A DNA stretch of 64,000 nt from a virus: positions 38,033 to 102,032 of the IMG/VR virus record IMGVR_UViG_3300045988_094081. The stretch is one strand, 5' to 3'. The position numbers and the translations under genes were made by a program. This document shows positions 1 to 64,000 of this stretch, one piece after another. Numbering within the stretch: position 1 is the first letter of the stretch; every line of letters begins with the position of its first letter. The notes beneath the pieces were generated by a model. It had not been told where the DNA came from. It saw only the letters and a list, made by a program, of their open reading frames with translations, and did no database searches.

Positions 1-71
1 TTAACGAATATAATTTTATACCGGATGCTTACGGAGATTTAAATGATTTATCAGGCTTATCAAGTTTTACC

Positions 72-1898
72 ATGTACCGTGATGATAGAGGTAGGATGGT
101 TGTGAAAGATAAGTACGATTTTTATAGAAGCGATCAACCTTTTGGTGTTGGGGTTGTTACTAAGACTCTTGATACAATAGGATATCCTTTTGAAATAAGG
201 GATTATGTAGAAGATAAAATCCCATACGAAGAGAATGATCCAAACAAGATCCTGTTTAGATCCATTATTGATTCAAAGAATGATTTGGATAAAAGGATGG
301 AGATAAGATCCAAAAAACAAGGAGGGGATTCTTCTAAGCCGGAAATAGATTGGGATTTATTCAAATCCAAATATGAAAATATGAAGCGTGTGGGTAAGGG
401 TAAGCATCGTACTATGGACGTAGAAGGGATGAATATGATCTATGATGCTTTATATGATAAAGGTTTTAATCAACGCCAGATAGAAGCCGTACTTGGAAAT
501 ATTATTGAAGAATCTGGTGGAAACCCCTACGCTGTATCTGAGGATGGAAAATTTAGGGGACTTTTTCAAGAATATTACAAAAGATATCCGCCAAAAGAGT
601 TTGAAAGAGATAAAGAGAGATTTAAGAGCGATAAGCGTGGATATATCAACTATATGATAGACAGATTTTATGATCATGTTCAAGATGCTGGGAAGTATAG
701 TATAAAAGATACTAAATACAAAAAAGCTATTCATGCAGTAAACGAATTTATGTCAGAAGATCCAGATACGGATTATTCGTATCCACTTGTATATGCTTTT
801 GAAGCTCCATCAGATAAAGAAGGAACTTATAAAAACAGAAAGAGCGTATCAAATTTGATAAGTCAATCTTATGTTTTGGATAATGTTGATAAAAATGATA
901 ATACTATTGTTGATGCTATTCTTGGAATAAAAAATGATCTTGAGCTACAAGACTCTATTTCCACTACAAGAGGTGAAGCCTTTAAAGAAGCCAGGAAAAG
1001 AGGTCTTAAGGAATTTACATGGAATGGAAAGAGATACAATACCAACATCAAGAAGGAAGGTGGCGTAGTTGGCAAACAACGTGAGGCATATGAATACTTT
1101 ACTGATAAAAGAGGCATGTCTAAAATACAGGCTCTCGCCATCATAGGTAACCTCATGGCTGAATCCGGTCTTAAAGATGACATATATGGAGACAACAGAA
1201 CATCATACGGCATACAGCAATGGCATAATGAGCGCATGGATAAGTTGTTCAAGCACGCCAAAAAGAAAGGTCATTCTACACCCACATTCAAAGACCAACT
1301 TGAGTTCTTGGCTGACGAATACGAAGGGAAAACCGGATATTCTAATTTCTTATACACAAGAAAAGGAAAAGAAGGACCAGGGTATTACAACTACAGCCGG
1401 CAGGATTTTATGAACGCCGATAACCTTAAGGATGCTGTAGTAGCTTGGAACCAAGGAGCAGGACGTCCTCATAAGAGTGTTATAAGAAATGATGATCGTT
1501 ATGACTATGCTATGGAAGTTGCTAAAAATCTTGGTTTGGAAATTGAAGAAAATTCCGTATCTTTGTATGGTCAAATGGGATTCGGAGATGATGGAGAAAT
1601 AGCAGCATCGGTAACACTTCCAGAGGTAGAAGTGGCAGCCGCCCTCCCTAACCCGGAAGCTCAGTCCCAGGAGAGACAGTCCGAGGAAGAGAGATTCCGT
1701 ACATGGACTGAAACGTATGGTAAAGACATCGTAAATCATTTACTGACGTTAGACGGGAAAAAGGATGGTGATGACAGTGATTACAGCATGATGTATAGAC
1801 AGCATCAAAAAGAAAGCGAAGAGGATAAGAAAATGGCTTTGATTAATGCCGTGCTTCCCAATATACAACTTCGCATTAAAGGCGTCACTGATAATTAG
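72..1898 (+). CDS. Virion/tail-associated peptidoglycan hydrolase with two tandem lytic-transglycosylase/tail-lysozyme-like domains. The reading frame stays open to the window edge, so the gene may be 5' truncated.
   Basis: Two repeats of a G-N-(I/L)-x-x-E-S-G ... G(L/I)(F/Q)Q motif: GNIIEESGGNPYAV...GLFQ and IIGNLMAESGLKDD...YGIQQW. Glu-Ser is the catalytic dyad signature of SLT/tail-lysozyme folds. There is no in-frame stop upstream of Met72. Confidence 0.6.
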   Translation: MYRDDRGRMVVKDKYDFYRSDQPFGVGVVTKTLDTIGYPFEIRDYVEDKIPYEENDPNKILFRSIIDSKNDLDKRMEIRSKKQGGDSSKPEIDWDLFKSKYENMKRVGKGKHRTMDVEGMNMIYDALYDKGFNQRQIEAVLGNIIEESGGNPYAVSEDGKFRGLFQEYYKRYPPKEFERDKERFKSDKRGYINYMIDRFYDHVQDAGKYSIKDTKYKKAIHAVNEFMSEDPDTDYSYPLVYAFEAPSDKEGTYKNRKSVSNLISQSYVLDNVDKNDNTIVDAILGIKNDLELQDSISTTRGEAFKEARKRGLKEFTWNGKRYNTNIKKEGGVVGKQREAYEYFTDKRGMSKIQALAIIGNLMAESGLKDDIYGDNRTSYGIQQWHNERMDKLFKHAKKKGHSTPTFKDQLEFLADEYEGKTGYSNFLYTRKGKEGPGYYNYSRQDFMNADNLKDAVVAWNQGAGRPHKSVIRNDDRYDYAMEVAKNLGLEIEENSVSLYGQMGFGDDGEIAASVTLPEVEVAAALPNPEAQSQERQSEEERFRTWTETYGKDIVNHLLTLDGKKDGDDSDYSMMYRQHQKESEEDKKMALINAVLPNIQLRIKGVTDN

Positions 1899-1933
1899 AA
1901 CAAGATTGTTTTATTTCTCATATTAATAAAGCG

Positions 1934-2005
1934 AAGCCGGATTTGAGACTCGTTATACGGATACCGAAGGTTGAAGAACGATATCAAGATAATCCGGCTT
2001 TTTTG
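1934..2005 (+). terminator. Hairpin with a 10-bp perfect stem (AAGCCGGATT...AATCCGGCTT) followed by a T6 run, downstream of the lysozyme-domain gene
   Basis: Inverted repeat read directly in the sequence. The loop is long (~47 nt), so the terminator role is tentative. Confidence 0.45.
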
Positions 2006-2159
2006 TGCGATTTCGTGAAGGATGGAACTATCATCGCCTTGGTTGGACGGAACAGACCTACGTACTTTCACTGTCCTGACTGGCATGGACGCTCGTCTCG
2101 CCTACTCCCTGCCTAATTCTCCACTGGCTACCTAATATAACTATTAACGTCACTCCATC

Positions 2160-2332
2160 ACCTATCTCCTTCGTCGATAGGTTCAGTCGTTTTTAAATAT
2201 TATAAGTTCTTTCGCATCGTTCCCTTCGGTCACGATACTCAATCTTTTCACACAATTAGGTAAACAATACAATAGATGGAAAAAGTAATTTGTCAATCCG
2301 TTCACTCACTTAACTCCCTTCGGTCGTTAAGT
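2160..2332 (+). repeat. Three stem-loops with near-identical pyrimidine-rich loops (TCCTTCGTC / TCCCTTCGGTC / TCCCTTCGGTC) but different stem sequences
   Basis: SL-a at 2160-2182 (ACCTATC/GATAGGT), SL-b at 2216-2236 (ATCGT/ACGAT), SL-c at 2308-2332 (ACTTAAC/GTTAAGT). All sit in a 750-nt ORF-free region. Confidence 0.5.
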
Positions 2333-2555
2333 TCATTCACTGTAAACAATTATATGAATAAATGGTAAAGTATATAAAATAATATAAATAATATAATGAG
2401 TAAGATCATTGAAAATGGTCTTAATATTAAGGAAAACGGAGACTATTTATAGGCGTAGTTTTAATTCAAGATTTGTTGTCCCACCCCTGACGGTCAGCCG
2501 TTTACGTTTCGAGCCGTTCTTTTGTCTCTTATCCAAACCGTCATAAAATAAAAAA

Positions 2556-2610
2556 CCTTGTATCCTATTTCTCTCAAACCGGATACAAGGTCGTGCATTT
2601 TCTTCTTTTT
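2556..2610 (+). terminator. 10-bp perfect hairpin (CCTTGTATCC...GGATACAAGG) followed by a T-rich tract
   Basis: Inverted repeat followed by TTTTCTTCTTTTT, read directly. Confidence 0.45.
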
Positions 2611-2621
2611 ATGTAAAATCA

Positions 2622-2629
2622 TATATTTG
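2622..2629 (+). promoter_or_regulatory. Bacteroidota-type -7 promoter box TATATTTG (TAnnTTTG), 20 nt upstream of the ATG at 2650
   Basis: Exact match to TAnnTTTG. Spacing is appropriate for a sigma-ABfr promoter. Confidence 0.5.
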
Positions 2630-2649
2630 CACTAAACAATAAAAACAAT

Positions 2650-3669
2650 ATGGAGACAAAAATAACTGAAATAATAGATCCTCACAAGTTACACGACAAG
2701 CTCTTTAAGAAAGAGCAGGTCTCTCCAATAGAAGTTATATACAATAGCTTCAGCAACTTAGGGTATAATGTAGTACGCCGTCCAGCCGGTCAGTGTTTAG
2801 GCAATTTGAGATATTTTAATCTATTTTATGACAAACATACTCATCATTTCTATCAGAAAGACAGGAAGTTGAGATATTGCAGCAACTTTATCATATCTGA
2901 TTACTGGAAAGATAGAGTGCGATGTTTCGTCGTTTGGAACTTTGGCTTTGGAAGATTTTTTCCGTACAATGACTTTATTGAGGCTATGGTTTATGACTAT
3001 CTCCGATATGGAAGAAAGTCAGTTCCTTATCTTAAAAGCGTGCAAGAGGCTGAAGAAAAGTGTGTAAGGTTCTATATCCGGTCTCAGATAGATATGCTTC
3101 GTAAGGAAGGATATGCCGCCTATAGAGCTAAGTTTAAGGAAGAGCGTCCTCAGTATTTCATTGGAGACGATAGGACGGTGTTTAGATGCCTTGATAGCTC
3201 TTTAAAAAGAGAAGAGAAGATTGCCGCATGCGTAGCCCACAAAAGGGCTTTAAAAGAAGGGATAATGACTTCCTTTATCAATCATCTCAAGAAACATCCT
3301 ACCACCTTATATTCGTGGTTCTCGTCAGAGGTGGACGGTCAAGGAAAGAACAGGCTTTGTCTATCTGAAAAAGCCATTAATTATCTTAATAATAGACTGG
3401 TTCGTAATGGGTTAAAGGCTCTTTCTGCATCATATCTTTTTAGAACGTTTAGAAAAATGGTGAAGACCTTGTTCGGTTCCAATGTCAGGTCGTTTTTGAA
3501 TAGCTGTCTGATGTCTGTTTCAACAGAAGAGGTTTTAACCAAATCTATGAAGAAAATAGTTTCCAAGACGGTGCTGTTTTTGTACAGGAAAGCGCTTAAG
3601 AACTATCGTCGGGCATGTGGCCTTAAGTATGATCCTGATTCTGGTGGTTTGTCTGTCGTACATGATTGA
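2650..3669 (+). CDS. Hypothetical basic protein (339 aa)
   Basis: Long ORF with its own TAnnTTTG promoter. No recognisable motif. Confidence 0.6.
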   Translation: METKITEIIDPHKLHDKLFKKEQVSPIEVIYNSFSNLGYNVVRRPAGQCLGNLRYFNLFYDKHTHHFYQKDRKLRYCSNFIISDYWKDRVRCFVVWNFGFGRFFPYNDFIEAMVYDYLRYGRKSVPYLKSVQEAEEKCVRFYIRSQIDMLRKEGYAAYRAKFKEERPQYFIGDDRTVFRCLDSSLKREEKIAACVAHKRALKEGIMTSFINHLKKHPTTLYSWFSSEVDGQGKNRLCLSEKAINYLNNRLVRNGLKALSASYLFRTFRKMVKTLFGSNVRSFLNSCLMSVSTEEVLTKSMKKIVSKTVLFLYRKALKNYRRACGLKYDPDSGGLSVVHD

Positions 3670-3715
3670 TTTTTAAACGTATCCCATAACGTTGGATTTT
3701 CTCGTTCGTTTCTCT

Positions 3716-3723
3716 TATCTTTG
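3716..3723 (+). promoter_or_regulatory. -7 box TATCTTTG (TAnnTTTG) upstream of the 947-aa gene
   Basis: Exact motif. It overlaps the GTG at 3723, which argues that the real start is the ATG at 3738. Confidence 0.45.
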
Positions 3724-3737
3724 TGAAAAAAGATGGT

Positions 3738-6581
3738 ATGAGATTACGAATCATAAAAAATCGTCCGATATTCGCTCCTGGCGGTAGTGTTCAGGATAAG
3801 AAACAGGATATTAATGTATCCTCTACTCAGTCTATTCTTGATTATGGAACGCCTGTTAATAAATGGGGTGAATCTGATATTCAGAATATATATATGCCTT
3901 CTGATGTGATTTTAGAAACAGAGGAGGGGGAGATAAATCCATTTAGTAGTATGCCTACATCCGATCCGTTTTTTGAAAACAATGATGCAGGATATGCAGG
4001 ATATCTCGCTGATAATAGGGGTATGGTTAAAAACGTAGAGAAATCAGTCGTTGATAATACAATGAATGTAGGTGGTGTTGATGCTGATTCCTCTAAAGAA
4101 AAACGTTCCCAAGATGGTAATCCTCTTGATCCTATGACTACCCCATATTATTCACCCGATCTAACCGGCAGAGCTCAAATGTTCGGTACAAGTCTTGGCC
4201 GGATAAGAGCCGGTAATAAGGTCGGTGCTAATGTGGCTCAAGCTGCCTTGTCTGGTGTTAGTTTAGGATTAGGTCTTACCCGTAATATCATGGGAGCTTC
4301 ATCTGCTGCGTATGCAGCCAGCAGAGACGAGCAGGCAGCGAGGGAAAAACTTGCCAAGGAGCGTCGTCAGCAATTCATCAAGTGGGAACGTGAAGGTGGT
4401 GGCGTGAATTTAGGTAACGGTCAGAAGATGGATACGTCTGATATGACCGGCGAATATATTTATCCTCTTCCCAAGTCTATGGAAGATGCTGCGAATGTAG
4501 AGATAGAGAAAGGCGAGTACGTGCTGACTCCTGACTCCGTAGGGCCTATGGAAGCCAAAGGGAACAGACATGAAAATGGTGGCACTCCGGTTGATTTGCC
4601 AGAGGCTTATATTGTTTCCGATTATCGTAAGATAGATGATGAGTTTGCCTCTTACGTTAGAGAAAATTATGGTATTAAGGCAACGTCAAAAGATACGTAT
4701 GCTACACTCCTTGATCGATATAAGAAGAAGATTGGTTTGTCTGATAAGTACGAAGATCAGGAGCGTGTATATAAGAGATTAGAGAAAAATGAAGATGTAA
4801 AAGACAAAAACACATCTAATCTTAATGCTTCTATTCTTTCCAAGTACGTCAATGAAAACCAGAAAGAGATAGACGAGCTTGAAGCACAATTTCGTTCTTT
4901 CGCTGAAATCGTTTATGGCAAACAGGAAGAATCTAAGCGTAACGAGAAGATGGATGCTTTTTTCAGGGATGGCGGGGTTGTTGATCTGAATCAGGTAAAG
5001 AAACAAGCTAAGGCTTTTAATATTGCAGAATCAGATGCTAAGAACTGGATATATGACGAGTATGTTAAGCAAACCAGGAAAATGGCTGAAGGTGGACCTA
5101 CTCAGAAGGAGCTGGAGGAACTTAGAAAGAATGCTATCGGCTACAATAAGCTTATCAATCAGTTATTTGGACGAACTCTTAATATGACTGTATCTGATGT
5201 TAGTGGTCGTGAGCAGATTCTTAATCCTGATTCCAGTGTCAATGCCAACCAGAATCTCCAACATAGAAGCAATTTAGGATACGGCAGGGTAAATGATAAG
5301 GCGGTATCTAATTTGCTCGACATAAACCGATGGGCTAACAAGTACAATACGGATGGTGATTTTGATACAGAAGGTTTCCAGAAAGGATACAACAGGCAAT
5401 TAAATGCATTGTGGGCGTTAGCTGATGTAGGTGCTATCACGAATGCTGATGCAGCCAAGAAATTCAGAGATGAGTACGGATTCTGGGGCCAGGATGCCGG
5501 AAGCTACGGAGGTAATCAGGCTTATAATTCATTTGCCGTAGATGATAAGTTTGGTCAGACAACAGCCACCCGTTCTTATTATGGATTGGACGTTGTTTCG
5601 GCAGAGCAAAAAAGATTGTTAAACGAAAAAGGGATAAAGAATTATGTTGACTTATTTGGTGATAAATCTGATGCCGCTAAGAAGATTCTGGGCTCCGATT
5701 ATAATAAGTTTGTTGCTTTAAGAGATAGTGGGTTAATGCCGGAAATAGACTTCGTTCTTGAGTCTGTTAAACCAGAAATGAAGCCTATTGAGGCCGGTCC
5801 CATAGCACCAGACCTTACACCGCCTAAGATTGGATCTCCTGGAAGGATAGAGGTAAAACCGAAAGCAAGTACGCCTGCGACTGCAACCGACACCGATACA
5901 GAGGAGGTGGTTGAAGACAACGGACCTAAAGGACAGGGCAGACCGGAGGCGTTCGGTCCTATCTTCCCGGAAATGCTAAGAACCCTTGACACTGGCTTGG
6001 AGATAGAAGGCCTGGAAAGACATCAGGCTCCGAGAATAGACCCGGTTCTTCAATCTGCTGATCAGTATATCAACGAGCTCAACCGTGCGACATCGGCTCA
6101 GTTAGACGCAGTAGGTGACGTGCCCGACTCCCAGCGGGCTGCTATTCTGGCTAATATGAACGCCATAGCTGGAAGCAATATAGCCAAGTATGTTAATGAA
6201 GTAAATTTCAATAACGCAAGGCAAATAAACGAAGCTGATAGGTTTAATGAAATGGCTTATGTTCAGACAGATGATAAGAACATAGCAGAAAGGCAACGTT
6301 ATGAATCTGGGTTGTTGAAAGCTATGGCTATAAGGGATGAAAATCTTGCTCGTTATTATGATAGTATAAACAGCGAGATACAGAATAAGTTTAATGTTCG
6401 TACATCGTTGAATACCATAGCTTCCATAGCCCCGAATATGAGAATGCTTCCAAGTGGTCAAATTATTTACGTTCAAGGCAATCAGGATGTGATGAATATG
6501 GGTGATTATTCTACACCTTATTTGAAGAGCTTGGAGGATGATGAAGAAGATAAATATAAAAAGAGAAGGAGAAATAGCTGA
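3738..6581 (+). CDS. Large virion-associated protein (about 947 aa). Function unknown; possibly a structural or ejection protein.
   Basis: The ORF-track start at 3723 is a GTG inside the -7 box, and the first ATG is at 3738. The stop overlaps the next gene's start (TGATG), indicating translational coupling. Confidence 0.65.
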   Translation: MRLRIIKNRPIFAPGGSVQDKKQDINVSSTQSILDYGTPVNKWGESDIQNIYMPSDVILETEEGEINPFSSMPTSDPFFENNDAGYAGYLADNRGMVKNVEKSVVDNTMNVGGVDADSSKEKRSQDGNPLDPMTTPYYSPDLTGRAQMFGTSLGRIRAGNKVGANVAQAALSGVSLGLGLTRNIMGASSAAYAASRDEQAAREKLAKERRQQFIKWEREGGGVNLGNGQKMDTSDMTGEYIYPLPKSMEDAANVEIEKGEYVLTPDSVGPMEAKGNRHENGGTPVDLPEAYIVSDYRKIDDEFASYVRENYGIKATSKDTYATLLDRYKKKIGLSDKYEDQERVYKRLEKNEDVKDKNTSNLNASILSKYVNENQKEIDELEAQFRSFAEIVYGKQEESKRNEKMDAFFRDGGVVDLNQVKKQAKAFNIAESDAKNWIYDEYVKQTRKMAEGGPTQKELEELRKNAIGYNKLINQLFGRTLNMTVSDVSGREQILNPDSSVNANQNLQHRSNLGYGRVNDKAVSNLLDINRWANKYNTDGDFDTEGFQKGYNRQLNALWALADVGAITNADAAKKFRDEYGFWGQDAGSYGGNQAYNSFAVDDKFGQTTATRSYYGLDVVSAEQKRLLNEKGIKNYVDLFGDKSDAAKKILGSDYNKFVALRDSGLMPEIDFVLESVKPEMKPIEAGPIAPDLTPPKIGSPGRIEVKPKASTPATATDTDTEEVVEDNGPKGQGRPEAFGPIFPEMLRTLDTGLEIEGLERHQAPRIDPVLQSADQYINELNRATSAQLDAVGDVPDSQRAAILANMNAIAGSNIAKYVNEVNFNNARQINEADRFNEMAYVQTDDKNIAERQRYESGLLKAMAIRDENLARYYDSINSEIQNKFNVRTSLNTIASIAPNMRMLPSGQIIYVQGNQDVMNMGDYSTPYLKSLEDDEEDKYKKRRRNS

Positions 6582-9500
6582 TGGCTTCACAATATAGTAT
6601 TTTAAGGCAATATGCCCCGTATGTTAGTCCTTACAACATAGATCTTGTTAAGGACGTCATGATGTACAAACAGCAGAAGGTTGATGCTGCTCGTGAAAAG
6701 ATCTATACCCAGGTAGATTATCTTATGGGTCAAGAGATAGATAAGCCTGAAGCCCGCGCTTATATGGAAGATAAGATGTCAGGTGTGATTGCTAACATCA
6801 ATCAAAAATTCAAAGGCGTGGATCTTTCTTCTGATGGTGTTACGAGAGCCATACAAGGAGAGATCAGTTCGGTGTTGGATGATACGGTCATTAACGCGAT
6901 TGCCGGCACAAAAGAAGGCAGGAGAATGCATAAAATGCTATCTGATTTACAAATAAATAATCCAGAACTTTATTCTGCTGCGAATGCTTATGCGGCTTTA
7001 AAGCCGTATAATGAATGGGTGAATGATGGAAAGGCTGGTTCCCGTCTTGCTCCTCTTCAATATACTCCTTATACTGATTATAATAAGGAATTAAAAGATA
7101 GGATAGATTTTATAAGCAAGCTTCATAAAGGAGCTAAAGTTCAGATTCCTATTCTTGACAAGGATGGTCATCCTACCGGGGCAGTACAAGAAGTAACTAA
7201 GGATATGCTTACTCCTGAACAGATAGCTTCTTTTGCATTGTCAGGGTTATCAGATAAAGCAAGGCAGCAGATGCAGGTGGAGGCTATTTACATGGTAGAC
7301 TCTAATCCCTCTTTATATTCGTATGATTCTGTTCTTGGTTTTATGAATAAGCAGATAAGTGATAAGCAGAGGTATGTTGATGCTCTTACTGCCGATCTTT
7401 CCGGTTTGGGTTCTGATCCTGCAAAGAAAGAAATGGTTGAAAATGAAATAAAGAGAGCCAAATCTGAAATAGCTTCCATGAAATCTGAATTTAGCAGAAT
7501 GGATGAAAGGGCTTACGATCCGTATCTTGGAGCGATGAAGGTTATTGAAAATAATTTTATTAATAATGCTGCTGCTTCATATGCTTATGATAATTCGTCT
7601 TTCATAATCAAAGCCGACGAGCTTTACTGGAAAACCAAAGAATATAATCAGAGGGAAAGATTAGCTAATTTGAATTTCGAAAAATGGAAGATAGAATTTG
7701 AATATGAAAGAAATAGGGATATTGCAGAGTTTGAATATGGTAAGAATAAGGATGAAGCCAGATTTGGATTAGACGAAGAACGTCTGAAGATGCAGAATAG
7801 GCTTAATGAAGCCAGAATAGCAAAACTTATGTCCTCTGGTGCAGGAGCGGCAGGCGGCAGAGCTGGAAGCCGAGCCATGCAGGTGGGCGTTGGCACAAAC
7901 TCTGGTGGAACTATTTCAGCTAATCCTATCGAAACTAAAAATATTAGCATATCAGAAGAAACTCATAAGAAGTTTAATAAGGCATATACAGATCTTGTAA
8001 CATCCGGAAGTAGACTATCTACAGCCCTTGGTGCTGAAAACATGAAAAATATTCAAGCTGCCATATCAAGAAATATGACGGATGAAACATCAGGATACAA
8101 GTATCTTATGGATGAAGAAAAACTTCTTAAGTATATAAAGGACAATGGAGGTCTCTCTAATGATATGTTTGACAAGCTACCTATGGCAGAGAGAAAAGCT
8201 GCCACAGATGCTTATATGCAGCTTAATAGCGCTGTAGACAAGATGGATATAGAGAATGATAGAATTAAGAAGGAGAATAAGATTTATGATAATATTGTAT
8301 CTGAAATAGCAAATGCGATCGCGCAGAAGGAAGGAGGTAAACCCGAAGAATATATAGCCTATGCTACAGCGTTATCCCTTAATGATATTTTAAGAAAAAA
8401 TAGAGGTACAGTCGGCGATGTAGAATCTGGAGTAAGATATTATGAAAAAGGATTCTCGCCTGCTGATATAGCTACTATAAGAAAGAGGGTGAAAAATGAT
8501 GGCATTGATTTATCTAAAGTATTTGAGAGGGATAGCAAAAGTGGCAGGTATTTCTTAAAAAAATACGATGATGTAAAAAATAGTTTCTCGGATGGTGAAG
8601 AAAAGGTGTTTTTTAATACACTGTATTCTATTAGCGGAATGGAGAGCGTTGGAGGTGATGTAGTAAGCGATATTAATATAGCCAATCAAATAACTAAGGT
8701 TCAAGATGATGGTATAAATGAGATACGTAAAGAATATCTCGAACTGTATTCACCTAACACAGTAACGTATTCAACCAAATTAACCTCCAAGGAGGCTGGT
8801 TATAGAGAGATGGGTGTTCTCAGGGATCTATTTACTAAAAAAATGGCAGAGCATCCTGTTGGTAAATCTAAATCATCATCGGCAACTATTGAATCATTTT
8901 CTTTGACAGAATCGGGAATAGCCGACAATGGAGAGAAGACTTACAGTTTGGTTGCTAATCATACTGGTGAAAGAGAGGAAATAGATATTGTTGAGGTATC
9001 TGAAACAGAGTTGATAAATAATGGCATAGATCCTGGTATTAATACTCCTTCCGTCGATATAGGTGGATATGAAAGTGGTATTATAAGACCTACATTTGGA
9101 AGTGATACCAATATGTGGTATCCGAAGATGCTTGAAAATTCAGATATATCACCCGCTTATGCTTCTGTATCTTCAATGATGAAAGTGTTATCAGATATGA
9201 TAAATGAATCTGGTAATAATTTAGATGATATGCCAGAACAAAAGGTTTGGCTTCTTAATGCAGCTAAAGATATATTGGATAACAGTGGAAAGCTTGGTGT
9301 AAAGGTTGAAGGTTATGATCCTAAGACAAGTTACGGTTATGGATATGAGACAAGGCTTTATCTTATGGAGAATGGTAAACCTGAGTTAATAGATTCGTTT
9401 GATACTCCTAATGTATGGTTTGCGGATAATGTGTCTAAAGAACTTGCTGTTGCGCCTCAGAAAAAAATAGTTGATTTTGTTGTGGCAGCCATAACAGAGG

Positions 9501-9604
9501 AGATTAAGGATATGGTGGCGGCAAAAGAAGGAGGTAATTTACCTGCGTCTTTGAATAAAAACGGCAAGTTGATGAAGTTGTTGAATAGTGTAAATAGGGA
9601 ATAA
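6581..9604 (+). CDS. Large virion-associated protein (1007 aa), function unknown
   Basis: Long ORF, translationally coupled to the upstream gene and same strand as the giant genes. Confidence 0.65.
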   Translation: MASQYSILRQYAPYVSPYNIDLVKDVMMYKQQKVDAAREKIYTQVDYLMGQEIDKPEARAYMEDKMSGVIANINQKFKGVDLSSDGVTRAIQGEISSVLDDTVINAIAGTKEGRRMHKMLSDLQINNPELYSAANAYAALKPYNEWVNDGKAGSRLAPLQYTPYTDYNKELKDRIDFISKLHKGAKVQIPILDKDGHPTGAVQEVTKDMLTPEQIASFALSGLSDKARQQMQVEAIYMVDSNPSLYSYDSVLGFMNKQISDKQRYVDALTADLSGLGSDPAKKEMVENEIKRAKSEIASMKSEFSRMDERAYDPYLGAMKVIENNFINNAAASYAYDNSSFIIKADELYWKTKEYNQRERLANLNFEKWKIEFEYERNRDIAEFEYGKNKDEARFGLDEERLKMQNRLNEARIAKLMSSGAGAAGGRAGSRAMQVGVGTNSGGTISANPIETKNISISEETHKKFNKAYTDLVTSGSRLSTALGAENMKNIQAAISRNMTDETSGYKYLMDEEKLLKYIKDNGGLSNDMFDKLPMAERKAATDAYMQLNSAVDKMDIENDRIKKENKIYDNIVSEIANAIAQKEGGKPEEYIAYATALSLNDILRKNRGTVGDVESGVRYYEKGFSPADIATIRKRVKNDGIDLSKVFERDSKSGRYFLKKYDDVKNSFSDGEEKVFFNTLYSISGMESVGGDVVSDINIANQITKVQDDGINEIRKEYLELYSPNTVTYSTKLTSKEAGYREMGVLRDLFTKKMAEHPVGKSKSSSATIESFSLTESGIADNGEKTYSLVANHTGEREEIDIVEVSETELINNGIDPGINTPSVDIGGYESGIIRPTFGSDTNMWYPKMLENSDISPAYASVSSMMKVLSDMINESGNNLDDMPEQKVWLLNAAKDILDNSGKLGVKVEGYDPKTSYGYGYETRLYLMENGKPELIDSFDTPNVWFADNVSKELAVAPQKKIVDFVVAAITEEIKDMVAAKEGGNLPASLNKNGKLMKLLNSVNRE

Positions 9605-9607
9605 TAT

Positions 9608-12600
9608 ATGGAAAATAAGGAACAGACATTGGTAGAGAAATCAGGTTTCTTACCATCTACTGGATTAAGAGGGTATAATGCCGTAGTTCCTACGCGATAT
9701 GAAGAAGAATCTTCTCTTATTGAGGGAGCAAAAAGAGAGATGGAGAGGATGAAAGTAGGTTCATATACTCCCCCGGTATCAGCCATAAATCCTGATGATG
9801 ATTCAGAAAAAGGGTCTGATATTAGCGGAATAGATACTTCTTTTGATGTAGACACATCTTTTTCTGGACTAAAATCGGCTCTGAATGGTGGAGATGATCC
9901 AAGAAAGAAGAAAGAGGAGTCTTATAATAAGTTAAATTCCATGATAAAATCTATTCAAGATAAATCAAGGAATACTTATTCTGGTAAACAAACGTCTTAT
10001 GGTGAGGTTATAGCTGGTAATCAACAGTCATCTGCTGTTGATTTTGGTGTATTTGGTAAAGGAAGAACTATTAAGTTAGATGAAGCATATGACTTTTTAT
10101 CCGATGGGAACATCGGTCTTGCAAAGTTTAAAAGTTATATGCCAGGAAGGGATAATGAAGATTATTACGGAAGAAGGCAAACTACTTGGAATAAGGCTGT
10201 TAATGGTATAGGGAAACTTGTCACAAAAACAGCATTATATGGTGTATCAGGAGTAGTAGGTATTATCCCGGCTGCGTATAATCTTATAAAGACTGGTACG
10301 TTATCTTCTGCATTTGACAATGATTTTACACGGACCATAAATGATATAGATGAAAGAATAAACCACTCTCTTCCTCATTATTATACAAGAGAAGAGCGTG
10401 ATATGGGATTTTTGCAGAGTCTTGGAACTGCAAATTTTATTTTTAATGATGTTATTGGAAATGGTCTATCGTTTACGACAGGAGCTATTCTGTCTGCCTA
10501 CCTTACAGGTGGGATGGGCGTGTCAAGTCTTGGAGCTGTTGGCGCTAAAGTAGGGATGAGAGTGGCCGGAAAGATGGCGGCGTCTAAGATTGCGGCAAGT
10601 GCTGTAAAATCAGCTTTTGGAGCGTATAGAGCAGGAGCGATGTACGGCAGGGCTATAGGTAATATGGCCAAGGTAGGAGTAAATACGTTCGTGGGCGCCG
10701 GCTGGGAGTCTGCCGTGGAGGCTCAGTCCTTCATGAAAGACTCTGAAAGTAAATACAAGGAATATTTTAAAAATATGTATGGTCGGAATCCTAATCAGTC
10801 TGAGATGGCTGAATTTAAGAGTTCTATTTCCGATACGGCAAATAGCATATTTTTAGCTAATATGGGTATAGTTGGATTATCCAATTATCTTCTTCTGGGA
10901 AAATATCTTGGAGTAGACACTGGTTTTGCTTCTAAATACATACCTGGATTAAAGGGTGTATCAAACACATATAGGGGATCAAAGAGTTTTGTAGATCGCT
11001 ATTTGTTTGGATTAGGGACTAAGAAGGTAGCGGGTGATGCTGGAAGATTACAGACGGTAAAAGCAAATTTATTCCAGAAATCCTTAGCTACTGTTTGGAA
11101 TGTATCTAAAAGACCCATATCTGAAGGTGTATGGGAGGAAGGCATGCAAGGTGTTGCTCAGCGCATGGGGGAAGATTTTATTAGATCAAGATATGATAAG
11201 ACGTATCTTGATGCTACGTCTTCTATAGTTGATTCTTTTTCTAAGGCCATAGCTGAACAATTTACAACCAAAGAAGGATTGAAAGAGATTGGCATAGGAG
11301 CCCTGATTGGTGGTTTATTTGGAGCCAGAAATGGTGCTTTTGGTTTATATGAAAGGAGAAATAAAGAGCGTACTATTAATACTGATGTTGAGAAATTTAA
11401 TAGTAATAATGCTTTTACTTCTCAATCTGTAAAAGACTCTATGCGAAATTTAGCCGAATTTAATGCTCAAATGAATGATCCTGAATCAGATTATTATTCT
11501 AAATTTGAATTATCTGACAGAATGGGAATGTTAGAGGATACGGCTAACAATTTCAGGTCAATGGTTAAAAGCCTTGACGAAAGTGAGTTGGCTTCTGAAA
11601 TGAAAGTAGATGAAGAAACTGTTAAAAAATACAAGGAAGATATTATAAAAGATTTTGATAAGAAGTTAGCCAATTATAAAAAAGCTTCTTCTTTTGCTGA
11701 GGCTATTACTGCTGAGACTTCATCCGATCTTTATCGATCTAATGTTGCTAATGCTGTGTTTAAGGGGTTGGATGCAGAGGATATAGCAATGGAAGCATCA
11801 AATGATATTGCTGATTATGTAAATGACAATAATTTGTTTGATGATATAAATACGTTTTATTCATTATCAAGTCAAGCTTTTGATACAGCTAATCAGTTAA
11901 GGGAATTGCGTAATGAGATCAATGATCTGAATGCTGAAATAGAGAGGTTGGCTACAACTCCGAGAAGAGTAGAGGATGGCAATGATACCGAAGCAGAGGC
12001 TATAAAACAAAAAACTATTAAATACGATAATCTTAATAAGGAATATAGAAGGTTGTCAGAAGATCTTCTTAGTAGTTATAAAGAAGTATTTTATTCTTTT
12101 GATCCTGGAGTATCAGCTCTTGAGTTGTTTAAATCCGAAACAATAACTGCTGAAGATATATTGAAGGCTTATGACTCTGTTGCTTCTTTAAGCACTTATA
12201 TCGAGAACAATAAGGGGAAGAAAGAAGCAGAGGATTTAAGAAAGATGGTGGTAAAATACCAGCAAGCTATTACCCAATATAAGGTTCTACGGTCATTCAT
12301 GAACTCCATGCAGGATAAGAAATTTATGAGACACGATTTTTCTTTATTCTCTAAGTTCTTAAATGATATAGTGTCATCCGATACCAAGCCTATAGAAAGT
12401 GATCGTTTTTATCAGAACCAGGAAGGAAACAATATCAGTTTAGATGAAAAAATAAATGAACTCCTGAATAATGGTGAAATAGATTCAGATGAGGCATTTA
12501 CAATGAAAGTATTTGGTCATTTAAATGATGGTATAATTCAGAAGCCGAAAGAGGATATATTGTCTGATTTTGATTATGAGTTGGCTATGGAAGATCTTTC

Positions 12601-15600
12601 GTCTGCACCTATAGAGGTTAGAGAACGTATAGTAGACAAGATATATACAGGTAATCAAGATCTTTTATCTCCAAGAGAGAAGGAGATATATGAAAAGTAT
12701 AAACAGGATATTGATGATTATATATCAAATCTTGGTGATAGTCCGGCTAAGATGATAAAAGATTTATCAGATAAAGTTAGGAGACTTACTGAGCCTCGAT
12801 CTGTGTATGAGGATAATAAAGCTATTATTGATATGGCTAAATCCAATTTGGAACCAGATCAAAGGAAGGAACTTGATGATGCTATTTCTTTGTATGTTGA
12901 TATAATGAACAGACGAGATAAAGGGGAGAAAGTTGACGAAGATAAGCTTGCCGATTCGGTATTTACCATAGAAGATCTTGGCCAGGTTGGAAACATCACG
13001 GATCTCCTTCCTTATATCGAACAGAACAGGATTATTGATAAAGGTCGTATTTCCGAATCTACGTTAAGTAATTTTGGGGAGGATGATGCTAATATAGATT
13101 CTCTTGTAAATGAATTAGACGAATCTGATAATACGCCGGGAGCCAATATAGATAGCGCCCAGAATCCAGAGACGTTGATGGTAAGAAGAATCTCCAACGA
13201 CGGCAATGAAAGGTATGAAATTGCCGGTCTTAGAGCCGATAAATTTATATCTTCTATAAAATCATTGGTTCCTATTCAAATAAGCTCTGAAACGAACGCT
13301 AATGGTACTAAAAGGTATTCTCTTAACATAGGTGGAGAAACGGCTACTATAATTGAACTTCCTTATCATGCGAGATGGTCTATAGATAAAGAATCGGCTC
13401 GTGTTCTTAACCGTTACACAGATGTGTCTATTCAGGACGTGGGTAATTCCTATTCTTTGGTTTATAAGCGTCTTGATTCAGATGAGTTGGTTTCGTACAG
13501 AACGGGTGTCGGATTCGGAGAGAATGAAGTAGATAAAATAGATCAGGAAGCATTATCTTCTTTGAAAAAAGGAGATAAGGTTAATCTCGAAATAGATGTA
13601 AATGATACCTATAATCAGTCTCTTTTTGCCGAATACAATGATGCTGTTCAGTCCGGCGATAAAAAAAGAATAGAATCTGCTGAAAATAAACTGGTATCCA
13701 ATATGGTTATTAAGGTTATGAGTGGGAATAGATTCGTTTCTGTTGTAAAAGCTGACACAGGGGGCATAGATGGTATAAGTAAGATAAGAAGAACGGCTTT
13801 CAACAAGTGGAAGAAGGACGCCGGCCGGTCGGCTACCATCAGCGTCGGCACGCATGTTGTTGCCCAGACCCTTCCCGGAAGACCGGTGTTTAACATGAAG
13901 GTGAACGGTCAAGGATATGGCCAGGTAGAAAATCTCCCTATTACCGAAAAAGGTGCTGAAAAAGTATCTGATGTCGGATATGTATTAAATGGCAAAGTCG
14001 TGCTTAAGAACGGCTCTAAATACACAGGCTTCCCATTTGCTTATTCTATATTAAATGACAAGGGGAATAATTACAAAAATGTAAGAGTTCCGGTAGTTGT
14101 CATCAAAGGCAAAAACGGTCTTAATTATCTTTTCCCGGTTAGTCTACGTTCTGTGGAATCAGAGGAAGGAAAGAAATGGATTTCTTTTATAGATATGCTG
14201 CTTGAATCCGGTGACTCTGAATTGTTACAGATGGGTCAAGATGACATACAAGATCTTAATGCGTATCTAACCAAGTTAGGTCTTGATCCAGCTTCGTATC
14301 AAGTATCGTATTTGAATCCTATTTCAGGTCTTAGAAAAGCTCGTGAGGCTATAGAAAAATTATCTACAGTTCCTGATGTTGTTAAGTGGGTAGAAGATGA
14401 AAGTAGGAGTGTGAAAGACATTGTGACGTCTGAAGTAGAATCTGGAATAGATTTCGAAGGTGAGATGTTTGTTGCTCCTAAGATCAGGATTCAGTTTGGT
14501 AAATCATCTTCCAGACCTAAATCACTTATAGAAGATGATCTCCCTTTCTCCGATGAGGGTAAGACCGTTACTTCCAAGGAAGATGTGGATATTTACGAAG
14601 AGGAAATGCCAGAGGAAGACCCTGTCCGGGGGACTCGGCCGGCGCCACCAGCTCAGCCGGCTCCTGCGGCACAAGCTACGCAGTCCTTACATGGCAAGAA
14701 GCGCACCTCCAGAAAAAACTTCTCTCTTATGTTAAACGAAATGGAATCTCATATAGAAAAAGAAGGGTTGCCGCCTTATGCTAATATTTTTGATTTTATA
14801 GCAAGGAAGATTGTAGGAGGTGATTTGAGATTTCTTCGTGAGAGAGGTAATCCTAAAAGTCTTAAGGAGGAAATGGGATTAGAACCTAAAGGAACAGTAG
14901 GTGATAAAATATCCACTCCTTCTAAAAAGGGAGGTAAGACCTTAGAAGAATATGTTTCTTGGCTTCGTTCTCAAACGGATCAGGTAGTAGCGGATTATGT
15001 TGGTCCAAGATCTGACGAACAAATTATATCAGAGTTGAAAAACTTTTTGAAATATATTAATTTTGTTCCAAGCAAGGCTTTGAATTATTCTCTTAGAATC
15101 AATGGCATGGATACCCTAAAAGAATATGGCACAAAAGAGGAAGTAGAAAAAATGGAATCTGACATCAATAGTTTGGTTTCTGAAGTTTTGCCTACGGTAG
15201 ATAATCAAACTGTAGAAGATGTTTCTACTGCAATAGAATCAAATAACTTGCCTGCCATATGGGAGCCCATGGAAAGCCTTGATATGACAAACGAGGAAAA
15301 AATAGAGTTTTTGAATAACGTAGCAGATTTCCTTAGCGGCATTCCAGAGTATGACGCTGTTGTGGAGTCTATAGAGTCAGAATCAGATAATATTTCAAAT
15401 AATGGAAAAGAAGGAAGTGCAGAAGGCGGTGCAGTACGCACTGAGGAAGATGGCGATAAAAAGGGAGATGGAGAAGGCAAAGGACAATCCAGAACAAATG
15501 TCGAAGTTAAAGGAAATGTCGAATTACCTGGATCTAAAGAAGGAAGAGTAGATAACTATAGGAAGAACGGAGATAAGTTCTCTGACATTGCTGAAGTTAC

Positions 15601-16327
15601 CTTATGGTTACTTAGAAGGGCTGCCGGCATAACCTCTATCCCGGAAGGAGAAGAGGTTTATGTAGAGGGAGATGAGGTTAATAGCATTATGACCGATATG
15701 GAATCAAGGTACGGGATAGACACCATCAACCACTCGCATACGACTAAGGCTATAAGGGATCTTAACGGCGTATCAGGTTATAAAGTAGAATACGGCTTAA
15801 CCTTTTTAACATACGATCCTTTTATTAGGATATCCAATCCAAGGAAAGAATCTAAGACTGCAAAAAACGAACCTCGTATATCCGAAGAGCCGCTTATTCA
15901 CATATCAAGGGTAACAACCCCTTATTTCCTGTACGGCGGTGATGAAGCATATACATCTGTTCCGGCTAAGGTAGAACCTATACCAGAGAAGATAATGGGT
16001 CGTAATGGCATTAAATTTGGTATGAGCGTAGTCGAGCTGACCAAATTAGGGTACAAAAAAGCTGGTGGAAACTGGATATACAAATTCTACATGAACTCAG
16101 GTGTTTATGATTTGTATAATATCAGTACCGGCGAAGCGTTTAGAGCAAAACCGGATCTTGGAGTTAAGATAAGTTCCAGCGCATTCATCCGTTCTTTATC
16201 TCAATCTGGTAGAAAAATACAAAATATGATGAGTAACATGAGCCAGGAAGAGATAGATAGGAATAAGAATCTTGTAGAAGGTTCTGATAATTCGGATTCG
16301 ATAAATGAGTTAAATAAGGAGTGTTGA
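9608..16327 (+). CDS. Giant protein (2239 aa), presumed virion/ejection cargo. No polymerase motif found.
   Basis: 6.7-kb uninterrupted ORF. Low-complexity acidic and Pro/Ala linker regions (PAPPAQPAPAAQA, EEDGDKKGDGEGKG). No DxDGD motif. Confidence 0.8.
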   Translation: MENKEQTLVEKSGFLPSTGLRGYNAVVPTRYEEESSLIEGAKREMERMKVGSYTPPVSAINPDDDSEKGSDISGIDTSFDVDTSFSGLKSALNGGDDPRKKKEESYNKLNSMIKSIQDKSRNTYSGKQTSYGEVIAGNQQSSAVDFGVFGKGRTIKLDEAYDFLSDGNIGLAKFKSYMPGRDNEDYYGRRQTTWNKAVNGIGKLVTKTALYGVSGVVGIIPAAYNLIKTGTLSSAFDNDFTRTINDIDERINHSLPHYYTREERDMGFLQSLGTANFIFNDVIGNGLSFTTGAILSAYLTGGMGVSSLGAVGAKVGMRVAGKMAASKIAASAVKSAFGAYRAGAMYGRAIGNMAKVGVNTFVGAGWESAVEAQSFMKDSESKYKEYFKNMYGRNPNQSEMAEFKSSISDTANSIFLANMGIVGLSNYLLLGKYLGVDTGFASKYIPGLKGVSNTYRGSKSFVDRYLFGLGTKKVAGDAGRLQTVKANLFQKSLATVWNVSKRPISEGVWEEGMQGVAQRMGEDFIRSRYDKTYLDATSSIVDSFSKAIAEQFTTKEGLKEIGIGALIGGLFGARNGAFGLYERRNKERTINTDVEKFNSNNAFTSQSVKDSMRNLAEFNAQMNDPESDYYSKFELSDRMGMLEDTANNFRSMVKSLDESELASEMKVDEETVKKYKEDIIKDFDKKLANYKKASSFAEAITAETSSDLYRSNVANAVFKGLDAEDIAMEASNDIADYVNDNNLFDDINTFYSLSSQAFDTANQLRELRNEINDLNAEIERLATTPRRVEDGNDTEAEAIKQKTIKYDNLNKEYRRLSEDLLSSYKEVFYSFDPGVSALELFKSETITAEDILKAYDSVASLSTYIENNKGKKEAEDLRKMVVKYQQAITQYKVLRSFMNSMQDKKFMRHDFSLFSKFLNDIVSSDTKPIESDRFYQNQEGNNISLDEKINELLNNGEIDSDEAFTMKVFGHLNDGIIQKPKEDILSDFDYELAMEDLSSAPIEVRERIVDKIYTGNQDLLSPREKEIYEKYKQDIDDYISNLGDSPAKMIKDLSDKVRRLTEPRSVYEDNKAIIDMAKSNLEPDQRKELDDAISLYVDIMNRRDKGEKVDEDKLADSVFTIEDLGQVGNITDLLPYIEQNRIIDKGRISESTLSNFGEDDANIDSLVNELDESDNTPGANIDSAQNPETLMVRRISNDGNERYEIAGLRADKFISSIKSLVPIQISSETNANGTKRYSLNIGGETATIIELPYHARWSIDKESARVLNRYTDVSIQDVGNSYSLVYKRLDSDELVSYRTGVGFGENEVDKIDQEALSSLKKGDKVNLEIDVNDTYNQSLFAEYNDAVQSGDKKRIESAENKLVSNMVIKVMSGNRFVSVVKADTGGIDGISKIRRTAFNKWKKDAGRSATISVGTHVVAQTLPGRPVFNMKVNGQGYGQVENLPITEKGAEKVSDVGYVLNGKVVLKNGSKYTGFPFAYSILNDKGNNYKNVRVPVVVIKGKNGLNYLFPVSLRSVESEEGKKWISFIDMLLESGDSELLQMGQDDIQDLNAYLTKLGLDPASYQVSYLNPISGLRKAREAIEKLSTVPDVVKWVEDESRSVKDIVTSEVESGIDFEGEMFVAPKIRIQFGKSSSRPKSLIEDDLPFSDEGKTVTSKEDVDIYEEEMPEEDPVRGTRPAPPAQPAPAAQATQSLHGKKRTSRKNFSLMLNEMESHIEKEGLPPYANIFDFIARKIVGGDLRFLRERGNPKSLKEEMGLEPKGTVGDKISTPSKKGGKTLEEYVSWLRSQTDQVVADYVGPRSDEQIISELKNFLKYINFVPSKALNYSLRINGMDTLKEYGTKEEVEKMESDINSLVSEVLPTVDNQTVEDVSTAIESNNLPAIWEPMESLDMTNEEKIEFLNNVADFLSGIPEYDAVVESIESESDNISNNGKEGSAEGGAVRTEEDGDKKGDGEGKGQSRTNVEVKGNVELPGSKEGRVDNYRKNGDKFSDIAEVTLWLLRRAAGITSIPEGEEVYVEGDEVNSIMTDMESRYGIDTINHSHTTKAIRDLNGVSGYKVEYGLTFLTYDPFIRISNPRKESKTAKNEPRISEEPLIHISRVTTPYFLYGGDEAYTSVPAKVEPIPEKIMGRNGIKFGMSVVELTKLGYKKAGGNWIYKFYMNSGVYDLYNISTGEAFRAKPDLGVKISSSAFIRSLSQSGRKIQNMMSNMSQEEIDRNKNLVEGSDNSDSINELNKEC

Positions 16328-16329
16328 GT

Positions 16330-16860
16330 ATGAGAAGGAGATTTTTTAATGCTGCGGATAATTTTGTGGGAGGATGTTATAATAAGTTATCTAATGAAGA
16401 TATAAAAAGGCTTGGAGGAAAAAGACCTTATGTATGTCAGTTTAATAAAATTCATATACATATAGGGCCTGTATTAAAAGATTATGATTCCGAAGAAAGT
16501 TATATAATGTTTAATAGTGATTGGAATCATGGTGGTTATGAATCTATGGTTTATCATCATAGCAATAATGGCATTTTTATATTAGGTGAAAACAAAATTG
16601 GTAATATAGAAGATCATATACAGGATCTAACATATTGGTACGAATATGATCCAAACATTAATGAAAATTATTGTTATTGTTATTATGAAGCTGATAACAG
16701 CGGAAATGCTATTAAGTTGAGCCGTGAGTTTGGTGATGTTTGCACTGTTTTTAATATTCCCAGTTTGAAAGTTACTACTCTTCGTGATGGCGGTTTGAGT
16801 TTCCCAGAGATTTATATAGAAGGAGTTTGGGATTCGTCATTGTATAAGTCGGTTTTATAA
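16330..16860 (+). CDS. Hypothetical protein (176 aa)
   Basis: The ORF-track start at 16321 is GTG. The ATG at 16330 lies 8 nt after an AGGAG. A Cys/Tyr-rich region is present (NENYCYCYYEADN). Confidence 0.55.
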   Translation: MRRRFFNAADNFVGGCYNKLSNEDIKRLGGKRPYVCQFNKIHIHIGPVLKDYDSEESYIMFNSDWNHGGYESMVYHHSNNGIFILGENKIGNIEDHIQDLTYWYEYDPNINENYCYCYYEADNSGNAIKLSREFGDVCTVFNIPSLKVTTLRDGGLSFPEIYIEGVWDSSLYKSVL

Positions 16861-16886
16861 TTAACTTTGCAAAAAAGTTAATTATT

Positions 16887-19145
16887 ATGGGTGTCAAATG
16901 TCAGATAGAAAAAAAGGAAAATGAAATAAAACGGGTTAAGGCTCCTAACGGGGAGCCTTCCGTTCTTTACGAAAGTGCTTTAAAGGTATTAGGAAACAGT
17001 GAGCGGGCTCTTCAGGTATGGGCTAAGGCTTACACTCCTGGTTTTTTGTCGTATTACGGTCATTGGAATAACCCGGCTCCAGGGGAGATGTTTAATACCG
17101 ATCCCAATGGCGAACCTCTTTTAGAAGACGTGCTGTCGTATATGAAGCGTCAGACTTATTTTGCTGATCCTTTAACGGCTCAGGACATTAAGGATGTAAG
17201 GGATTTCCTTTTGTCTACTCATTATTTTTTCAATGCGTCTTCATTGTCTAATGCTATCCTCTTCGATTTTTATGTAGATGGCAGTTTGATACTGAATGAG
17301 CAGAAATTAAGGAGATCCGGTTTGTATGATGAAACAGAGATAAGTCGTATCTTATCCGATCCTTCTGTTTTAAATGAGGTTTCGACTTCCATGAGAAAGT
17401 TAATAGATTGTTCTATTAACGAACATGATAGGGAAAAGGATAATTATTTTATGTCTGTTGACTATCAGTATGGTCCTATTGTTTACAAGGAGGGAGTGTT
17501 TAACCAATTTGGTAAAAAAGTGCCATATAATCCTTCTGAGCTTTATTATGCTATGCGTAAAACAGTAGCCGGCATAAAAAACTTTTCTGAATTTTCATCT
17601 GCTTTTGAATCGTTGAGAAACTCATATCCTGAACTGGTTGAGAAATTCGTTTCTGATAAAGAATTTGCCGAATCTATGTTTGATGAGTTTTCATCTACGA
17701 ATAAGATTCCGGTAATAAACATAGAAGGGGATGATATGGTAGAAGGCAAGAGAAGATCTTTGTCTAAGCTACAAGATCTTTCTTATTACAATTCCGGCAA
17801 AATAGAGTTCCTAAGAGCTCGTATATCAGCTTATTTACATAGGGTTAATGCCGACACCGAATCCGATTTAAGAAGCATGATATGGGATATAGAAGAGGCT
17901 TGTACGTGGTTTGGCATAGATATAATAGGGACATCGGAAACTTATGATGGCACAGAAGAATCTTTGAATAAGATAGATAATTTGATGCTGGATCTTGATA
18001 TTTATGTGGCCAGGCACAATGATGTAAATTATGCTCCTACGTTGGCATCTTCTATTGATGATGTTCTTGGTGATAGTACAGACTATTATTTTGGATTATT
18101 GCCGGAGTATATGGATAATTTGAATATCGTTTATTCTGAATCCAATATAGACCCAGTAGAAGCATTTGAGAAACATTCATTGCTTAAGGTAGGAGATAAT
18201 CTATATCAAAGGATCAGCAAAGATGATCTTAACGAGATGTATCAAATATCAACAGTGTTAGCCAAGCACAACCTAACTCACTTTCCTGCTAAAATATATC
18301 CTGAATCTTGTTTTAAGAACGGCGTTTTGGATAAAGAGAAAGTACGGAACGTAGATGATAATACGCTCATGGATTCCATTAAAAAATACGTCAGATCGTT
18401 CATGGATTCTCAGAACACGGAGGACATGGTAATGACCAGGATGGCGTTTGGGCATCCGGCGGTACTTGATGTTTCTTACGCGGATGTGGATCGGGAATTT
18501 AGTCGGTACATGAACAAAAAACAAGATAGCGAAAACCCATTATCCTTATTCGATTTATACCAATATTACCTTGACAACAAACTCCATAAAACAAAATTAT
18601 ATGATAATGCCTATAAGTATCTTGACTTCAAATCTGGTCCATCTTTGGGTCTTATTTCTGATGATCCTGATATTTTGAAATCAATAGAATTATCTTTATC
18701 TGGAAAAGACAGGTTGATGTTGTTTGATTATAGCATGACCAGCACCGACCCTTTTTTATCAAAATTGTTTTATTTGGATAGGTATGACCCTTCGTATGCC
18801 GAGAATGATTTTGAACACTATTTTTACACCAGGCACCCGTATCTGTTAAAAGAAAAATCGGGCCCTAATATCGTAGAGCAAGATGGTGTTATAACAGCCG
18901 AAGGTATTTATGATAATTTTATAAGAGTAGGTAATAAGATATGGTCTAAAGTAAGCGAAAGTAGTTCCGGCTCTATCTACCAAAATCTGACAGGGACCGA
19001 ATCGGAGGTGAAATACGATTCTACCCAGAAGGCTAAGACAGTAGAAACCGATTACGCTCCATACCAAAACAGATCTGGCTTGACGCAAGACATGACTGTA
19101 AGCAAGTCTGAATTAGGTGATCTTAATAAATTAGAATGTAGGTAA
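16887..19145 (+). CDS. Large hypothetical virion-associated protein (752 aa)
   Basis: Long ORF, last gene of the giant-ORF run, followed by a cluster of terminator hairpins. Confidence 0.7.
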   Translation: MGVKCQIEKKENEIKRVKAPNGEPSVLYESALKVLGNSERALQVWAKAYTPGFLSYYGHWNNPAPGEMFNTDPNGEPLLEDVLSYMKRQTYFADPLTAQDIKDVRDFLLSTHYFFNASSLSNAILFDFYVDGSLILNEQKLRRSGLYDETEISRILSDPSVLNEVSTSMRKLIDCSINEHDREKDNYFMSVDYQYGPIVYKEGVFNQFGKKVPYNPSELYYAMRKTVAGIKNFSEFSSAFESLRNSYPELVEKFVSDKEFAESMFDEFSSTNKIPVINIEGDDMVEGKRRSLSKLQDLSYYNSGKIEFLRARISAYLHRVNADTESDLRSMIWDIEEACTWFGIDIIGTSETYDGTEESLNKIDNLMLDLDIYVARHNDVNYAPTLASSIDDVLGDSTDYYFGLLPEYMDNLNIVYSESNIDPVEAFEKHSLLKVGDNLYQRISKDDLNEMYQISTVLAKHNLTHFPAKIYPESCFKNGVLDKEKVRNVDDNTLMDSIKKYVRSFMDSQNTEDMVMTRMAFGHPAVLDVSYADVDREFSRYMNKKQDSENPLSLFDLYQYYLDNKLHKTKLYDNAYKYLDFKSGPSLGLISDDPDILKSIELSLSGKDRLMLFDYSMTSTDPFLSKLFYLDRYDPSYAENDFEHYFYTRHPYLLKEKSGPNIVEQDGVITAEGIYDNFIRVGNKIWSKVSESSSGSIYQNLTGTESEVKYDSTQKAKTVETDYAPYQNRSGLTQDMTVSKSELGDLNKLECR

Positions 19146-19191
19146 TTTTCATGTAATATAATTAGTTTTTTTTACATTTACACTTCTGGGA

Positions 19192-19220
19192 GTGAGGCTT
19201 GTGAAAGTCTCACTTTTCTT
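19192..19220 (+). terminator. Hairpin GTGAGGCTT...AAGTCTCAC followed by TTTTCTT
   Basis: Read directly; 9-bp stem with one mismatch, then a T-run. Confidence 0.45.
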
Positions 19221-19287
19221 ATATATGCACATATATCAGCAACATACAAGAAAAGTCAGACTTTCGTTGTTTTTGGATTATTTTTAT

Positions 19288-19295
19288 TAAGTTTG
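19288..19295 (+). promoter_or_regulatory. TAAGTTTG, a TAnnTTTG-type -7 box in the intergenic region
   Basis: Exact motif match. Confidence 0.3.
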
Positions 19296-19649
19296 CAATA
19301 TTAGTTTCAGGAAGGGATTATAGAAAAAAAGGAAGGTAAGAACAGAACGTAACTAATAACGGTAGGAAATGAGAATCAGTACCATCAAACGTAATAACAG
19401 CATTCATCTTATGTATAAAAACATTATGAATGATTTAGGTCAATTAAGAACTGTAGTTTCAAAATCCTATATTTATAATCTGATACGAAATCAAACCGGA
19501 TTAAGTATCAGAACTATATCCCATGTCTTGAATCACACGAAAGAACAGGATACAGATTCTTTGTGAAAACCATACATTTTCATACATTTGTGTGTTCTTT
19601 AGTTTTTAGATTTAAGTTTTTCATGGTATTAGTTTAGATTAGTGTAGAT

Positions 19650-19688
19650 CAGGGTTCGCAGTGATGCGGGCCCTGGTTTGTTTTACAG
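19650..19688 (+). terminator. Hairpin CAGGGTTCGCA-GTGA-TGCGGGCCCTG (G-U wobble pairs at the RNA level) followed by GTTTGTTTT
   Basis: 11-bp stem if read as RNA with two G-U pairs, followed by a T-rich tail. Confidence 0.45.
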
Positions 19689-19732
19689 TGCTTTACCCAA
19701 AATGGGAAAGGCAAAAGTTTATGATTATCAGG

Positions 19733-19765
19733 TTTTCCCCTTAAATGGGGGAAAATTAATTATTG
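19733..19765 (+). terminator. 8-bp perfect hairpin TTTTCCCC-TTAAAT-GGGGAAAA
   Basis: Read directly. A T-rich tract follows after a short spacer. Confidence 0.35.
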
Positions 19766-19899
19766 TGTATTATACTTCCGTTTTTGCTGAAAATACTTCT
19801 CTTCTATAGGAAACAAACACACCTGTATTCCACCCTGCAATCATGATCTTTGTTACGTGCTTCATGCACGTATGTTTAACAATTAAATACTATAAAATT

Positions 19900-20907
19900 A
19901 TGGGTGGTGATAAAATCGTCCTTTTAGATGGAGCCGGGGCTAACGGTGGTGGTGCAGCCACTAACGGTCTTCTTTCAATGATTCCCGGCATGTTTGCTAA
20001 TTTGATAGGTGGTAATAAAATGGATCCGAATCTGGTGGCGGCTTTGATGAACGGTCGTAATAACCAGGACGGTTTCGGTGGGGCTAACGGTTGGTGGCTC
20101 TGGATAATTGTTTTGTTCTGGCTGTGGGGTGGACGCGGCTTCGGTAACGGTTTTGGAAATGGTGGTGATTGTTGCGCCAATGGTTTACCCGCTCAGTTGA
20201 ATAACGATTACGGTCGTGAGCTTCTGATGCAGGCAATTCAAGGTAATCGTAGCGCTATAGATCAGATCGCTTCTGCTTTGAACTGTTCTACTACTCAACT
20301 TCAGAACGCTATCTGCAACGTACAGGGTGCTATTGATAAAGTAGCTGGTCAGGTAGGTATGACTTCTCAGGCTGTTATCAACGCAGTTCAACAACAAGGT
20401 TGTGAAATCGGAAATCAAATCAGCTCTTGCTGCTGCAATCTGAGTTCGTTGATCAATCAAAGCACTTGCCAGACTCAGGGAATGATTACTCAGCAAGGTT
20501 TTGATAACCAGCTTCGCACGTTGGAACAAACCAATATCTTGCAGAACGGTCTCAACCAAGGTCTGGCTAACAATCGTGAGCAAGCTACAAGCCAATTTAA
20601 TATCTTGTCTGCGAAACTTGACGCTCAAACCGTTATGATCAACGACAAATTCTGTCAGTTGGAAATGAGGGAGATGCAGAACACTATTGCTCAACTTCGT
20701 GAAGAAAAAGCGGCTTTGACAGCTTCGGCATTATCTCAGCAACAAACCCAGAATATCGTTGGTCAATTACGCCCGACGGCCGTCCCAGCCTACCCCTCTT
20801 GTTCTCCTTACCAGGCTTATTCTTGGGGACAGGTATTCGGAGGAGGTTACTGCAATAACGGATGTGGATGTAACAACGGATGTTGCAATAACAACGCTGC
20901 TGTCTGA
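19900..20907 (+). CDS. Gly/Asn/Cys-rich low-complexity protein. It has one Trp-rich hydrophobic segment (WWLWIIVLFWLW), a central coiled coil and a Cys-rich tail (GYCNNGCGCNNGCCNNN).
   Basis: The ORF track starts at 19843; the first plausible start is the ATG at 19900 (MGGDKIV...). Strong compositional bias. The same-strand context and a downstream terminator favour the + strand over the long antisense ORFs. Confidence 0.5.
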   Translation: MGGDKIVLLDGAGANGGGAATNGLLSMIPGMFANLIGGNKMDPNLVAALMNGRNNQDGFGGANGWWLWIIVLFWLWGGRGFGNGFGNGGDCCANGLPAQLNNDYGRELLMQAIQGNRSAIDQIASALNCSTTQLQNAICNVQGAIDKVAGQVGMTSQAVINAVQQQGCEIGNQISSCCCNLSSLINQSTCQTQGMITQQGFDNQLRTLEQTNILQNGLNQGLANNREQATSQFNILSAKLDAQTVMINDKFCQLEMREMQNTIAQLREEKAALTASALSQQQTQNIVGQLRPTAVPAYPSCSPYQAYSWGQVFGGGYCNNGCGCNNGCCNNNAAV

Positions 20908-20930
20908 TTTTATTAAGAGAGGAGGCTAAT

Positions 20931-21344
20931 ATGGCTTGTGTTTCTAAAATAGGATCGTTGTATGAGATGGTTACGAAGAATGTTATTGTCAGTACGACAA
21001 ATACAATCTTCGGTATTAACCCACGGGCTTGGATCGCCCTTCCGTGTGAGGGTCTTATCCTTCTTAAGATAAGGCAAGTAGTCCCCACAGCCGGAAGTGC
21101 TCTACCGGTACAGATTGCGGTCCCGGCAAACAGCACAGTTTCAACAGTAGGAGCCGACACCTGTTGCTCGGTTACGGGAGTGAATGTCGTGAACCCTATT
21201 AACGTAGCTGTAACGGGTGCTGCTATGGTAAATGGCACAGAACGCCTTCTGTACTTCAATAAAGTTCGTGGCGTGTTAAGATTAATGGATTGCTGTGTTC
21301 CAGTAGCGGCAGCCCAGGCGTCTGAAGTTAAAGCAGGTAAATGA
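20931..21344 (+). CDS. Hypothetical protein (137 aa), Val/Thr-rich, probably all-beta
   Basis: ATG preceded by GAGGAGG, followed by a strong terminator. Confidence 0.5.
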   Translation: MACVSKIGSLYEMVTKNVIVSTTNTIFGINPRAWIALPCEGLILLKIRQVVPTAGSALPVQIAVPANSTVSTVGADTCCSVTGVNVVNPINVAVTGAAMVNGTERLLYFNKVRGVLRLMDCCVPVAAAQASEVKAGK

Positions 21345-21351
21345 TTTCAGT

Positions 21352-21379
21352 AGGGTGATGGAGATCATCACCCTATTTT
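21352..21379 (+). terminator. 9-bp perfect hairpin AGGGTGATG-GAGAT-CATCACCCT followed by ATTTT
   Basis: Read directly, immediately after the stop at 21344. Confidence 0.6.
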
Positions 21380-21400
21380 CACCTAAATAATATTTTGATC

Positions 21401-21889
21401 ATGTTTTCAGATTTGAAGAAAGGGTTTCAGGTACATACCCTTGATACTAATACAGTACCTAAATACGAATTGGGAAAGGTAGTAGCCGTATCCGAACCCA
21501 GGTATCTTCCTCCTCAGCCGGGTCAGTATCAGGCGATGCAGACCCGCGTGGTGGATCTGACGGTAGAGCTCACTGGCGAAACCAAGACCTATACGGTCCC
21601 GGAATCCCAGAATGTGGCTAAGGCTATGGGTATAACATTATCTACCAGCATAGATCCGATTATGAACGAACTGAATGCTATAAAAAGCACCAGTCAAGAC
21701 ATAATAGACAGCGTAGATACCCATCGTGCCAAGATAGAAGCTTGTGAATCTATATTAGAAGACATCAATCCGGCATTCAAACAAACGAGAGAGCAGGATC
21801 GTAAAATAGCTGGTATAGAAAATAAGGTGAATGACCTTACTGATTCATTCGAAGATTTAAAGAAGTTAATTGTAGAACGTTTGAAATAA
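21401..21889 (+). CDS. Hypothetical coiled-coil protein (~162 aa)
   Basis: The ORF-track start at 21395 is TTG; the ATG is at 21401. Confidence 0.5.
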   Translation: MFSDLKKGFQVHTLDTNTVPKYELGKVVAVSEPRYLPPQPGQYQAMQTRVVDLTVELTGETKTYTVPESQNVAKAMGITLSTSIDPIMNELNAIKSTSQDIIDSVDTHRAKIEACESILEDINPAFKQTREQDRKIAGIENKVNDLTDSFEDLKKLIVERLK

Positions 21890-21896
21890 GTATAAT

Positions 21897-22274
21897 ATGA
21901 TAGTATATGATTTAAATTCAGGACACAGAGAATATCCTGGATATGATGAGATAGAAGACAGGCGAGGTGGAGGCAGAGGCAGAAGCCGTCGTTCTGATGG
22001 GACGTACATGGAGTACGGACATGGGTTCCTTCCTCCTTATGATCATTACGGTATGCATGAGAAGATGAAGGAAATGGAAGAACGCGAAAACGAGCTGGAA
22101 GAAAGGGAAAGAAGGCTCGAAGAGCGCGAACGTCGTCATGAAATGGAGGACCGGGAATACCGGAGGATGGGTTACGAATCCTACCCGACCGATTACTATG
22201 GAGACGACAGATACTACGGTGACGGACCTCAGATGCGTAGAGGTCGCGGACGTGGCAGAGGTCGTTCTTATTGA
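21897..22274 (+). CDS. Highly charged protein with an Arg/Glu repeat coiled coil (ERENELEERERRLEERERRHEMEDREYRR) and RG/RGG-rich termini (GGGRGRSRR ... RGRGRGRGRSY)
   Basis: Composition read from the translation. Possibly nucleic-acid binding. Confidence 0.45.
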   Translation: MIVYDLNSGHREYPGYDEIEDRRGGGRGRSRRSDGTYMEYGHGFLPPYDHYGMHEKMKEMEERENELEERERRLEERERRHEMEDREYRRMGYESYPTDYYGDDRYYGDGPQMRRGRGRGRGRSY

Positions 22275-22367
22275 GGAGCAGACGCAGAGGATCCAGCTTA
22301 TCAGAAATATGTAGATACTTACGGCTACCATTTTTCTAATGCTCTTGCTGATGAGGCGGTAAAGAAG

Positions 22368-22661
22368 ATGGTCAACGTCGATGGATCCAAGAGGATCTGG
22401 AAGCAGCCGGAAATAAAAGATATTTTTGAAAAGTGCGGAGCGAAGAAGCCGGATAAAGCGACATGGGGCGATGTCCAATATGTCTTTGCAATGTACTATT
22501 CGGATGGTTTTCCGAAGGTCTTCAAATGTGAGAACGAGTTGGTGAAAGCTACGTTAATGTATTTGGATGATCCGGATGCTCCCGAAGGAGTAGCCTTTAT
22601 AAGATGGCTTGCCGTGCAAGATTACCTCGGCGAAAAAATAAACTGGAAGGATCTGACATGA
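22368..22661 (+). CDS. Hypothetical protein (97 aa)
   Basis: ORF on the consensus strand. The frame is open back to the previous stop, so the start is uncertain. Confidence 0.4.
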   Translation: MVNVDGSKRIWKQPEIKDIFEKCGAKKPDKATWGDVQYVFAMYYSDGFPKVFKCENELVKATLMYLDDPDAPEGVAFIRWLAVQDYLGEKINWKDLT

Positions 22662-22834
22662 GATCCAGGCCCAGGCCCTTCCGGTGGTGCGGGAGCCATA
22701 GTAAAAAATATGATTCCCGCATTCCCGTTTTTCCCGTTTGGAAAAAAAGGAATAAAAAAAATGTTATACCGGTCGGCGGGCAATAGAATACCCGTGGCCG
22801 GTTTGTTTCACATAACTTTTTTTTGGACATGAAT

Positions 22835-22981
22835 ATGGCACACGAATCTAAATCAAATAAAACCCCATTGTATTTAATAGGAGAGTTGATTGGCGTACCG
22901 AATACGGTTATGGACTCAGCATTGCATGAACTGAGAGATAGAATAGACAAAGACCCTAAATATAAAGATGTTAAAAATTAG
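22835..22981 (+). CDS. Small hypothetical protein (48 aa, MAHESKSNKTPLYLIGELIGVPNTVMDSALHELRDRIDKDPKYKDVKN)
   Basis: Found by manual translation and not in the ORF track (<60 aa). It lies in an otherwise empty 470-nt gap and is followed by a terminator at 23029. Confidence 0.25.
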   Translation: MAHESKSNKTPLYLIGELIGVPNTVMDSALHELRDRIDKDPKYKDVKN

Positions 22982-23028
22982 CTCGAGTCTTTACCCAAGA
23001 TCTGAACCTATTTTTTTTCAATACCAGG

Positions 23029-23063
23029 CCCGATGCGATTTTAACGTATCGGGTTTTTATTTT
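23029..23063 (+). terminator. Hairpin CCCGAT-GCGATTTTAACGT-ATCGGG followed by TTTTTATTTT
   Basis: Read directly. Confidence 0.5.
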
Positions 23064-23133
23064 AATTCATATTGTTTTATTTTAAATCTAATTAATTTAT
23101 GAATGTCGTACTTTTGTTGAAAAAGTATTTTTT

Positions 23134-23361
23134 ATGGAAAATAAGGAAGATTACGTTGGTTACGAAGATCAAGAACTGTGTAACCGGTATTACAAAGAGG
23201 CTGAAGCCATGAGGCAAAAGCAGGACTGGTCTCGGCTTAGGGCTGTCCCTGCTCCGGCTAAGGGAACGCCATCGCCCGGCTGGGGTCAGCTTGGACGTGG
23301 AAATGATGTCCGTGTCAAGTATGTTAGCATCAATTCAGGATTAGGAGGGGACAGATTATGA
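23134..23361 (+). CDS. Hypothetical protein (75 aa)
   Basis: ORF whose stop overlaps the next start (ATGA), indicating coupling. Confidence 0.4.
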   Translation: MENKEDYVGYEDQELCNRYYKEAEAMRQKQDWSRLRAVPAPAKGTPSPGWGQLGRGNDVRVKYVSINSGLGGDRL

Positions 23362-23573
23362 CCGTAGAAGAATTGGCTAATAAAAGATACGGTGGCGAAT
23401 TTGTTTTCATGTTTGGTCATCTTGAAGGTAGAACAAGATTCGTTTTTGAATGCTTTGATCCAAGACCTGATCATGAAGGTAAAAACACTTATATAGTTTC
23501 TTATTTTGATAAGGGACTTCGTAGAAGAGATGTGGTAGATGTGCCATGTTATATGAATGTTTTAGCAAAATAA
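23358..23573 (+). CDS. Hypothetical protein (71 aa)
   Basis: Translationally coupled to the upstream ORF. Confidence 0.45.
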   Translation: MTVEELANKRYGGEFVFMFGHLEGRTRFVFECFDPRPDHEGKNTYIVSYFDKGLRRRDVVDVPCYMNVLAK

Positions 23574-23593
23574 ATTAAAATATTGTAAATATC

Positions 23594-24229
23594 GTGGTTA
23601 GAATCGCATATTTCGGAACCGATGGCTGCCCCGGTCATCACGTTATTCCAATACGAGGTAAATTCACAGAAGAGGATATTAAGGTAATAGAATCTGTAGA
23701 TTGTGATGATTTCTATAAGGTGTTTGATGTCATGCGTTTTAAGATAGCTGAGTTTAAAGGATGGACGATATTGGGAATCCCGGCAAGCTTAGACGATCAT
23801 AGACCTGGAAGCAAAACCGTTATCTTCATAGAGGGTGAAGCTAACGAAGCTGATTTTATAGAAGTCACACAAGAGTATTCTTTTCTTAAAAATAAGGTAA
23901 AGAAACTTGCCGAATTGTATCATGATGGAAAATGGCTTGCGACTGGTAAATTGAATCAAGATCCGCCTACTAACAAGGAGCGGTTTCAATTTACGTTAGA
24001 CAAGGATGATATTATTAACATGATTAGGGGAGTCGATTTAGATCCTTATTCTGATGTGGCGAATGAAATGGAGAAAATCGGATTGGGATCATCATCTGAT
24101 TCTTCATATGAGGGTCCCACATGGTCTTGGTTTGTTAACAAAGTAGAACTTTGGCAGAAGAATAATGTATGGGATAGTTTCTCCGCTGAGTTTTTGTGGG
24201 GTTTGTATTGTAGGATAAAGAAAGTATAG
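23594..24229 (+). CDS. Hypothetical protein (211 aa). The start codon is a GTG/alternative start.
   Basis: ORF-track start is GTG; the first internal ATG is far downstream. Confidence 0.45.
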   Translation: MVRIAYFGTDGCPGHHVIPIRGKFTEEDIKVIESVDCDDFYKVFDVMRFKIAEFKGWTILGIPASLDDHRPGSKTVIFIEGEANEADFIEVTQEYSFLKNKVKKLAELYHDGKWLATGKLNQDPPTNKERFQFTLDKDDIINMIRGVDLDPYSDVANEMEKIGLGSSSDSSYEGPTWSWFVNKVELWQKNNVWDSFSAEFLWGLYCRIKKV

Positions 24230-24252
24230 TAACAATTAATTTAAAACAAATC

Positions 24253-25116
24253 ATGGAATTAAAAGATTTTAAAGATGTGGTTAGAGTAATGACAAAAGAA
24301 GAGTTCGAATCAACAATCGAAGAAGATATTAAATTCGTTGAGGGATTCAAGAATTTCTTAAAACATGATGATGCCACGAGGATAGTAGAGCATATCAAGT
24401 CTGTGTTAGAAGCATCAGTAGATTACTACTATCCTAATCATCCTGAAGTAGAATTTGAAAAAGATTTTAATATACAATACGATGTCAATAATATCTTGAA
24501 CAAATACGGCCACACCGAAATGGGTATGTATAAAATACAGCTCTATATAGAGAATATTTTGGGTAGTATTCAAAACAAGAAGCCTGTAGACGTGGGAGAA
24601 GTCTCTGACGGATACCACACTTTCAATGAATTGTATCGGTATCGCATGTTGTATAACGCTGCCTTCTTTAATCTATTAGCCAGAAGCGGACAGGTTGAAG
24701 TTTGCAAATCAAGGAGACACAGCGACGGAGAAAAATGCTTCGGTTCTGATGATTGGTTTATTGTGATGGCGATCCTACCTACCGGTCAGGTATCTAATCA
24801 CTATGAAAGCAAATACTGGGATTTGTTTGATGTTCCTGAAAGAGAAACCGCTTTCGAATACGATGGCCATACACCAAATGAAGCCTCCGACAGACTTGAA
24901 AAGTATCTCAAACTGCCTCGTCATGGCATGACATTCGAACAGGCTTTAGAACGGCTTAAATTAGGTCGTAAGATAAAAAGAATCGATTGGGGTAAAAAGT
25001 ATATCTGTATGTTTGACGTAAATATATTGATGATAGATACAGGTCAAAAAGTAGCATCAAATTGGAATCCAACCGAACATGATATTATGTCTAATGACTG
25101 GGAGATTGCGGGATGA
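24253..25116 (+). CDS. Two-domain protein with an unknown N-terminal domain and a C-terminal DUF2829/Tad2-like domain (about residues 225-287)
   Basis: The C-terminus MTFEQALERLKLGRKIKRIDWGKKY...WNPTEHDIMSNDWEI follows the DUF2829 pattern (FEEAL.aLK.GkkV.R.GW ... W.ps..DLla.DWEi), as recalled from memory. Confidence 0.55.
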   Translation: MELKDFKDVVRVMTKEEFESTIEEDIKFVEGFKNFLKHDDATRIVEHIKSVLEASVDYYYPNHPEVEFEKDFNIQYDVNNILNKYGHTEMGMYKIQLYIENILGSIQNKKPVDVGEVSDGYHTFNELYRYRMLYNAAFFNLLARSGQVEVCKSRRHSDGEKCFGSDDWFIVMAILPTGQVSNHYESKYWDLFDVPERETAFEYDGHTPNEASDRLEKYLKLPRHGMTFEQALERLKLGRKIKRIDWGKKYICMFDVNILMIDTGQKVASNWNPTEHDIMSNDWEIAG

Positions 25117-25388
25117 GTTTGTTTGTTTGTTCAAAATGTGGCTGTATAGATAATACAGCCACATCCTGTTATTGGGCTCTTATAAGACCTTGTAAGAATC
25201 GTATTTACGATAAGTCGCTAAAGGGATATGAAGGCAAGCCTCTTTGTTCTGAATGTGCCGCTATTGAATATCATAAGGATGATAAGCCGGTGGTGGTTCC
25301 TGGAACGTGGCATGGTAATTTCAAGAAGGAATGGCCTACTGAAGAAGAAAAGAAGCATATTGGTAAAAATGGTATTTTAAATTATTGA
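25113..25388 (+). CDS. Small Cys-rich zinc-binding protein (91 aa; CSKCGC...CSEC)
   Basis: CxxC pairs; the start overlaps the upstream stop. Confidence 0.5.
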   Translation: MSLFVCSKCGCIDNTATSCYWALIRPCKNRIYDKSLKGYEGKPLCSECAAIEYHKDDKPVVVPGTWHGNFKKEWPTEEEKKHIGKNGILNY

Positions 25389-25391
25389 TTT

Positions 25392-25697
25392 ATGTGTGAT
25401 AAGGAAATTGTTATATGCGCAGCTATCTGGGTTCAAGATTACAAGAACAAGCCTCACGGTCCAGTAAATATACCATCTGGAACCGTATTTTGTGGATTGA
25501 GACACTGTTCCATAATATCGCAACTTGCGGCATACGGTATAGCTCATAAAAACCGCAGTGTTCAAGGATTTTTGACAAGCAAGAACCGGTTTCTGACGAG
25601 AGAAGAAGCGTCTGAGCTTGTTAAGAACAATAATCAGGAGATGGTAGTAGATAGGAATGCTATTAGAGAACAATTGTATTCAGAAGATTTATATTAA
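25392..25697 (+). CDS. Hypothetical protein (101 aa)
   Basis: ORF in the compact small-gene cassette. Confidence 0.45.
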   Translation: MCDKEIVICAAIWVQDYKNKPHGPVNIPSGTVFCGLRHCSIISQLAAYGIAHKNRSVQGFLTSKNRFLTREEASELVKNNNQEMVVDRNAIREQLYSEDLY

Positions 25698-25714
25698 CTA
25701 AAAAACAAAACAAC

Positions 25715-26071
25715 ATGGGGTTTAAAATCAAAAAGTCAATCATTTATAATATGATGAACGGCAGTCGGGTAGAGTACGAATTTGACAATACCAAGGATTT
25801 TGATTATATTACATTTAAGGGTGATGGCAAAGAGTCTTTTTCATTTAGCGTAATCCTTGTTAAACAATTAATTGAAACATTTGAAATCATGTTGCAGGAT
25901 ATATATTCTGATAATTATAAGCTTAAGGTTTATGCTGGTAATTGCATAGCTCAATTGAACGTAAATCCAAAGGACTCAAGTGAATCCTTTTTTGACGTAT
26001 ATGATAAAGATGAAACGAAACTGATATATGGAATAGAGATCGGTATTCTGAAAGGAATGTTTGGCATATGA
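25715..26071 (+). CDS. Hypothetical protein (118 aa)
   Basis: ORF, coupled (ATGA) to the next gene. Confidence 0.45.
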   Translation: MGFKIKKSIIYNMMNGSRVEYEFDNTKDFDYITFKGDGKESFSFSVILVKQLIETFEIMLQDIYSDNYKLKVYAGNCIAQLNVNPKDSSESFFDVYDKDETKLIYGIEIGILKGMFGI

Positions 26072-26388
26072 TTACTAAACAAGATATACAAGCAGCAGCA
26101 TCGTATATTTTCCGAAGCAGTTTTGTCTCAGAAGACCAGGCAAGGAAAGTAACGATAAGAGCCGGTAATAACGCTACCAAGAACCTTGTCAAGACCTTCA
26201 GAGGAAAGTTGTTCAAGAAGGCTTTTGGAAGAGCTCGTAGAGGGAAGGATATCAGTTCTTTTGAAAGACAAGAAAAAGAAAGTGGTTTTAATTTTCTTTA
26301 TAATCCTAATAATGGTCGTATGCGAAGCGGTCATATTATAATAGACGGAATTGGTCTGTTTAAACAAATAATAGAGTCGGGTACGTAA
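26068..26388 (+). CDS. Hypothetical basic protein (106 aa)
   Basis: ORF; a terminator hairpin overlaps its stop. Confidence 0.45.
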   Translation: MITKQDIQAAASYIFRSSFVSEDQARKVTIRAGNNATKNLVKTFRGKLFKKAFGRARRGKDISSFERQEKESGFNFLYNPNNGRMRSGHIIIDGIGLFKQIIESGT

Positions 26389-26405
26389 GTTATCCGACTT
26401 TTTTA
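26375..26405 (+). terminator. Hairpin AGTCGG-GTACGTAAGTTAT-CCGACT followed by TTTTTT
   Basis: Read directly. Confidence 0.55.
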
Positions 26406-26413
26406 TATATTTG
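26406..26413 (+). promoter_or_regulatory. -7 box TATATTTG, 5 nt upstream of the ATG at 26418. This implies a leaderless or very short-leader mRNA.
   Basis: Exact TAnnTTTG. Confidence 0.35.
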
Positions 26414-26417
26414 TGGC

Positions 26418-26741
26418 ATGGCAAGAGGTTATTATTGGATACCACAAACAGATGAAACGTTAAATGGCAGAAGCTATTACGTGGCTAAGATAGTAGGGGA
26501 TATCACGTTTGATACTAAACGAAAAAGAATCGTATTTCAAGCTGATAGGTATTTCCCTGTAGGATCTGTTTTCCATTTTACGCACAATTGCTTCAATTAT
26601 ATCATAACTTGCCGACTTCGTAAGCCTGGGCTGTGGTATGAGGCAAGGAGGGAAGACTGCGGACCTATTGGACCGGATGATGTGGAAAGGTTCGAATCAG
26701 GAAGGTTTATTCATAGAAATGGGTACAAATACAATGCATAA
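26418..26741 (+). CDS. Hypothetical protein (107 aa)
   Basis: ORF bracketed by terminators. Confidence 0.5.
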   Translation: MARGYYWIPQTDETLNGRSYYVAKIVGDITFDTKRKRIVFQADRYFPVGSVFHFTHNCFNYIITCRLRKPGLWYEARREDCGPIGPDDVERFESGRFIHRNGYKYNA

Positions 26742-26792
26742 GCGTAACTTGACGATTTGCGTCAGATTATAATTTTTTTTCATATTATTTTT

Positions 26793-26830
26793 AAGCCATC
26801 AGACTGAGAAGTTAGATGGCTTAATTTTTT
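26793..26830 (+). terminator. Hairpin AAGCCATC-(14 nt loop)-GATGGCTT followed by AATTTTTT. A weaker hairpin, TGACG-ATTTG-CGTCA at 26750-26764 with T8 at 26773, precedes it.
   Basis: Read directly; these are tandem terminators. Confidence 0.55.
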
Positions 26831-26851
26831 ATGATATGCTTGATTTTTAGC

Positions 26852-26859
26852 TACCTTTG
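26852..26859 (+). promoter_or_regulatory. -7 box TACCTTTG upstream of the 2140-aa giant gene (ATG 26883)
   Basis: Exact TAnnTTTG, 23 nt upstream of the ATG. Confidence 0.45.
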
Positions 26860-26882
26860 TCTCATAACAAAAATGTTTTATC

Positions 26883-29800
26883 ATGGTATCAACGTGTATT
26901 ATTAAAAGAGATAATAAAAAGAAAGTTGTTTCTGTCTCTACCAGATCAGGGGACAGGTCTATGTTATTCGATAAGATAGCATCTATTCCTCTTATGGAAA
27001 ATAGGGAACGGGCTACTACTGTTTTTAAAACCGTATTTTCTAATAAGTTCTTAAAGGCTTTTGGTGACTGGAGAAGGAATGTGCCTATCAACAAACAGGC
27101 TTACAATAAGGTAAAATCCAATATCGACCTTATTCCGGAAGCCTATAGAGAAAGGGTGCTGGATAAGGCTTCTAAGATGAGCAACCCTATTCTTGTGTCG
27201 AAATCAGATGCACCTTATGGGATTCAAGAATCAGGCTTTGGATTCTATAGCCAGGATCTGGGTGATAATATTATGTTGGTGGATGCTATGGTTCCGTCAG
27301 GTATTTCCATACCGGAAGGACCGGGAATAGACGCCGGCCAGTATCTACAAGATGCTATATCTTCAGACTTCACTCCCGTATCTATGGTACAGGATAAGGG
27401 TGTTGATTATATGGTCATAAAAGACGGTCTTAAGATATTTAGCCCAGAAGAGCTACCAGAGGCAGATTCTAATCCTGTGGGTGTAACGTATCAGACTGGA
27501 GAGCCTCGTTTGTTTTTCATGAACGATCGTAATCAATTATTTGAAGATTACGGAGAAGCTCTTCGCTCTGGAGGGAATGATATTAGAATAGGATTCTTAT
27601 CAGGCATCGTTCAAGAATCTACCGTGGATGGAGTGGCAGACATTACTTACAAGGCTGGAAAGTATGTTCTTAATAATCCCAAGTCTTTTATACCGGTCAT
27701 GACCGCTTCCGCTTCTACTTCTTTATCAACAAAAGGCGGTATAATTAACTACCTTATAAAGAAAGGTCTTTTGTCCGGATCCAAGATATTCGATCCGGAA
27801 ACAAGAGGCTATTATATTACAGGAGAAGGACATACAGGACAAATTAGACTTTTCAATTCAGCATTATCCTACACTGAGCTCCGTAATCATTTTGGTTCTG
27901 ATGTTTCCATGAATGATCAAGGCATGATAACCATAAATTCATTGGATAATAGTAAGGTAACTATGAGACTCGCCACCGGAGGAACGGAAAGGGTTAGCAG
28001 GGGGCAGATAAAGAACGATCTCAAGTCAGGAAGATACAATGAATTGGACGCCAAGTACGATCATTTTGATGCGCTTGTAGTTTCATTCATATTAGAAGAC
28101 AACGATCTTTATGCTGATACTAAAGCTAAGATCGTATCGGATTATAGCCAAGAGGAACGTAATCAACGAAATTCTATTGTTGAGATACTGAAAACTCTTG
28201 GCGTTAGTGTCGTTGGCATGACCGATTATATAGAGAAGTACCAAACTAAATACGGACACGAACCTTCTGCTAAAGCATTGGCGGATATTGCCAATAACGT
28301 AATAGCAGTCGGTGAAGATGCTACTTTGTCTGACTTAGTAGAAGAAACAGCCCACTTCCTTGTAGAGGCGTACAGAGATCAGAATGCTGTTGAGGCTGTT
28401 CTGCAAGATGTAGAAGGTACGGAAGAGTGGAACCAATATGCAGGTCAGTATTATAATACATACGGTAAGGTATATGAAGGGGCTGAGCTTGATAATGCTG
28501 TTAGGAGAGAAATTCTTGGAAAGATCCTCGCCAGGGAGATGCAGACCGGAACAGCACAGGCGCCGGTAGAGCCTACCTCCTTCCTGGGGCGCGTCCGGCA
28601 GCTTCTCTCTGGAATTGTAAACTGGCTTAAATCAGCTTTATCAACCCAAAGACAGGATTTGAATAACGTTATTAAAAATATTCGTGATCTTGCTATTACC
28701 GACATAGATAAAGGATTTGATACTTCTCTTTTGAAGGATAATGACTTTACATTATACTCCCTTTCTTCTATGAACAAGAACAAGTTTCTTGAGTCTAAGA
28801 TCCGGGCATTGAGAAAAACGTTAAGAGACTTACGTCAGATAAGCTCTGATAGGGCTGTAACTACGTCTATGACCCTTGCCCAGCTTAAGACCATAGAAGA
28901 TAAGATAAATAAGGTAGAGACCGAAATAGACAAGAATGAGATGGCGGCCGCCATGAACAGCATGATCTCCACAGCCGAAGCTCAGGTTAGATACTTAAGC
29001 AACGTAGTAAATACTATCCTTCATGGTGATACCAAAGACGGTAAGCTTCATTTCAATACCAATGATCGAAAGAACGTAGATATTATCAACAATCAGGTTC
29101 TTCCGATCATGAACGATCTTCGAGGATATATCCGTAACAGAAGTACCGAATTTGATGAGCGTGAAAAGCAGGATTATACAAATAGGATCAATACCGTCAT
29201 TGCCGACATCAACGGTATTCAGTCTGATATTAAATCAGTACAAGATCTTGATGAAAGTACGTTGCTTGACAAGTTAATGAACGAACTTCATGTGCCGGCA
29301 GATAAGGTAAAGAGAGTAAAAGAGTTCTTTGATAAGGTTCAACACGATGTTTCTTGGATAAGTAGGTGGTTCGGTATATTAGAGCATTCTTCCAGCCCGT
29401 TCAACAACGCTCTTGGAGCTATGATTGCCAAAGACAATTACAATGCGATGGTGAATGCCCAGCCCGCTATATCCGATTTTCTGGCATATGCGAAAAAGCA
29501 TGGTTTTAACAAATCTGAATTTGAAAAACTGCTTCAGAAAGTAGACGGCAAAACTTCTAATTACCTTCGTAGTGCCCTTGATATGGCTAAATACGATCGT
29601 AATAAGAAGCTGGCGCAGATGCGAGCGTTTGCGACCGCCATGAACATAGAGATATCAGAAGAAGAAATCAATGATGTGGTTGACAATAACCGTAATTACG
29701 TATTTAAAAGAGAAGTAGTTGACAAGGACGGAAATACGGTTACTGAGAACGCTAAATTTAAACCGTCGTCCGATAGGGTTAATACCGATATTTTTACTAT

Positions 29801-32800
29801 CGAACAGGAAAAAATCTATACAGAACAGATGGAGAAGTGGGATGCTGAAAATTCAGAACTGGAATTTAGTGAAAGTTATGCCACAAGAATGGAATCCATA
29901 TACAAAAAGGCCGAAGAAGAATTAGGGCATCCGGTTTCTCAAACAACCAAAGAATACCTTAACGCTCTTTCTCGGCAGAAGCGGATATTGAGGCAGCCTT
30001 TTATTGATAGCAATGGTAATTTTGATGAGGTTGCTTACTATAAGAGTAGTAACTACGAAGAAGAAGGACTGCTTCGTAAACAACGTAAGGAAGCAGCTTC
30101 AGAATACATATATGTAGGAACCAGGAGAGTGGAAAAAACCGGCGACCAACTTAAGATGGCCAAAGAAATACAAGCTATAAATGAAGTTTGGAGAAAGGAA
30201 TCAAATAATGTCACTAATGTCGTATCAGAATCGTTTTTGCAAAAATTGAGAACGATTCAGAACGAGTCAGGAGGAGAAGCTGCGCTGAAGACACTTATGT
30301 TGGGAGGTCACCTGTCATTTAATGATCGGTTTTGGAATGACGTAGAATCGGAACAGTCGGCGCGCACCGAATCAAACAACAAGGCTTCGTATCTTAAAAT
30401 GGCGCATGATATCATTAGCTCTACGACAAGTGATAGAGATGCGACTGACGTGGATTCGATTGTGAAAGATATAGAAAAAAATAAGGCCATTATCAAGGAA
30501 ATAATCGGAAACAACCGAGATGTGGCTGATATCGGAGAAATTAACGAAGCGACATTTACCTCATCTGAAAGAGATGCTTTTAGGGCCGCATCTGAAGCTA
30601 TTGAAGCCGATTACGCTATTTTGATAGATTATGCTAAGATGGTGGGTCTTGAAGATATTGATAAGTACCTTACTAAAAGCAGTAAGGCTGAAAACGAAGT
30701 AAATCAGTCTTATTTAAATGCTCTTGCTGACTCCAAGGAAGTGGAATGGAAGTTTGTGCAACGTCATACTACGGCAAAGAAAGCAAAAAGGATTCAGGCT
30801 TTAAGGGATAAGCTGTTTAAAGCTGCTGATAACCGATATCTGTTTACCGTATCTGAAACCAACTACCTGTCAGAAAAGCTTGGAATAAGCAAAGAATTAG
30901 ACGGTAGAGATTTTAGGAATGCTGTCAATGCTAAGATGGCCAGCTTATTTTTAAATAACACAAGAGAATCAGGTATAGAAGAAGCTAATGCGATCGTTAA
31001 TGAATTTGCCAGGAGCCAGGTCTTTTCGTACTATAAACGCATGGCACCTACCGGATATGCGGCTATGATTGGTAAAATAGGCCGCGGTGAGATAGATGTG
31101 GCGCAGATGGTTAAAGACGTACAGAACAGTACATCCACCCAAGATTATGGCATGGACATATCATACCTGTCTTTCGACCCTGCAAGGGCATGGGTGGCTG
31201 AATCTGAAGCCGAAAATAGCGGTCGTAACCCTGATTATGTAAAAGATCATGGGTATGGTCATCGTATGCCCAAGAAAAGCCTGTATCGTGATGAATCGTA
31301 TTTCAATGACTTTGGTATCAAGTATGATGCTGACGGTAATGAGGTTGCTACTAAAAACGTAGAGCAATGGAATATGATTCAAAAACTTAAGGAAATAAAA
31401 AGACAATCCCTTTCCTTATACAAAGAGCAGAGCCCGAACCTGTATGCTATTCCACAGATATCCAAACAAGATATAGAACGTGTGGAAGGATTGGGTATCA
31501 GCCTTAAAAGTACGGTCAGGAACTTCGTATCCGACTTATGTCTTGATCGCGTAGATGACTCCCTGTATGGTAAAACACGCCAGGGTGAGGTATATGATCC
31601 GGAAGATAGGGTTCGGTCCATACCTAAATACTACATATATGAATTAGAGAACCAAGATGACGTATCTCATGATTTTGGTTACTCTTATTCGATGCTTATG
31701 ATGCAGTCATCGTTATACAACGAAAAGCAGAAGTCTATAGAGCTCGCTCAAGGACTGGAGCAGATGTTACTGAATAAACAATTTGAAGGTGGTAAAAAGG
31801 CTGAAGCAACCCAAGCATATCAGATGTTCAGGGACTTCTTCAACGATCATTATTATGGCATTAGGATGAACACCAAAAAACTTACGGTGAACATCGGAGG
31901 ATATACGGTAGACCTTACAAGAATTATGATGGCTGTTGAAAGATTTATGTCGGTTATGAACCTGGCGCTGTCCCCGTTTGTGGCAGCTACCGGCGCCTTA
32001 ACAGGTCATATCAACCTCATCATGGAATCTGCCGTAGGACAGTATATAAGCAAAGACTCCCTTAAATACGCATCGGCTGAGTTTTCTCGTCTTGCGCCAT
32101 CTTGTATAGCAGAAACCGGAGACATAGATAGAAAAAGCAAATTATATGTCATAGGTGAGAGAATGGGGATATTCAATATCCGAAATCGTATGTATGGTGC
32201 CGGATACAATAGAGTGGCCAGGACCTTAATGCGTTCGCCTATGTATGCTTTTATGGAAATCCTGAACTACCCTCTTGATCCGCAGGTTATGATTGCTACT
32301 ATGGACAATGTTCGTTATTACAAAGGTCGGTTCTACACGTTCCAAGATTTCAAGATGGAAAAAGAACGTAATAAAGAACAGAGTACCATAAAAAGAGAAT
32401 GGAACGCATTAAAAGATCGTACTTTATGGAGTATGGTAGATGTCGTGGATGGAAAGGTGGTTGTAAAGCCCGGATCGGGTGTTACTGTTGAGGAGGTTGA
32501 AACTCAGATGGCTATAACCCGAAATCAGGTTCGTAGCCTGTCTCAGATATGTAACGGATCTTTGAATGAAGAAAACCGAACTGCCGCATCGCGCAACTGG
32601 ATAGCCAGGTTCATGACCGCCCACCGAGGATGGTTGGTGCTGGCGGCTCAACGTCTGTGGAAAAGACGTGGCTTCAATTTCCAGACAATGCAAGAAGAGG
32701 AAGGGTTGTCAATTACGTTAAAGAATATGATAGCCAAAACATTTAGCTTAGCTTCCGAGTCTGGTATGAAAAACATCATAGATGCCTGGAACGAAAATAA

Positions 32801-33305
32801 AGACAATATGAATGAGGTAGAGAAAACCAATCTCAAACGTCTCAGTGTCTATGCCGGCACGTTCCTTATCATGCAGGCCGTATCTATGCTTCTTGCCGGA
32901 TGGCGTGATGATGATGAAAACGAGGAAAGCTGGCTTACTCAATTCGGATCTTATGTAGGATTTAGAACCATAAATGAAATAGCTTCACAGATGCCGTTTA
33001 TTATGGAGCTTAATGTGGTGGATATCATTAATGACCCATTTGTCATGGGACGGAAACTGAAGGATCTCACCGATCTCAGGAACTACTCACTTGATAAAGT
33101 AACATCTGGTACATATAAAGGTGAGTCTAAGTTATTTAGACAACTCGCTAAACAGACGTTTATCAAACAATGGTATAACATTAAGACGCCGGAAGACGTA
33201 GCACGTGCCTATAACTGGTGGCAGCAGACGAACAACAAGTCAATGATGTTTTTCATCGGTGCCACTCCTGATTCAGAAGGAGACGATGATGTGAGCTACA
33301 AGTAG
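26883..33305 (+). CDS. Second giant protein (2140 aa), presumed virion/ejection cargo. No catalytic motif recognised.
   Basis: 6.4-kb uninterrupted ORF with its own promoter and a terminator upstream. Confidence 0.8.
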   Translation: MVSTCIIKRDNKKKVVSVSTRSGDRSMLFDKIASIPLMENRERATTVFKTVFSNKFLKAFGDWRRNVPINKQAYNKVKSNIDLIPEAYRERVLDKASKMSNPILVSKSDAPYGIQESGFGFYSQDLGDNIMLVDAMVPSGISIPEGPGIDAGQYLQDAISSDFTPVSMVQDKGVDYMVIKDGLKIFSPEELPEADSNPVGVTYQTGEPRLFFMNDRNQLFEDYGEALRSGGNDIRIGFLSGIVQESTVDGVADITYKAGKYVLNNPKSFIPVMTASASTSLSTKGGIINYLIKKGLLSGSKIFDPETRGYYITGEGHTGQIRLFNSALSYTELRNHFGSDVSMNDQGMITINSLDNSKVTMRLATGGTERVSRGQIKNDLKSGRYNELDAKYDHFDALVVSFILEDNDLYADTKAKIVSDYSQEERNQRNSIVEILKTLGVSVVGMTDYIEKYQTKYGHEPSAKALADIANNVIAVGEDATLSDLVEETAHFLVEAYRDQNAVEAVLQDVEGTEEWNQYAGQYYNTYGKVYEGAELDNAVRREILGKILAREMQTGTAQAPVEPTSFLGRVRQLLSGIVNWLKSALSTQRQDLNNVIKNIRDLAITDIDKGFDTSLLKDNDFTLYSLSSMNKNKFLESKIRALRKTLRDLRQISSDRAVTTSMTLAQLKTIEDKINKVETEIDKNEMAAAMNSMISTAEAQVRYLSNVVNTILHGDTKDGKLHFNTNDRKNVDIINNQVLPIMNDLRGYIRNRSTEFDEREKQDYTNRINTVIADINGIQSDIKSVQDLDESTLLDKLMNELHVPADKVKRVKEFFDKVQHDVSWISRWFGILEHSSSPFNNALGAMIAKDNYNAMVNAQPAISDFLAYAKKHGFNKSEFEKLLQKVDGKTSNYLRSALDMAKYDRNKKLAQMRAFATAMNIEISEEEINDVVDNNRNYVFKREVVDKDGNTVTENAKFKPSSDRVNTDIFTIEQEKIYTEQMEKWDAENSELEFSESYATRMESIYKKAEEELGHPVSQTTKEYLNALSRQKRILRQPFIDSNGNFDEVAYYKSSNYEEEGLLRKQRKEAASEYIYVGTRRVEKTGDQLKMAKEIQAINEVWRKESNNVTNVVSESFLQKLRTIQNESGGEAALKTLMLGGHLSFNDRFWNDVESEQSARTESNNKASYLKMAHDIISSTTSDRDATDVDSIVKDIEKNKAIIKEIIGNNRDVADIGEINEATFTSSERDAFRAASEAIEADYAILIDYAKMVGLEDIDKYLTKSSKAENEVNQSYLNALADSKEVEWKFVQRHTTAKKAKRIQALRDKLFKAADNRYLFTVSETNYLSEKLGISKELDGRDFRNAVNAKMASLFLNNTRESGIEEANAIVNEFARSQVFSYYKRMAPTGYAAMIGKIGRGEIDVAQMVKDVQNSTSTQDYGMDISYLSFDPARAWVAESEAENSGRNPDYVKDHGYGHRMPKKSLYRDESYFNDFGIKYDADGNEVATKNVEQWNMIQKLKEIKRQSLSLYKEQSPNLYAIPQISKQDIERVEGLGISLKSTVRNFVSDLCLDRVDDSLYGKTRQGEVYDPEDRVRSIPKYYIYELENQDDVSHDFGYSYSMLMMQSSLYNEKQKSIELAQGLEQMLLNKQFEGGKKAEATQAYQMFRDFFNDHYYGIRMNTKKLTVNIGGYTVDLTRIMMAVERFMSVMNLALSPFVAATGALTGHINLIMESAVGQYISKDSLKYASAEFSRLAPSCIAETGDIDRKSKLYVIGERMGIFNIRNRMYGAGYNRVARTLMRSPMYAFMEILNYPLDPQVMIATMDNVRYYKGRFYTFQDFKMEKERNKEQSTIKREWNALKDRTLWSMVDVVDGKVVVKPGSGVTVEEVETQMAITRNQVRSLSQICNGSLNEENRTAASRNWIARFMTAHRGWLVLAAQRLWKRRGFNFQTMQEEEGLSITLKNMIAKTFSLASESGMKNIIDAWNENKDNMNEVEKTNLKRLSVYAGTFLIMQAVSMLLAGWRDDDENEESWLTQFGSYVGFRTINEIASQMPFIMELNVVDIINDPFVMGRKLKDLTDLRNYSLDKVTSGTYKGESKLFRQLAKQTFIKQWYNIKTPEDVARAYNWWQQTNNKSMMFFIGATPDSEGDDDVSYK

Positions 33306-33376
33306 ACGAAGAATATCGGACTTGCATTGTTTTGGTATGATTCCAATATGCTATATTAGCATCGTCAAAGAGTAGA

Positions 33377-34135
33377 TTGTACGTTTTTTGTTCTTACTTG
33401 AAAGATTATGTAGGTTTATTTTTTCTGAAATTGTTTTCTTACCGGTTCTCAGTCAGAGATGATAGGGAACCGGTTTCTTTTATGTTGTCAATTATTGCTA
33501 TCTTGCAAACAAAAATCATGAGACGAAGATTTCAAATAGGGATGGGGGTAAATCCCTCGCTTATAATCAATAAAGGCATATACATCCAACATGTAGATGG
33601 AGGATTATATACAAAAGAAAATTGGTCTAATAAAGGATATTCCAATGATCTATGCAATGGAATAGCTCTTGTAGATAAAGTGTGTTTTGTTATAGCCACC
33701 GAATATATTGGCACATTTCGTTGGGGTAAGGATGGAGAAATAGACAATATATTTGCACAAGATAGTTCTCATATTGGAACTATTAAAAAGGATTATTGGG
33801 GGCGTGAAAATCAGAATGCGTATCTTGAATATGATACCAGTAATACAGATTACGCTTTTAATAAAGCTAATAGCTATTTATTTAAAAATGGTCAAAATGG
33901 ATATGTAGGTGGCGCCGGAGAGTTTTTTTTGATATCATTGTATGCTAATGAAATAAACGAATGCCTTTTAATGGTAGGAGGTACGATAATGAGTAATAGA
34001 ATGTGGACATCCACTCGAAATGAAAAATTTACCTATTCGTGGTATTATGATATAAACATCCAAGGAGATCATTTGGATACAGGTTCAAGGGGCAGTTCAC
34101 ATTATGTCCGTCCTTTTACTGAATTAATTTTATGA
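33377..34135 (+). CDS. Hypothetical protein (up to 252 aa; start uncertain), possibly a fibre or receptor-binding accessory
   Basis: ORF. Gly/Asn/Tyr-rich and beta-like. Position is at the distal end of the structural block. Confidence 0.45.
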   Translation: MYVFCSYLKDYVGLFFLKLFSYRFSVRDDREPVSFMLSIIAILQTKIMRRRFQIGMGVNPSLIINKGIYIQHVDGGLYTKENWSNKGYSNDLCNGIALVDKVCFVIATEYIGTFRWGKDGEIDNIFAQDSSHIGTIKKDYWGRENQNAYLEYDTSNTDYAFNKANSYLFKNGQNGYVGGAGEFFLISLYANEINECLLMVGGTIMSNRMWTSTRNEKFTYSWYYDINIQGDHLDTGSRGSSHYVRPFTELIL

Positions 34136-34139
34136 AATT

Positions 34140-34868
34140 ATGAGAAGAAGATACGAAAATGATATTAAGCTATACGAATATGTAATAAATAGCAACTGTA
34201 TAGGCGGAACCATATTCGTAGATGGAAAAAATGTAGGTGTCGTAAGCTCCAGTCCTTTGATTTACGTTACTCCAAAACCAATCATCTCTTCTATTAGTAT
34301 CTCAGGGGGATTGCCCTCTGATAATAGAGAATTGATAGATACATATACTGAAAATAGTACAGATATTCAAGGATTAGATAAAATAGCTATAATTGTTTCT
34401 CCACAAAATGGAAATGATTATAATATTCTACACGTTAGTTTGCCTGTCATTAACTTTGTTCTTGTTTCTACTCCTATTACTTACAAAAAATATAAAGTTT
34501 ATCATAATCACGCTCCAGAGTCTATTTACAATGTTGTTCCTGGATTATATAACCTGAATTACACCTACGAAATAAAAGAGGAGACAGATGAAGGGACACC
34601 TGGCAGCCCTACCTATAAAGCTCTTTACAAGGATGATTCAAAATGGAATCTGGGGGTTGTTGATAGCAATGTCAATATAGAAGGTAGACTTAATAATACA
34701 GTATCGTTAAACACTGTTTCTATAATACATATTCAGTCTAATATACAAGATGATAGCTACATAGTATTTAAAGCTGACGTAAACCTGTATCTAATAGATC
34801 CTTCTGATAGATATAACCCTGTATATAATAATACTATAACCAAACAATTGCGATATGAGTTCAAATAA
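34140..34868 (+). CDS. Hypothetical beta-rich protein (242 aa), possibly a fibre or receptor-binding accessory
   Basis: ORF, last gene of the + block, followed by a bidirectional terminator. Confidence 0.5.
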   Translation: MRRRYENDIKLYEYVINSNCIGGTIFVDGKNVGVVSSSPLIYVTPKPIISSISISGGLPSDNRELIDTYTENSTDIQGLDKIAIIVSPQNGNDYNILHVSLPVINFVLVSTPITYKKYKVYHNHAPESIYNVVPGLYNLNYTYEIKEETDEGTPGSPTYKALYKDDSKWNLGVVDSNVNIEGRLNNTVSLNTVSIIHIQSNIQDDSYIVFKADVNLYLIDPSDRYNPVYNNTITKQLRYEFK

Positions 34869-34872
34869 AAAA

Positions 34873-34910
34873 ATAATTATGGCACCAAGAACTATTGGTG
34901 CCATAATTAT
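34873..34910. terminator. Bidirectional intrinsic terminator between the convergent gene blocks. It is a 13-bp perfect stem (AATTATGGCACCA-AGAACTAT-TGGTGCCATAATT) flanked by an A-run and a T/A-run.
   Basis: Read directly; it sits exactly between the last + gene (stop 34868) and the last - gene (stop 34910). Confidence 0.65.
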
Positions 34911-35167
34911 TAAAACCGTTTCTTGTAACAAGAGTCCACTACCTTTACCTTTTCTTCTTTGTTCTTACCATAATTAAATTCATACGCATCTTCGAATGAA
35001 TAAAAAACAGCATAACACGACATGCCAAACATATCGTATTTTATCCTGTTTTTCCATTTCCCAAAAATGTTTTGATATTGGCACCAATATTCTACTTCCC
35101 CATTAGTTAATTTCCTTTCAACTATTCTAAGAGGAATATGAAACAAGTTTCTAAGCATTAACTTCAT
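34910..35167 (-). CDS. Hypothetical protein (85 aa)
   Basis: ORF; it overlaps the upstream gene by 17 nt. Confidence 0.4.
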   Translation of the reverse strand: MKLMLRNLFHIPLRIVERKLTNGEVEYWCQYQNIFGKWKNRIKYDMFGMSCYAVFYSFEDAYEFNYGKNKEEKVKVVDSCYKKRF

Positions 35168-35639
35168 GACCTTCCCTATCTGTGAAAACTAAACCAATAC
35201 CTTCTACAATATATCCTACTACAGGAGCTTTGTCAAATTCCTCCTTCGTAGCCCAAGTAGCATTATCAGGCATAAGATCCTTGAATGCGTCCGAAACATC
35301 ACCTTGACACCAGCAGTTATTTGATACAACAATGCCTTTCCCTTCGATATTGATATACATCTTTCTTCCACCACATCCAAGGCTGTTCCATCCGCTCGGT
35401 ACGTTTTCCACCATAGGCTTAAGCACCCAGCTTACACCGTCTATCCTAACCCATCCAGGATCGTCTTTGTGCTTGTCGTACAAGTTTTGCCAAAAAGAAC
35501 ATTCGTAGCACCATCCCCTGTCTTCCATAACAGTTCTTATCTCACACCTTTCAAATCCATCTGCATCCATCGTGTGCGGAGAATGAGGCTGGTGAGGGGT
35601 GCCACATTTTGGACATACGAGTTTTAAATTATTTTCCAT
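35151..35639 (-). CDS. Zn-ribbon protein, paralog A (162 aa; CPKCG...CYECSFW...IDGVSW...GGRKM...FKDLMPDNATW)
   Basis: Clear paralogy with the ORF at 55529..55933; shared motifs are listed in the findings. Confidence 0.6.
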   Translation of the reverse strand: MENNLKLVCPKCGTPHQPHSPHTMDADGFERCEIRTVMEDRGWCYECSFWQNLYDKHKDDPGWVRIDGVSWVLKPMVENVPSGWNSLGCGGRKMYINIEGKGIVVSNNCWCQGDVSDAFKDLMPDNATWATKEEFDKAPVVGYIVEGIGLVFTDREGHEVNA

Positions 35640-35740
35640 ATTATTTCACTTTTACGATCTTAACAGAATCTCCGATATTGTATTCCCCTTGGTATCCACT
35701 GAATCAATAAAAGACTCTTTATTTTTTTTTCTGAAAAGAT

Positions 35741-36331
35741 TTAGGCATTTAACTCTGATTTATAAAACTTCATTGTTGTTTCTTTGGAGATATAAACTTC
35801 GCATCTATCAGCTGGGCCATAACCTACACGCGCTTGTATCCAAGGCAACTCTCTATGTATTGCTGTTTCAAGCTGAAACTGATTCCATTCTGAAAGATTT
35901 TCCAAAACAGTACTCACTAAATCTTTCTGGTCTGTTGTTAATTTGGCAAACTCAGCGTCAACATCTATATCACCGGGAGCATAACTATAGGACAATTCTG
36001 AGTATAAAATTGATTTGTCTTTTAAACTGTCGTACACTTTACGGCTAACCGGCCCATGAACCCACGCTTGAAATTTATCAGAAACCAATTCTGTACCAAA
36101 GTAAGCAAGATGGTATGCGTCACAATAAAACAACAATTTTTGCAATTTTAAGTGAGACATAGAGCCATAATGCTTAACAATATATTCACATAAGACTAAT
36201 GAGTCTATCTTTTGAAGTTTTCGGCTCGTTTCCATTTTTCTATTTTTTTGATGACAAAAATACCCTTTTGTTTTTCTAAAACAAAGAAAATCCTTTATTT
36301 GTTTGTTAAACGTGTTTACAAACACTTTCAA
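35741..36331 (-). CDS. Panacea-domain (DUF4065, PanA/SocA-like) antitoxin-type protein. The likely real start is the ATG at 36235 (164 aa), since the ORF-track start at 36331 is TTG.
   Basis: The sequence LKLQKLLFYCDAYHLAYFGTELVSDKFQAWVHGPVSRKVYDSLK matches the Panacea core (KLQKLLYy...AW..GPV...vY). A minus-strand TATTTTTG -7 box (plus strand 36255-36262) lies 19 nt upstream of the ATG at 36235. Confidence 0.75.
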   Translation of the reverse strand: MKVFVNTFNKQIKDFLCFRKTKGYFCHQKNRKMETSRKLQKIDSLVLCEYIVKHYGSMSHLKLQKLLFYCDAYHLAYFGTELVSDKFQAWVHGPVSRKVYDSLKDKSILYSELSYSYAPGDIDVDAEFAKLTTDQKDLVSTVLENLSEWNQFQLETAIHRELPWIQARVGYGPADRCEVYISKETTMKFYKSELNA

Positions 36332-36465
36332 TAATAATCGGTATATATCACACGTTCACCATTTAAAGGAGATAGATCATATATAACCCATCCGTCATTA
36401 ACCTGATTATCATCATGCGAACATGATGATAACACAAGTGCCATCAATAAAACAAAATACCTCAT
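36328..36465 (-). CDS. Tiny lipoprotein (45 aa, MRYFVLLMALVLSSCSHDDNQVNDGWVIYDLSPLNGERVIYTDYY)
   Basis: Found by manual translation and not in the ORF track. It has a signal peptide with lipobox LSSC, and the +2 to +5 residues (SHDD) resemble the Bacteroidota lipoprotein export signal. Confidence 0.35.
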   Translation of the reverse strand: MRYFVLLMALVLSSCSHDDNQVNDGWVIYDLSPLNGERVIYTDYY

Positions 36466-36472
36466 ATTATTT

Positions 36473-36664
36473 TCAGCATAAAAATTTGTAACCTGGTTTT
36501 ACAGCTTCCGCTTCTTCTCTCGTATCAAACATTAAGGTAGTGACAGCTCCTATTCCTTCACAAACGTAAGACACTTCCACCCACCACCTAAAAATCCCAG
36601 AGCCGTAATCATCATAGTACGGCTCAGAAAGAACTTCTTTCACGTACCCATCCAAATAATTCAC
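36473..36664 (-). CDS. Hypothetical protein (63 aa)
   Basis: ORF, coupled (ATGA) to the upstream gene. Confidence 0.4.
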   Translation of the reverse strand: MNYLDGYVKEVLSEPYYDDYGSGIFRWWVEVSYVCEGIGAVTTLMFDTREEAEAVKPGYKFLC

Positions 36665-37377
36665 GATCGTTCCTCCTTGTTTTTAGATTCTGCCTCTTCG
36701 AGTATGCTGATCACCTTGTCAACAATATCCGAATCAGACATTTTCTCAATAAAAACATCCATTGCCTTAGTTATGTCATTGGCTTCTTTTTCTTCAAGAG
36801 CTATTTCTCCACCGGTAATAGCATCAGATAATGATGTAGATAAGTGTCTTATCTTATCAATGCTCATAAACGTAAATGGATTACCACCCAAGCCTCCACC
36901 CATTTCTTTCATGATCTGGTATCCACCTGAGATAAATCTGCCTGATGTCGTGGCCAAGGAGGATACGATTAGGGACAGTACCGCCGCTTCCGTCCGCTCC
37001 TCGGACACACCCCTCGACCACACGGCTGCCTTTATAGCGCCGGCCAGGTCGTCTATGTATGGCATGAGACAGTCTTCCATAACTTGTGTTATATCAGCTA
37101 TAACCTCACTACGCTCTTTATTTATGTAGTAGATAGAAGCATTGTATTTCCTTATCTCCTTATCCATATCATTCAAGAATCGTTTGACATTATGTCTGTA
37201 CATAGGACCGCCCTTAACCACTTCTTTCAGCTTAAGAATGTAATTATAAGCCTGGTCGTTTACGAACAACGTCATAGTCTCAACCGTTGAATGAAGCGTG
37301 TTAAGACTGTTAAGAATCTTATCGAAATTGTTTATCAAATAAGCCTTCCTGGCTTTTGCTGCGTAGTTAATCATCAC
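36661..37377 (-). CDS. Hypothetical helical protein (238 aa)
   Basis: ORF on the consensus strand. Confidence 0.55.
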   Translation of the reverse strand: MMINYAAKARKAYLINNFDKILNSLNTLHSTVETMTLFVNDQAYNYILKLKEVVKGGPMYRHNVKRFLNDMDKEIRKYNASIYYINKERSEVIADITQVMEDCLMPYIDDLAGAIKAAVWSRGVSEERTEAAVLSLIVSSLATTSGRFISGGYQIMKEMGGGLGGNPFTFMSIDKIRHLSTSLSDAITGGEIALEEKEANDITKAMDVFIEKMSDSDIVDKVISILEEAESKNKEERS

Positions 37378-37897
37378 ATTCGAATTTTAGATTTTCAAGT
37401 TCATTCAATTGTTTCTTAATTGACTCGATCAGGTGCGTTCTCCGTTCCTCTGCATGTTTTAAAGCTTCTTCTTTGCTCTCAAAAGCATCCCTTCCTATTT
37501 CATAAGGAGTGATCCTATCAGGAATGTCGGCTAACAAAAGACCACCATAATCTTCTATTTTAGCTTTTACTTTTCTTATTACACCGTCTCTCATGCACGC
37601 ATCTGTAATCCATATAAACCTGTCACATTCTTCTAATTCCCTTTCGTACAATTCATACCATTCCGGTTTAGGAAATCTTAATGTAAATCTAATCTCGGTA
37701 TCTTTTTCTAAGACATTAATATCATACGCCTCCGGCCACAGTTCTTTTATGCTGTCTTCATCTTCAGCATACGCCACCAATACAAATGAATTACTGGATT
37801 CTGCACTACACCAATATGGATGTTTTATAGGCCATTTGACTGGACGGTAATCATTATCACAGTCATCCTTTCTAATGTAAAATCTTGCTCTAATCAT
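37367..37897 (-). CDS. Hypothetical protein (176 aa)
   Basis: ORF. Confidence 0.55.
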   Translation of the reverse strand: MIRARFYIRKDDCDNDYRPVKWPIKHPYWCSAESSNSFVLVAYAEDEDSIKELWPEAYDINVLEKDTEIRFTLRFPKPEWYELYERELEECDRFIWITDACMRDGVIRKVKAKIEDYGGLLLADIPDRITPYEIGRDAFESKEEALKHAEERRTHLIESIKKQLNELENLKFECDD

Positions 37898-37898
37898 G

Positions 37899-38207
37899 TT
37901 ATTCTACTTTTTTGATTTCGCTCAAATCGTCTTCATACACCAAATAAGATCCTCTTCCAGGTCTTCCTTCTTTATTAGCTTTCTGGATTGTAAATATAAC
38001 TGTTCCAGTATTCGTGATTTGCACGTTCTTAAAGAAACCAACAAGAGGCTCTTTCGAACGTTTGTAAAGAACACTCACTTTATCTCCCTTCTTTAACCCA
38101 TAAACAGAATCGAAATATTCCTTTTTAATTCTTTCAATATTACTTCTATGTTTGTTCATTGCATCAAGCTCGTCGTCTAACAGTTGATTCATTTGTTCTT
38201 TTGTCAT
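37899..38207 (-). CDS. Hypothetical protein (102 aa)
   Basis: ORF. Confidence 0.5.
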   Translation of the reverse strand: MTKEQMNQLLDDELDAMNKHRSNIERIKKEYFDSVYGLKKGDKVSVLYKRSKEPLVGFFKNVQITNTGTVIFTIQKANKEGRPGRGSYLVYEDDLSEIKKVE

Positions 38208-38947
38208 TTCTTTTCCTCCTTATTTAATGGTATTAATCCTTTTCCGTGTTTATCATACCACAACATAGTTATCACATTCCATGCGACCGCAGCTAAATGG
38301 TGTACGTTCGTCTCTTTATCCATTCTCTCTCCTTTCAGGTACGCCATCATGTGTCGAAACGTCGCCGCACGGTACCGTTCAAAGCCGTCGTCAAGATCCT
38401 GCCAAGTATTAGGCCCATATTTCTTGGCTCCGGCATGATAGACTTTTACAATGTCTTCAATCTCTTCCATCGGAAGCAAATCCCATCGTAGTTTATCGTC
38501 AATGATGTCATTCTTCACCGATTCCCCTTCTTTTTTATTATTGTCTTTTTTTGAACTAACAGGTTCTAACAAATCCAAGGGTATGCTAAACTGTTTCCCT
38601 TCGTAGTATATGACAGCCATAACATCTACATTGTAGACCTCTTTTGCCAATTCGACCATAGCTCCCCCAGGAACAATATCATCTTTAAAAGAATAATCTT
38701 TTTTAACAAAAAGCAATTCTCCTTCTTTGAAAAGGACATCATCATTCTTTAGTATATAATCAACTGGTATATCGATCTCCATACGACCTTCATACGACAG
38801 CGTGGCCTCCTTATCTCCTTTTTTGATATCTTTTTCACACACAACCTTAAGCCCTTTTTTGGCTACTAACGTTTTATAAGCATAAACATCTTTGTTAATA
38901 ACCACATTTGTCCCCTTCGGGATAATAATATTGTCCATCTTTTTCAT
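38204..38947 (-). CDS. Protein with a C-terminal all-alpha NTP pyrophosphohydrolase-like (dATP/dGTP PPHyd / MazG-like) region. This is tentative.
   Basis: The C-terminal WDLLPMEEIEDIVKVYHAGAKKYGPNTWQD...HLAAVAWNVITMLWY resembles the phage dATP/dGTP pyrophosphohydrolase domain family, recalled from memory. Confidence 0.4.
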   Translation of the reverse strand: MKKMDNIIIPKGTNVVINKDVYAYKTLVAKKGLKVVCEKDIKKGDKEATLSYEGRMEIDIPVDYILKNDDVLFKEGELLFVKKDYSFKDDIVPGGAMVELAKEVYNVDVMAVIYYEGKQFSIPLDLLEPVSSKKDNNKKEGESVKNDIIDDKLRWDLLPMEEIEDIVKVYHAGAKKYGPNTWQDLDDGFERYRAATFRHMMAYLKGERMDKETNVHHLAAVAWNVITMLWYDKHGKGLIPLNKEEKK

Positions 38948-38979
38948 TGTTTTATCGTTGCTTTAATCAATATAGTCCA

Positions 38980-39321
38980 TCACTCTTTTTTTACAAAGCG
39001 ATCAAATTCTTCTCCGCTCATAACAATGCGGTTAATGATAATTATGCCGCTATCGCTATAATCATCATCTTTAATTCCCATGTCATCAAGCTCCTTCTTT
39101 AAGTCTTCAAATGTAGGGCCTGTATTGCTTTTAAAAAATAAAGTAGCATGTGCAAGACTTCCGTTGTTTAGTTTTACTCTCACGGTATAGACATACCCTT
39201 TTTCATCTTCATCCTTTTTGTTGACACCATCAAGGATGCTATTTATCATGTCCTTGTCCTCACGTGATAGGTTGGATATGGCTATTCTGCCCTTTAATCT
39301 AAATACTTCGTTTTCGTTCAT
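38980..39321 (-). CDS. Hypothetical protein (113 aa)
   Basis: ORF. Confidence 0.45.
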   Translation of the reverse strand: MNENEVFRLKGRIAISNLSREDKDMINSILDGVNKKDEDEKGYVYTVRVKLNNGSLAHATLFFKSNTGPTFEDLKKELDDMGIKDDDYSDSGIIIINRIVMSGEEFDRFVKKE

Positions 39322-39605
39322 AACCTTCCATTTTTGTTGTTTTCAAAATATTGTCTTACAGCTTCTATGGCTTTATCGTCATCAAAAGCTTCTTCAAACT
39401 CCGTGTAGAACCTATCTCGCTCCATGCAGAATGTGTTTTTTCCTTCCGGTATAGGACGGAACACAACCACCCTCTCTTTGTCGTGATTGGTTCCTATTAT
39501 GTTATTATCTAAGATAATAGAATACCTTCTTGAACTCTTGTTGATAACAACATCATGTTGAAGACCATACAATTTAAGTATTTCCCTTAATTCATTTGTT
39601 TCCAT
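39318..39605 (-). CDS. Hypothetical protein (95 aa)
   Basis: ORF, coupled. Confidence 0.45.
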   Translation of the reverse strand: METNELREILKLYGLQHDVVINKSSRRYSIILDNNIIGTNHDKERVVVFRPIPEGKNTFCMERDRFYTEFEEAFDDDKAIEAVRQYFENNKNGRL

Positions 39606-39962
39606 TTATATTATTCCTTCCAAATTTACTTTAATAGAACCATTTATAGTTTTAATGCTCCCATCTATGGTTGAAATCACATCATCTAAATCATTTATAA
39701 TACCTTCCATGTCATCAACCACCTCCTCCATATAAGTTACAGCCTGATCTGATTCCCAATATCTTTCTGAGTCTTGTAACGATTCAGGTATATTATCTCT
39801 CGCCTCAGTCTCTTCGTCTAAAATCATATCAACATCATCTTTGGCTGAATTTATGTTGTGCTTTAACTCTGACAACTTTGATTTGATGTATTCAAAATCC
39901 GTTTTATACTTATTTACATTGTTAATAACATCCGATATTTTTTTTCTTCTCTTGTTGTTCAT
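39606..39962 (-). CDS. Hypothetical coiled-coil protein (118 aa)
   Basis: ORF, coupled to the helicase (overlap). Confidence 0.45.
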   Translation of the reverse strand: MNNKRRKKISDVINNVNKYKTDFEYIKSKLSELKHNINSAKDDVDMILDEETEARDNIPESLQDSERYWESDQAVTYMEEVVDDMEGIINDLDDVISTIDGSIKTINGSIKVNLEGII

Positions 39963-41380
39963 GCCTTTATCCTATTATAATATTCGATAATCTTTTCTTT
40001 TCTATCTCCTGGTTTTACTGCCATATTCTCAGCCAAGAACCTAAAATACGACACCGGTATGTCCTTGAATCTAATTCCTTCATATTTTCCAAACCACATT
40101 ATTATACTGTCAAGATCGTCTTCTCTCCTACCATCTCCATTCACAGATTTAAGCGAGGCTGCCCGGCGAAGGATCTCGTCTTTGGTAATAATATCACCCA
40201 TCCTTATATTGGACAGAAGTTGATCTCCGGCAAACATACACCAGCCCTTAGAAGGGAATTGCTCGATTGTCAAGTCTTCTATCCGACCGAAACGCCTCAT
40301 GTTGTCGCAGCAATCAACTATCAGCGCCTCTTTCTTGTCAGGATGGATGCGGACGGCGCGGCCTAATATTTGGTAATATGTTGAATATGAGAACGTTGGG
40401 CGACCAAACATCACACAATCAAGTTCAGGAAAATCAAATCCGGTAGCAAGCGTTGAATAATTAAAAACCACCTTCAACTTACCTTCTTTGAAATCTGATA
40501 TGATTTGCTCTCTTTTCTTTTTGGTTGTTAGCGATGTTACGACACCTGTTATGGCTCCCATTTTGGCATTCATAAACTCTGATATTCTATTACATGATTC
40601 GATAGAATCCATACAAACCAAAATGGCTTTACGCTCGTTCATAAGCTGAAGAAGACGCTTGTAGATAGAGTTGTTTAAGCCATTTCGTACGATGCTTTCT
40701 TTAATAGATTCGTTGGTATATTCGGCTCCGGTACTGTTTAACATCAGAGCCGATTCATCAAATGACCATCGTTCGTACTTAAGTGGACACCAAAAACCTT
40801 GAGAAGTTAGCTCTTGTATTTGTATTACATGAACTAACTTCTTGAAGAAGTTATGCTCGTCTTTTGTCAGCATATTAAGTTTGCTATAGTTTCCTTCCAG
40901 CATGGAACTGTAGGCTCTGAGGCGGCAGGGGGTGGCGGTGAATCCCAGCACCTTTGCCTGTGGAAATTCGCTCATAAATTCCATAAATTCAGAACCTTCC
41001 TCAGGGGAATACCCCGAGTGGCATTCGTCCACCAATAAGGTGTCTATCCCTATATCTTTCAACCTTGCTACGTCTTTCTTTATGCTTTTAAGTGTAGCAT
41101 AAGTCATAGCCGATAATTCCTTTACGCCACATGAGGCAGAGTATATAGTAGGTTCGGAGCCAAACGATACAGCCTTAGCATAATTCTGCTCCAGAATCTC
41201 TTTCGAGGGCTGCAATACTAACGTCGGTCTATTTATCTCATGCGCTATCTTGGATATCAGAAGGCTCTTACCCGCTCCGCATGGGGCTACTATTATGCCA
41301 GGCTTTTTAGATCTTCCCGTGAGAAACTTAAGCCCGGCATCTACTGCTTCTTTTTGGTAAGGTCTAAGTTCAAAGCCCAT
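39959..41380 (-). CDS. Superfamily-2 DExH-box helicase
   Basis: Walker A APCGAGKS after LRPYQKEAV; the DExH box LLVDECH; a C-terminal helicase domain. Confidence 0.85.
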   Translation of the reverse strand: MGFELRPYQKEAVDAGLKFLTGRSKKPGIIVAPCGAGKSLLISKIAHEINRPTLVLQPSKEILEQNYAKAVSFGSEPTIYSASCGVKELSAMTYATLKSIKKDVARLKDIGIDTLLVDECHSGYSPEEGSEFMEFMSEFPQAKVLGFTATPCRLRAYSSMLEGNYSKLNMLTKDEHNFFKKLVHVIQIQELTSQGFWCPLKYERWSFDESALMLNSTGAEYTNESIKESIVRNGLNNSIYKRLLQLMNERKAILVCMDSIESCNRISEFMNAKMGAITGVVTSLTTKKKREQIISDFKEGKLKVVFNYSTLATGFDFPELDCVMFGRPTFSYSTYYQILGRAVRIHPDKKEALIVDCCDNMRRFGRIEDLTIEQFPSKGWCMFAGDQLLSNIRMGDIITKDEILRRAASLKSVNGDGRREDDLDSIIMWFGKYEGIRFKDIPVSYFRFLAENMAVKPGDRKEKIIEYYNRIKA

Positions 41381-41747
41381 CGCAATCTATTTTACTATTT
41401 TTTGAAAGTTCTATTATCGCCTCTTTCAACATCTCCCTTGCTTTATCTTCGTTATCTTCAAGCAAGCATACACTGCACGATATGCCCATACGATCCCCAT
41501 AAGCCTCGGCATTACCTAATGTGAATGCGCAGCAGTAATCATAATCCATGTTTTTTGCTACGGCAATAAACTGATTATCTTCTATCAGTACAGCATATTC
41601 AGCATCAGTTTCACACATGATAATGGCTTTATCTTTTTTTATAGACAATACCTTGTTTCTGAAAAGTCCGTTATAAATCCATAGTTCCTTTCCTGCATTT
41701 TTATAAAACGTAGCCATATCTTCCTTGGTTGTAACTTCTTTTTTCAT
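41370..41747 (-). CDS. Hypothetical protein (125 aa)
   Basis: ORF. Confidence 0.45.
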   Translation of the reverse strand: MKKEVTTKEDMATFYKNAGKELWIYNGLFRNKVLSIKKDKAIIMCETDAEYAVLIEDNQFIAVAKNMDYDYCCAFTLGNAEAYGDRMGISCSVCLLEDNEDKAREMLKEAIIELSKNSKIDCDGL

Positions 41748-41750
41748 GAC

Positions 41751-42071
41751 TTACTTGTGTTTAACATCAGTAATTAAAATATATTTTTTAACAATATCTT
41801 CAAGCTCCATAGAAAATAACAAACTTGGGCTTTTTCCGTACTCGTACAGAGCGTACCCTTCCTTTATGTCCAATATCTTAATCACATGCTTGCCTCTTTC
41901 AAATGGATCCATGAAGTAGCCTTTGTGTTCGTATCTTTGACCAACTTTTATTTTGTCGGTCTTCTTCTTCATCTTATACCGATCTATTGCCCTGCTTATT
42001 TTTATAAGAATCGTTACAAACAGGTATGATAATAAAAAGACCGCTGCTCCTGCTATCAATGCTTCTTTCAT
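41751..42071 (-). CDS. Small membrane-anchored protein (106 aa, N-terminal TM helix)
   Basis: N-terminal hydrophobic segment AGAAVFLLSYLFVTILI. Confidence 0.4.
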   Translation of the reverse strand: MKEALIAGAAVFLLSYLFVTILIKISRAIDRYKMKKKTDKIKVGQRYEHKGYFMDPFERGKHVIKILDIKEGYALYEYGKSPSLLFSMELEDIVKKYILITDVKHK

Positions 42072-42237
42072 TGGACCTCTTTTAAGTAGTTAAACCATAT
42101 ATCCTCCAGCTTCTCCTGAAGCTCAAACGCTTTCTTGAAATTCCCGCATCGTACAGCAACGTCTCTCATGTATGTCAAGTTTATAACTTCCGGATCTTGC
42201 CGGTATTTTGTTCTTAACTTTTGAACGTCCTCGTATT

Positions 42238-43257
42238 TCATCGTTTTATCTTTTTAGACGGATCCCAATCCGAAGAGAAAGGGCATTCGTTTTTGTTATG
42301 TAATCCAAAGTCACAATAGTAACACAGTGCTGACGGGCAGGGTAGCTTGTTTTGCGAAACAGGCTGGCTTAGGGTGGCACGCCGCTTGCTATACCTGGCT
42401 CCTTCTGCTCCCTGGATGTACGCTTGAAATGATTTTACACTATTATCTTCAAAATCATACATTTTAGACAAAGTGTCATTTAGCATCTCTATAGATTTTG
42501 TTTTACGTTCCTCATCCACCTTAACCTTTTGGTACTGCCTGGTCCTGGTAAAGAAATAGATGTTCATATCTGGCAGAACTCCACCATATTTTCTATAGAT
42601 GTAAAATGAATATATAGGATGCTGTAAATTCGTTTCCAACTTCTTAGAATCAAAAACCTTATTACCTGATTTCCAATCTATGACATAATGGTGAACTACG
42701 TTCTTGCTTTTTATAGCCAGATGAAGGTCTACCGATCCTACTATGTACACATGAGTATGAATTACTCCATTTATGTTAACAGGCTTAGGAAGACGGTACG
42801 GTAGCACAAAATCCTCTTCGACTCCTATTATGGCACCGTGTCTGATGAGTTTCTCACAGGGATTAAGATCACTATCAGCTATCATAAACCTATTCCCGTC
42901 TTTTTTAAATAGATCTACAATCCAAGCAAGAAGCTCTCCAGATTGCTTCATGGCTATCATCATATTTTCCGGTGATTGCCAAGGTATGTCTTCCTGGTAA
43001 GCATAGTAACTTATTGCTTCTCCAAGGTCTTTACCAGAAGGCTGTCTTCCGTTCTTAAAAAAGTATTCCAGTGTCTTATGGATAACCGTACCATAAGACG
43101 TAGCTTCTTGTTTTTCCGTAGACCTTTTGCCCTCTACGTAAGTCTTATACCATTTCATTGGACAGGTAAGAAACGTATCTATCTGGGAATAAGATATGGC
43201 AAGACGTTTTACACCATTAAACTCCTTATATAGCAAATGCGTTTCCGGGACCATCAT
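42238..43257 (-). CDS. PD-(D/E)XK nuclease of the Cas4/RecB type with a 4-Cys Fe-S cluster signature
   Basis: N-terminal FLTCPMKWY; motif II GSVD; motif III IDWKSGNK; the QxxxY motif QHPIY; C-terminal CPSALCYYCDF...ECPF. Confidence 0.75.
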   Translation of the reverse strand: MMVPETHLLYKEFNGVKRLAISYSQIDTFLTCPMKWYKTYVEGKRSTEKQEATSYGTVIHKTLEYFFKNGRQPSGKDLGEAISYYAYQEDIPWQSPENMMIAMKQSGELLAWIVDLFKKDGNRFMIADSDLNPCEKLIRHGAIIGVEEDFVLPYRLPKPVNINGVIHTHVYIVGSVDLHLAIKSKNVVHHYVIDWKSGNKVFDSKKLETNLQHPIYSFYIYRKYGGVLPDMNIYFFTRTRQYQKVKVDEERKTKSIEMLNDTLSKMYDFEDNSVKSFQAYIQGAEGARYSKRRATLSQPVSQNKLPCPSALCYYCDFGLHNKNECPFSSDWDPSKKIKR

Positions 43258-43613
43258 AAGTCATTGTCTTTAAATCCTTCCGGGTAATATACGACATACT
43301 TCTTACCGTCTTCTGGTGTCATGGCAAACTGCATGTAGTTATTACGATTACGATGCTTGCCATCTAATCCTCGCTTCCAATACAGAATCCCATCTATATC
43401 CACATAAGACCGTCCGCGTTCGGCTCTAACTACGTCCGTGTGTAGCAGATACCCGTCGGAAGACACGATCCACACTTTATCCCCTTTGTTTAAATAAGAT
43501 ATTCTTTTTCTTACAACAACCTTTTTCTTATTATCTAATGCAAATTCCTCATCGGTCATACTCTTCATCCTCCTCTTCTTCTGTTTCAAAATCAATTCCA
43601 TAACACTGATCAT
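43254..43613 (-). CDS. Hypothetical protein (119 aa)
   Basis: ORF; a perfect palindrome lies ~80 nt upstream. Confidence 0.45.
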   Translation of the reverse strand: MISVMELILKQKKRRMKSMTDEEFALDNKKKVVVRKRISYLNKGDKVWIVSSDGYLLHTDVVRAERGRSYVDIDGILYWKRGLDGKHRNRNNYMQFAMTPEDGKKYVVYYPEGFKDNDL

Positions 43614-43689
43614 AATGCTTGGTCAGTTCTTCTGGTTCTAAATCTTGTCCAAAATCCATGTTAAAAATATCGTAATTAGTAAAGCACTG

Positions 43690-43705
43690 TTCCTGCCGGC
43701 AGGAA
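43690..43705. promoter_or_regulatory. Perfect 16-bp palindrome TTCCTGCCGGCAGGAA, a candidate operator for a dimeric regulator, upstream of the gene starting at 43613
   Basis: Read directly. A second hairpin, GGCCCAAG-TGTAAC-CTTGGGCC, lies at 43738-43759 just after the flotillin stop. Confidence 0.4.
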
Positions 43706-43766
43706 ATCTATGAATGCTGCTTTTATTTCTTCAATTAGGCCCAAGTGTAACCTTGGGCCATTGTAT

Positions 43767-45467
43767 TTATTTTTTGTCATCTCCTTTTAATTTCTTTAAA
43801 GTATCTGCAATCGGAAGCTGATCAATGACTCCCAATGCCGGAGCGACGGTCTTAACAACATTGTTAAGGAAATTACCGGTACTGTTCTGACCGCCGTCAA
43901 ATACCGTGATATTTCCGAGGTTAATGTGCTCAAATGCCTTAACCTGTTCTCCGGCAATTTCTTTCCACTGATTAACCATCTTGTACTGGATGGCGATCTG
44001 AGGATTGGATTCTGCTGCTTCCACCATAGCCTTAAATCCGTCGGCTTCTGCCATTAACGACTTTTTCTTACCTTCGGCTTCTGCCTCCAGCTTCATCTGA
44101 ATAGCTTTTGCCTCTGCCTCAGCTTTTGCCAAATGTGCTGCTGCCTCAGCCTCAGCCCGGCGTTTGATCTTCTCGGCCTCGGCATCAGCTTGCAAGATAG
44201 CCTCTTCCTTCTGGGTTTCAGCCGGCACAATCTTTTCAGCCTTAAGCGCAGCCTGAACTTTCTTAGCCTTAGCTTCTTCCACTTCTTTGTCGGCAAGCTC
44301 TTTTGCCGTTTTTACAGCCGCTTCCGATTTAACTTTTTCTTCTCCGGCCTTCTTCTCTGATTGAGCTTTGATAATCTGTAGTTCTGATACTGACACAGCA
44401 ACCTCCTTCTGGGCATTGTTGTATCCTATAGACGCATTTTTCTCAGCCTCAGCCTTCTTAATCTGAGCTTCAGAGTCTTGTATTGCTATAGCTGCTTCCT
44501 TGTCAGCTTCAGCCTTATTCTTTCCGACTTCTTCCATCCTTTCAGCCTCGGCTTTATTTACTTCAAGTTCTGCCTTAGATCTTACGATCGCCGATTCCTT
44601 GTCGGTTAAAGTTTTTGCGATAACCGCAGCCCTGTCTCTATCTGCTTGAGCTACACCAATCTGTTTTTCTTTATCGGTTAAAGCCAAAGCTATTTCTTTT
44701 TCTTTCTTCGTTTCAGCTACTATTGTTTCCTTTTCTTTTTCAGTACAAGCAATTTGAATCTCTTGTTCTTTTTTGGTATTAGCCACAGCCGTTTCTTTCT
44801 CCTTCTGCTGTACAGCAATCTTAATAGCCCCCAGCTTCTCCTGTTCTTCGATATTAGCCTGTGCTTCGTTCAGAGCCCTACTTTCAGCCTCCTTACCAAG
44901 GTTCATAATATAACCGGCTTCGTCTCTAATGTCACTGATGTTGATGTTCAGGAGGTAAAGACCTAACTTGTTAAGCTCGTTATCAATGTTCTTTCTTGCC
45001 TTATCCAAAAACTCATCCCTGTCAGAATTAAGTTTTTCGATTGTCATTTCAGCAATAATCAAACGCATCTGACCGTAAACGATGTCCGTAATAAGATTTT
45101 CAGTAGATTCGGTATCCATTCCCAAAAGTCTTTCTGCCGCATTTTGCATGATCTCTGGATTTGTACTGATAGCTACTGTAATAGTCGTAGGAACATCTAC
45201 TCTAATATTCTGAGATGACAAAGCACCGGTAAGCTTGCAATCTATTTGCATAGGCTCCATTGACAAAACATCATAGCTTTGAATAATAGGCAAGACAAAT
45301 GCCGCTCCACCATGATATAATTTCGCCGATTTCTTTTCCCCACCTGTCTTACCATAAACGACCAAGACCTGATTAGGCTTACATCTACGATACCTTGATA
45401 AGACTCCGATGATTGTCAAAATAATCACTACAGCTAAGATAGCTGACACGTACATGATTGTTGTCAT
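43767..45467 (-). CDS. floT: FloT/YuaG-type flotillin (SPFH/band-7 family) with an N-terminal TM helix, SPFH domain, long Ala/Glu-rich coiled coil and conserved C-terminal tail
   Basis: GGAAFVLPIIQ...AAERLLGM and the C-terminal NLGNITVFDGG align with the B. subtilis FloT motifs GGGTFVLPVFQ, AAEQFLGK and ITVVDTGG. EA-repeat coiled coil present. Confidence 0.85.
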   Translation of the reverse strand: MTTIMYVSAILAVVIILTIIGVLSRYRRCKPNQVLVVYGKTGGEKKSAKLYHGGAAFVLPIIQSYDVLSMEPMQIDCKLTGALSSQNIRVDVPTTITVAISTNPEIMQNAAERLLGMDTESTENLITDIVYGQMRLIIAEMTIEKLNSDRDEFLDKARKNIDNELNKLGLYLLNINISDIRDEAGYIMNLGKEAESRALNEAQANIEEQEKLGAIKIAVQQKEKETAVANTKKEQEIQIACTEKEKETIVAETKKEKEIALALTDKEKQIGVAQADRDRAAVIAKTLTDKESAIVRSKAELEVNKAEAERMEEVGKNKAEADKEAAIAIQDSEAQIKKAEAEKNASIGYNNAQKEVAVSVSELQIIKAQSEKKAGEEKVKSEAAVKTAKELADKEVEEAKAKKVQAALKAEKIVPAETQKEEAILQADAEAEKIKRRAEAEAAAHLAKAEAEAKAIQMKLEAEAEGKKKSLMAEADGFKAMVEAAESNPQIAIQYKMVNQWKEIAGEQVKAFEHINLGNITVFDGGQNSTGNFLNNVVKTVAPALGVIDQLPIADTLKKLKGDDKK

Positions 45468-45499
45468 AACTTTTAAAATTTAATTGTTGATAAAAAAAA

Positions 45500-45994
45500 T
45501 TAGATACTTAATTCTCCTTCTTCGTATTTTATATTCACCTTGTCACCGTTTTTGTAATTTTTTCCAGACAAGCACCTCACTCTCATCTGTTCCTGTCTTC
45601 CATTTTTCGAAATATTTACCATATAATGATTCTTACCTGATCTAAATACTATCTCCGCCTCTCTGCCATTTAAATCTTCCGGACATTCGTACACCATTTC
45701 TTGTTTTAACTTAAGAAGTAACTTATATACGTAAAACAAAACGATAAAGAAAAATGACCCTATTACGATCCCTACTAAATGGGAACCCGAAAAGTACGTA
45801 GTCCAGCTATATCCAAGAATAAAATGTGTTATGCCTTTGAATGATATGATGTCCGACAAAGACATGCTTAAATCAGAAGCGTTATCAATGTCAATATCCG
45901 TATCCAGATCAGATCCTAATATCGACAATAAAAACTGTATAACAAAAGCAAATGACGCTATTAAAGCCATGCATAAAATTATATCATTTCCCAT
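45500..45994 (-). CDS. nfeD: NfeD-like (YuaF-type) membrane protein with a C-terminal OB-fold, the canonical operon partner of flotillins
   Basis: N-terminal TM helices plus a C-terminal beta-barrel region NGREAEIVFRSGKNHYMVNI...GDKVNIKYEEGELSI. It lies immediately upstream of the flotillin, matching the yuaF-floT arrangement. Confidence 0.65.
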   Translation of the reverse strand: MGNDIILCMALIASFAFVIQFLLSILGSDLDTDIDIDNASDLSMSLSDIISFKGITHFILGYSWTTYFSGSHLVGIVIGSFFFIVLFYVYKLLLKLKQEMVYECPEDLNGREAEIVFRSGKNHYMVNISKNGRQEQMRVRCLSGKNYKNGDKVNIKYEEGELSI

Positions 45995-46235
45995 ATCCTT
46001 CTGTTATTATTTTGTAAACAAGATCAGTCATATCTTTGATGGATTCTGTATCATAATCAATAATAACGATATTGAATTTTTGTTCCACCATCGCATCAAG
46101 CTCAATTCGATCAATAGAATCTAATCCAAGTTCTTTAAACGACACATCTTCTTCATGAACTATATCCATTTCCGAATTAAGAAACTGAGTAATAATTATA
46201 TCCTCTATTATCTTTCTAATTCTTACTTTTTCCAT
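45984..46235 (-). CDS. Acyl/peptidyl carrier protein-like small acidic protein with the LGLDSID phosphopantetheine-attachment motif
   Basis: FKELGLDSIDRIELDAMVEQKFNIVI aligns with E. coli ACP [27 protein letters not shown]. It overlaps both neighbours (11 and 13 nt), indicating translational coupling. Confidence 0.6.
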   Translation of the reverse strand: MEKVRIRKIIEDIIITQFLNSEMDIVHEEDVSFKELGLDSIDRIELDAMVEQKFNIVIIDYDTESIKDMTDLVYKIITEGYGK

Positions 46236-46936
46236 TGCTTTCTAATTTTGTTAAATAAATACGTTTTTATGTTTTTCAACCTCTCTTTGTCTGTTTCCGA
46301 ACTTCCGGTAAACAAATAATCCGGATTGCCTTTAGCCGGCGGCGTAGGCAATTTAGATACGGCAAACAACCAATCCATTTCCTTATTCTTCTTAGGCTCC
46401 AAATAAGGCTCGGTAGCGATCTTAAATTTTTCAGCTATTAGGTCAAAGAGCTTTGAGTTTTTAAGGTTCATATGGACTGAAAAAGCCTGAGAAGGCGGTT
46501 TCCATATGAAGTTACATAAGCTCATTGTGTAATCTCCTGACTCTGCTATATAAGATTCCGTTACTTGAAGTATGACCTCTTTCTTAAATGAAGTATTACC
46601 CATAAACCAACACAATCTGGATTCCGCTTCTTTTCTGCTGACACCTATGTCTTTTGAATATGATTCGTACATTCCTATCATAATCTTCAACGTTTCCAGA
46701 ACCTCGTCCGTCATTTCCGGTGTCTCTATATAATTCACAAAAGACGTTCCTTTGTTGGTTAATCTCATCACGCCTGATTTTAATTTCTCAACCAGGCCAA
46801 GCTCTATATATCTTCCAGCGTCTTCTTCCGGTATGGCTTCGATCATAACCGCATCCTTCTGTCTTATGGCAAGAAGATTAGCGAGATCATTAGGAGTCAT
46901 GTCTGATGCTGTAAGTTGTCTGAAATTGATGTACAT
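46223..46936 (-). CDS. Hypothetical protein (237 aa), first gene of the ACP-NfeD-flotillin coupled unit
   Basis: ORF. No PPTase or acyltransferase motifs could be confirmed. Confidence 0.5.
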   Translation of the reverse strand: MYINFRQLTASDMTPNDLANLLAIRQKDAVMIEAIPEEDAGRYIELGLVEKLKSGVMRLTNKGTSFVNYIETPEMTDEVLETLKIMIGMYESYSKDIGVSRKEAESRLCWFMGNTSFKKEVILQVTESYIAESGDYTMSLCNFIWKPPSQAFSVHMNLKNSKLFDLIAEKFKIATEPYLEPKKNKEMDWLFAVSKLPTPPAKGNPDYLFTGSSETDKERLKNIKTYLFNKIRKQWKK

Positions 46937-46938
46937 TC

Positions 46939-47145
46939 CTAATCAGCTTTAATGAAAATAACATCTCTATTATCCTCCCTCTCCGCGTGACTACACGGAC
47001 CTGCAATCACATCCACTGCCCCGCATGTAAAGTAATTGAATATACATCCTTCACATCCTGCATTTGGCGCCGTAGGTTCCACACATTTTAATCTCACAAG
47101 TCCGGCATCAAACACTTCTCCTACTTTAAATTCCTTCTTTTCCAT
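46939..47145 (-). CDS. Small Cys-rich protein (68 aa; CVEP...CEGCIF...CG...GPC)
   Basis: ORF with 6 Cys. Confidence 0.4.
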   Translation of the reverse strand: MEKKEFKVGEVFDAGLVRLKCVEPTAPNAGCEGCIFNYFTCGAVDVIAGPCSHAEREDNRDVIFIKAD

Positions 47146-47160
47146 ATTTCCTCCTTGTTT

Positions 47161-47763
47161 TTAACTGTTGTACCCTTCTTTGATAATCGAATTTCTACCG
47201 GTAGATACCGACTGTCGAAGATCGTCATGTACAGAATCTACCGTAGAATACTTGTTTCTGGTTGTAAAAATAACTTCCAGCATCTCCTTGTAATCACCTA
47301 AAGCTACTTCGTATCTCGGATCCACTTTGGCTTTTCTTTCAGCCTCGGCATTACTTTTAGCCAGCTCTCGGTCGAGAAGGTCTTCTTTGATCCGGTCAGC
47401 AATCATATCAAGTTCTTTTTTAATAACTTCTCCTGCTGCCCGAAGTTGACCTTCTACGTCACCAAGCTGGTCTTGGACGGTACCTATTTCTTTCTTTAGA
47501 CGATCGTATTCGTTAATCATACCCATATCACCTGCATAACCAGAAAAGTCTTTGATTATTCTGGTCCCTTCTTTAAGAAGCTCAATGACTCGTCTTTTGC
47601 GTTCTCTGCTTATTAAAGACGGAAGACGATAATTCATATCCGCTACTGCTTTATCATGTATGGAGTTGATTAAAAACATCTCTCTTTCATCCCCTGCGAA
47701 CTCAGTAAGAACCAAAAGGAACTTACTTATCAGGTATTCGTTTTCTTCTACGGTAAGTCTCAT
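47161..47763 (-). CDS. Hypothetical coiled-coil protein (~200 aa; start taken at Met52 of the ORF-track frame to avoid overlap with the dnaB-like gene)
   Basis: The ORF-track start at 47916 would overlap the DnaB-like CDS by 139 nt. An internal ATG at 47763 follows KKKKR. Confidence 0.45.
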   Translation of the reverse strand: MRLTVEENEYLISKFLLVLTEFAGDEREMFLINSIHDKAVADMNYRLPSLISRERKRRVIELLKEGTRIIKDFSGYAGDMGMINEYDRLKKEIGTVQDQLGDVEGQLRAAGEVIKKELDMIADRIKEDLLDRELAKSNAEAERKAKVDPRYEVALGDYKEMLEVIFTTRNKYSTVDSVHDDLRQSVSTGRNSIIKEGYNS

Positions 47764-47777
47764 ACGTTTCTTTTTTT

Positions 47778-48902
47778 TTAATATACTGACTGTTCTTCCT
47801 TTACCTCTTGCTCTTGATCTTGATTGTTCGTAACGTCTTCCACAGTATAGAGCTTGGGCGGCGTCGGCGGCTGGTTGGGGTTCACGAACTTCGTCCCTCC
47901 CTCCCCGTACATCCATCCATGCCCCGGCAGGATCTCTGGGTGGATTGTATTAGTAAGCTCTTCCATACTAACTTGCCTTACCTTCAGTATATGATGAAAC
48001 ACCAGTCCGGCTGTCCTGAATGATGTTTTGTTTTCAGTTTTAAACCGGTCAAGAGTCTGATACCAGTCTTTCCCAAATATCATATACTTGTCCAGCCCGT
48101 ATCTGCGAGGATTATGCAAACCTATCATTAACGTACATAGTTGCCCCAGCGTATCAGACTGATAAAAGTCAGAAAGACGGGGAGGCTGCTCTTGAGGGCT
48201 TTTTATCCTTCCTTCTATCTCTCTGTTGAATTGGGATATGATGAGGAAAAATATGTTTTTATATACTAATTTAGCCTCGTTCATAACCGCCACCAAATCA
48301 TCTATAGCCGACTTAGGATCTAATCCCATTCTTTTTATCAAAGCAATATGATCGACTTTAAATATTATAAGACGTTTGTCTTTGTGTTTGGTAGCTATAT
48401 GATACACAGCCGCCTCAAACTCTTTTACCGTACACGGAGCATCGATGTATATTATATTATTTCTAATTTCACCTTGAAGGATTTCAAACATCCTCATCTC
48501 TTCTACTGTATTAGAATCTTGCCTTCTTAATATTTCAGGAGCCCGTTTTTTCATATCCTGGCTCATTCTGCGAAGAAGAAGATCTTGAGGATTCATTTCG
48601 AACTCGCAATTGACAAGAAAATAATCTTCTGCTTGCGGGTTGATCATCGGATTCATCACATTTTCCAATATCTTTTGGGCCACATACGATTTACCCACAG
48701 ATGGCCGAGCTCCTATGGCAATAGCATGCTGAGGGAAAATACCTCCAAGCAAAGCCTCATCAATATAATCGTATCCGGTTTTAGCGGGGATAAGCTCTCC
48801 CCGCCTGTATTTCAAGATATTCTCATACGCCTCCTCCATAACCTGTTTAGAGGTCTTGAATATCCTTCTTATATCTATCTTATTTGCTATCTCCTCGTGC
48901 AT
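47778..48902 (-). CDS. dnaB: DnaB-like replicative helicase (RecA-fold C-terminal domain)
   Basis: Walker A GARPSVGKS; the H4-like motif IISQFNREIEGR...QEQPPRLSDFYQSDTLGQLCTLMIGLHNP (DnaB SQLNR motif region). The ORF-track start at 48911 is GTG; the ATG is at 48902. Confidence 0.75.
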   Translation of the reverse strand: MHEEIANKIDIRRIFKTSKQVMEEAYENILKYRRGELIPAKTGYDYIDEALLGGIFPQHAIAIGARPSVGKSYVAQKILENVMNPMINPQAEDYFLVNCEFEMNPQDLLLRRMSQDMKKRAPEILRRQDSNTVEEMRMFEILQGEIRNNIIYIDAPCTVKEFEAAVYHIATKHKDKRLIIFKVDHIALIKRMGLDPKSAIDDLVAVMNEAKLVYKNIFFLIISQFNREIEGRIKSPQEQPPRLSDFYQSDTLGQLCTLMIGLHNPRRYGLDKYMIFGKDWYQTLDRFKTENKTSFRTAGLVFHHILKVRQVSMEELTNTIHPEILPGHGWMYGEGGTKFVNPNQPPTPPKLYTVEDVTNNQDQEQEVKEEQSVY

Positions 48903-49158
48903 TTTTGTCACCTTTTGTATCCGATTTGGATCCCCTATTAGCTTTTACTGATTTATACCTAAGACCGTTCTTGGTATGAGAACAATCCTTGCCTTTCCTC
49001 CAGCCCTTGCCCTTCTTCTTGTCCGTTTCGTAGTTTTTACGACCAAGCTCTCGGCGTTTGGCTTTCTGTTCCGGTCTGGCATTTATCTCCTTGTCCTTTT
49101 TAGCCTTTTTCTTCCTGGCTTCGGGATGAGTCCTGTAGTACTCTGTTGATCTGCCCAT
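48880..49158 (-). CDS. Very basic Lys/Arg-rich small protein (92 aa), possibly nucleic-acid binding. It may be spurious.
   Basis: ORF; it overlaps the DnaB-like start by ~23 nt. Confidence 0.3.
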   Translation of the reverse strand: MGRSTEYYRTHPEARKKKAKKDKEINARPEQKAKRRELGRKNYETDKKKGKGWRKGKDCSHTKNGLRYKSVKANRGSKSDTKGDKNARGDSK

Positions 49159-49210
49159 GTGCTTATATTTTTTTTGATTAATAATAGCACAAAGATAGGC
49201 AATTCGCGCC

Positions 49211-49777
49211 CTATTTCAACCTACCGTAGCTCATGTCGGGATCACACCAGACATACCCGTCTTTCTCATCATGAAGATACTCAGGACATCCTCTGCATGC
49301 GCTACTGCCTGACACTATTTGGTTGTTCTTATTAGGGCACTTATCTCCAGGCTTATGCCATTCTATTCTCGAACCTGATCGCTCTTTGTTTACATGACAG
49401 AACTGAAAGATTTTCCCCATCGTCTTCTCTCCGAACATACCTATATGTGTGTACTCTTCCGGTATAGAGAGAAATTCAGATAAATCTTTATACATCCTTT
49501 CCCGTTCCTCCGGCGTAGACCATAGTCTGTCAAGTTCGGCATGGACTCTTATCTTAAGAGACCTCAGTGATGGCCCCGCAAGCCGGCCTTTAGCTTTTCC
49601 CTTATTCGGCCCTGATTCATGAACACCGACATAAGCATTGCATGGTTTACACATCATAACCATCCCTAATCCTTTTCTGTTATATATTTTATCGGCATTG
49701 ACCAGCTCGGTTTCTTTTCCGCAATAAGGACAAATTTCGCCTCTTAAAACCCGTTGTTGGCGCTCATTAAGTTCCAT
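49211..49777 (-). CDS. Zinc-ribbon protein (188 aa; CPYCG...CKPCNAYVGVH, C-terminal CRGCPEY...WC)
   Basis: Cys pairs read from the translation. Confidence 0.5.
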   Translation of the reverse strand: MELNERQQRVLRGEICPYCGKETELVNADKIYNRKGLGMVMMCKPCNAYVGVHESGPNKGKAKGRLAGPSLRSLKIRVHAELDRLWSTPEERERMYKDLSEFLSIPEEYTHIGMFGEKTMGKIFQFCHVNKERSGSRIEWHKPGDKCPNKNNQIVSGSSACRGCPEYLHDEKDGYVWCDPDMSYGRLK

Positions 49778-50019
49778 ACCCTATTCTTTTGTTTTTCTTT
49801 AAACTTTTCATACAAACTGCTTTCAGTTTCCATTTCCGAAATCTCTACCTCTACGTCCTCTCTTTTGAAAATTACTTTCTTGGCTGTCGGATATGCACAT
49901 TTAGAGATACGAATAGCATTACGAATAGCGTAAACAAAATACGTTTCTGGTGACGATTCGATCACCACTACCTCATTTAAAGTGTTTTTGTAATTTTCCA
50001 TATTATCTGCTTGCTTCAA
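49744..50019 (-). CDS. Hypothetical protein (91 aa)
   Basis: ORF. Confidence 0.4.
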   Translation of the reverse strand: MKQADNMENYKNTLNEVVVIESSPETYFVYAIRNAIRISKCAYPTAKKVIFKREDVEVEISEMETESSLYEKFKEKQKNRVWNLMSANNGF

Positions 50020-50356
50020 TTACACACCCTGGATTATCTTCACATGCCTCTTTGTATTCGATAAGAAACTTAAGAAATGAATCATAAGACCCCCATCCGT
50101 TTTCTGGTTCGTATCTCAAAAGACTCTTTCTCTTGGAGATCATAATATATATACCTTTTGTGAGTATCTTCACCATCTCCTTAGTATCTATTTCCCTGCC
50201 CAATTCTTCCGGTCTCCAAACATAATCGTATAGTGTTTCTTTGTTTTCTGATACGAATATTTTTTGTGCCATCTTGTTCATGTTGTGGGTGATGTTTGCA
50301 ACCCATTTACGATCCTCTTCTTTCTTCTTGCTCTTAATATAAACGTCCAGGCTCAT
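50003..50356 (-). CDS. Hypothetical protein (117 aa)
   Basis: ORF. Confidence 0.45.
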   Translation of the reverse strand: MSLDVYIKSKKKEEDRKWVANITHNMNKMAQKIFVSENKETLYDYVWRPEELGREIDTKEMVKILTKGIYIMISKRKSLLRYEPENGWGSYDSFLKFLIEYKEACEDNPGCVIEASR

Positions 50357-51347
50357 AATATTTCTCTTTTACTTTGTTATTAATTATCAAATCTGCCACA
50401 TCATCTCCGTCCCCTACATTCTCAACACTCTGAAGATAGTCCGATACTTTTATCCTTGACTTCATCATCATCCCATCTATCTTTTTACTCCATGTGTCAA
50501 ATGCTTGTCCTTTGTCCGGAAAAGCTACAGTCTTTCTATCTTTTAAAACATCTATCACTTCCGGTCTTAAGTTCTGCAACCCACCGGTAGCTACAAATAA
50601 CTCATCCGGTTTATTCACGGCGCATATAATAGCCGTCTTCTCTGACTCCACCAAATTAACTACCTTATCCGGATACTGGCTTAAAAGATGCTCTCCGAAC
50701 AGGCATTGTCTAAACAAGAAGTCTCTTGCATGCAACGAGTGATAAAACATGACATGAGGTCGCTCATTGTCACCGTCTTTTTCCTTCACTCTTTTTACAT
50801 CAATCTCATTCCCCTGGCTGTCGGTCTTTATATAAAAGTCCATGATCTTGCCGGTTCTACATACAAAATCTTTGTCTATCTGCCAGAATATACAACACCC
50901 TTTCCATCCCCATAAGTCCATTGTTCCGACATGATACCTCCTGAATACATCAGATACCCTTTCTTTTCCCCATAGAGACGATAAAAATCTAAATACGGTG
51001 TTTCTGTCGTCTGGAACCACAGTCCTCTCAAACTCGCTAAAAGGTATGTAATTTACAACGTCAGGATTTACAGGAGGACGATAAGCTCTTATACACTTGT
51101 TTCCCGAAATCCAAAGATCTTTGTCACCTACATCCTTACCAGTAGGTCGTTTATCGTAACCGCAAGTCCGTTCATGATCGCATCTTCCGAACTCGTTGCC
51201 AACAACCTGACCTGTTGCCACATCAATATAAGGAGTGAGGCACCGGCTTTTTCCGCAAGCCGGGCAGGTTAGCTTCAGCCGGCTCCTTCCGGGCCTGCGG
51301 TCAAGTTGAAACCGGGGTACGTTTTCGCATCTTCTGAAATCAAGCAT
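50334..51347 (-). CDS. DNA primase with an N-terminal Zn-binding domain and a C-terminal Toprim domain
   Basis: CPACGKSRC...GRCDHERTCGY zinc finger. Toprim-like LVESEKTAIICAV...DKGQAFD. Confidence 0.7.
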   Translation of the reverse strand: MLDFRRCENVPRFQLDRRPGRSRLKLTCPACGKSRCLTPYIDVATGQVVGNEFGRCDHERTCGYDKRPTGKDVGDKDLWISGNKCIRAYRPPVNPDVVNYIPFSEFERTVVPDDRNTVFRFLSSLWGKERVSDVFRRYHVGTMDLWGWKGCCIFWQIDKDFVCRTGKIMDFYIKTDSQGNEIDVKRVKEKDGDNERPHVMFYHSLHARDFLFRQCLFGEHLLSQYPDKVVNLVESEKTAIICAVNKPDELFVATGGLQNLRPEVIDVLKDRKTVAFPDKGQAFDTWSKKIDGMMMKSRIKVSDYLQSVENVGDGDDVADLIINNKVKEKYYEPGRLY

Positions 51348-51690
51348 TTTTAACTCCTCTCATTGCTTCTATGATTCTATCCGCTATAGTTATAGACCAT
51401 GACACCACATCTGGTATATATACTCCGCAATCTATTTCTCCTTTTCTATCTTGCATTTTAATGAACTCAATAGAATAAGCCTTAACAAGATCGAATCTAC
51501 GTTGTTCCCAGTCTACATCTTTGTTCTCATCATCCACAGGAAGGGTATCGAGATAATAATTTAAACTCTCATTTATCACACTTCCGTTGCTGTCATAGAA
51601 TTGTATTTGGTCATAGTCGCTTCTTATAGTTGAACCACTGAAGGTGATTACGTCTATTATCTCCCCGGTTCTTCTAATTTTTCTTTTCAT
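51340..51690 (-). CDS. Hypothetical protein (116 aa)
   Basis: ORF. Confidence 0.45.
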   Translation of the reverse strand: MKRKIRRTGEIIDVITFSGSTIRSDYDQIQFYDSNGSVINESLNYYLDTLPVDDENKDVDWEQRRFDLVKAYSIEFIKMQDRKGEIDCGVYIPDVVSWSITIADRIIEAMRGVKNA

Positions 51691-51920
51691 ACTATTCTTG
51701 TGTTTCTAACCAGTATAGGCATTGTCACATTAACAGTCTTGCCATATTTCTCGTAAGATGTGAGTATGCATATTGCATACTTATCCCCTATTTTCAAATC
51801 TTTCGATAATCTTAATCTTGAACCCCTTTTGATGTTAATAAAACAATTACCAAAAGGATTGATACATATCGGTTTTACGATTTCCACATAATCTCCTTTA
51901 GGAATAACAATATCACTCAT
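51687..51920 (-). CDS. Hypothetical protein (77 aa)
   Basis: ORF. Confidence 0.4.
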   Translation of the reverse strand: MSDIVIPKGDYVEIVKPICINPFGNCFINIKRGSRLRLSKDLKIGDKYAICILTSYEKYGKTVNVTMPILVRNTRIV

Positions 51921-53245
51921 ATTACGAATCTTTTAGACATTTCCTCAGCAATATCATATACGACAATATGATCCTCTTCATTGTACGGCTTATTGATATT
52001 CAGCACTCCTTTTCTCACTTTAAACTTCTTATCTTTTCTAAGGTGATTCAACATACCTTGTTGGAACACACAGTCCGCCTTTTCAAGTGCTACACTGTCT
52101 TCTGTCCATTCTTTCAGCGTATATCCTTTACTGCTCGTGCTTTTTGGAGAAAAGTTCATAATACGTGCATCAATGCCATACCATGCTTTAACCATTCTTC
52201 TTTCAGCTTCCAATTGGAATGCATATGATTCCCATATTCCTCCCGATTTAAAGTCAAGAATGACCACTTCTTCTTTTTCCACTTCTCTTACTTCCTTCTT
52301 CGGATCACCTTTTTTGAACTGTCCGGTAGCCCTTTGATACACGGCTCCAAAATAACCTTCTTCTTTGTATTTGAATGTCATTTTAACCATCGCATCAATA
52401 GGTGTTGCTACAAGGTAATCCTCTAAAGAAAGGATTCTTTCTATCATCATCGGTTTCACCTTGTAATCAGAACAGAATTTGGCAAACTTCATGACCCTGA
52501 CAATCATATCGTCAAGATCATCTATGCTATTAAAGAACCGATCAAGATTTTTCTTAGATATCTTCAGCTTGCCTTCTTGCACTGTCTTAACCACAAAGCT
52601 TCGATTTAAGACCATATCTCTACCTGTTAGGTACAATCCGTATAAGTAGTGCATGATCGTTCCCTTATCGGCTTCATACTGCGCTACCTCTTCTGGATTG
52701 CGACCAAGCATCTTTATCTCTTGCTTCCATTCCTGAAGTGCTGTCTTATCATCTACATACCCATCTTTGATTAAAGTTGTTACCGAAGCATATATCTTAG
52801 CCGTCCCATCATCCATCTTTCTTACATAAAAACGATTATCGTCTAATGTCAATCTTACGAATTTGGGGGTCTCAATCTTCTTTAACTCATCACAGATATA
52901 AAACGGCTCTAATGTTTCCTGATTTTCTGTAAACGGATTCGAATCTTCTTCTCCAGGGTTAGGAGCGGCTTCCTCCGCCTGAGCTTCCGGTTCCTCCTTC
53001 TGGACCGGCTCTGGCTCAGGCGCCGGCTCTTCAACTACTGGAACCTGTCCGCCTCTTTCTGCTATGTCTCTGTTCTTTATTAAAGACATAACCTCCTTCT
53101 TCAACTGCTCTGGTGTTTGGTTAGGATCTGATACTGACATCACAACGTCGTTCATTCTAAACAACGTATTTCCTTCTCCTTCCACCATAGGTACAAACCC
53201 TAAATCTATTAATATTTTAATCTTTTCTTCTATCATACCTATCAA
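51917..53245 (-). CDS. Putative recombination exonuclease (PD-(D/E)XK-like C-terminal domain) with an acidic Pro/Glu-rich linker
   Basis: VVILDFKSGG (hhhDxK motif) and QLEAERRMVKAWY (QxxxY). The linker is PAPEPEPVQKEEPEAQAEEAAPNPGEED. Confidence 0.5.
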   Translation of the reverse strand: MIGMIEEKIKILIDLGFVPMVEGEGNTLFRMNDVVMSVSDPNQTPEQLKKEVMSLIKNRDIAERGGQVPVVEEPAPEPEPVQKEEPEAQAEEAAPNPGEEDSNPFTENQETLEPFYICDELKKIETPKFVRLTLDDNRFYVRKMDDGTAKIYASVTTLIKDGYVDDKTALQEWKQEIKMLGRNPEEVAQYEADKGTIMHYLYGLYLTGRDMVLNRSFVVKTVQEGKLKISKKNLDRFFNSIDDLDDMIVRVMKFAKFCSDYKVKPMMIERILSLEDYLVATPIDAMVKMTFKYKEEGYFGAVYQRATGQFKKGDPKKEVREVEKEEVVILDFKSGGIWESYAFQLEAERRMVKAWYGIDARIMNFSPKSTSSKGYTLKEWTEDSVALEKADCVFQQGMLNHLRKDKKFKVRKGVLNINKPYNEEDHIVVYDIAEEMSKRFVI

Positions 53246-53834
53246 TTATTTCAATAATCAACCTACCTCTTTCCTTGATCATTCCTCTGCTTTCCATATC
53301 CAGTACCTTCTTTACCGCATACTTCCACACAAAAGGAAATTCTGTTTCAAGTTTATCAAATTCCATCCGGTCAAGATACATGTCTAATACCGTATGCTCC
53401 GATTCATGAAGAAAAACTATATTATCCCTGCAAGTAGCAACCGACTTATATATCCTTTTCGGAAGTATGTGACAGACGTTACATACTGTAGGAAAATGAA
53501 TAGCCTTACCGGTCATAGACATTCGAATAGTATTCAACTCTTCCAGCATAAGACGAAAAAACCCGGATAAATCCGGGCTCTCTAACTTTTTCTTCTTGCT
53601 GCTGTTTTTAATGGATGTAATTCTGTCTTTTTTCTTCGGAGTCAACTCTTTATAATATCTCGATATAAGTGATATAGTTGAAAAGGATACCGCCGTTAAA
53701 GACAACGTATATGGTAAGTTCATTAACCATCTTGGCACTTCTTCTGTATTGATCACTATCAGCAAAGTAGCACCTGCCACTACCAATAATACAATTGCTA
53801 TTGCAAGTGCTACACGGGAAACAACATCACTCAT
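53217..53834 (-). CDS. Membrane-anchored protein with an HExxH motif (FLHESEHTVLD), a possible Zn metallopeptidase
   Basis: N-terminal TM helix plus HESEH. Confidence 0.4.
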   Translation of the reverse strand: MSDVVSRVALAIAIVLLVVAGATLLIVINTEEVPRWLMNLPYTLSLTAVSFSTISLISRYYKELTPKKKDRITSIKNSSKKKKLESPDLSGFFRLMLEELNTIRMSMTGKAIHFPTVCNVCHILPKRIYKSVATCRDNIVFLHESEHTVLDMYLDRMEFDKLETEFPFVWKYAVKKVLDMESRGMIKERGRLIIEIIDRYDRRKD

Positions 53835-54297
53835 CAGTTTTCTTTTCTCCCAATTTTTCTACGCCTTTTTGCAGATCGTATTTAAACACTTCAATGATTT
53901 TCGTTTCTGCAATAGACTCGCAATTCCAGTCTCCCAACGTACCCTGCATACCTTTAGTCAACACAGCTTCGGCGTCTTTAGGATTGCCGGCCTGGACATA
54001 CATATAGCATGGCGTTTTCTTTTCCTTACCTTTCTTTTCATTCAGTGTAATGTAATTCACCTTACACTTATACCAGTACTCAGCCTCTCCGTTGAAGAAG
54101 ATTTCCGACACTTTAATAGGATTTATTTTAACAATATCGAATACTTTAAATAAATCCTTGAAAATCTCTAAAGATCTTGATTCTGCCTCTGTATAAGATA
54201 AGGCATCTACCAAATACTTTTCAGTTACTTTCTTTTTTTTGCCGTTCTCGATATTATCAATCTCGGCTTTTACCGTAATTTCAAACCAGCGATTCAT
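53827..54297 (-). CDS. Hypothetical protein (156 aa)
   Basis: ORF. Confidence 0.45.
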   Translation of the reverse strand: MNRWFEITVKAEIDNIENGKKKKVTEKYLVDALSYTEAESRSLEIFKDLFKVFDIVKINPIKVSEIFFNGEAEYWYKCKVNYITLNEKKGKEKKTPCYMYVQAGNPKDAEAVLTKGMQGTLGDWNCESIAETKIIEVFKYDLQKGVEKLGEKKTDE

Positions 54298-54308
54298 TGT
54301 ATTAATAT

Positions 54309-54563
54309 TTAATTAGTTGATTTCTTTCCTTTCTCTATACTATTTTTAAGTCTTTCAGAACACCACTGCAAAACGTCCATCATCATCATTTCATTATTAG
54401 ATAAGATGCCTTTTATAACTAACGCCAATTGATACTGTGACATTCTTAGGCTCATATCAAATCTTCTTTCCTCTTCATTTACTATCGTAGCCACGAAATA
54501 CTTACACCCCTCTAAATGCGTCAGGGCTTCAATCATAGCTTCTTTTATCTCTTTTTCTTCCAT
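54309..54563 (-). CDS. Hypothetical protein (84 aa)
   Basis: ORF. Confidence 0.4.
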   Translation of the reverse strand: MEEKEIKEAMIEALTHLEGCKYFVATIVNEEERRFDMSLRMSQYQLALVIKGILSNNEMMMMDVLQWCSERLKNSIEKGKKSTN

Positions 54564-54635
54564 TATGTTTGTTTTTTGGACAAAGATATGTCTTTTGATA
54601 ATAAAAAAGATTCAAAATGATTTAATTTAGCTTAA

Positions 54636-55304
54636 TTACTGCTCTTTTGATTCGTCCGGTATAGGCATGTCAAACTTTTTTCTGATAAACGACTCTGTTT
54701 CTTCATTGAATGGATAGGCTTCCTTAATAAAATTCATAGCTACTTCCATGTCACCGTCTGCTATATCTTTATACCTTTCAAAGATACCAACCAGGTCATT
54801 GTTGTATGAACGTTCTTGTTTTATGTTGTACACGTATTTCAATACCCTGTCTTTGATTTCATTGGCTTTTTTCACAGTATCATTGAAGGAATTTATACTT
54901 TCCAATTCTGGATCTTTGTTTTCCTTGTTTACCTTATCAAACTCTTCCTCGCTATATCCTGTTTCCCCTTTAATAGCCGGGCAAACACTTTCTTTTATGA
55001 TCCAAAACTGTTCATACGATCCTGTCAGATACCCTGATTTTATTTTAAATGCATTATATTTAACAAGCAAATTAGCCACCTCAGTTGCACCTTCTATGGT
55101 TCTAAAACCGATGCCGATATCTTTTAACATAAATACTGGAACTCCCGTTCTTGGATACACGATTTCTTTTTTGTCCTTTATATTCCAGTTTTTAGCTTCA
55201 ATTGGAATACCTTTATTAGCAAGCTCTTTGTCTATATACAGACTTATGTCTTCGTCTGTCAATGCCACAATCTCATCTCTGCTTAAATCAAAAACTGTTT
55301 TCAT
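54636..55304 (-). CDS. Hypothetical protein (222 aa)
   Basis: ORF. Confidence 0.5.
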   Translation of the reverse strand: MKTVFDLSRDEIVALTDEDISLYIDKELANKGIPIEAKNWNIKDKKEIVYPRTGVPVFMLKDIGIGFRTIEGATEVANLLVKYNAFKIKSGYLTGSYEQFWIIKESVCPAIKGETGYSEEEFDKVNKENKDPELESINSFNDTVKKANEIKDRVLKYVYNIKQERSYNNDLVGIFERYKDIADGDMEVAMNFIKEAYPFNEETESFIRKKFDMPIPDESKEQ

Positions 55305-55504
55305 TTTTCTTTATTTATTAAATTAAACAACTTACTTCTTTGTTCAGGCTCCGTATATTCTACCCATATATCGGCCGCCACATTTCTGAGAAATTCCATA
55401 AAGTCTTGATGATCCCTGTATTCAGCAGAATCAACTTTTCTCACAAAACTTAGAATTTCCTTTAACATCTTATTGTTTTCTTCGAGAAGTTCTCTGTCGG
55501 TCAT
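55301..55504 (-). CDS. Hypothetical protein (67 aa)
   Basis: ORF. Confidence 0.4.
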   Translation of the reverse strand: MTDRELLEENNKMLKEILSFVRKVDSAEYRDHQDFMEFLRNVAADIWVEYTEPEQRSKLFNLINKEK

Positions 55505-55528
55505 AACCTTTCATATTTTCTTCTTAAC

Positions 55529-55933
55529 TCATTTTACCCATTTGGCATTATCAGGTATTAAATCCTTAAATTCTTCTGGGATTTTCCCTTGATGCCACCA
55601 ATCATTGGAAATGATTTTTCTCCCATCATTTGAAATAGCCTCCATCATTCTTCCTCCCATACCCATGAATCTTCGTGTTTTGTTGTTTGTATTGGGAACA
55701 AACGGATTAGCTATCCATGATTCTCCATCTATAATCAACCAATTGGGATTATTCTTATTCTCTTCATATAGTCTGATCCAAAACGCACAAGAATAGCAAA
55801 CTCCATCTCGTTCCATAATAGACCGTATAGGACATTTGCAAAAATGTTCGGGATTCATGCTATGTATATTATTTTGCCCCGACCCATCTTCGCAGCCGCA
55901 TTTGGGACATATTTTCTTCTTTTCGCTTTCCAT
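55529..55933 (-). CDS. Zn-ribbon protein, paralog B (134 aa) of the ORF at 35151..35639
   Basis: Shared motifs: CPKCG, ME(R/D)(D/R)G.CY.C.FW, IDG.SW, GGR.M, FKDL.PDNA.W. Confidence 0.6.
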   Translation of the reverse strand: MESEKKKICPKCGCEDGSGQNNIHSMNPEHFCKCPIRSIMERDGVCYSCAFWIRLYEENKNNPNWLIIDGESWIANPFVPNTNNKTRRFMGMGGRMMEAISNDGRKIISNDWWHQGKIPEEFKDLIPDNAKWVK

Positions 55934-55949
55934 ATTGTTTATCTTGTTT

Positions 55950-56279
55950 TTAAGGTATCAAATCTTCAACATATGCCCAGCGCATATAATGATTCTTTTC
56001 CGAAAGTTCTTCCCATGGCTTGCTCTTGGTTGAATAGACCAAATCATAAGCACCGTCAATATCCTCCACAATGAGCAGCTTCCCTTTGTCTGGCTTTTCT
56101 CTTGCATCGTACCACACGCTGTTAATGCGCCATTCTGCACCCGCCATGAAGTCTTCACAGCAATTATCCTTGCGTAGAACATAATCGTCTGCATCCACTT
56201 CTTTAAGAACGTTTCGCCGAAAATGTGTTTTACCTATGGAATAATCTTTTGCTGCTTTTTCAATATCTTCTCGTTTCAT
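55950..56279 (-). CDS. Hypothetical protein (109 aa)
   Basis: ORF. Confidence 0.45.
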   Translation of the reverse strand: MKREDIEKAAKDYSIGKTHFRRNVLKEVDADDYVLRKDNCCEDFMAGAEWRINSVWYDAREKPDKGKLLIVEDIDGAYDLVYSTKSKPWEELSEKNHYMRWAYVEDLIP

Positions 56280-56347
56280 TTCTTTTTTTTAGTTTGGAGC
56301 TATCCTGAGAATTAGTTAGGACAGCATCATTATTACTTTTTGTGTTA

Positions 56348-56686
56348 TTAATTAATCCGATTCCCTAATTTTAAAATAAAAACTTCATTATCCGGTGCAC
56401 CCCATTCCGAGTGACCTTTGCCAATAGAAATGCCATTCAATTTAAATAACATGGTTCGTTTTGTATATCCGTAACGAAAACGGACAGCATCATAATATTT
56501 AAGGGATGGTTTGCAACAATACTTGCACTTTTCTGGAATATAGATTTTGCAATCCGTGTTTTTATCGTAGCAAGCATAAAATCTTTTGGCCCAATAACTG
56601 TTATGTTCCCGATACTCCTCCTTTTTCTTGCCAGATTCTATCATATTGTACCAAATGGCTTTTAATGGTAAATCAAGTATATTCAT
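56348..56686 (-). CDS. ASCH/PUA-like small protein (112 aa). This is tentative.
   Basis: LPLKAIWYNMIESGKKKEEYRE...GISIGKG...VFILKLG resembles the ASCH domain pattern. Confidence 0.4.
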   Translation of the reverse strand: MNILDLPLKAIWYNMIESGKKKEEYREHNSYWAKRFYACYDKNTDCKIYIPEKCKYCCKPSLKYYDAVRFRYGYTKRTMLFKLNGISIGKGHSEWGAPDNEVFILKLGNRIN

Positions 56687-56699
56687 ATCTTTTTAAATT

Positions 56700-57119
56700 T
56701 TACAGTATAGATTGAACATATTCCAAATATTCTTGAGCTTGTTCAAGGGATTCGAATTGAGATGTCTCTTCGTTATATAAAGGAGCATAGTTGGCTTGTT
56801 TCAATAAATTGTCGTAAAACATATTGATGAATATTTTTAATAGATCGGCTGTATTATTCACTGTTCCCATTGTTACTCCATGACATCCATCTCCCATATT
56901 TACATATTCGTTACTAAAAGACATCCCACCTTTTATACCATATCGAATTTGAGCGATGTATATGCGTTCGAAATGTACTTCAAACCAAAGATTATGTTCT
57001 GATTTTTCATATTCTTTGATTGATAAGCAGAATATGCCAAAAACAAATTTCAACTCTTCTTTTGTAATTCCTGCCGGATTTTTTGTCAATATTTCTTTAA
57101 CTTGTTCTTTCGTTATCAT
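56700..57119 (-). CDS. Hypothetical protein (139 aa)
   Basis: ORF. Confidence 0.45.
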   Translation of the reverse strand: MITKEQVKEILTKNPAGITKEELKFVFGIFCLSIKEYEKSEHNLWFEVHFERIYIAQIRYGIKGGMSFSNEYVNMGDGCHGVTMGTVNNTADLLKIFINMFYDNLLKQANYAPLYNEETSQFESLEQAQEYLEYVQSIL

Positions 57120-57410
57120 GATTCGATATTTTTTATATTATTACCAATCTCCACCATCATTTAATATGCCATCAATAATAGTTACACTATTTTCAATGTT
57201 GCTGCCTCCATATTGCGTAAATTCCGGTGTAGGATTATAGTTTGTATCTCCATGCATCATTACATGTAATGTTCCGCTTGCTAAATATATCCATAATCGT
57301 TTTCCATCTTTCTTCCATTTTTTGGCAAGCCTCTTAAATGAATCAATTAGCTTGCATTCTTCTTCTGTGCATTCTATTCCGGCTCTTGTTTCGTACTTAC
57401 TTATATCTCT

Positions 57411-58157
57411 TTAGTTGTTAGATAAAAGCAAAATCGGTTCATTTGACTCCGCAATTGCTTTTATTTGTTCTGGATTGATAAAACTCTTGACTTGTTCACT
57501 TATATTGCAAATAGACTTGATCATATCAACGAATAATTTTGAGGTACATTCGTTACATTCCACTTCCATTACCGGTTTATATCTATTGTATGATATGTTC
57601 GTTACACAATTCAGCCAGTGCGCATAAGTTTCTTTTTCTGTATTTAACCTATCGTATTCTACTTTTGTCTCTCCATTTCCATATTCAATTACTCTTTTTA
57701 GAAATGGTTTTGCATAAACACTAAAACCGAAAGGTTGGGTGTTTAAGGCATCTAAACGGGAAGTTCCATCCCTCCATTTTCCATTCTCATCATTTCCTGT
57801 CCATTCCTTAGAGGGGTTAGGGACAATATTTCCGTTTTTGTCATAGGAAAACATGCAATTCGTTTCCAGTTGATACTTAATAACAGGCACTTCTTCTACT
57901 ATTTTATAACTTAAACATCTCTTCAGAACTTCCCTGATTTGACTTTCCAAATCAGAAAGTGCTATACTATTGAAATATCCTTCGTTGCCTAATCTGTTTG
58001 TAGGTAATTTGATCCCATAAGAATGAATCTTATCCATATCTTCTTTTGACAAGGTAGTGGTAAACACTCCTTCTTTGGTGACATTCACTTTAACAGTTAC
58101 AGACAAACTGTTATTAGCGTTCTTTTCCGTTATATTTAGTGTTGTTAATGCTGCCAT
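57411..58157 (-). CDS. Hypothetical protein (248 aa)
   Basis: ORF. Confidence 0.5.
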   Translation of the reverse strand: MAALTTLNITEKNANNSLSVTVKVNVTKEGVFTTTLSKEDMDKIHSYGIKLPTNRLGNEGYFNSIALSDLESQIREVLKRCLSYKIVEEVPVIKYQLETNCMFSYDKNGNIVPNPSKEWTGNDENGKWRDGTSRLDALNTQPFGFSVYAKPFLKRVIEYGNGETKVEYDRLNTEKETYAHWLNCVTNISYNRYKPVMEVECNECTSKLFVDMIKSICNISEQVKSFINPEQIKAIAESNEPILLLSNN

Positions 58158-58175
58158 AATCAGATCTTTTTGAAA

Positions 58176-58427
58176 TCAATTCGAATAAATATAATGCATT
58201 CCTGCTTCATATACCCTATGTACATCAGGGTCATTCTTGTCTTCCGGTTCCAATTCACTTTCTTCACGAGTATAATTCCATTCAGAGTTGTAGTACATAT
58301 CCTCATTTGTTTTCTCCAAGGAGCAATCTTTCATTAGATTCATATTTTCTCCCCAGACTGCAACTTCTTGTCGTTGCTCTTCTTCTGTCATAAGAGATAT
58401 TTTGTCTTTCAATTCTTTCCAGGTCAT
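58176..58427 (-). CDS. Hypothetical acidic protein (83 aa)
   Basis: ORF. Confidence 0.4.
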   Translation of the reverse strand: MTWKELKDKISLMTEEEQRQEVAVWGENMNLMKDCSLEKTNEDMYYNSEWNYTREESELEPEDKNDPDVHRVYEAGMHYIYSN

Positions 58428-58451
58428 GATTTTTAAAAGATGATTAATAGT

Positions 58452-58835
58452 TTATTCTACATCAAAAAGTTGATCTAACACCAATAATTCGGCATCCATG
58501 TCTTCATCTTTCGGGAAACGAACTTTTATATTTCCAAACTTAGATGTCTTAAACAAGATGTAGGGGTTCATATCTTCGGCAGTCACCGGCTTATACTCCT
58601 TAACTTCCGACATCTTGAGATACCAGTCGCCTATTTTTACAAATCCGGAGAAGATAGAACACAGATGCGCTTTTACAGACTGTATCTCCTTTTTATCTTT
58701 GAAAGGTATAATTTCGTCCTTTCCCCTTATCCTGATTGACAAAAAAGGACGAATGTTATCTGTTTCATTTTGAAATTTGAAGCCTGTTATGGCTTGTTTT
58801 GGGATTCTTCTTCCCATTAATATAAAATAGCTCAT
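58452..58835 (-). CDS. Hypothetical protein (127 aa)
   Basis: ORF. Confidence 0.45.
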   Translation of the reverse strand: MSYFILMGRRIPKQAITGFKFQNETDNIRPFLSIRIRGKDEIIPFKDKKEIQSVKAHLCSIFSGFVKIGDWYLKMSEVKEYKPVTAEDMNPYILFKTSKFGNIKVRFPKDEDMDAELLVLDQLFDVE

Positions 58836-58837
58836 TG

Positions 58838-59146
58838 TTATAAGTGATTTTGTTTTATGTTAGGTAAGTAATTTGTAACAACATCAAGTGATATCCATAA
58901 CTCTGGCTCTATGCTGTTTTTTATTCTATCACTGAAAAGCGAATTATCATCACAATCACAATGAGAGATTGTGATATAACAATCTTGATAATCCCACCAA
59001 TGAGCCGATTTAAAATCGTCCCCTCCATTCCAAAACCCTATTCTTATACCTCTTGGGTTGAAATCTTCATCTATCCAACTTGGGTGATAGGCCAACACTT
59101 CTTCTCCCTCTGGAGGTTTTTCCTCTTTGAATTTCTTCCAGTTCAT
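58838..59146 (-). CDS. Hypothetical Trp-rich protein (102 aa), possibly DUF551-like
   Basis: MNWKKFKEEKPPEGEEVLAY...GFWNGG...WWDYQ pattern; low certainty. Confidence 0.4.
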   Translation of the reverse strand: MNWKKFKEEKPPEGEEVLAYHPSWIDEDFNPRGIRIGFWNGGDDFKSAHWWDYQDCYITISHCDCDDNSLFSDRIKNSIEPELWISLDVVTNYLPNIKQNHL

Positions 59147-59157
59147 CTCGCCTTTAA

Positions 59158-59955
59158 TTAGTTAGACACAAATGTACAAGTTTTATTAAGATACCCTTCT
59201 GTCATCTCTATGAAATTCACACAATCTAATTTACTTAATTTGTAAATCAATGCCGGATTGTGTATTATGGCTATAATTTGTGTTTGTGGTTTATGAAATG
59301 ACAATACATTGTAAATCTGCATTATGTTGTCAATATCAAGATTCCTGTCTGGCTCATCCATGAGAACCGTGTATTCAAAACTGCTTTCTGTTAATGTTAT
59401 GCGGTTTCTTTTATAATACTTCAACAGGTTATCAATTCTTTTGATCCAAAATGCATTTGATTTTTTCTTGTATTCTGCAAGATCTTGCATTGGAAACGCA
59501 TAATCCTTTTGGCTGAACATTAAATTGAAAAGTGATTCCAATGATAACACCACTTTTTCCCCATAAGATTTTTGAATACTATTCGCATACAAATCGAAAT
59601 TGCTGATGTTTTTTAATACACTATCTCGATTTGTCTCCGTTGACGGCAATAAACGGAATACTTTCCCTATATAATCGGATGATATATCAATCCCATCAAG
59701 AACCTTGTCATCATCATCAAATATAGGTGGGAAATCCAGCGCCTCAGCCGGCATTTCAGAGCACATGGATTTCTCGCACAACGCATACATTGATATGATG
59801 TTAAGCAAAGTTGATTTTCCACTACCGTTTTTCCCTATAATCACATTCACTCCTGGCTTGAAAATAAATTCTCTGCCATTTTCAAACGCTTCTATGTCAG
59901 AAGCATATTCAAAAGGAGTTTTTGTGTTGTCTTTTATTTTTACTAATGTTATCAT
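59158..59955 (-). CDS. Minimal ABC-type (AAA_21/SMC-head-like) ATPase, 265 aa
   Basis: Walker A GKNGSGKST near the N-terminus, a signature-like SYGEK, and Walker B/D-loop YTVLMDEPDRNLD. Confidence 0.7.
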   Translation of the reverse strand: MITLVKIKDNTKTPFEYASDIEAFENGREFIFKPGVNVIIGKNGSGKSTLLNIISMYALCEKSMCSEMPAEALDFPPIFDDDDKVLDGIDISSDYIGKVFRLLPSTETNRDSVLKNISNFDLYANSIQKSYGEKVVLSLESLFNLMFSQKDYAFPMQDLAEYKKKSNAFWIKRIDNLLKYYKRNRITLTESSFEYTVLMDEPDRNLDIDNIMQIYNVLSFHKPQTQIIAIIHNPALIYKLSKLDCVNFIEMTEGYLNKTCTFVSN

Positions 59956-59967
59956 ATGTAATCCTTT

Positions 59968-60807
59968 TTAAAAATCAATTACCGTCCGAACCCTGTGACT
60001 GCTGGACCTGTTGTTGACGTTCGTGCCGCCATTGGAGAAGCTCACGTACCACGCGTGGTACTGGCTGTACTCAGTACTGGACCAATACCACGCCGAGAAG
60101 GCTAACGGTTCTGCACCTATGTATTCAAGCGCATTGTTTATGCTGCCTTTGTAATGCGCAATTAGGTTGAGTTGTCTCAATGAAGGGATGTATTCTCCAT
60201 CTTCCAGCAGATTTTTCAACTTTGGATTTCTGGCTACAAGGCGTTCCGTATTTTTCTGTCCGTCAAAATCAAACAGCGCATCACATTCACGTTCGTAATA
60301 TGTTTCATTTACAGATACTTCGAGGCTATCATCGTCAAGCAATTGTACTCTATCATGCTCCGTCAGTGAGATAGCAAACGATACGTCTTTGTGCTTTAAT
60401 CCTATGTACCTCACATTCTTTTTGATATTCTCTCCAGTAAACGGCTCAGCGTGTCCGTTTCCGTAGATTAGATACAAACCATCTTTTCTTGATGGTACTC
60501 TATTTTCACATACGCATCTTTCATTTTTGGAACTTACAATTATGTTCAATTCATTCAACACATGATCTTTTATAACCTCCTTACATATTCTTCTTACAAA
60601 ATCATAATCTCTTTGTTTAAGTTCGTCATTAACCATACATCTGATCCAATTTTCTATCTGATTGTTATTCCCATATGTATTATTCATACACTGTTTTACA
60701 AGTTTTTCCAATAATGATTCTATGTTTTTGATTATGTCTTCTTTGGTAAGGTGAAGTTCATTTAGTATGCAGTTCCTTACCGCCTTGTATTCTTTACTTG
60801 TTCTCAT
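59968..60807 (-). CDS. Protein with a C-terminal DUF1566 (Lcl C-terminal / Fib_succ_major-like) domain
   Basis: IPSLRQLNLI...AWYWSSTEYSQYHAWYVSFSNGGTNVNNRSSSHRVRTV fits the lPt.eEL...yWSST...AW.V.F.nG...k....vRcVR pattern. Confidence 0.55.
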   Translation of the reverse strand: MRTSKEYKAVRNCILNELHLTKEDIIKNIESLLEKLVKQCMNNTYGNNNQIENWIRCMVNDELKQRDYDFVRRICKEVIKDHVLNELNIIVSSKNERCVCENRVPSRKDGLYLIYGNGHAEPFTGENIKKNVRYIGLKHKDVSFAISLTEHDRVQLLDDDSLEVSVNETYYERECDALFDFDGQKNTERLVARNPKLKNLLEDGEYIPSLRQLNLIAHYKGSINNALEYIGAEPLAFSAWYWSSTEYSQYHAWYVSFSNGGTNVNNRSSSHRVRTVIDF

Positions 60808-60818
60808 GATGATATTTT

Positions 60819-61055
60819 TTATAATTCAACTCCCTTATTTTCCATCTCCTTAATTACCTTTCTTGCTGTCTCAAGTTCAAAAAGTCTCGCTATTGCTTCA
60901 TCCTTCATTTTTTTAGCATTTCTGAATCTTTCAGGGTTTTCTCCTCTCTTAAAAAAGTCATAACCGGCCTCTTCGTATTCTGAAATGGATCTCTTTACTT
61001 CCATAACTGCTTTGAATGATTCATTTTCAAGATAAGCATGTGCTGTTGGTTTCAT
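60819..61055 (-). CDS. Hypothetical protein (78 aa)
   Basis: ORF, coupled. Confidence 0.4.
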   Translation of the reverse strand: MKPTAHAYLENESFKAVMEVKRSISEYEEAGYDFFKRGENPERFRNAKKMKDEAIARLFELETARKVIKEMENKGVEL

Positions 61056-61717
61056 TTTAGTTCTTTGATTAAAGCATCCGCATATATCACAGCTAATTCA
61101 GCCGCCTTATCACACGCTTCCAATATTAATTCACCGTGAGGTCCACGCCCTGATACAGATGTGATCGGAAGCACAGTTTTCGCTATCTCGTATCTACGTT
61201 GTTCCCAATCTACATGGGTGTTACACGGTTCTTGATTGACCTGTATATATCTTCCTTCAATATTAGAAGATCTTAATGTTTCCGCATTCTCTTCGCCGAA
61301 TGCAACCAGAATAGACCCACATCCTGGACTTTCACCTATTGTCCCATCTTCTCTGTGGAATTTTATTCTTCCTTTCATGAACAATATACCTTTCGCTTTC
61401 GGGAATACAACATCCTGAAACATCTTATTGTCAAGACGATTGAAAAGAAGAGCTATTCCATTATTGTGCTCTACCATACGAGTAATAAAATGCTCTATCG
61501 TCGGTCTTGAATAAGGTGGGTTTAACCATACCCTTCCTTCCCATTCCTGTTTTAATCCATCTTGTTCTTTGTTGTACATCACTCTGGCTGTCCTCCATAA
61601 AGGACGCATAGGCGCACATGGATCTAAATCAAATTCTCCTAAAGCATCTATAATCTCTTTAGGTGTGTACCATTCATCTGTACTATTTTTTTTTGATTTT
61701 TCAAATGATGTGTTCAT
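61052..61717 (-). CDS. dam: Phage Dam-family DNA N6-adenine methyltransferase
   Basis: DEWYTPKEIIDALGEFDLDPCAP and WLNPPYS (NPPY catalytic motif). Confidence 0.85.
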   Translation of the reverse strand: MNTSFEKSKKNSTDEWYTPKEIIDALGEFDLDPCAPMRPLWRTARVMYNKEQDGLKQEWEGRVWLNPPYSRPTIEHFITRMVEHNNGIALLFNRLDNKMFQDVVFPKAKGILFMKGRIKFHREDGTIGESPGCGSILVAFGEENAETLRSSNIEGRYIQVNQEPCNTHVDWEQRRYEIAKTVLPITSVSGRGPHGELILEACDKAAELAVIYADALIKELK

Positions 61718-61735
61718 ATATTTATGTTTTATAAG

Positions 61736-62398
61736 TTAATCCCATCCTCCATCAGCATACAAAGATACGTCTTCCTCCTCTACATTCACACCCTTAAGAG
61801 CTTGCAGAAGCTTTTTCTTTGTCTCCCTACACATATTGTAACCATATCCCTTATACTTATATGATCTTTCCCATGTACTCACTGGGAAGGGGATATTTTC
61901 ATCAATGACCAGCCTCTTCATATGAAGATGTTCGAAGAATTTATCATGGTATAGAAGTTTATACTCGTATCCTACTATATCAGTAGATGAGAATGGAAAA
62001 TAATCATCTTCCTTTTCTTCGTATTTAGGCTCCTTATAGTAAGCCATTTTTGTCACAGTAAAATCGAAGCTCCTAAGAATCTCTTCTGGCTTTCCAAACT
62101 CTGACTCTATGAACTCTATCCATACCTTTTCTCCCTCTTTCTGGAACGCACATACCTTCTCATTTCTGTACTTAAATTTCCATCCTTCTTTCTGATGTTT
62201 TTCATCATTGAACAAATCAACAGCTTCCTGAAAATCGCTTTCGCTTTCAAAGAAAATATCAATGTCTTTTACTTTTTCTCCGGAAAGGATATTTTTAAAA
62301 CATCCACCAGCTATGAATCCTTTGTGGCCTTCCATATACTTGTCAAGCCATCTTATTTGCCAGAAATTATCTGGAGTATCTATTACAAAATTATTCAT
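61736..62398 (-). CDS. Putative Pol-beta-superfamily nucleotidyltransferase (minimal NTase fold)
   Basis: GGCFKNILSGEKVKDIDIFF (GG...DxD) plus a downstream acidic WIEFIE. Confidence 0.45.
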   Translation of the reverse strand: MNNFVIDTPDNFWQIRWLDKYMEGHKGFIAGGCFKNILSGEKVKDIDIFFESESDFQEAVDLFNDEKHQKEGWKFKYRNEKVCAFQKEGEKVWIEFIESEFGKPEEILRSFDFTVTKMAYYKEPKYEEKEDDYFPFSSTDIVGYEYKLLYHDKFFEHLHMKRLVIDENIPFPVSTWERSYKYKGYGYNMCRETKKKLLQALKGVNVEEEDVSLYADGGWD

Positions 62399-62416
62399 AT
62401 TGCTTATGTTTTGCTG

Positions 62417-62671
62417 TTACCAAGCGAGATAAAAATTCCGCTTCACAATAATACAATGAGTGTAATTACTCAGGTCGATTCCGTTGTCCGTAAATGCATC
62501 CAGGACCCGTTTTTCCACGTATTTGAGTTTTACTGTTATCCCCTTCTTAAACACTTCTATTAACTTCTCATTGCACTCAATAGGTCCAATAAGACAGTAT
62601 CTATTCGAAGGACTGTCTGATATACAATATGTCTGACATCCTAACATGTTGCTTAAAATTACTTCGTTCAT
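62417..62671 (-). CDS. Hypothetical protein (84 aa)
   Basis: ORF. Confidence 0.4.
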   Translation of the reverse strand: MNEVILSNMLGCQTYCISDSPSNRYCLIGPIECNEKLIEVFKKGITVKLKYVEKRVLDAFTDNGIDLSNYTHCIIVKRNFYLAW

Positions 62672-62678
62672 AATTTCT

Positions 62679-63155
62679 CTATGATTCTAATATGGTGTCT
62701 ACAAACTCCGTTATTTTATCAACGGATTCTTTTGATAAGGTATATCTTCTCCAATTCCATCTAAAATGCGCTTTTGGGAGATTTTTAGTAGAATATTTTT
62801 CATTTCCGTCCTTGTTAGTCCATTCGTAATTATCCTCTGGATCCGCCACTTTTATCCCCGATTTAGGTCCGTTACGAAAGCTATATAGCATTCTTATAAC
62901 CGATTCAAAATCCGAACCTATATCAAATAGCATATGATACACCTTGTTTATTAAAGCCCTATCAGCTTGTTCCAAGTCTTCACCAAACAACTCTCTTACA
63001 CTCCAATTTTTCATTTCTGAATAACGAATGAAATTAAGTTTCCCTTTTTCTATATTAGGATTTTTTCTTGATAATACAAGCTCCAAATCTTTCACAAATG
63101 ATTCTTTTAGCTTCTGTTGTCCTAACAAGGCGGTGTATTTGCTTACTATATCCAT
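62679..63155 (-). CDS. Hypothetical protein (158 aa)
   Basis: ORF. Confidence 0.45.
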   Translation of the reverse strand: MDIVSKYTALLGQQKLKESFVKDLELVLSRKNPNIEKGKLNFIRYSEMKNWSVRELFGEDLEQADRALINKVYHMLFDIGSDFESVIRMLYSFRNGPKSGIKVADPEDNYEWTNKDGNEKYSTKNLPKAHFRWNWRRYTLSKESVDKITEFVDTILES

Positions 63156-63379
63156 TATCCAAAGTTTTTTAATATTGCTTCAAACGAATCATATTTAATC
63201 CCTAATGTATCATGCGCCTTTTGGGATCCACATTCACATTCTCCTACCTTATGTTCTGATCCACAATCGCATAAGTCGATCCCCAAATGGTTGACGCAGT
63301 GGTCGCAGCAGCAGGACTGGTGAAGCCATGTGGCATCACCAGCATCCAAATCCAATTTTTCAAATGTTTCCCAAAACAT
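63155..63379 (-). CDS. Cys/His-rich zinc-binding protein (74 aa; HQSCCCDHCVNH...CDCGSEH...CECGSQKAH)
   Basis: Dense Cys/His motifs. Confidence 0.45.
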   Translation of the reverse strand: MFWETFEKLDLDAGDATWLHQSCCCDHCVNHLGIDLCDCGSEHKVGECECGSQKAHDTLGIKYDSFEAILKNFG

Positions 63380-63449
63380 GCTATTCGAAGCTCCATTATC
63401 AAATCTGATAGTGACTGCACCGCATTTACATTTTGTATGTATTCTATTT

Positions 63450-63698
63450 TCATATATGTTCCATTTTCAAAATTTCTGGGGACAGATATTCTTGTAACTC
63501 CAATTTGCGTATTGGAACAAGACAATCCAGATGTTTAGCATCCATTTCTTGCTTATCTTCATCTACCCACGTTAAAGTACCTTCACTGCTACATTCCGGG
63601 CATTTGTCAGCTCCACATGGAAGAAGCATTTGTGCTCCACATAAGACACATCTTACCCAGTCTCCGTGCTGCACCCCTTCGTATGTTCTTGTTTTCAT
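63450..63698 (-). CDS. Zinc-ribbon protein (82 aa; CVLCG...CPEC)
   Basis: Two CxxC pairs. Confidence 0.45.
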   Translation of the reverse strand: MKTRTYEGVQHGDWVRCVLCGAQMLLPCGADKCPECSSEGTLTWVDEDKQEMDAKHLDCLVPIRKLELQEYLSPEILKMEHI

Positions 63699-63700
63699 AT

Positions 63701-63979
63701 TTATTGTTTATCATTTATAACATTTACTTCTTTACTCCACAAACGTCTCTTATATATCGGAGTGATGCCGATCAGAATACCACTATCTTCGCCCCAATAC
63801 TGAAGTATTTTGGACTCAATTTTATGATGCAATTCTTGTATTCCTCCTTTGTTCCTGTCATAAGGAGAAAAATCGGATAATTTCACCGTTTTCATTTTTT
63901 TTTCTGGATTTTCAGTAATTCCCAAAAGACACTCGTTACCCTCAAAAGGAATACAATGAACAAACACCACCCCATTCAA
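63701..63979 (-). CDS. Hypothetical protein (92 aa)
   Basis: ORF near the window edge. Confidence 0.35.
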   Translation of the reverse strand: MNGVVFVHCIPFEGNECLLGITENPEKKMKTVKLSDFSPYDRNKGGIQELHHKIESKILQYWGEDSGILIGITPIYKRRLWSKEVNVINDKQ

Positions 63980-64000
63980 ACATTCATATTTAGTCTCCCC

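Follow-up and report, generated by a model that had tools for sequence, protein, structure and literature searches.

A flotillin and an NfeD-like gene of probable Bacteroidales origin in the replication module of an uncultured gut phage

In bacteria, the flotillin gene is usually the second gene of its operon and follows nfeD (PMC11222466). In the yuaF-floT operon of B. subtilis, the yqiJ-yqiK operon of E. coli and the nfeD-floA operon of S. aureus, the gene for a membrane-anchored OB-fold protein is located just upstream of the gene for a flotillin composed of an SPFH domain and a coiled coil (PMC11222466). The OB-like domain of NfeD binds the FloA coiled coil, and unfolded membrane proteins are stabilised by FloA-NfeD without ATP (PMC11222466). 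SPFH-family membrane proteins are also found in phages, including phrog_200 (annotated as 'lipoprotein'), the 'flotillin family protein' of Vibrio phage KIT04, and proteins of phage GIB1 and of a Segatella Crassvirales genus. However, flotillin-like genes are rare among sequenced phages, as any tblastn match was obtained for just 11 of 50,697 records. The paper on phage Perkons, considered as a precedent for a phage flotillin, was set aside, its subject being integration into the host floA gene. Phage acyl carrier proteins (ACPs) are represented by PHROG 5934 and 4154, classified as 'moron, auxiliary metabolic gene and host takeover', which comprise small acidic AcpP-like proteins with a DSL-type serine.

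The locus described here belongs to an abundant human gut phage of about 150 kb, a member of an uncultured, Bacteroidota-infecting lineage, and was analysed in a window of 64,000 nt (positions 38,033 to 102,032 of IMG/VR record IMGVR_UViG_3300045988_094081). The major capsid protein gave a 34% match to Cellulophaga phages phi17:2 and phi4:1 and its search returned no crAss-like record; the crAss-like affiliation that had been assumed from the name was therefore dropped, and no such claim is made. Four minus-strand ORFs encode a 237-aa protein (46223-46936), an 83-aa ACP (45984-46235), a 164-aa NfeD-like membrane protein (45500-45994) and a 566-aa flotillin of the FloT/YqiK type (43767-45467). 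The end of the 237-aa gene overlaps the start of the ACP gene by 13 nt, the end of the ACP gene overlaps the start of the NfeD-like gene by 11 nt, and a 32-nt spacer (45468-45499, minus strand) separates the latter from the flotillin gene; the sizes and spacings given in the initial annotation were thus exact. A small 34-aa ORF on the same strand (43676-43780) overlaps the flotillin stop codon by 14 nt. Its counterparts are 50-52 aa long (a 50-aa CDS in OR575929.1, 52 aa in the related contigs L083 and L092), and the deletion junctions show that it disappears along with the flotillin in deletion variants.

Phage replication genes, encoding a DnaB-like helicase and a PD-(D/E)XK exonuclease, lie to either side of the block, and base composition is uniform throughout the window. 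At least 80 independent viral contigs and one complete phage genome from GenBank (151 kb) have the same gene arrangement. With GenBank phage csAssE-Sib the region shares 95.9% identity, and these genes are already annotated there. No terminator-like sites were found on the coding strand within the block, and Rfam gave no match either in the block or in an insertion of approximately 300 nt carried by relatives. A sigma-70 promoter scan performed no better than on shuffled sequence, this model being ill-suited to Bacteroidota and phage promoters.

The assignment of the 566-aa protein as a FloT-like flotillin is upheld by matches above the cut-offs to Pfam Band_7 (PF01145; E=7.6e-26, 91.7 bits, cut-off 23.6), covering the SPFH domain at aa 30-211 (44835-45380, minus strand), and to Pfam Flot (PF15975; E=2.1e-9, 38 bits, cut-off 27), covering a C-terminal domain at aa 450-559 (43791-44120, minus strand). 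The match to the NCBIfam FloT model (NF058507; E=5e-42, 144.5 bits) is below the equivalog cut-off of 700, and by these profiles the phage protein is a FloT-type relative and family member rather than an ortholog or equivalog of FloT. Its N-terminus is hydrophobic at about aa 4-24, ahead of the SPFH domain, and may represent a membrane anchor, while the central Glu/Ala/Lys-rich region (approximately aa 212-449; 44121-44834, minus strand) is presumed from the translation to form a coiled coil. Homologues span 408-659 aa, and deletions that keep the reading frame and remove 11, 22, 33 or as many as 159 aa fall at about aa 200-480, indicating that the central region is variable in length across the phage population. 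The identity of this flotillin to the other phage SPFH-family proteins does not exceed 31% over the SPFH part, and a check of three such phage genes detected none of the NfeD-like family at a distance of up to 4 kb.

The 164-aa protein had been described as a YuaF-like NfeD. It has no match to Pfam NfeD (PF01957) at E<=10, and sequence searches of Pfam, NCBIfam, PHROG and PDB gave nothing significant; among 66 members of its family one matches the Pfam NfeD model (6e-5), and the family profile aligns with YuaF (2k14) over the whole OB domain at E=0.16. The structural model of the protein consists of three N-terminal helices, predicted to be long and hydrophobic (residues 2-26, 52-69 and 72-101; pLDDT 35-67), an acidic loop, and a C-terminal beta domain (pLDDT about 80) forming a five-stranded OB fold at approximately residues 110-164. 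The best PDB matches of this fold are NfeD domains, namely those of YuaF, PH1510-C and Cg NfeD. Together with the position of the gene directly upstream of the flotillin gene, the predicted fold and architecture support an NfeD-like assignment, although profile HMMs do not. The phage pair thus resembles the yuaF-floT, yqiJ-yqiK and nfeD-floA operons in organisation, and differs in that its first product is not matched by Pfam NfeD and its flotillin falls below the FloT equivalog cut-off.

The closest relative of the phage pair is an operon in Bacteroidales chromosomes (Phocaeicola massiliensis, Bacteroides, Parabacteroides and Prevotella spp.), which shares both genes, their order and a similar short spacer. 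In 81 of the 82 Bacteroidales loci, the gene directly upstream of the flotillin encodes a 165-aa protein homologous to the phage 164-aa protein throughout its length, and the surrounding genes are housekeeping genes. The host spacer is about 40 nt, the match to the NfeD-like protein ending near position 4674 and that to the flotillin beginning at 4716. Along its entire length, the phage flotillin shares 62-67% identity with the flotillins encoded in the chromosomes of Bacteroides, Phocaeicola, Parabacteroides and Prevotella; identity between the upstream proteins is 29-42%, and two of the host homologues gave BLASTP E-values of 2e-39 and 3e-36. Phage variants saturated the homology search with the flotillin, leaving just two cellular contigs among its matches; a word-index search with the 164-aa protein returned the phage lineage only, the cellular family being exposed by an exhaustive profile search. 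No ACP profile match was present within 5 kb of the operon at any of the 82 loci. The pairing of the two genes in hosts, without an ACP, suggests that the phage captured a two-gene host operon, and the fact that identity reaches only 62-67% with every host genus sampled indicates that the capture was not recent. In contrast to the host operon, the phage copy resides in a replication module beside an ACP gene, its flotillin coiled coil varies in length, and the pair is present or absent depending on the strain. No publications on the Bacteroidales flotillin operon were found in the literature searched.

The 237-aa protein, with an N-terminal MarR-like winged helix and a helical C-terminal domain, has no significant match in Pfam, NCBIfam, PHROG or PDB sequence searches. 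Related phages without the ACP, NfeD-like and flotillin genes still have the gene for it, which belongs to the core of the replication module and is a neighbour, not a member, of the captured cassette. All of the arrangements compared fall between this gene and the PD-(D/E)XK exonuclease gene, in a variable slot. This slot contains the ACP, NfeD-like and flotillin genes in the window and in L083, L092 and L097, an ACP-like gene with a DNA methylase and two radical-SAM genes in L085, L086 and L213, one 101-aa ORF in L093, and two ORFs without family match in L094. The wider clade is represented in the survey by only about seven lineages, since an IMG/VR scan with the reordered 237-aa alignment was dominated by the same species. 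Among these lineages, the ACP, NfeD-like, flotillin and 237-aa genes are not constant companions.

Variation within the species was assessed in 79 of 195 conspecific contigs with 7 kb of flank each, absence of a gene meaning absence within this flank. Complete loci were found in 53 of the 79, whereas 23 (about a quarter) carry the ACP gene and a recognisable NfeD-like gene without the flotillin, the junctions being of at least three kinds; in one of these 23 (L193) the NfeD-like gene is truncated. In one further locus (L190) the ACP, NfeD-like and flotillin genes are all absent, and in another (L246) the NfeD-like gene is gone and the flotillin is reduced to aa 445-566. In-frame NfeD-flotillin fusion products also occur, one of them in the sister species. 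Where present, the flotillin evolves under strong purifying selection: its within-species dN/dS of 0.031 is the lowest of the block, compared with 0.044 for DnaB, 0.065 for the NfeD-like gene and 0.27 for the ACP gene, the fastest-evolving of the block, all values being means of non-independent pairwise comparisons with the window as reference. All ORFs of the block are intact in the 81 loci retrieved via the flotillin gene, and the NfeD-like/flotillin pair is kept in the sister species, for which dS is saturated.

The following explanation can be proposed. An ancestor of this Bacteroidota-infecting lineage would have copied the NfeD-like and flotillin operon from a Bacteroidales chromosome with gene order and short spacer kept. 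The pair would have landed between the 237-aa winged-helix gene and the PD-(D/E)XK exonuclease gene, in a variable cargo slot of the replication module that in some lineages already holds an ACP gene. It is probably transcribed along with the leftward replication genes. By analogy with known bacterial pairs, the NfeD-like protein and the flotillin may both enter the host inner membrane, where the OB domain of the former would bind the coiled coil of the latter and the complex would oligomerise to a scaffold, adding to or mixing with the host complex. Such a scaffold could keep membrane proteins folded and the membrane organised in a stressed and energy-short infected cell, as an auxiliary 'host-maintenance' function. 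The pair would be useful under some conditions only, being strongly constrained where present and repeatedly deleted in nature, and the ACP and the 237-aa protein would work independently of the flotillin. The capture, the slot, the conditional use and the independence of the neighbours are based on comparative data, which make the host origin of the pair and the mosaic structure of the locus highly probable. The holdase or scaffold mechanism is more tentative, its probability being somewhat below even, and the loss of the flotillin in about a quarter of the sampled genomes is not obviously expected of a needed protein. Taken as a whole, including the scaffold, the explanation of the locus as a mosaic rather than a four-gene machine is moderately probable.

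The retention of the NfeD-like gene after flotillin loss hints at a role independent of the phage flotillin, and bears on another explanation, in which the phage proteins co-assemble with the host flotillin/NfeD complex and alter what this complex does. The effects might include superinfection exclusion, blunting of membrane-acting abortive-infection effectors, redirection of a membrane protease or secretion partner, or anchoring of phage complexes. The identity to host flotillins makes hetero-oligomers plausible, and the NfeD-like protein, kept in all 23 flotillin-less loci (with the one truncation), could pair with the host flotillin. This protein is also far more diverged from its host counterparts than the flotillin, as expected of a retuned interface, and presence varying by strain is typical of conflict genes. 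However, PADLOC defence models gave no meaningful match, a flotillin dN/dS as low as 0.03 does not look like that of an arms-race gene, and the block contains no evident partner gene; interference with the host complex is considered unlikely. Still less likely is a takeover device in which the diverged NfeD-like protein, by itself or together with the flotillin of the phage, redirects the host scaffold to the needs of the phage or against competitors, while the ACP acts separately, either disturbing lipid synthesis as a mimic of the host ACP or serving as an acylation donor.

The description of the 83-aa product as a carrier protein with an LGLDS(I)D motif proved correct: it matches Pfam PP-binding (PF00550; 26.7 bits, cut-off 20.8) and phrog_5934 'acyl carrier protein' (8.8e-8), its profile matches solved type-II FAS ACPs and AcpP (2e-17 to 1e-15), and none of the 81 conspecific loci departs from GLDS. 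The protein is acidic (pI 4.35) and of the AcpP type, with serine 40 of the motif as the candidate phosphopantetheinylation site, but it does not reach the cut-offs of the NCBIfam housekeeping AcpP equivalogs (29 bits against 66-106 for TIGR00517 and others). In a second ACP clade, adjoining the methylase and radical-SAM genes, the serine is replaced by Asp. The depositors' annotation of the related complete 151-kb genome includes no phosphopantetheinyl transferase (PPTase), ligase or acyltransferase; phosphopantetheinylation of the ACP would require a host AcpS. While similar to the ACPs of PHROG 5934 and 4154, this one differs in its fast evolution, the absence of an annotated partner enzyme and the Asp in its sister-clade version.

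The initial annotation viewed the four genes as one translationally coupled unit in which the ACP would furnish the membrane-microdomain machinery with a modification, either acyl or small-molecule. The 13- and 11-nt overlaps are real, the genes lie on one strand without an internal terminator-like site, and the ACP serine never varies in the three lineages with a flotillin, whereas the lineage without one has Asp there, four lineages being sampled. Nevertheless, the genes part company in related phages, which have the 237-aa gene with an ACP-like gene or the 237-aa gene alone, and in the 23 of 79 conspecific loci with the ACP and NfeD-like genes and no flotillin; the 237-aa protein is a winged-helix protein and not an enzyme fold. 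A service of the ACP to the flotillin is also not borne out by the host operon, which has no ACP within 5 kb, or by the annotation of the 151-kb genome, which offers no enzyme to handle acyl groups. Moreover, the evolutionary rate of the ACP is decoupled from that of its neighbours, with 39% identity to the sister clade compared with 82% for the flotillin. The single functional unit is thus very improbable, and by comparison of loci the ACP gene is an accessory gene in a variable slot.

The frequent natural deletions and truncations would suit a functionless passenger, that is, recently captured and decaying host DNA. This reading is largely refuted by the selection data (dN/dS of 0.03-0.065), the intact ORFs, the persistence of the pair in the sister species, the limited identity to hosts and the coiled-coil indels, which remain in frame, and only a slight chance is left to it. 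Host DNA beside a prophage or a chimeric assembly, to which clear cellular homologues might point, is refuted by the uniform composition and by the arrangement found in the complete phage genome and the independent contigs, deep in a phage genome between the helicase and exonuclease genes, and the locus is phage cargo as originally proposed.

The gene products of the block were annotated earlier in GenBank OR575929.1 and in JGI, so the suggestion that this is not a described phage module stands in one respect: no paper discussing them was found in the literature searched. The locus reveals no new kind of system, and the proposed carrier-protein link falls away. The captured pair hints at Bacteroidales as the hosts of this uncultured 150-kb phage. 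Understanding of the flotillin-NfeD complexes of bacteria is limited so far; natural phage strains that carry the captured flotillin exist alongside others that lack it, which may allow near-isogenic comparisons of the role of the flotillin in infection.

The block consists of four minus-strand genes (43767-46936) encoding a 237-aa protein (46223-46936), an 83-aa acyl carrier protein (ACP; 45984-46235), a 164-aa NfeD-like protein (45500-45994) and a 566-aa flotillin (43767-45467). The ORF list reproduces exactly the layout described in the initial annotation, with overlaps of 13 nt and 11 nt and a gap of 32 nt. No terminator-like site was found on the coding strand inside the block, a result compatible with a transcript shared with the replication genes. 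The surrounding 4.5 kb are 95.9% identical to GenBank OR575929.1 (phage csAssE-Sib), a complete 151-kb human-gut phage genome in which the block genes are annotated as flotillin family protein, transmembrane protein, acyl carrier protein and hypothetical protein. Because the isolated phages nearest to csAssE-Sib by major capsid protein are Cellulophaga phages phi17:2 and phi4:1 (34%), the lineage is referred to here as a Bacteroidota-phage, with no crAss-like claim. In an IMG/VR scan with the flotillin as query, 160 viral stretches were confirmed to encode a relative. Of these, 80 were retrieved; they show at least 96% identity and unchanged flanks, with a DnaB-like helicase lying upstream and a PD-(D/E)XK exonuclease downstream. 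The csAssE-Sib match and these constant phage flanks show that the block is phage DNA and not host DNA flanking a prophage.

The flotillin assignment was borne out by profile searches, with Band_7 (E=7.6e-26) and Flot (E=2.1e-9) both passing the Pfam cut-offs; the match to NCBIfam FloT (5e-42) is below equivalog level. Across the phage population the protein varies from 408 to 659 aa owing to its central Glu/Ala/Lys-rich region (44121-44834, aa ~212-449). Variants have lost 11, 22, 33 or as many as 159 residues of it in frame, with the SPFH and Flot domains left intact. These deletions, some of which may be assembly artefacts, commonly come in multiples of 11 residues, pointing to a hendecad-type repeat. 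Directly behind the N-terminal membrane anchor, Cys29 (45381-45383; context RYR[RK]CK) is invariant in an alignment of the phage and Bacteroidales flotillins; its position resembles that of the juxtamembrane acylated cysteine of eukaryotic flotillin-1.

The 164-aa protein had been called a YuaF-like NfeD, a name that fits its fold, architecture and gene position but failed the sequence-profile test, no match being found in Pfam, NCBIfam, PHROGs or PDB sequences. The AlphaFold model (overall pLDDT 64, ~80 in the C-terminal domain) places three long helices at the N-terminus, followed by a small beta domain. Exhaustive profile searching brought together 233 cluster representatives of its family, most of them 160-180 aa long; one of 66 scanned members has a Pfam NfeD match (6e-5), and the family profile aligns with the whole OB domain of YuaF (E=0.16).

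Two cellular contigs carry a diverged flotillin match amid housekeeping genes, in each case behind a 165-aa ORF without a Pfam match. Both ORFs are homologous to the phage 164-aa protein over its full length (37-39% identity, E 3e-36 and 2e-39). When one genome per species was scanned, 80 Bacteroidales loci came to light in Phocaeicola, Bacteroides, Parabacteroides, Prevotella, Leyella and Xylanibacter, giving with the two metagenomic contigs a comparison set of 82. Their flotillins share 62-67% identity with that of the phage (an assembly-duplicated sequence being set aside), and in 81 an NfeD-like gene lies ~40 nt upstream, the same layout as the nfeD-flotillin operon that is canonical in bacteria (PMC11222466). 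The shared gene pair, order and short spacing thus indicate that the phage carries a captured host operon.

The carrier-protein assignment also stood: the 83-aa protein scores 26.7 bits against Pfam PP-binding (cut-off 20.8) and matches PHROG 5934 'acyl carrier protein', and the phage-ACP profile matches solved type-II FAS ACPs (2e-17). The GLDS motif is invariant in 81 loci of the species. Nevertheless, the ACP gene evolves faster than any other in the block, with 84-100% identity among conspecifics against 95-100% for its neighbours, 39% to the sister clade against 82% for flotillin, and a dN/dS of 0.27 against 0.03-0.065. The depositors' annotation of csAssE-Sib names no PPTase, ligase or acyltransferase. 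For the 237-aa protein, too, searches of PDB sequences and of the Pfam, NCBIfam and PHROG profiles gave no match. In related phages its place is taken by homologues with as little as 36% identity, while the downstream genes vary: ACP, NfeD-like protein and flotillin in the window and the related loci L083, L092 and L097; an ACP-like protein, a DNA methylase and two radical-SAM genes in L085, L086 and L213; one 101-aa ORF in L093; two ORFs without a family match in L094; and a 65-aa ORF with a DPBB protein in L087. The second of these arrangements, from a ~154-kb phage clade (L085 and L086, 6675-9946; L213, 7675-10948), runs ACP-like protein, DNA methylase, 98-aa ORF and two radical-SAM genes. 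Its carrier serine is replaced by aspartate (LGFDDLD). Here the slot seems to hold another set of cargo genes around an unmodifiable ACP, with a possible role in modifying DNA or nucleotides.

IS605-family OrfB/TnpB (Cas12f-like) genes are present in L083 (13497-14288), L086 (1592-2812) and L093 (7044-8628, with a Y1 transposase), at sites that differ between the replication modules of related phages; csAssE-Sib has two TnpB genes elsewhere in its genome. In some conspecific genomes, such as L179 (~10240-10540) and L253, a ~300-nt non-coding insertion with a GGAGACC...GGTCTCC hairpin and no Rfam match splits the start of a 119-aa gene; it is absent from the window, where the site corresponds to ~43600. 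Just upstream of the 237-aa gene, a 68-aa Cys-rich ORF (46939-47145, minus strand) shows 47-100% identity among conspecifics against 97-100% for flanking genes, suggesting allele replacement or diversifying selection. The next ORF (251 aa, 47161-47916, minus strand) overlaps the DnaB-like ORF by 139 nt; translation probably begins at the ATG of residue 52 (MRLTVEEN...), since relatives encode a 200-aa protein there.

Within the species, dN/dS is lowest in the block for flotillin (0.031), compared with 0.044 for DnaB and 0.065 for the NfeD-like gene; in the comparison of sister species, where dS is saturated, the lowest dN (0.118) is again that of flotillin. A further 79 conspecific loci came from a scan with the 237-aa family, several of them on contigs of 136-154 kb, near full genome length. 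The block is complete in 53; in 23, including L193 with a truncated NfeD-like gene, flotillin is absent while the ACP and a recognisable NfeD-like gene are present, the next gene beginning within ~55 nt of the NfeD-like stop. The deletion junctions show A/T-rich microhomology and take at least three forms. One locus (L190) lacks the ACP, NfeD-like and flotillin genes, and in another (L246) the NfeD-like gene is missing and flotillin is reduced to residues 445-566. In-frame NfeD-flotillin fusion proteins, one from the sister species, are traces of further deletions.

Few sequenced phages encode a flotillin-like protein: such genes turned up in 11 of 50,697 records, and several of these are short fragments without annotation. 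Outside the present lineage, the most clear-cut example is the 473-aa protein of the T5-like Vibrio phage KIT04 (LC487410.1; locus L082, 3929-5350), which shares 29% identity with the window flotillin over the SPFH part; its gene is preceded by an 82-aa ORF without a family match, with no NfeD-like family member within 4 kb. Three phage flotillin cases outside the window's lineage were checked in all, and none has such a member within 4 kb. Phage SPFH proteins are mentioned in passing in the literature without an assigned function, and our literature search yielded no publication dealing with a flotillin-NfeD pair in a phage; the claim that the module was undescribed is only partly borne out, as the genes were already annotated in public records.

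In bacteria, the flotillin coiled coil is bound by the OB-like domain of NfeD, which also stabilises oligomers; these hold unfolded membrane proteins without ATP, an activity important in stressed, ATP-depleted cells (PMC11222466). In the most economical reading, we infer that the phage would supply an extra or replacement flotillin-NfeD scaffold during infection, with a conditional benefit. The main rival is hijacking of, or interference with, the host complex through mixed assemblies with the phage proteins, and retention of the NfeD-like gene after flotillin loss is consistent with it. PADLOC returned no defence-system match. The initial proposal of a single ACP-coupled four-gene unit is not supported: the co-occurrence pattern, the predicted 237-aa fold and the host operon, with no ACP or 237-aa homologue within 5 kb of flotillin in any of the 82 host loci (tblastn; ACP profile), all argue against it, and the 237-aa protein and ACP are separate from the NfeD-like/flotillin pair. 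The selection and synteny data are at odds with any reading of the block as passenger DNA or as host flank. The pair is classified as a host-derived auxiliary gene cassette, and a conditional benefit of the scaffold it may provide would explain both the strong constraint on flotillin and its recurrent loss.

What the first reader, a model, noticed from the sequence alone, without database searches (positions are those of the whole stretch)
59158..62398. Accessory cluster of a Pol-beta-like NTase, a Dam methyltransferase, a DUF1566-domain protein and a minimal ABC-type ATPase
Five tightly packed, coupled genes run NTase -> Dam MTase -> 78 aa -> DUF1566 protein -> 265-aa ABC ATPase. Dam-type methylation in phages typically protects against restriction. 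The NTase and the ATPase could be anti-defence, for example signal-degrading or decoy functions, or part of a phage-carried defence/exclusion module. A DUF1566 (Lcl-like adhesin) domain outside the structural block is unexpected.
Basis: partly seen in the sequence, partly recalled or inferred. Interest (0 to 1): 0.55.

Follow-up and report, generated by a model that had tools for sequence, protein, structure and literature searches.

The report
Phage accessory mosaic, orphan DGR target
Five real, tightly packed genes of an abundant human-gut crAss-like phage are not one system but a recombination hot spot: a Gad2-type counter-defence enzyme, a swappable DNA methylase, a lone ATPase, and a protein whose binding tip bears the marks of retroelement-driven hypermutation, although the phage lacks the matching template.

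Summary
The five minus-strand ORFs exist exactly as described, and the domain calls hold. They are not a conserved module. Among 74 distinct versions of this block in close relatives, only NTase–DUF1566 protein–ATPase is constant. The slot between NTase and DUF1566 protein holds Dam (26), an unrelated 145-aa ORF (31) or nothing (17). The 78-aa ORF occurs in only one other contig. In distant phages the NTase and the ATPase each occur alone.

The NTase is the nucleotidyltransferase domain of Gad2 (Gabija anti-defence 2), with the catalytic motifs conserved, but it lacks Gad2's C-terminal half.

The DUF1566 protein is a DGR-type variable protein. Its last ~35 codons vary at codon positions 1 and 2 only. 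The window's variable repeat differs from a template repeat found beside a reverse transcriptase in an unrelated gut phage at 16 of 117 bases, 14 of them template adenines. No such template exists in the window, in the first 150,000 of the 151,256 bases of the closest relative, or in any related IMG/VR contig. Trans-homing versus a relic is unresolved.

The ATPase is a catalytically intact, stand-alone ABC-type ATPase of unknown role.

The anti-defence reading is partly supported. The "cluster" reading is not.

The parts
61736..62398 (-). 220-aa nucleotidyltransferase: the Gad2-family NTase domain only (AGG 30-32, D45xD47, F111-D-F-T114)
   Evidence: phrog_4400, 5e-66; PF26128 Gad2 on homologues; BLASTP 1e-10 to verified Brevibacillus Gad2, residues 22-202 vs 22-177; motifs invariant with both Gad2 proteins
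60811..61707 (.). Swappable cassette (Dam + 78-aa ORF). This stretch has no counterpart in crAssE-Sib, where a 145-aa ORF sits instead
   Evidence: alignment gap 60811-61707; three alternative slot contents in relatives; nested replacement; remnant of the 145-aa gene after Dam in most relatives
61052..61717 (-). 221-aa orphan N6-adenine DNA methyltransferase (Pfam Dam PF05869; NPPY at residues 66-69) with a ~70-aa C-terminal extension
   Evidence: 56.8 bits, cut-off 28.1; phrog_111 1e-42; C-terminal phrog_28300; PADLOC orphan MTase; below the NCBIfam equivalog cut-off
60819..61055 (-). 78-aa ORF overlapping the Dam stop by 4 nt. No family hits. Found only here and in one related contig, so a low-confidence gene or junction ORF
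   Evidence: present in 2 loci; shares only the first ~11 residues with the remnant ORF of other Dam-bearing relatives
59968..60807 (-). 279-aa protein: hydrophilic, probably helical N-terminal region (the only structure model is low-confidence), and a C-terminal DUF1566/Lcl_C (C-type-lectin-like) domain. It is the fastest-evolving gene of the block
   Evidence: 82% nt identity to Sib vs 95% in the flanks; mean pairwise aa identity 0.846 vs 0.94-0.95 in the flanking genes
59981..60103 (-). DGR-type variable repeat (VR) at the 3' end of the 279-aa gene. It ends in a 13-nt G/C-rich element (GGGTTCGGACGGT in the window; differs at one base from the GGGTTCGGGCGGT of the foreign template repeat)
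   Evidence: variation confined to codon positions 1 and 2 of NNC codons; BLAST to L168 TR; 16 mismatches in 117 nt, 14 at TR adenines
59158..59955 (-). 265-aa stand-alone ABC-type ATPase (Walker A G41-T49, signature S130xGE133, Walker B D200-E201, H232)
   Evidence: motifs invariant in 17 homologues down to 49% identity; 185 clusters at E <= 1e-30; nearly all full-length hits 240-300 aa; model pLDDT 78; generic ABC fold

Best explanation
The block is a recombination hot spot in the early/accessory arm of an epsilon crAss-like gut phage closely related to crAssE-Sib. It holds four independent arms-race functions rather than one system.

(1) NTase. This is the catalytic domain of the Gad2 family. 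It most likely acts early in infection as a nucleotidyltransferase that disables a host defence; Gabija is the only documented target of the family. The family assignment is shown. The activity and the target are inferred, and Gad2's mechanism is itself unknown.

(2) Dam plus the small ORF. This is a mobile cassette occupying a slot that in sister genomes holds another gene or nothing. Dam presumably methylates the phage's own adenines to blunt restriction. The methyltransferase family is shown; the target site and the benefit are inferred.

(3) The 279-aa protein. This is a DGR variable protein. Its C-type-lectin-like tip has been rewritten by adenine-mutagenic retrohoming, giving about 40 tip variants in the population (sequence signature shown). 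The matching template repeat and reverse transcriptase are not in this phage group but in other gut phages that exchange DNA with it. The rewriting was therefore most likely done in trans during co-infection or co-residence (inferred), or it predates the loss of a cis cassette. The protein has no hydrophobic N-terminus and lies outside the structural block, so it is probably an intracellular or accessory binder with variable specificity (inferred).

(4) The ATPase. This is an autonomous, catalytically competent ABC-type ATPase that travels alone among phages. Its partner and role are unknown.
For: Phage identity: 93-95% nt identity to crAssE-Sib, described as epsilon crAss-like in PMC11054128.

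Mosaicism:
- The slot holds Dam, a 145-aa ORF or nothing: 26 / 31 / 17 of 74 distinct versions.
- The 78-aa ORF occurs in 2 loci only.
- A second slot sometimes holds a 73-aa ORF.
- Recombination breakpoints lie at the DUF1566/ATPase junction and at the VR edge.
- One natural deletion fuses NTase residues 1-71 to the ATPase.
- ATPase homologues at 64% and 51% identity, and NTase homologues at 63% and 60%, lie in other phages without the partner genes.

NTase: PF26128 Gad2 on homologues; BLASTP 1e-10 to a verified Gad2; AGG, DxD and FDFT invariant with both Gad2 proteins.

DGR target:
- Tip residues are drawn from the set reachable from AAY codons.
- Heterozygosity by codon position (1/2/3) is 0.245/0.288/0.090 in the VR, against 0.112/0.077/0.162 in the rest of the gene.
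- Nucleotide diversity is 0.329 at TR-adenine sites against 0.068 at other VR sites.
- The window's VR differs from the L168 TR at 16 of 117 bases, 14 at adenines. Across 42 haplotypes, 766 of 1030 mismatches fall at adenines.
- L168 is a bona fide cassette: an Lcl_C target (38.8 bits), the TR, and an RVT_1 reverse transcriptase.
- Protein similarity to the L168 target is limited to the VR.

No cis template.

DNA exchange with TR-bearing phages: ~280-nt segments at 92-94% identity.

ATPase.
Against: - No biochemical or genetic test of any function is possible here.
- The NTase lacks the C-terminal ~180-200 residues of Gad2, so anti-Gabija activity may not transfer.
- Dam's target is unknown. 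The Dam-less relative has the same GATC density, so Dam is not needed to tolerate GATC.
- Current DGR activity is not shown. Genomes with identical flanks almost always share the VR. The one apparent VR-only swap (L133/L113) also differs downstream, so it fits recombination.
- The commonest haplotype carries 4-5 non-adenine differences from the known TR, which implies another, unseen template.
- Only the first 150,000 of Sib's 151,256 bases were scanned.
- The structural model of the 279-aa protein failed (pLDDT 40), so the lectin fold rests on profile and VR evidence.
Confidence: 0.65

Rival explanations
1. The variable repeat is a relic. An ancestor of this phage group carried the matching DGR cassette in cis and diversified the gene. 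The cassette was then lost, and the present haplotypes are old alleles shuffled by homologous recombination. No rewriting occurs today.
For: - No template in cis in any related genome.
- Genomes with identical flanks share the VR in 98% of pairs.
- One haplotype dominates many contigs.
- Haplotype changes co-occur with changes in one flank.
Against: - Non-adenine VR positions stay within 1-7 of 58 differences from a template carried by unrelated phages, although nothing else in the gene is alignable to them.
- Diversity at non-adenine VR sites (0.068) is lower than in the adjoining 219 nt (0.105), as expected if the VR is periodically re-copied from a conserved template.
- TR-bearing phages demonstrably exchange DNA with this group.
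Confidence: 0.3
2. The five genes form one co-functioning anti-defence or defence/exclusion operon. For example, an ABC ATPase sensor with an NTase effector, protected by Dam.
For: - Tight packing on one strand with a 4-nt overlap.
- NTase-DUF1566-ATPase order constant within the genus.
Against: - Dam and the 78-aa ORF are absent from about two thirds of close relatives.
- NTase and ATPase homologues occur separately in other phages.
- No PADLOC system is complete.
- One genome deletes most of the NTase and all of the DUF1566 gene but keeps the ATPase.
Confidence: 0.07
3. The tip variability of the 279-aa protein comes from ordinary positive selection and recombination on a ligand-binding loop, without any retroelement.
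For: The gene is also unusually variable in its middle part, residues 61-140. That region is not DGR-like and shows that recombination and selection act on the gene.
Against: - Third codon positions are nearly invariant while positions 1 and 2 vary.
- Mismatches to a real TR lying next to a reverse transcriptase fall at adenines: 14 of 16 for the window, 74% overall against 33% adenine content.
- Similarity to the foreign cassette stops at the TR boundaries.
Confidence: 0.03

Closest known systems
Gad2 (Gabija anti-defence 2) of Bacillus phage SPbetaL7 and a Brevibacillus laterosporus prophage (Yirmiya et al., bioRxiv 10.1101/2023.05.01.538930; Pfam PF26128)
   Same: Phage-encoded. Homologous NTase domain (BLASTP 1e-10, 23% identity over ~180 residues). 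AGG, DxD and FDFT motifs are conserved. Homologues carry PF26128.
   Different: Only 220 aa against 394-400 aa: the whole C-terminal half of Gad2 is missing. The host is a Bacteroidota-infecting crAss-like phage rather than a Bacillus phage. No activity data exist. The short form (phrog_4400) is widespread in Streptococcus, Bacillus cereus, Listeria and Bacteroides phages.
DGR target proteins with DUF1566-type (CLec2, 'category d') variable repeats, e.g. Legionella LdtA (Wu et al. 2018, PMC5758913)
   Same: The VR lies at the extreme 3' end of the ORF inside a DUF1566/Lcl_C domain. It has an AAC-rich template, adenine-specific differences, and a G/C-rich element at the VR end.
   Different: No template repeat or matching reverse transcriptase in the same genome. 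The phage's own annotated DGR (tail-fibre VR/TR) is unrelated, and its RT is barely similar to the L168 RT. The matching TR sits in other phage lineages. The gene lies in the non-structural arm and has no lipoprotein or signal-like N-terminus. Wu et al. expected no remote targets for phage DGRs.
Phage orphan Dam methyltransferases of Pfam PF05869 (phage T1 and HP1 Dam type; from memory for the named examples)
   Same: Profile match above cut-off, NPPY catalytic motif, no cognate restriction enzyme nearby.
   Different: Below the NCBIfam equivalog cut-off. It carries an extra ~70-aa C-terminal region. Its specificity is unknown. It behaves as a presence/absence cassette within one phage genus.
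Soluble ABC-type ATPases of defence systems (PtuA of Septu and retron Ec83/Eco7, AriA of PARIS, GajA N-terminal domain) and ABC-transporter nucleotide-binding domains
   Different: Only 265 aa, with no nuclease, TOPRIM, coiled-coil or membrane partner. It has a ~65-residue helical insert between signature and Walker B. It is encoded by phages, stands alone, and forms its own family of ~185 clusters at E <= 1e-30.
crAssE-Sib, epsilon crAss-like phage (OR575929.1; Viruses 2024, PMC11054128)
   Same: 93-95% nt identity across the region, with the same NTase, DUF1566 protein and ATPase.
   Different: Sib has a 145-aa ORF instead of Dam plus the 78-aa ORF, and an extra 73-aa ORF before the ATPase. 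Its record calls these genes 'polyA polymerase', 'DUF3988 domain-containing protein' and 'AAA ATPase'. No passage retrieved from the paper mentions a second target gene or these genes, and the record annotates no VR in this gene.

Membership tests
Gad2 (PF26128) | Sequence homology to an experimentally verified Gad2 | tested here: met
   BLASTP E = 1e-10, residues 22-202 vs 22-177 of the Brevibacillus Gad2. PF26128 is precomputed on all but one of the 120 listed homologues. The local Pfam copy did not report this family.
Gad2 (PF26128) | Intact nucleotidyltransferase motifs (hGG, DxD, third carboxylate) | tested here: met
   A30-G31-G32, D45, D47 and F111-D112-F113-T114 are invariant across the family and both Gad2 sequences.
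Gad2 (PF26128) | Full ~400-aa architecture with the C-terminal domain | tested here: not met
   The protein is 220 aa and the alignment ends at Gad2 residue ~177 of 394. The stop codon is conserved in relatives.
Gad2 (PF26128) | Inhibits Gabija defence | not testable with these tools
   Needs infection assays. Gad2's mechanism is still unresolved (PMC12904381).
DGR target gene (CLec2 / DUF1566 type) | Variable repeat at the 3' end of an ORF within a C-type-lectin-like/DUF1566 domain | tested here: met
   Lcl_C hit at residues 208-276. Hypervariable residues 247-272 sit on a fixed scaffold.
DGR target gene (CLec2 / DUF1566 type) | TR/VR pair differing almost only at template adenines | tested here: met
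   Window VR vs L168 TR: 16 mismatches in 117 nt, 14 at A. Across 42 haplotypes, 766/1030 mismatches fall at A. Diversity is 0.329 at A sites vs 0.068 elsewhere. The TR used is from another phage.
DGR target gene (CLec2 / DUF1566 type) | Cognate TR and reverse transcriptase in the same genome | tested here: not met
   No match in the window, in Sib bases 1-150,000, or within +-6 kb in 167 loci. Whole-collection pattern scans hit only two non-related contigs. Sib's own TR does not match.
DGR target gene (CLec2 / DUF1566 type) | IMH-like element at the VR 3' end permitting homing | tested here: inconclusive
   The VR shares GGGTTCGG(G/A)CGGT with the TR. The following GGCAGCAT, present after both the VR and the TR in L168, is absent here.
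DGR target gene (CLec2 / DUF1566 type) | Ongoing diversification | tested here: inconclusive
   Identical-flank pairs share the VR. The apparent VR-only swap is a recombinant. Read-level data are not available.
Phage Dam methyltransferase (PF05869) | Profile match above the curated cut-off, and the (D/N)PPY motif | tested here: met
   56.8 bits vs 28.1. NPPY is read at residues 66-69 of the translation.
Phage Dam methyltransferase (PF05869) | GATC specificity / equivalog of TIGR01712 | tested here: not met
   40.8 bits vs the 97.05 cut-off. The target site itself is not testable here. GATC is retained at 246 sites, with the same density in the Dam-less Sib.
ABC-type ATPase superfamily | Walker A, signature, Walker B, H-loop and the ABC fold | tested here: met
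OLD/GajA, PtuA (Septu), AriA (PARIS) defence ATPases | Fused or adjacent nuclease/effector partner (TOPRIM, HNH PtuB, AriB) | tested here: not met
   The protein is 265 aa with no extra domain. Neighbours give no PADLOC or Pfam effector hit. Homologues in other phages have unrelated neighbours.
ABC transporter | Adjacent membrane permease | tested here: not met
   No permease-like family among the eight neighbouring proteins scanned, nor in L160/L161. No dedicated transmembrane prediction was run.

The most novel reading that the evidence does not exclude
An abundant, mostly DGR-template-less crAss-like phage lineage keeps a non-structural, cytoplasmic C-type-lectin binder. The specificity of that binder is rewritten in trans by the retroelement of an unrelated co-infecting phage (cross-phage 'borrowing' of a DGR). 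The diversified protein would serve as an adaptable binder of variable host factors such as defence proteins, next to a Gad2-type enzyme in an anti-defence islet.
Probability: 0.12. Interest if true: 0.85.

Novelty: new variant of a known kind. Interest (0 to 1): 0.55.

Why it matters
Epsilon crAss-like phages are among the common viruses of the human gut, yet almost all genes in their early arm are unannotated. This analysis puts names and testable functions on four of them.

- The 'polyA polymerase' is a short Gad2-family enzyme. This widens the family to a ~200-aa form present in many dairy, Bacillus, Listeria and Bacteroides phages. It also offers a minimal protein for working out Gad2's still unknown mechanism.
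- The 'DUF3988/DUF1566' gene is a second DGR-type target that is not marked in the reference record. Its template lies in a different phage lineage. If rewriting happens in trans, DGRs act across co-infecting genomes, which current surveys assume does not occur for phages. It would also mean that hypervariable binders are used for something other than receptor recognition.
- The slot structure shows how methyltransferase cassettes come and go within a single phage genus.

Tried and rejected
- A literature search for 'csAssE' returned only noise. The relevant paper was found later under 'epsilon crAss-like'.
- No tRNA genes lie in the window, so a tRNA-repair context for the NTase could not be argued.
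- Sequence searches of the PDB gave only P-loop matches for the ATPase and nothing for the NTase or the 279-aa protein.
- The annotated TR of crAssE-Sib was tested as template for the new VR and does not match. BLAST and a masked scan on 67 invariant columns found no other copy in Sib, the window or 167 loci.
- A second, looser TR pattern recovered only the same two foreign contigs.
- A search for pairs of genomes differing only in the VR, which would prove in-situ homing, failed. Pairs with 0-3 flank differences have at most 3 VR differences. L017/L019 differ over the whole gene and the upstream slot. L133/L113 differ in the VR and also downstream.
- The AlphaFold model of the 279-aa protein was unusable (pLDDT 40), so no fold search was run on it.
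- Fold searches for the ATPase did not discriminate between defence ATPases, DNA-repair ATPases and transporter domains.
- The 311-aa 'long' NTase homologues are gene-caller artefacts that read the conserved TAA stop of the upstream ORF as Q.
- The Sib annotation 'DUF3988' was not reproduced for the window protein.
- One script call produced nothing.


Full report
**Observation.**
- NTase: 62398..61736, 220 aa
- Dam: 61717..61052, 221 aa
- 78-aa ORF: 61055..60819
- DUF1566 protein: 60807..59968, 279 aa
- ATPase: 59955..59158, 265 aa

They are separated by 18 nt, a 4-nt overlap, 11 nt and 12 nt. Profile searches confirm the domain calls.
- Dam matches PF05869 at 56.8 bits (cut-off 28.1) and phrog_111 at 1e-42.
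- The ATPase passes AAA_23, AAA_21 and SMC_N.
- The 279-aa protein matches Lcl_C/DUF1566 at residues 208-276. The score (30.5 bits) is under the cut-off of 34.9, but many homologues carry precomputed PF07603.
- The NTase gives only a weak PolyA_pol head hit locally, but phrog_4400 at 5e-66.
- The 78-aa ORF matches nothing.
- Promoter-like sites are at chance level, and no minus-strand terminator separates the genes.

**Genomic setting.** The region is 93-95% identical to phage crAssE-Sib (OR575929.1, 151 kb, human gut). That phage is described as an epsilon crAss-like phage (PMC11054128). The block lies in the minus-strand arm that also holds the replication genes and dozens of small unannotated ORFs. 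Related contigs are very common: 324 IMG/VR stretches encode the ATPase at 90% identity or more.

**Not a module.** Against Sib, the window aligns at 95% through the ATPase and at 95% from the NTase onward. It aligns at only 82% across the DUF1566 gene, and not at all over 60811-61707, the Dam plus 78-aa stretch. Sib has a 145-aa ORF there instead.

Across the fetched relatives, NTase–DUF1566–ATPase is constant, but the slot between NTase and DUF1566 varies. After de-duplication there are 74 distinct versions: 26 with Dam, 31 with the 145-aa ORF and 17 empty. The 78-aa ORF is found only in the window and in one other locus.

In other Dam-bearing genomes, Dam is followed by a ~50-aa ORF that is the 3' remnant of the 145-aa gene. 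This shows nested replacement at the slot. A second slot before the ATPase sometimes holds a 73-aa ORF. One contig carries a deletion that fuses NTase residues 1-71 directly to the ATPase.

Beyond the genus the genes part company.
- ATPase homologues at 64% and 51% identity sit among other small phage genes, with no NTase, Dam or DUF1566 neighbour.
- NTase homologues at 63% and 60% identity sit next to nucleotide-metabolism or unrelated genes.
- No PADLOC system is complete.

**NTase.** All but one of the 120 listed homologues carry precomputed Pfam PF26128, which the context tool names 'Gad2'. Gad2 is the second Gabija anti-defence protein of Yirmiya et al. It is a 400-aa phage protein with a predicted NTase domain, verified by knockout in SPbetaL7 and by a Brevibacillus homologue.

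The window protein aligns to that verified homologue with E = 1e-10, over residues 22-202 against 22-177. In a joint alignment, AGG (30-32), D45, D47, F111-D-F-T114, H151, F154 and H157 are invariant across the window's family and both Gad2 proteins. The protein is therefore the Gad2 NTase domain with its catalytic motifs, but without Gad2's C-terminal half.

This short form is widespread in Streptococcus thermophilus, Bacillus cereus, Listeria, Lactococcus and Bacteroides phages. A 2026 review still lists Gad2's mechanism as unknown. The family assignment is shown. Anti-Gabija activity for the short form is inference.

**Dam.** This is a member of the phage Dam family, with NPPY at residues 66-69. 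It scores below the NCBIfam equivalog cut-off and has a C-terminal extension matching phrog_28300.

The window keeps 246 GATC sites, against 297 ± 15 expected. The Dam-less Sib has the same density. The target and the benefit of the methylase therefore remain inferred. By contrast, CTAG is completely absent: 0 sites against 196 ± 12 expected.

**The DUF1566 protein is a DGR-type variable protein.** It is the fastest-evolving gene of the block. Mean pairwise amino-acid identity is 0.846, against 0.94-0.95 for the flanking genes.

Its last ~35 residues have a fixed scaffold: WSSTE-x-SQ-xx-AW-x-V-x-FS-x-G-x-T-xxxx-K-xxxx-x-VR. The variable positions are filled with N/S/T/Y/H/D/A/G/C/F/I/L/V, the set reachable from AAY codons. 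At the DNA level, variation sits at codon positions 1 and 2, while position 3 (mostly C) is nearly fixed. Heterozygosity by codon position is 0.245/0.288/0.090 in the VR, against 0.112/0.077/0.162 in the rest of the gene.

A template inferred from these columns was searched in IMG/VR. It hit two contigs that do not belong to this phage group. In L168 the match lies just upstream of, and overlapping, an ORF with an RVT_1 domain. It lies downstream of a 499-aa ORF with an Lcl_C domain (38.8 bits) and that ORF's own VR. L168 is thus a complete DGR cassette.

The window's VR (59981-60103) differs from this TR at 16 of 117 positions: 14 at template adenines, one a synonymous C>T, and one in the terminal G/C-rich element. 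Over 42 haplotypes, 766 of 1030 mismatches fall at adenines, that is 46% of adenine positions against 7.6% of the others. Nucleotide diversity is 0.329 at adenine sites and 0.068 at the other VR sites.

Protein similarity between the window gene and the L168 target is limited to the VR. Nucleotide similarity stops at the TR boundaries.

**No template in cis.** Sib has an annotated DGR: a tail-fibre VR at 45751-45846, a TR at 46215-46310 and an RT at 46419-47816. That TR does not match the new VR. Its RT is barely similar to the L168 RT.

BLAST and a masked scan on 67 invariant columns found no second copy in any of the following:
- the window
- Sib bases 1-150,000
- ±6 kb of the gene in 167 loci

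Two whole-collection scans of IMG/VR, which include the several hundred related contigs, found only the two foreign contigs. The same pattern occurs in a Parabacteroides MAG contig, a rumen Bacteroidaceae MAG contig and three metagenome contigs of 80-95 kb. Two of the TR-bearing loci (L168, L174) share ~280-nt segments at 92-94% identity with window 57131-57413 and 58168-58427. These lineages therefore exchange DNA with this phage group.

No passage retrieved from the crAssE-Sib paper mentions a second target gene or these genes, and the GenBank record annotates only the tail-fibre VR/TR. A large DGR survey explicitly expected no remote targets for phage DGRs. It also notes that Avd, TR and RT can work in trans from a plasmid.

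**Is it active now?** This is unresolved.
- Genomes with identical flanks share the VR in 98% of pairs.
- L017/L019 have identical ATPase genes but differ across the entire DUF1566 gene and the upstream slot.
- L133/L113 differ by one base in the gene body and by 23 in the VR, but they also differ downstream, so recombination explains them.
- In favour of periodic re-copying, non-adenine VR sites are less diverse (0.068) than the adjoining 219 nt (0.105). They also lie within 1-7 of 58 differences from a template carried by unrelated phages.

My rough split is 0.45 for episodic trans-homing during co-infection, 0.3 for a relic of a lost cis cassette, and the rest for a template in unsampled sequence.

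**ATPase.** The family is large. There are 676 hits in the 90% clusters and 185 clusters at E ≤ 1e-30 in the 50% library. Nearly all full-length hits are 240-300 aa.

Walker A, S130xGE133, D200-E201 and H232 are invariant down to 49% identity. The model (pLDDT 78) has an ABC fold with a poorly modelled stretch at residues 110-129 just before the signature motif, and long helices between the signature and Walker B.
- Foldseek finds transporter NBDs, PhnK and SMC heads at E 1e-5 to 1e-3.

The protein has no fused or neighbouring effector or permease. It is a competent, autonomous ABC-type ATPase. Its role as decoy, clamp or exclusion factor is open.

**Verdict.** The NTase is assigned to the Gad2 family, and an orphan DGR variable repeat has been found in an abundant gut phage, with its template in another phage lineage.

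Noticed in passing
window 1-64000 (also OR575929.1): The tetranucleotide CTAG is completely absent from the 64-kb window: 0 sites against 196 ± 12 expected from dinucleotide-preserving shuffles. It occurs only twice in 150 kb of crAssE-Sib. GGCC and CGCG are at about half of expectation, and GATC is only mildly depleted (246 vs 297 ± 15). This looks like restriction-site avoidance. A C^TAG enzyme such as BfaI of Bacteroides fragilis comes to mind, from memory only.
   Followed up: partly
window 62417-62419 and homologues P0122-P0134: Many database homologues of the NTase are listed as 311 aa. They read through the conserved TAA stop of the upstream 84-aa ORF as glutamine (e.g. P0125). The stop is present in nearly all related loci, so these are gene-calling artefacts, not a longer isoform.
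   Followed up: yes
protein P0002 (one 34.7-kb contig): A natural variant fuses NTase residues 1-71 directly to the full ATPase. This deletes the rest of the NTase, the slot and the whole DUF1566 gene. It suggests these genes are dispensable, at least in that genome or assembly.
   Followed up: no
window 57131-57413 and 58168-58427; L168 6022-6302; L174 6971-7230: Short segments (~260-285 nt, 92-95% identical) are shared between this phage and the otherwise unrelated DGR-bearing phage contigs that carry the matching template repeat. This is evidence of recent DNA exchange, and so probably of a shared host.
   Followed up: partly
window 60046-60061: A perfect 16-nt palindrome (GTACCACGCGTGGTAC) lies inside the variable repeat. 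It is created by this allele's particular codons (TAC CAC GCG TGG TAC) and is probably fortuitous.
   Followed up: no
window 59968-60807, residues 61-140 of the 279-aa protein: Besides the DGR-type tip, the middle of the protein is also markedly variable among relatives (column variability 0.14-0.20, against <0.1 elsewhere). It shows no adenine-type signature. The cause is unexplained; recombination or selection are candidates.
   Followed up: no
L001 8131-8967 (OR575929.1 135757-136593): The GenBank record of crAssE-Sib labels the homologue of the 279-aa protein 'DUF3988 domain-containing protein' and the NTase 'polyA polymerase'. Neither label was reproduced here for the window proteins, apart from a weak PolyA_pol head hit at E = 0.033. 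The record annotates no VR in this gene.
   Followed up: partly
window ~34000: GC skew and coding strand switch at about 34 kb: plus-strand large structural ORFs lie before it and minus-strand early/replication ORFs after it. The window contains no tRNA genes, although crAssE-Sib has six elsewhere in its genome.
   Followed up: no
L162 1965-3080; OR575929.1 58986-60125 and 64190-65413: IS605 OrfB/TnpB-type genes occur in crAssE-Sib and in a distant phage that carries an NTase homologue. They are mobile elements inside these phage genomes and are not linked to the finding.
   Followed up: no
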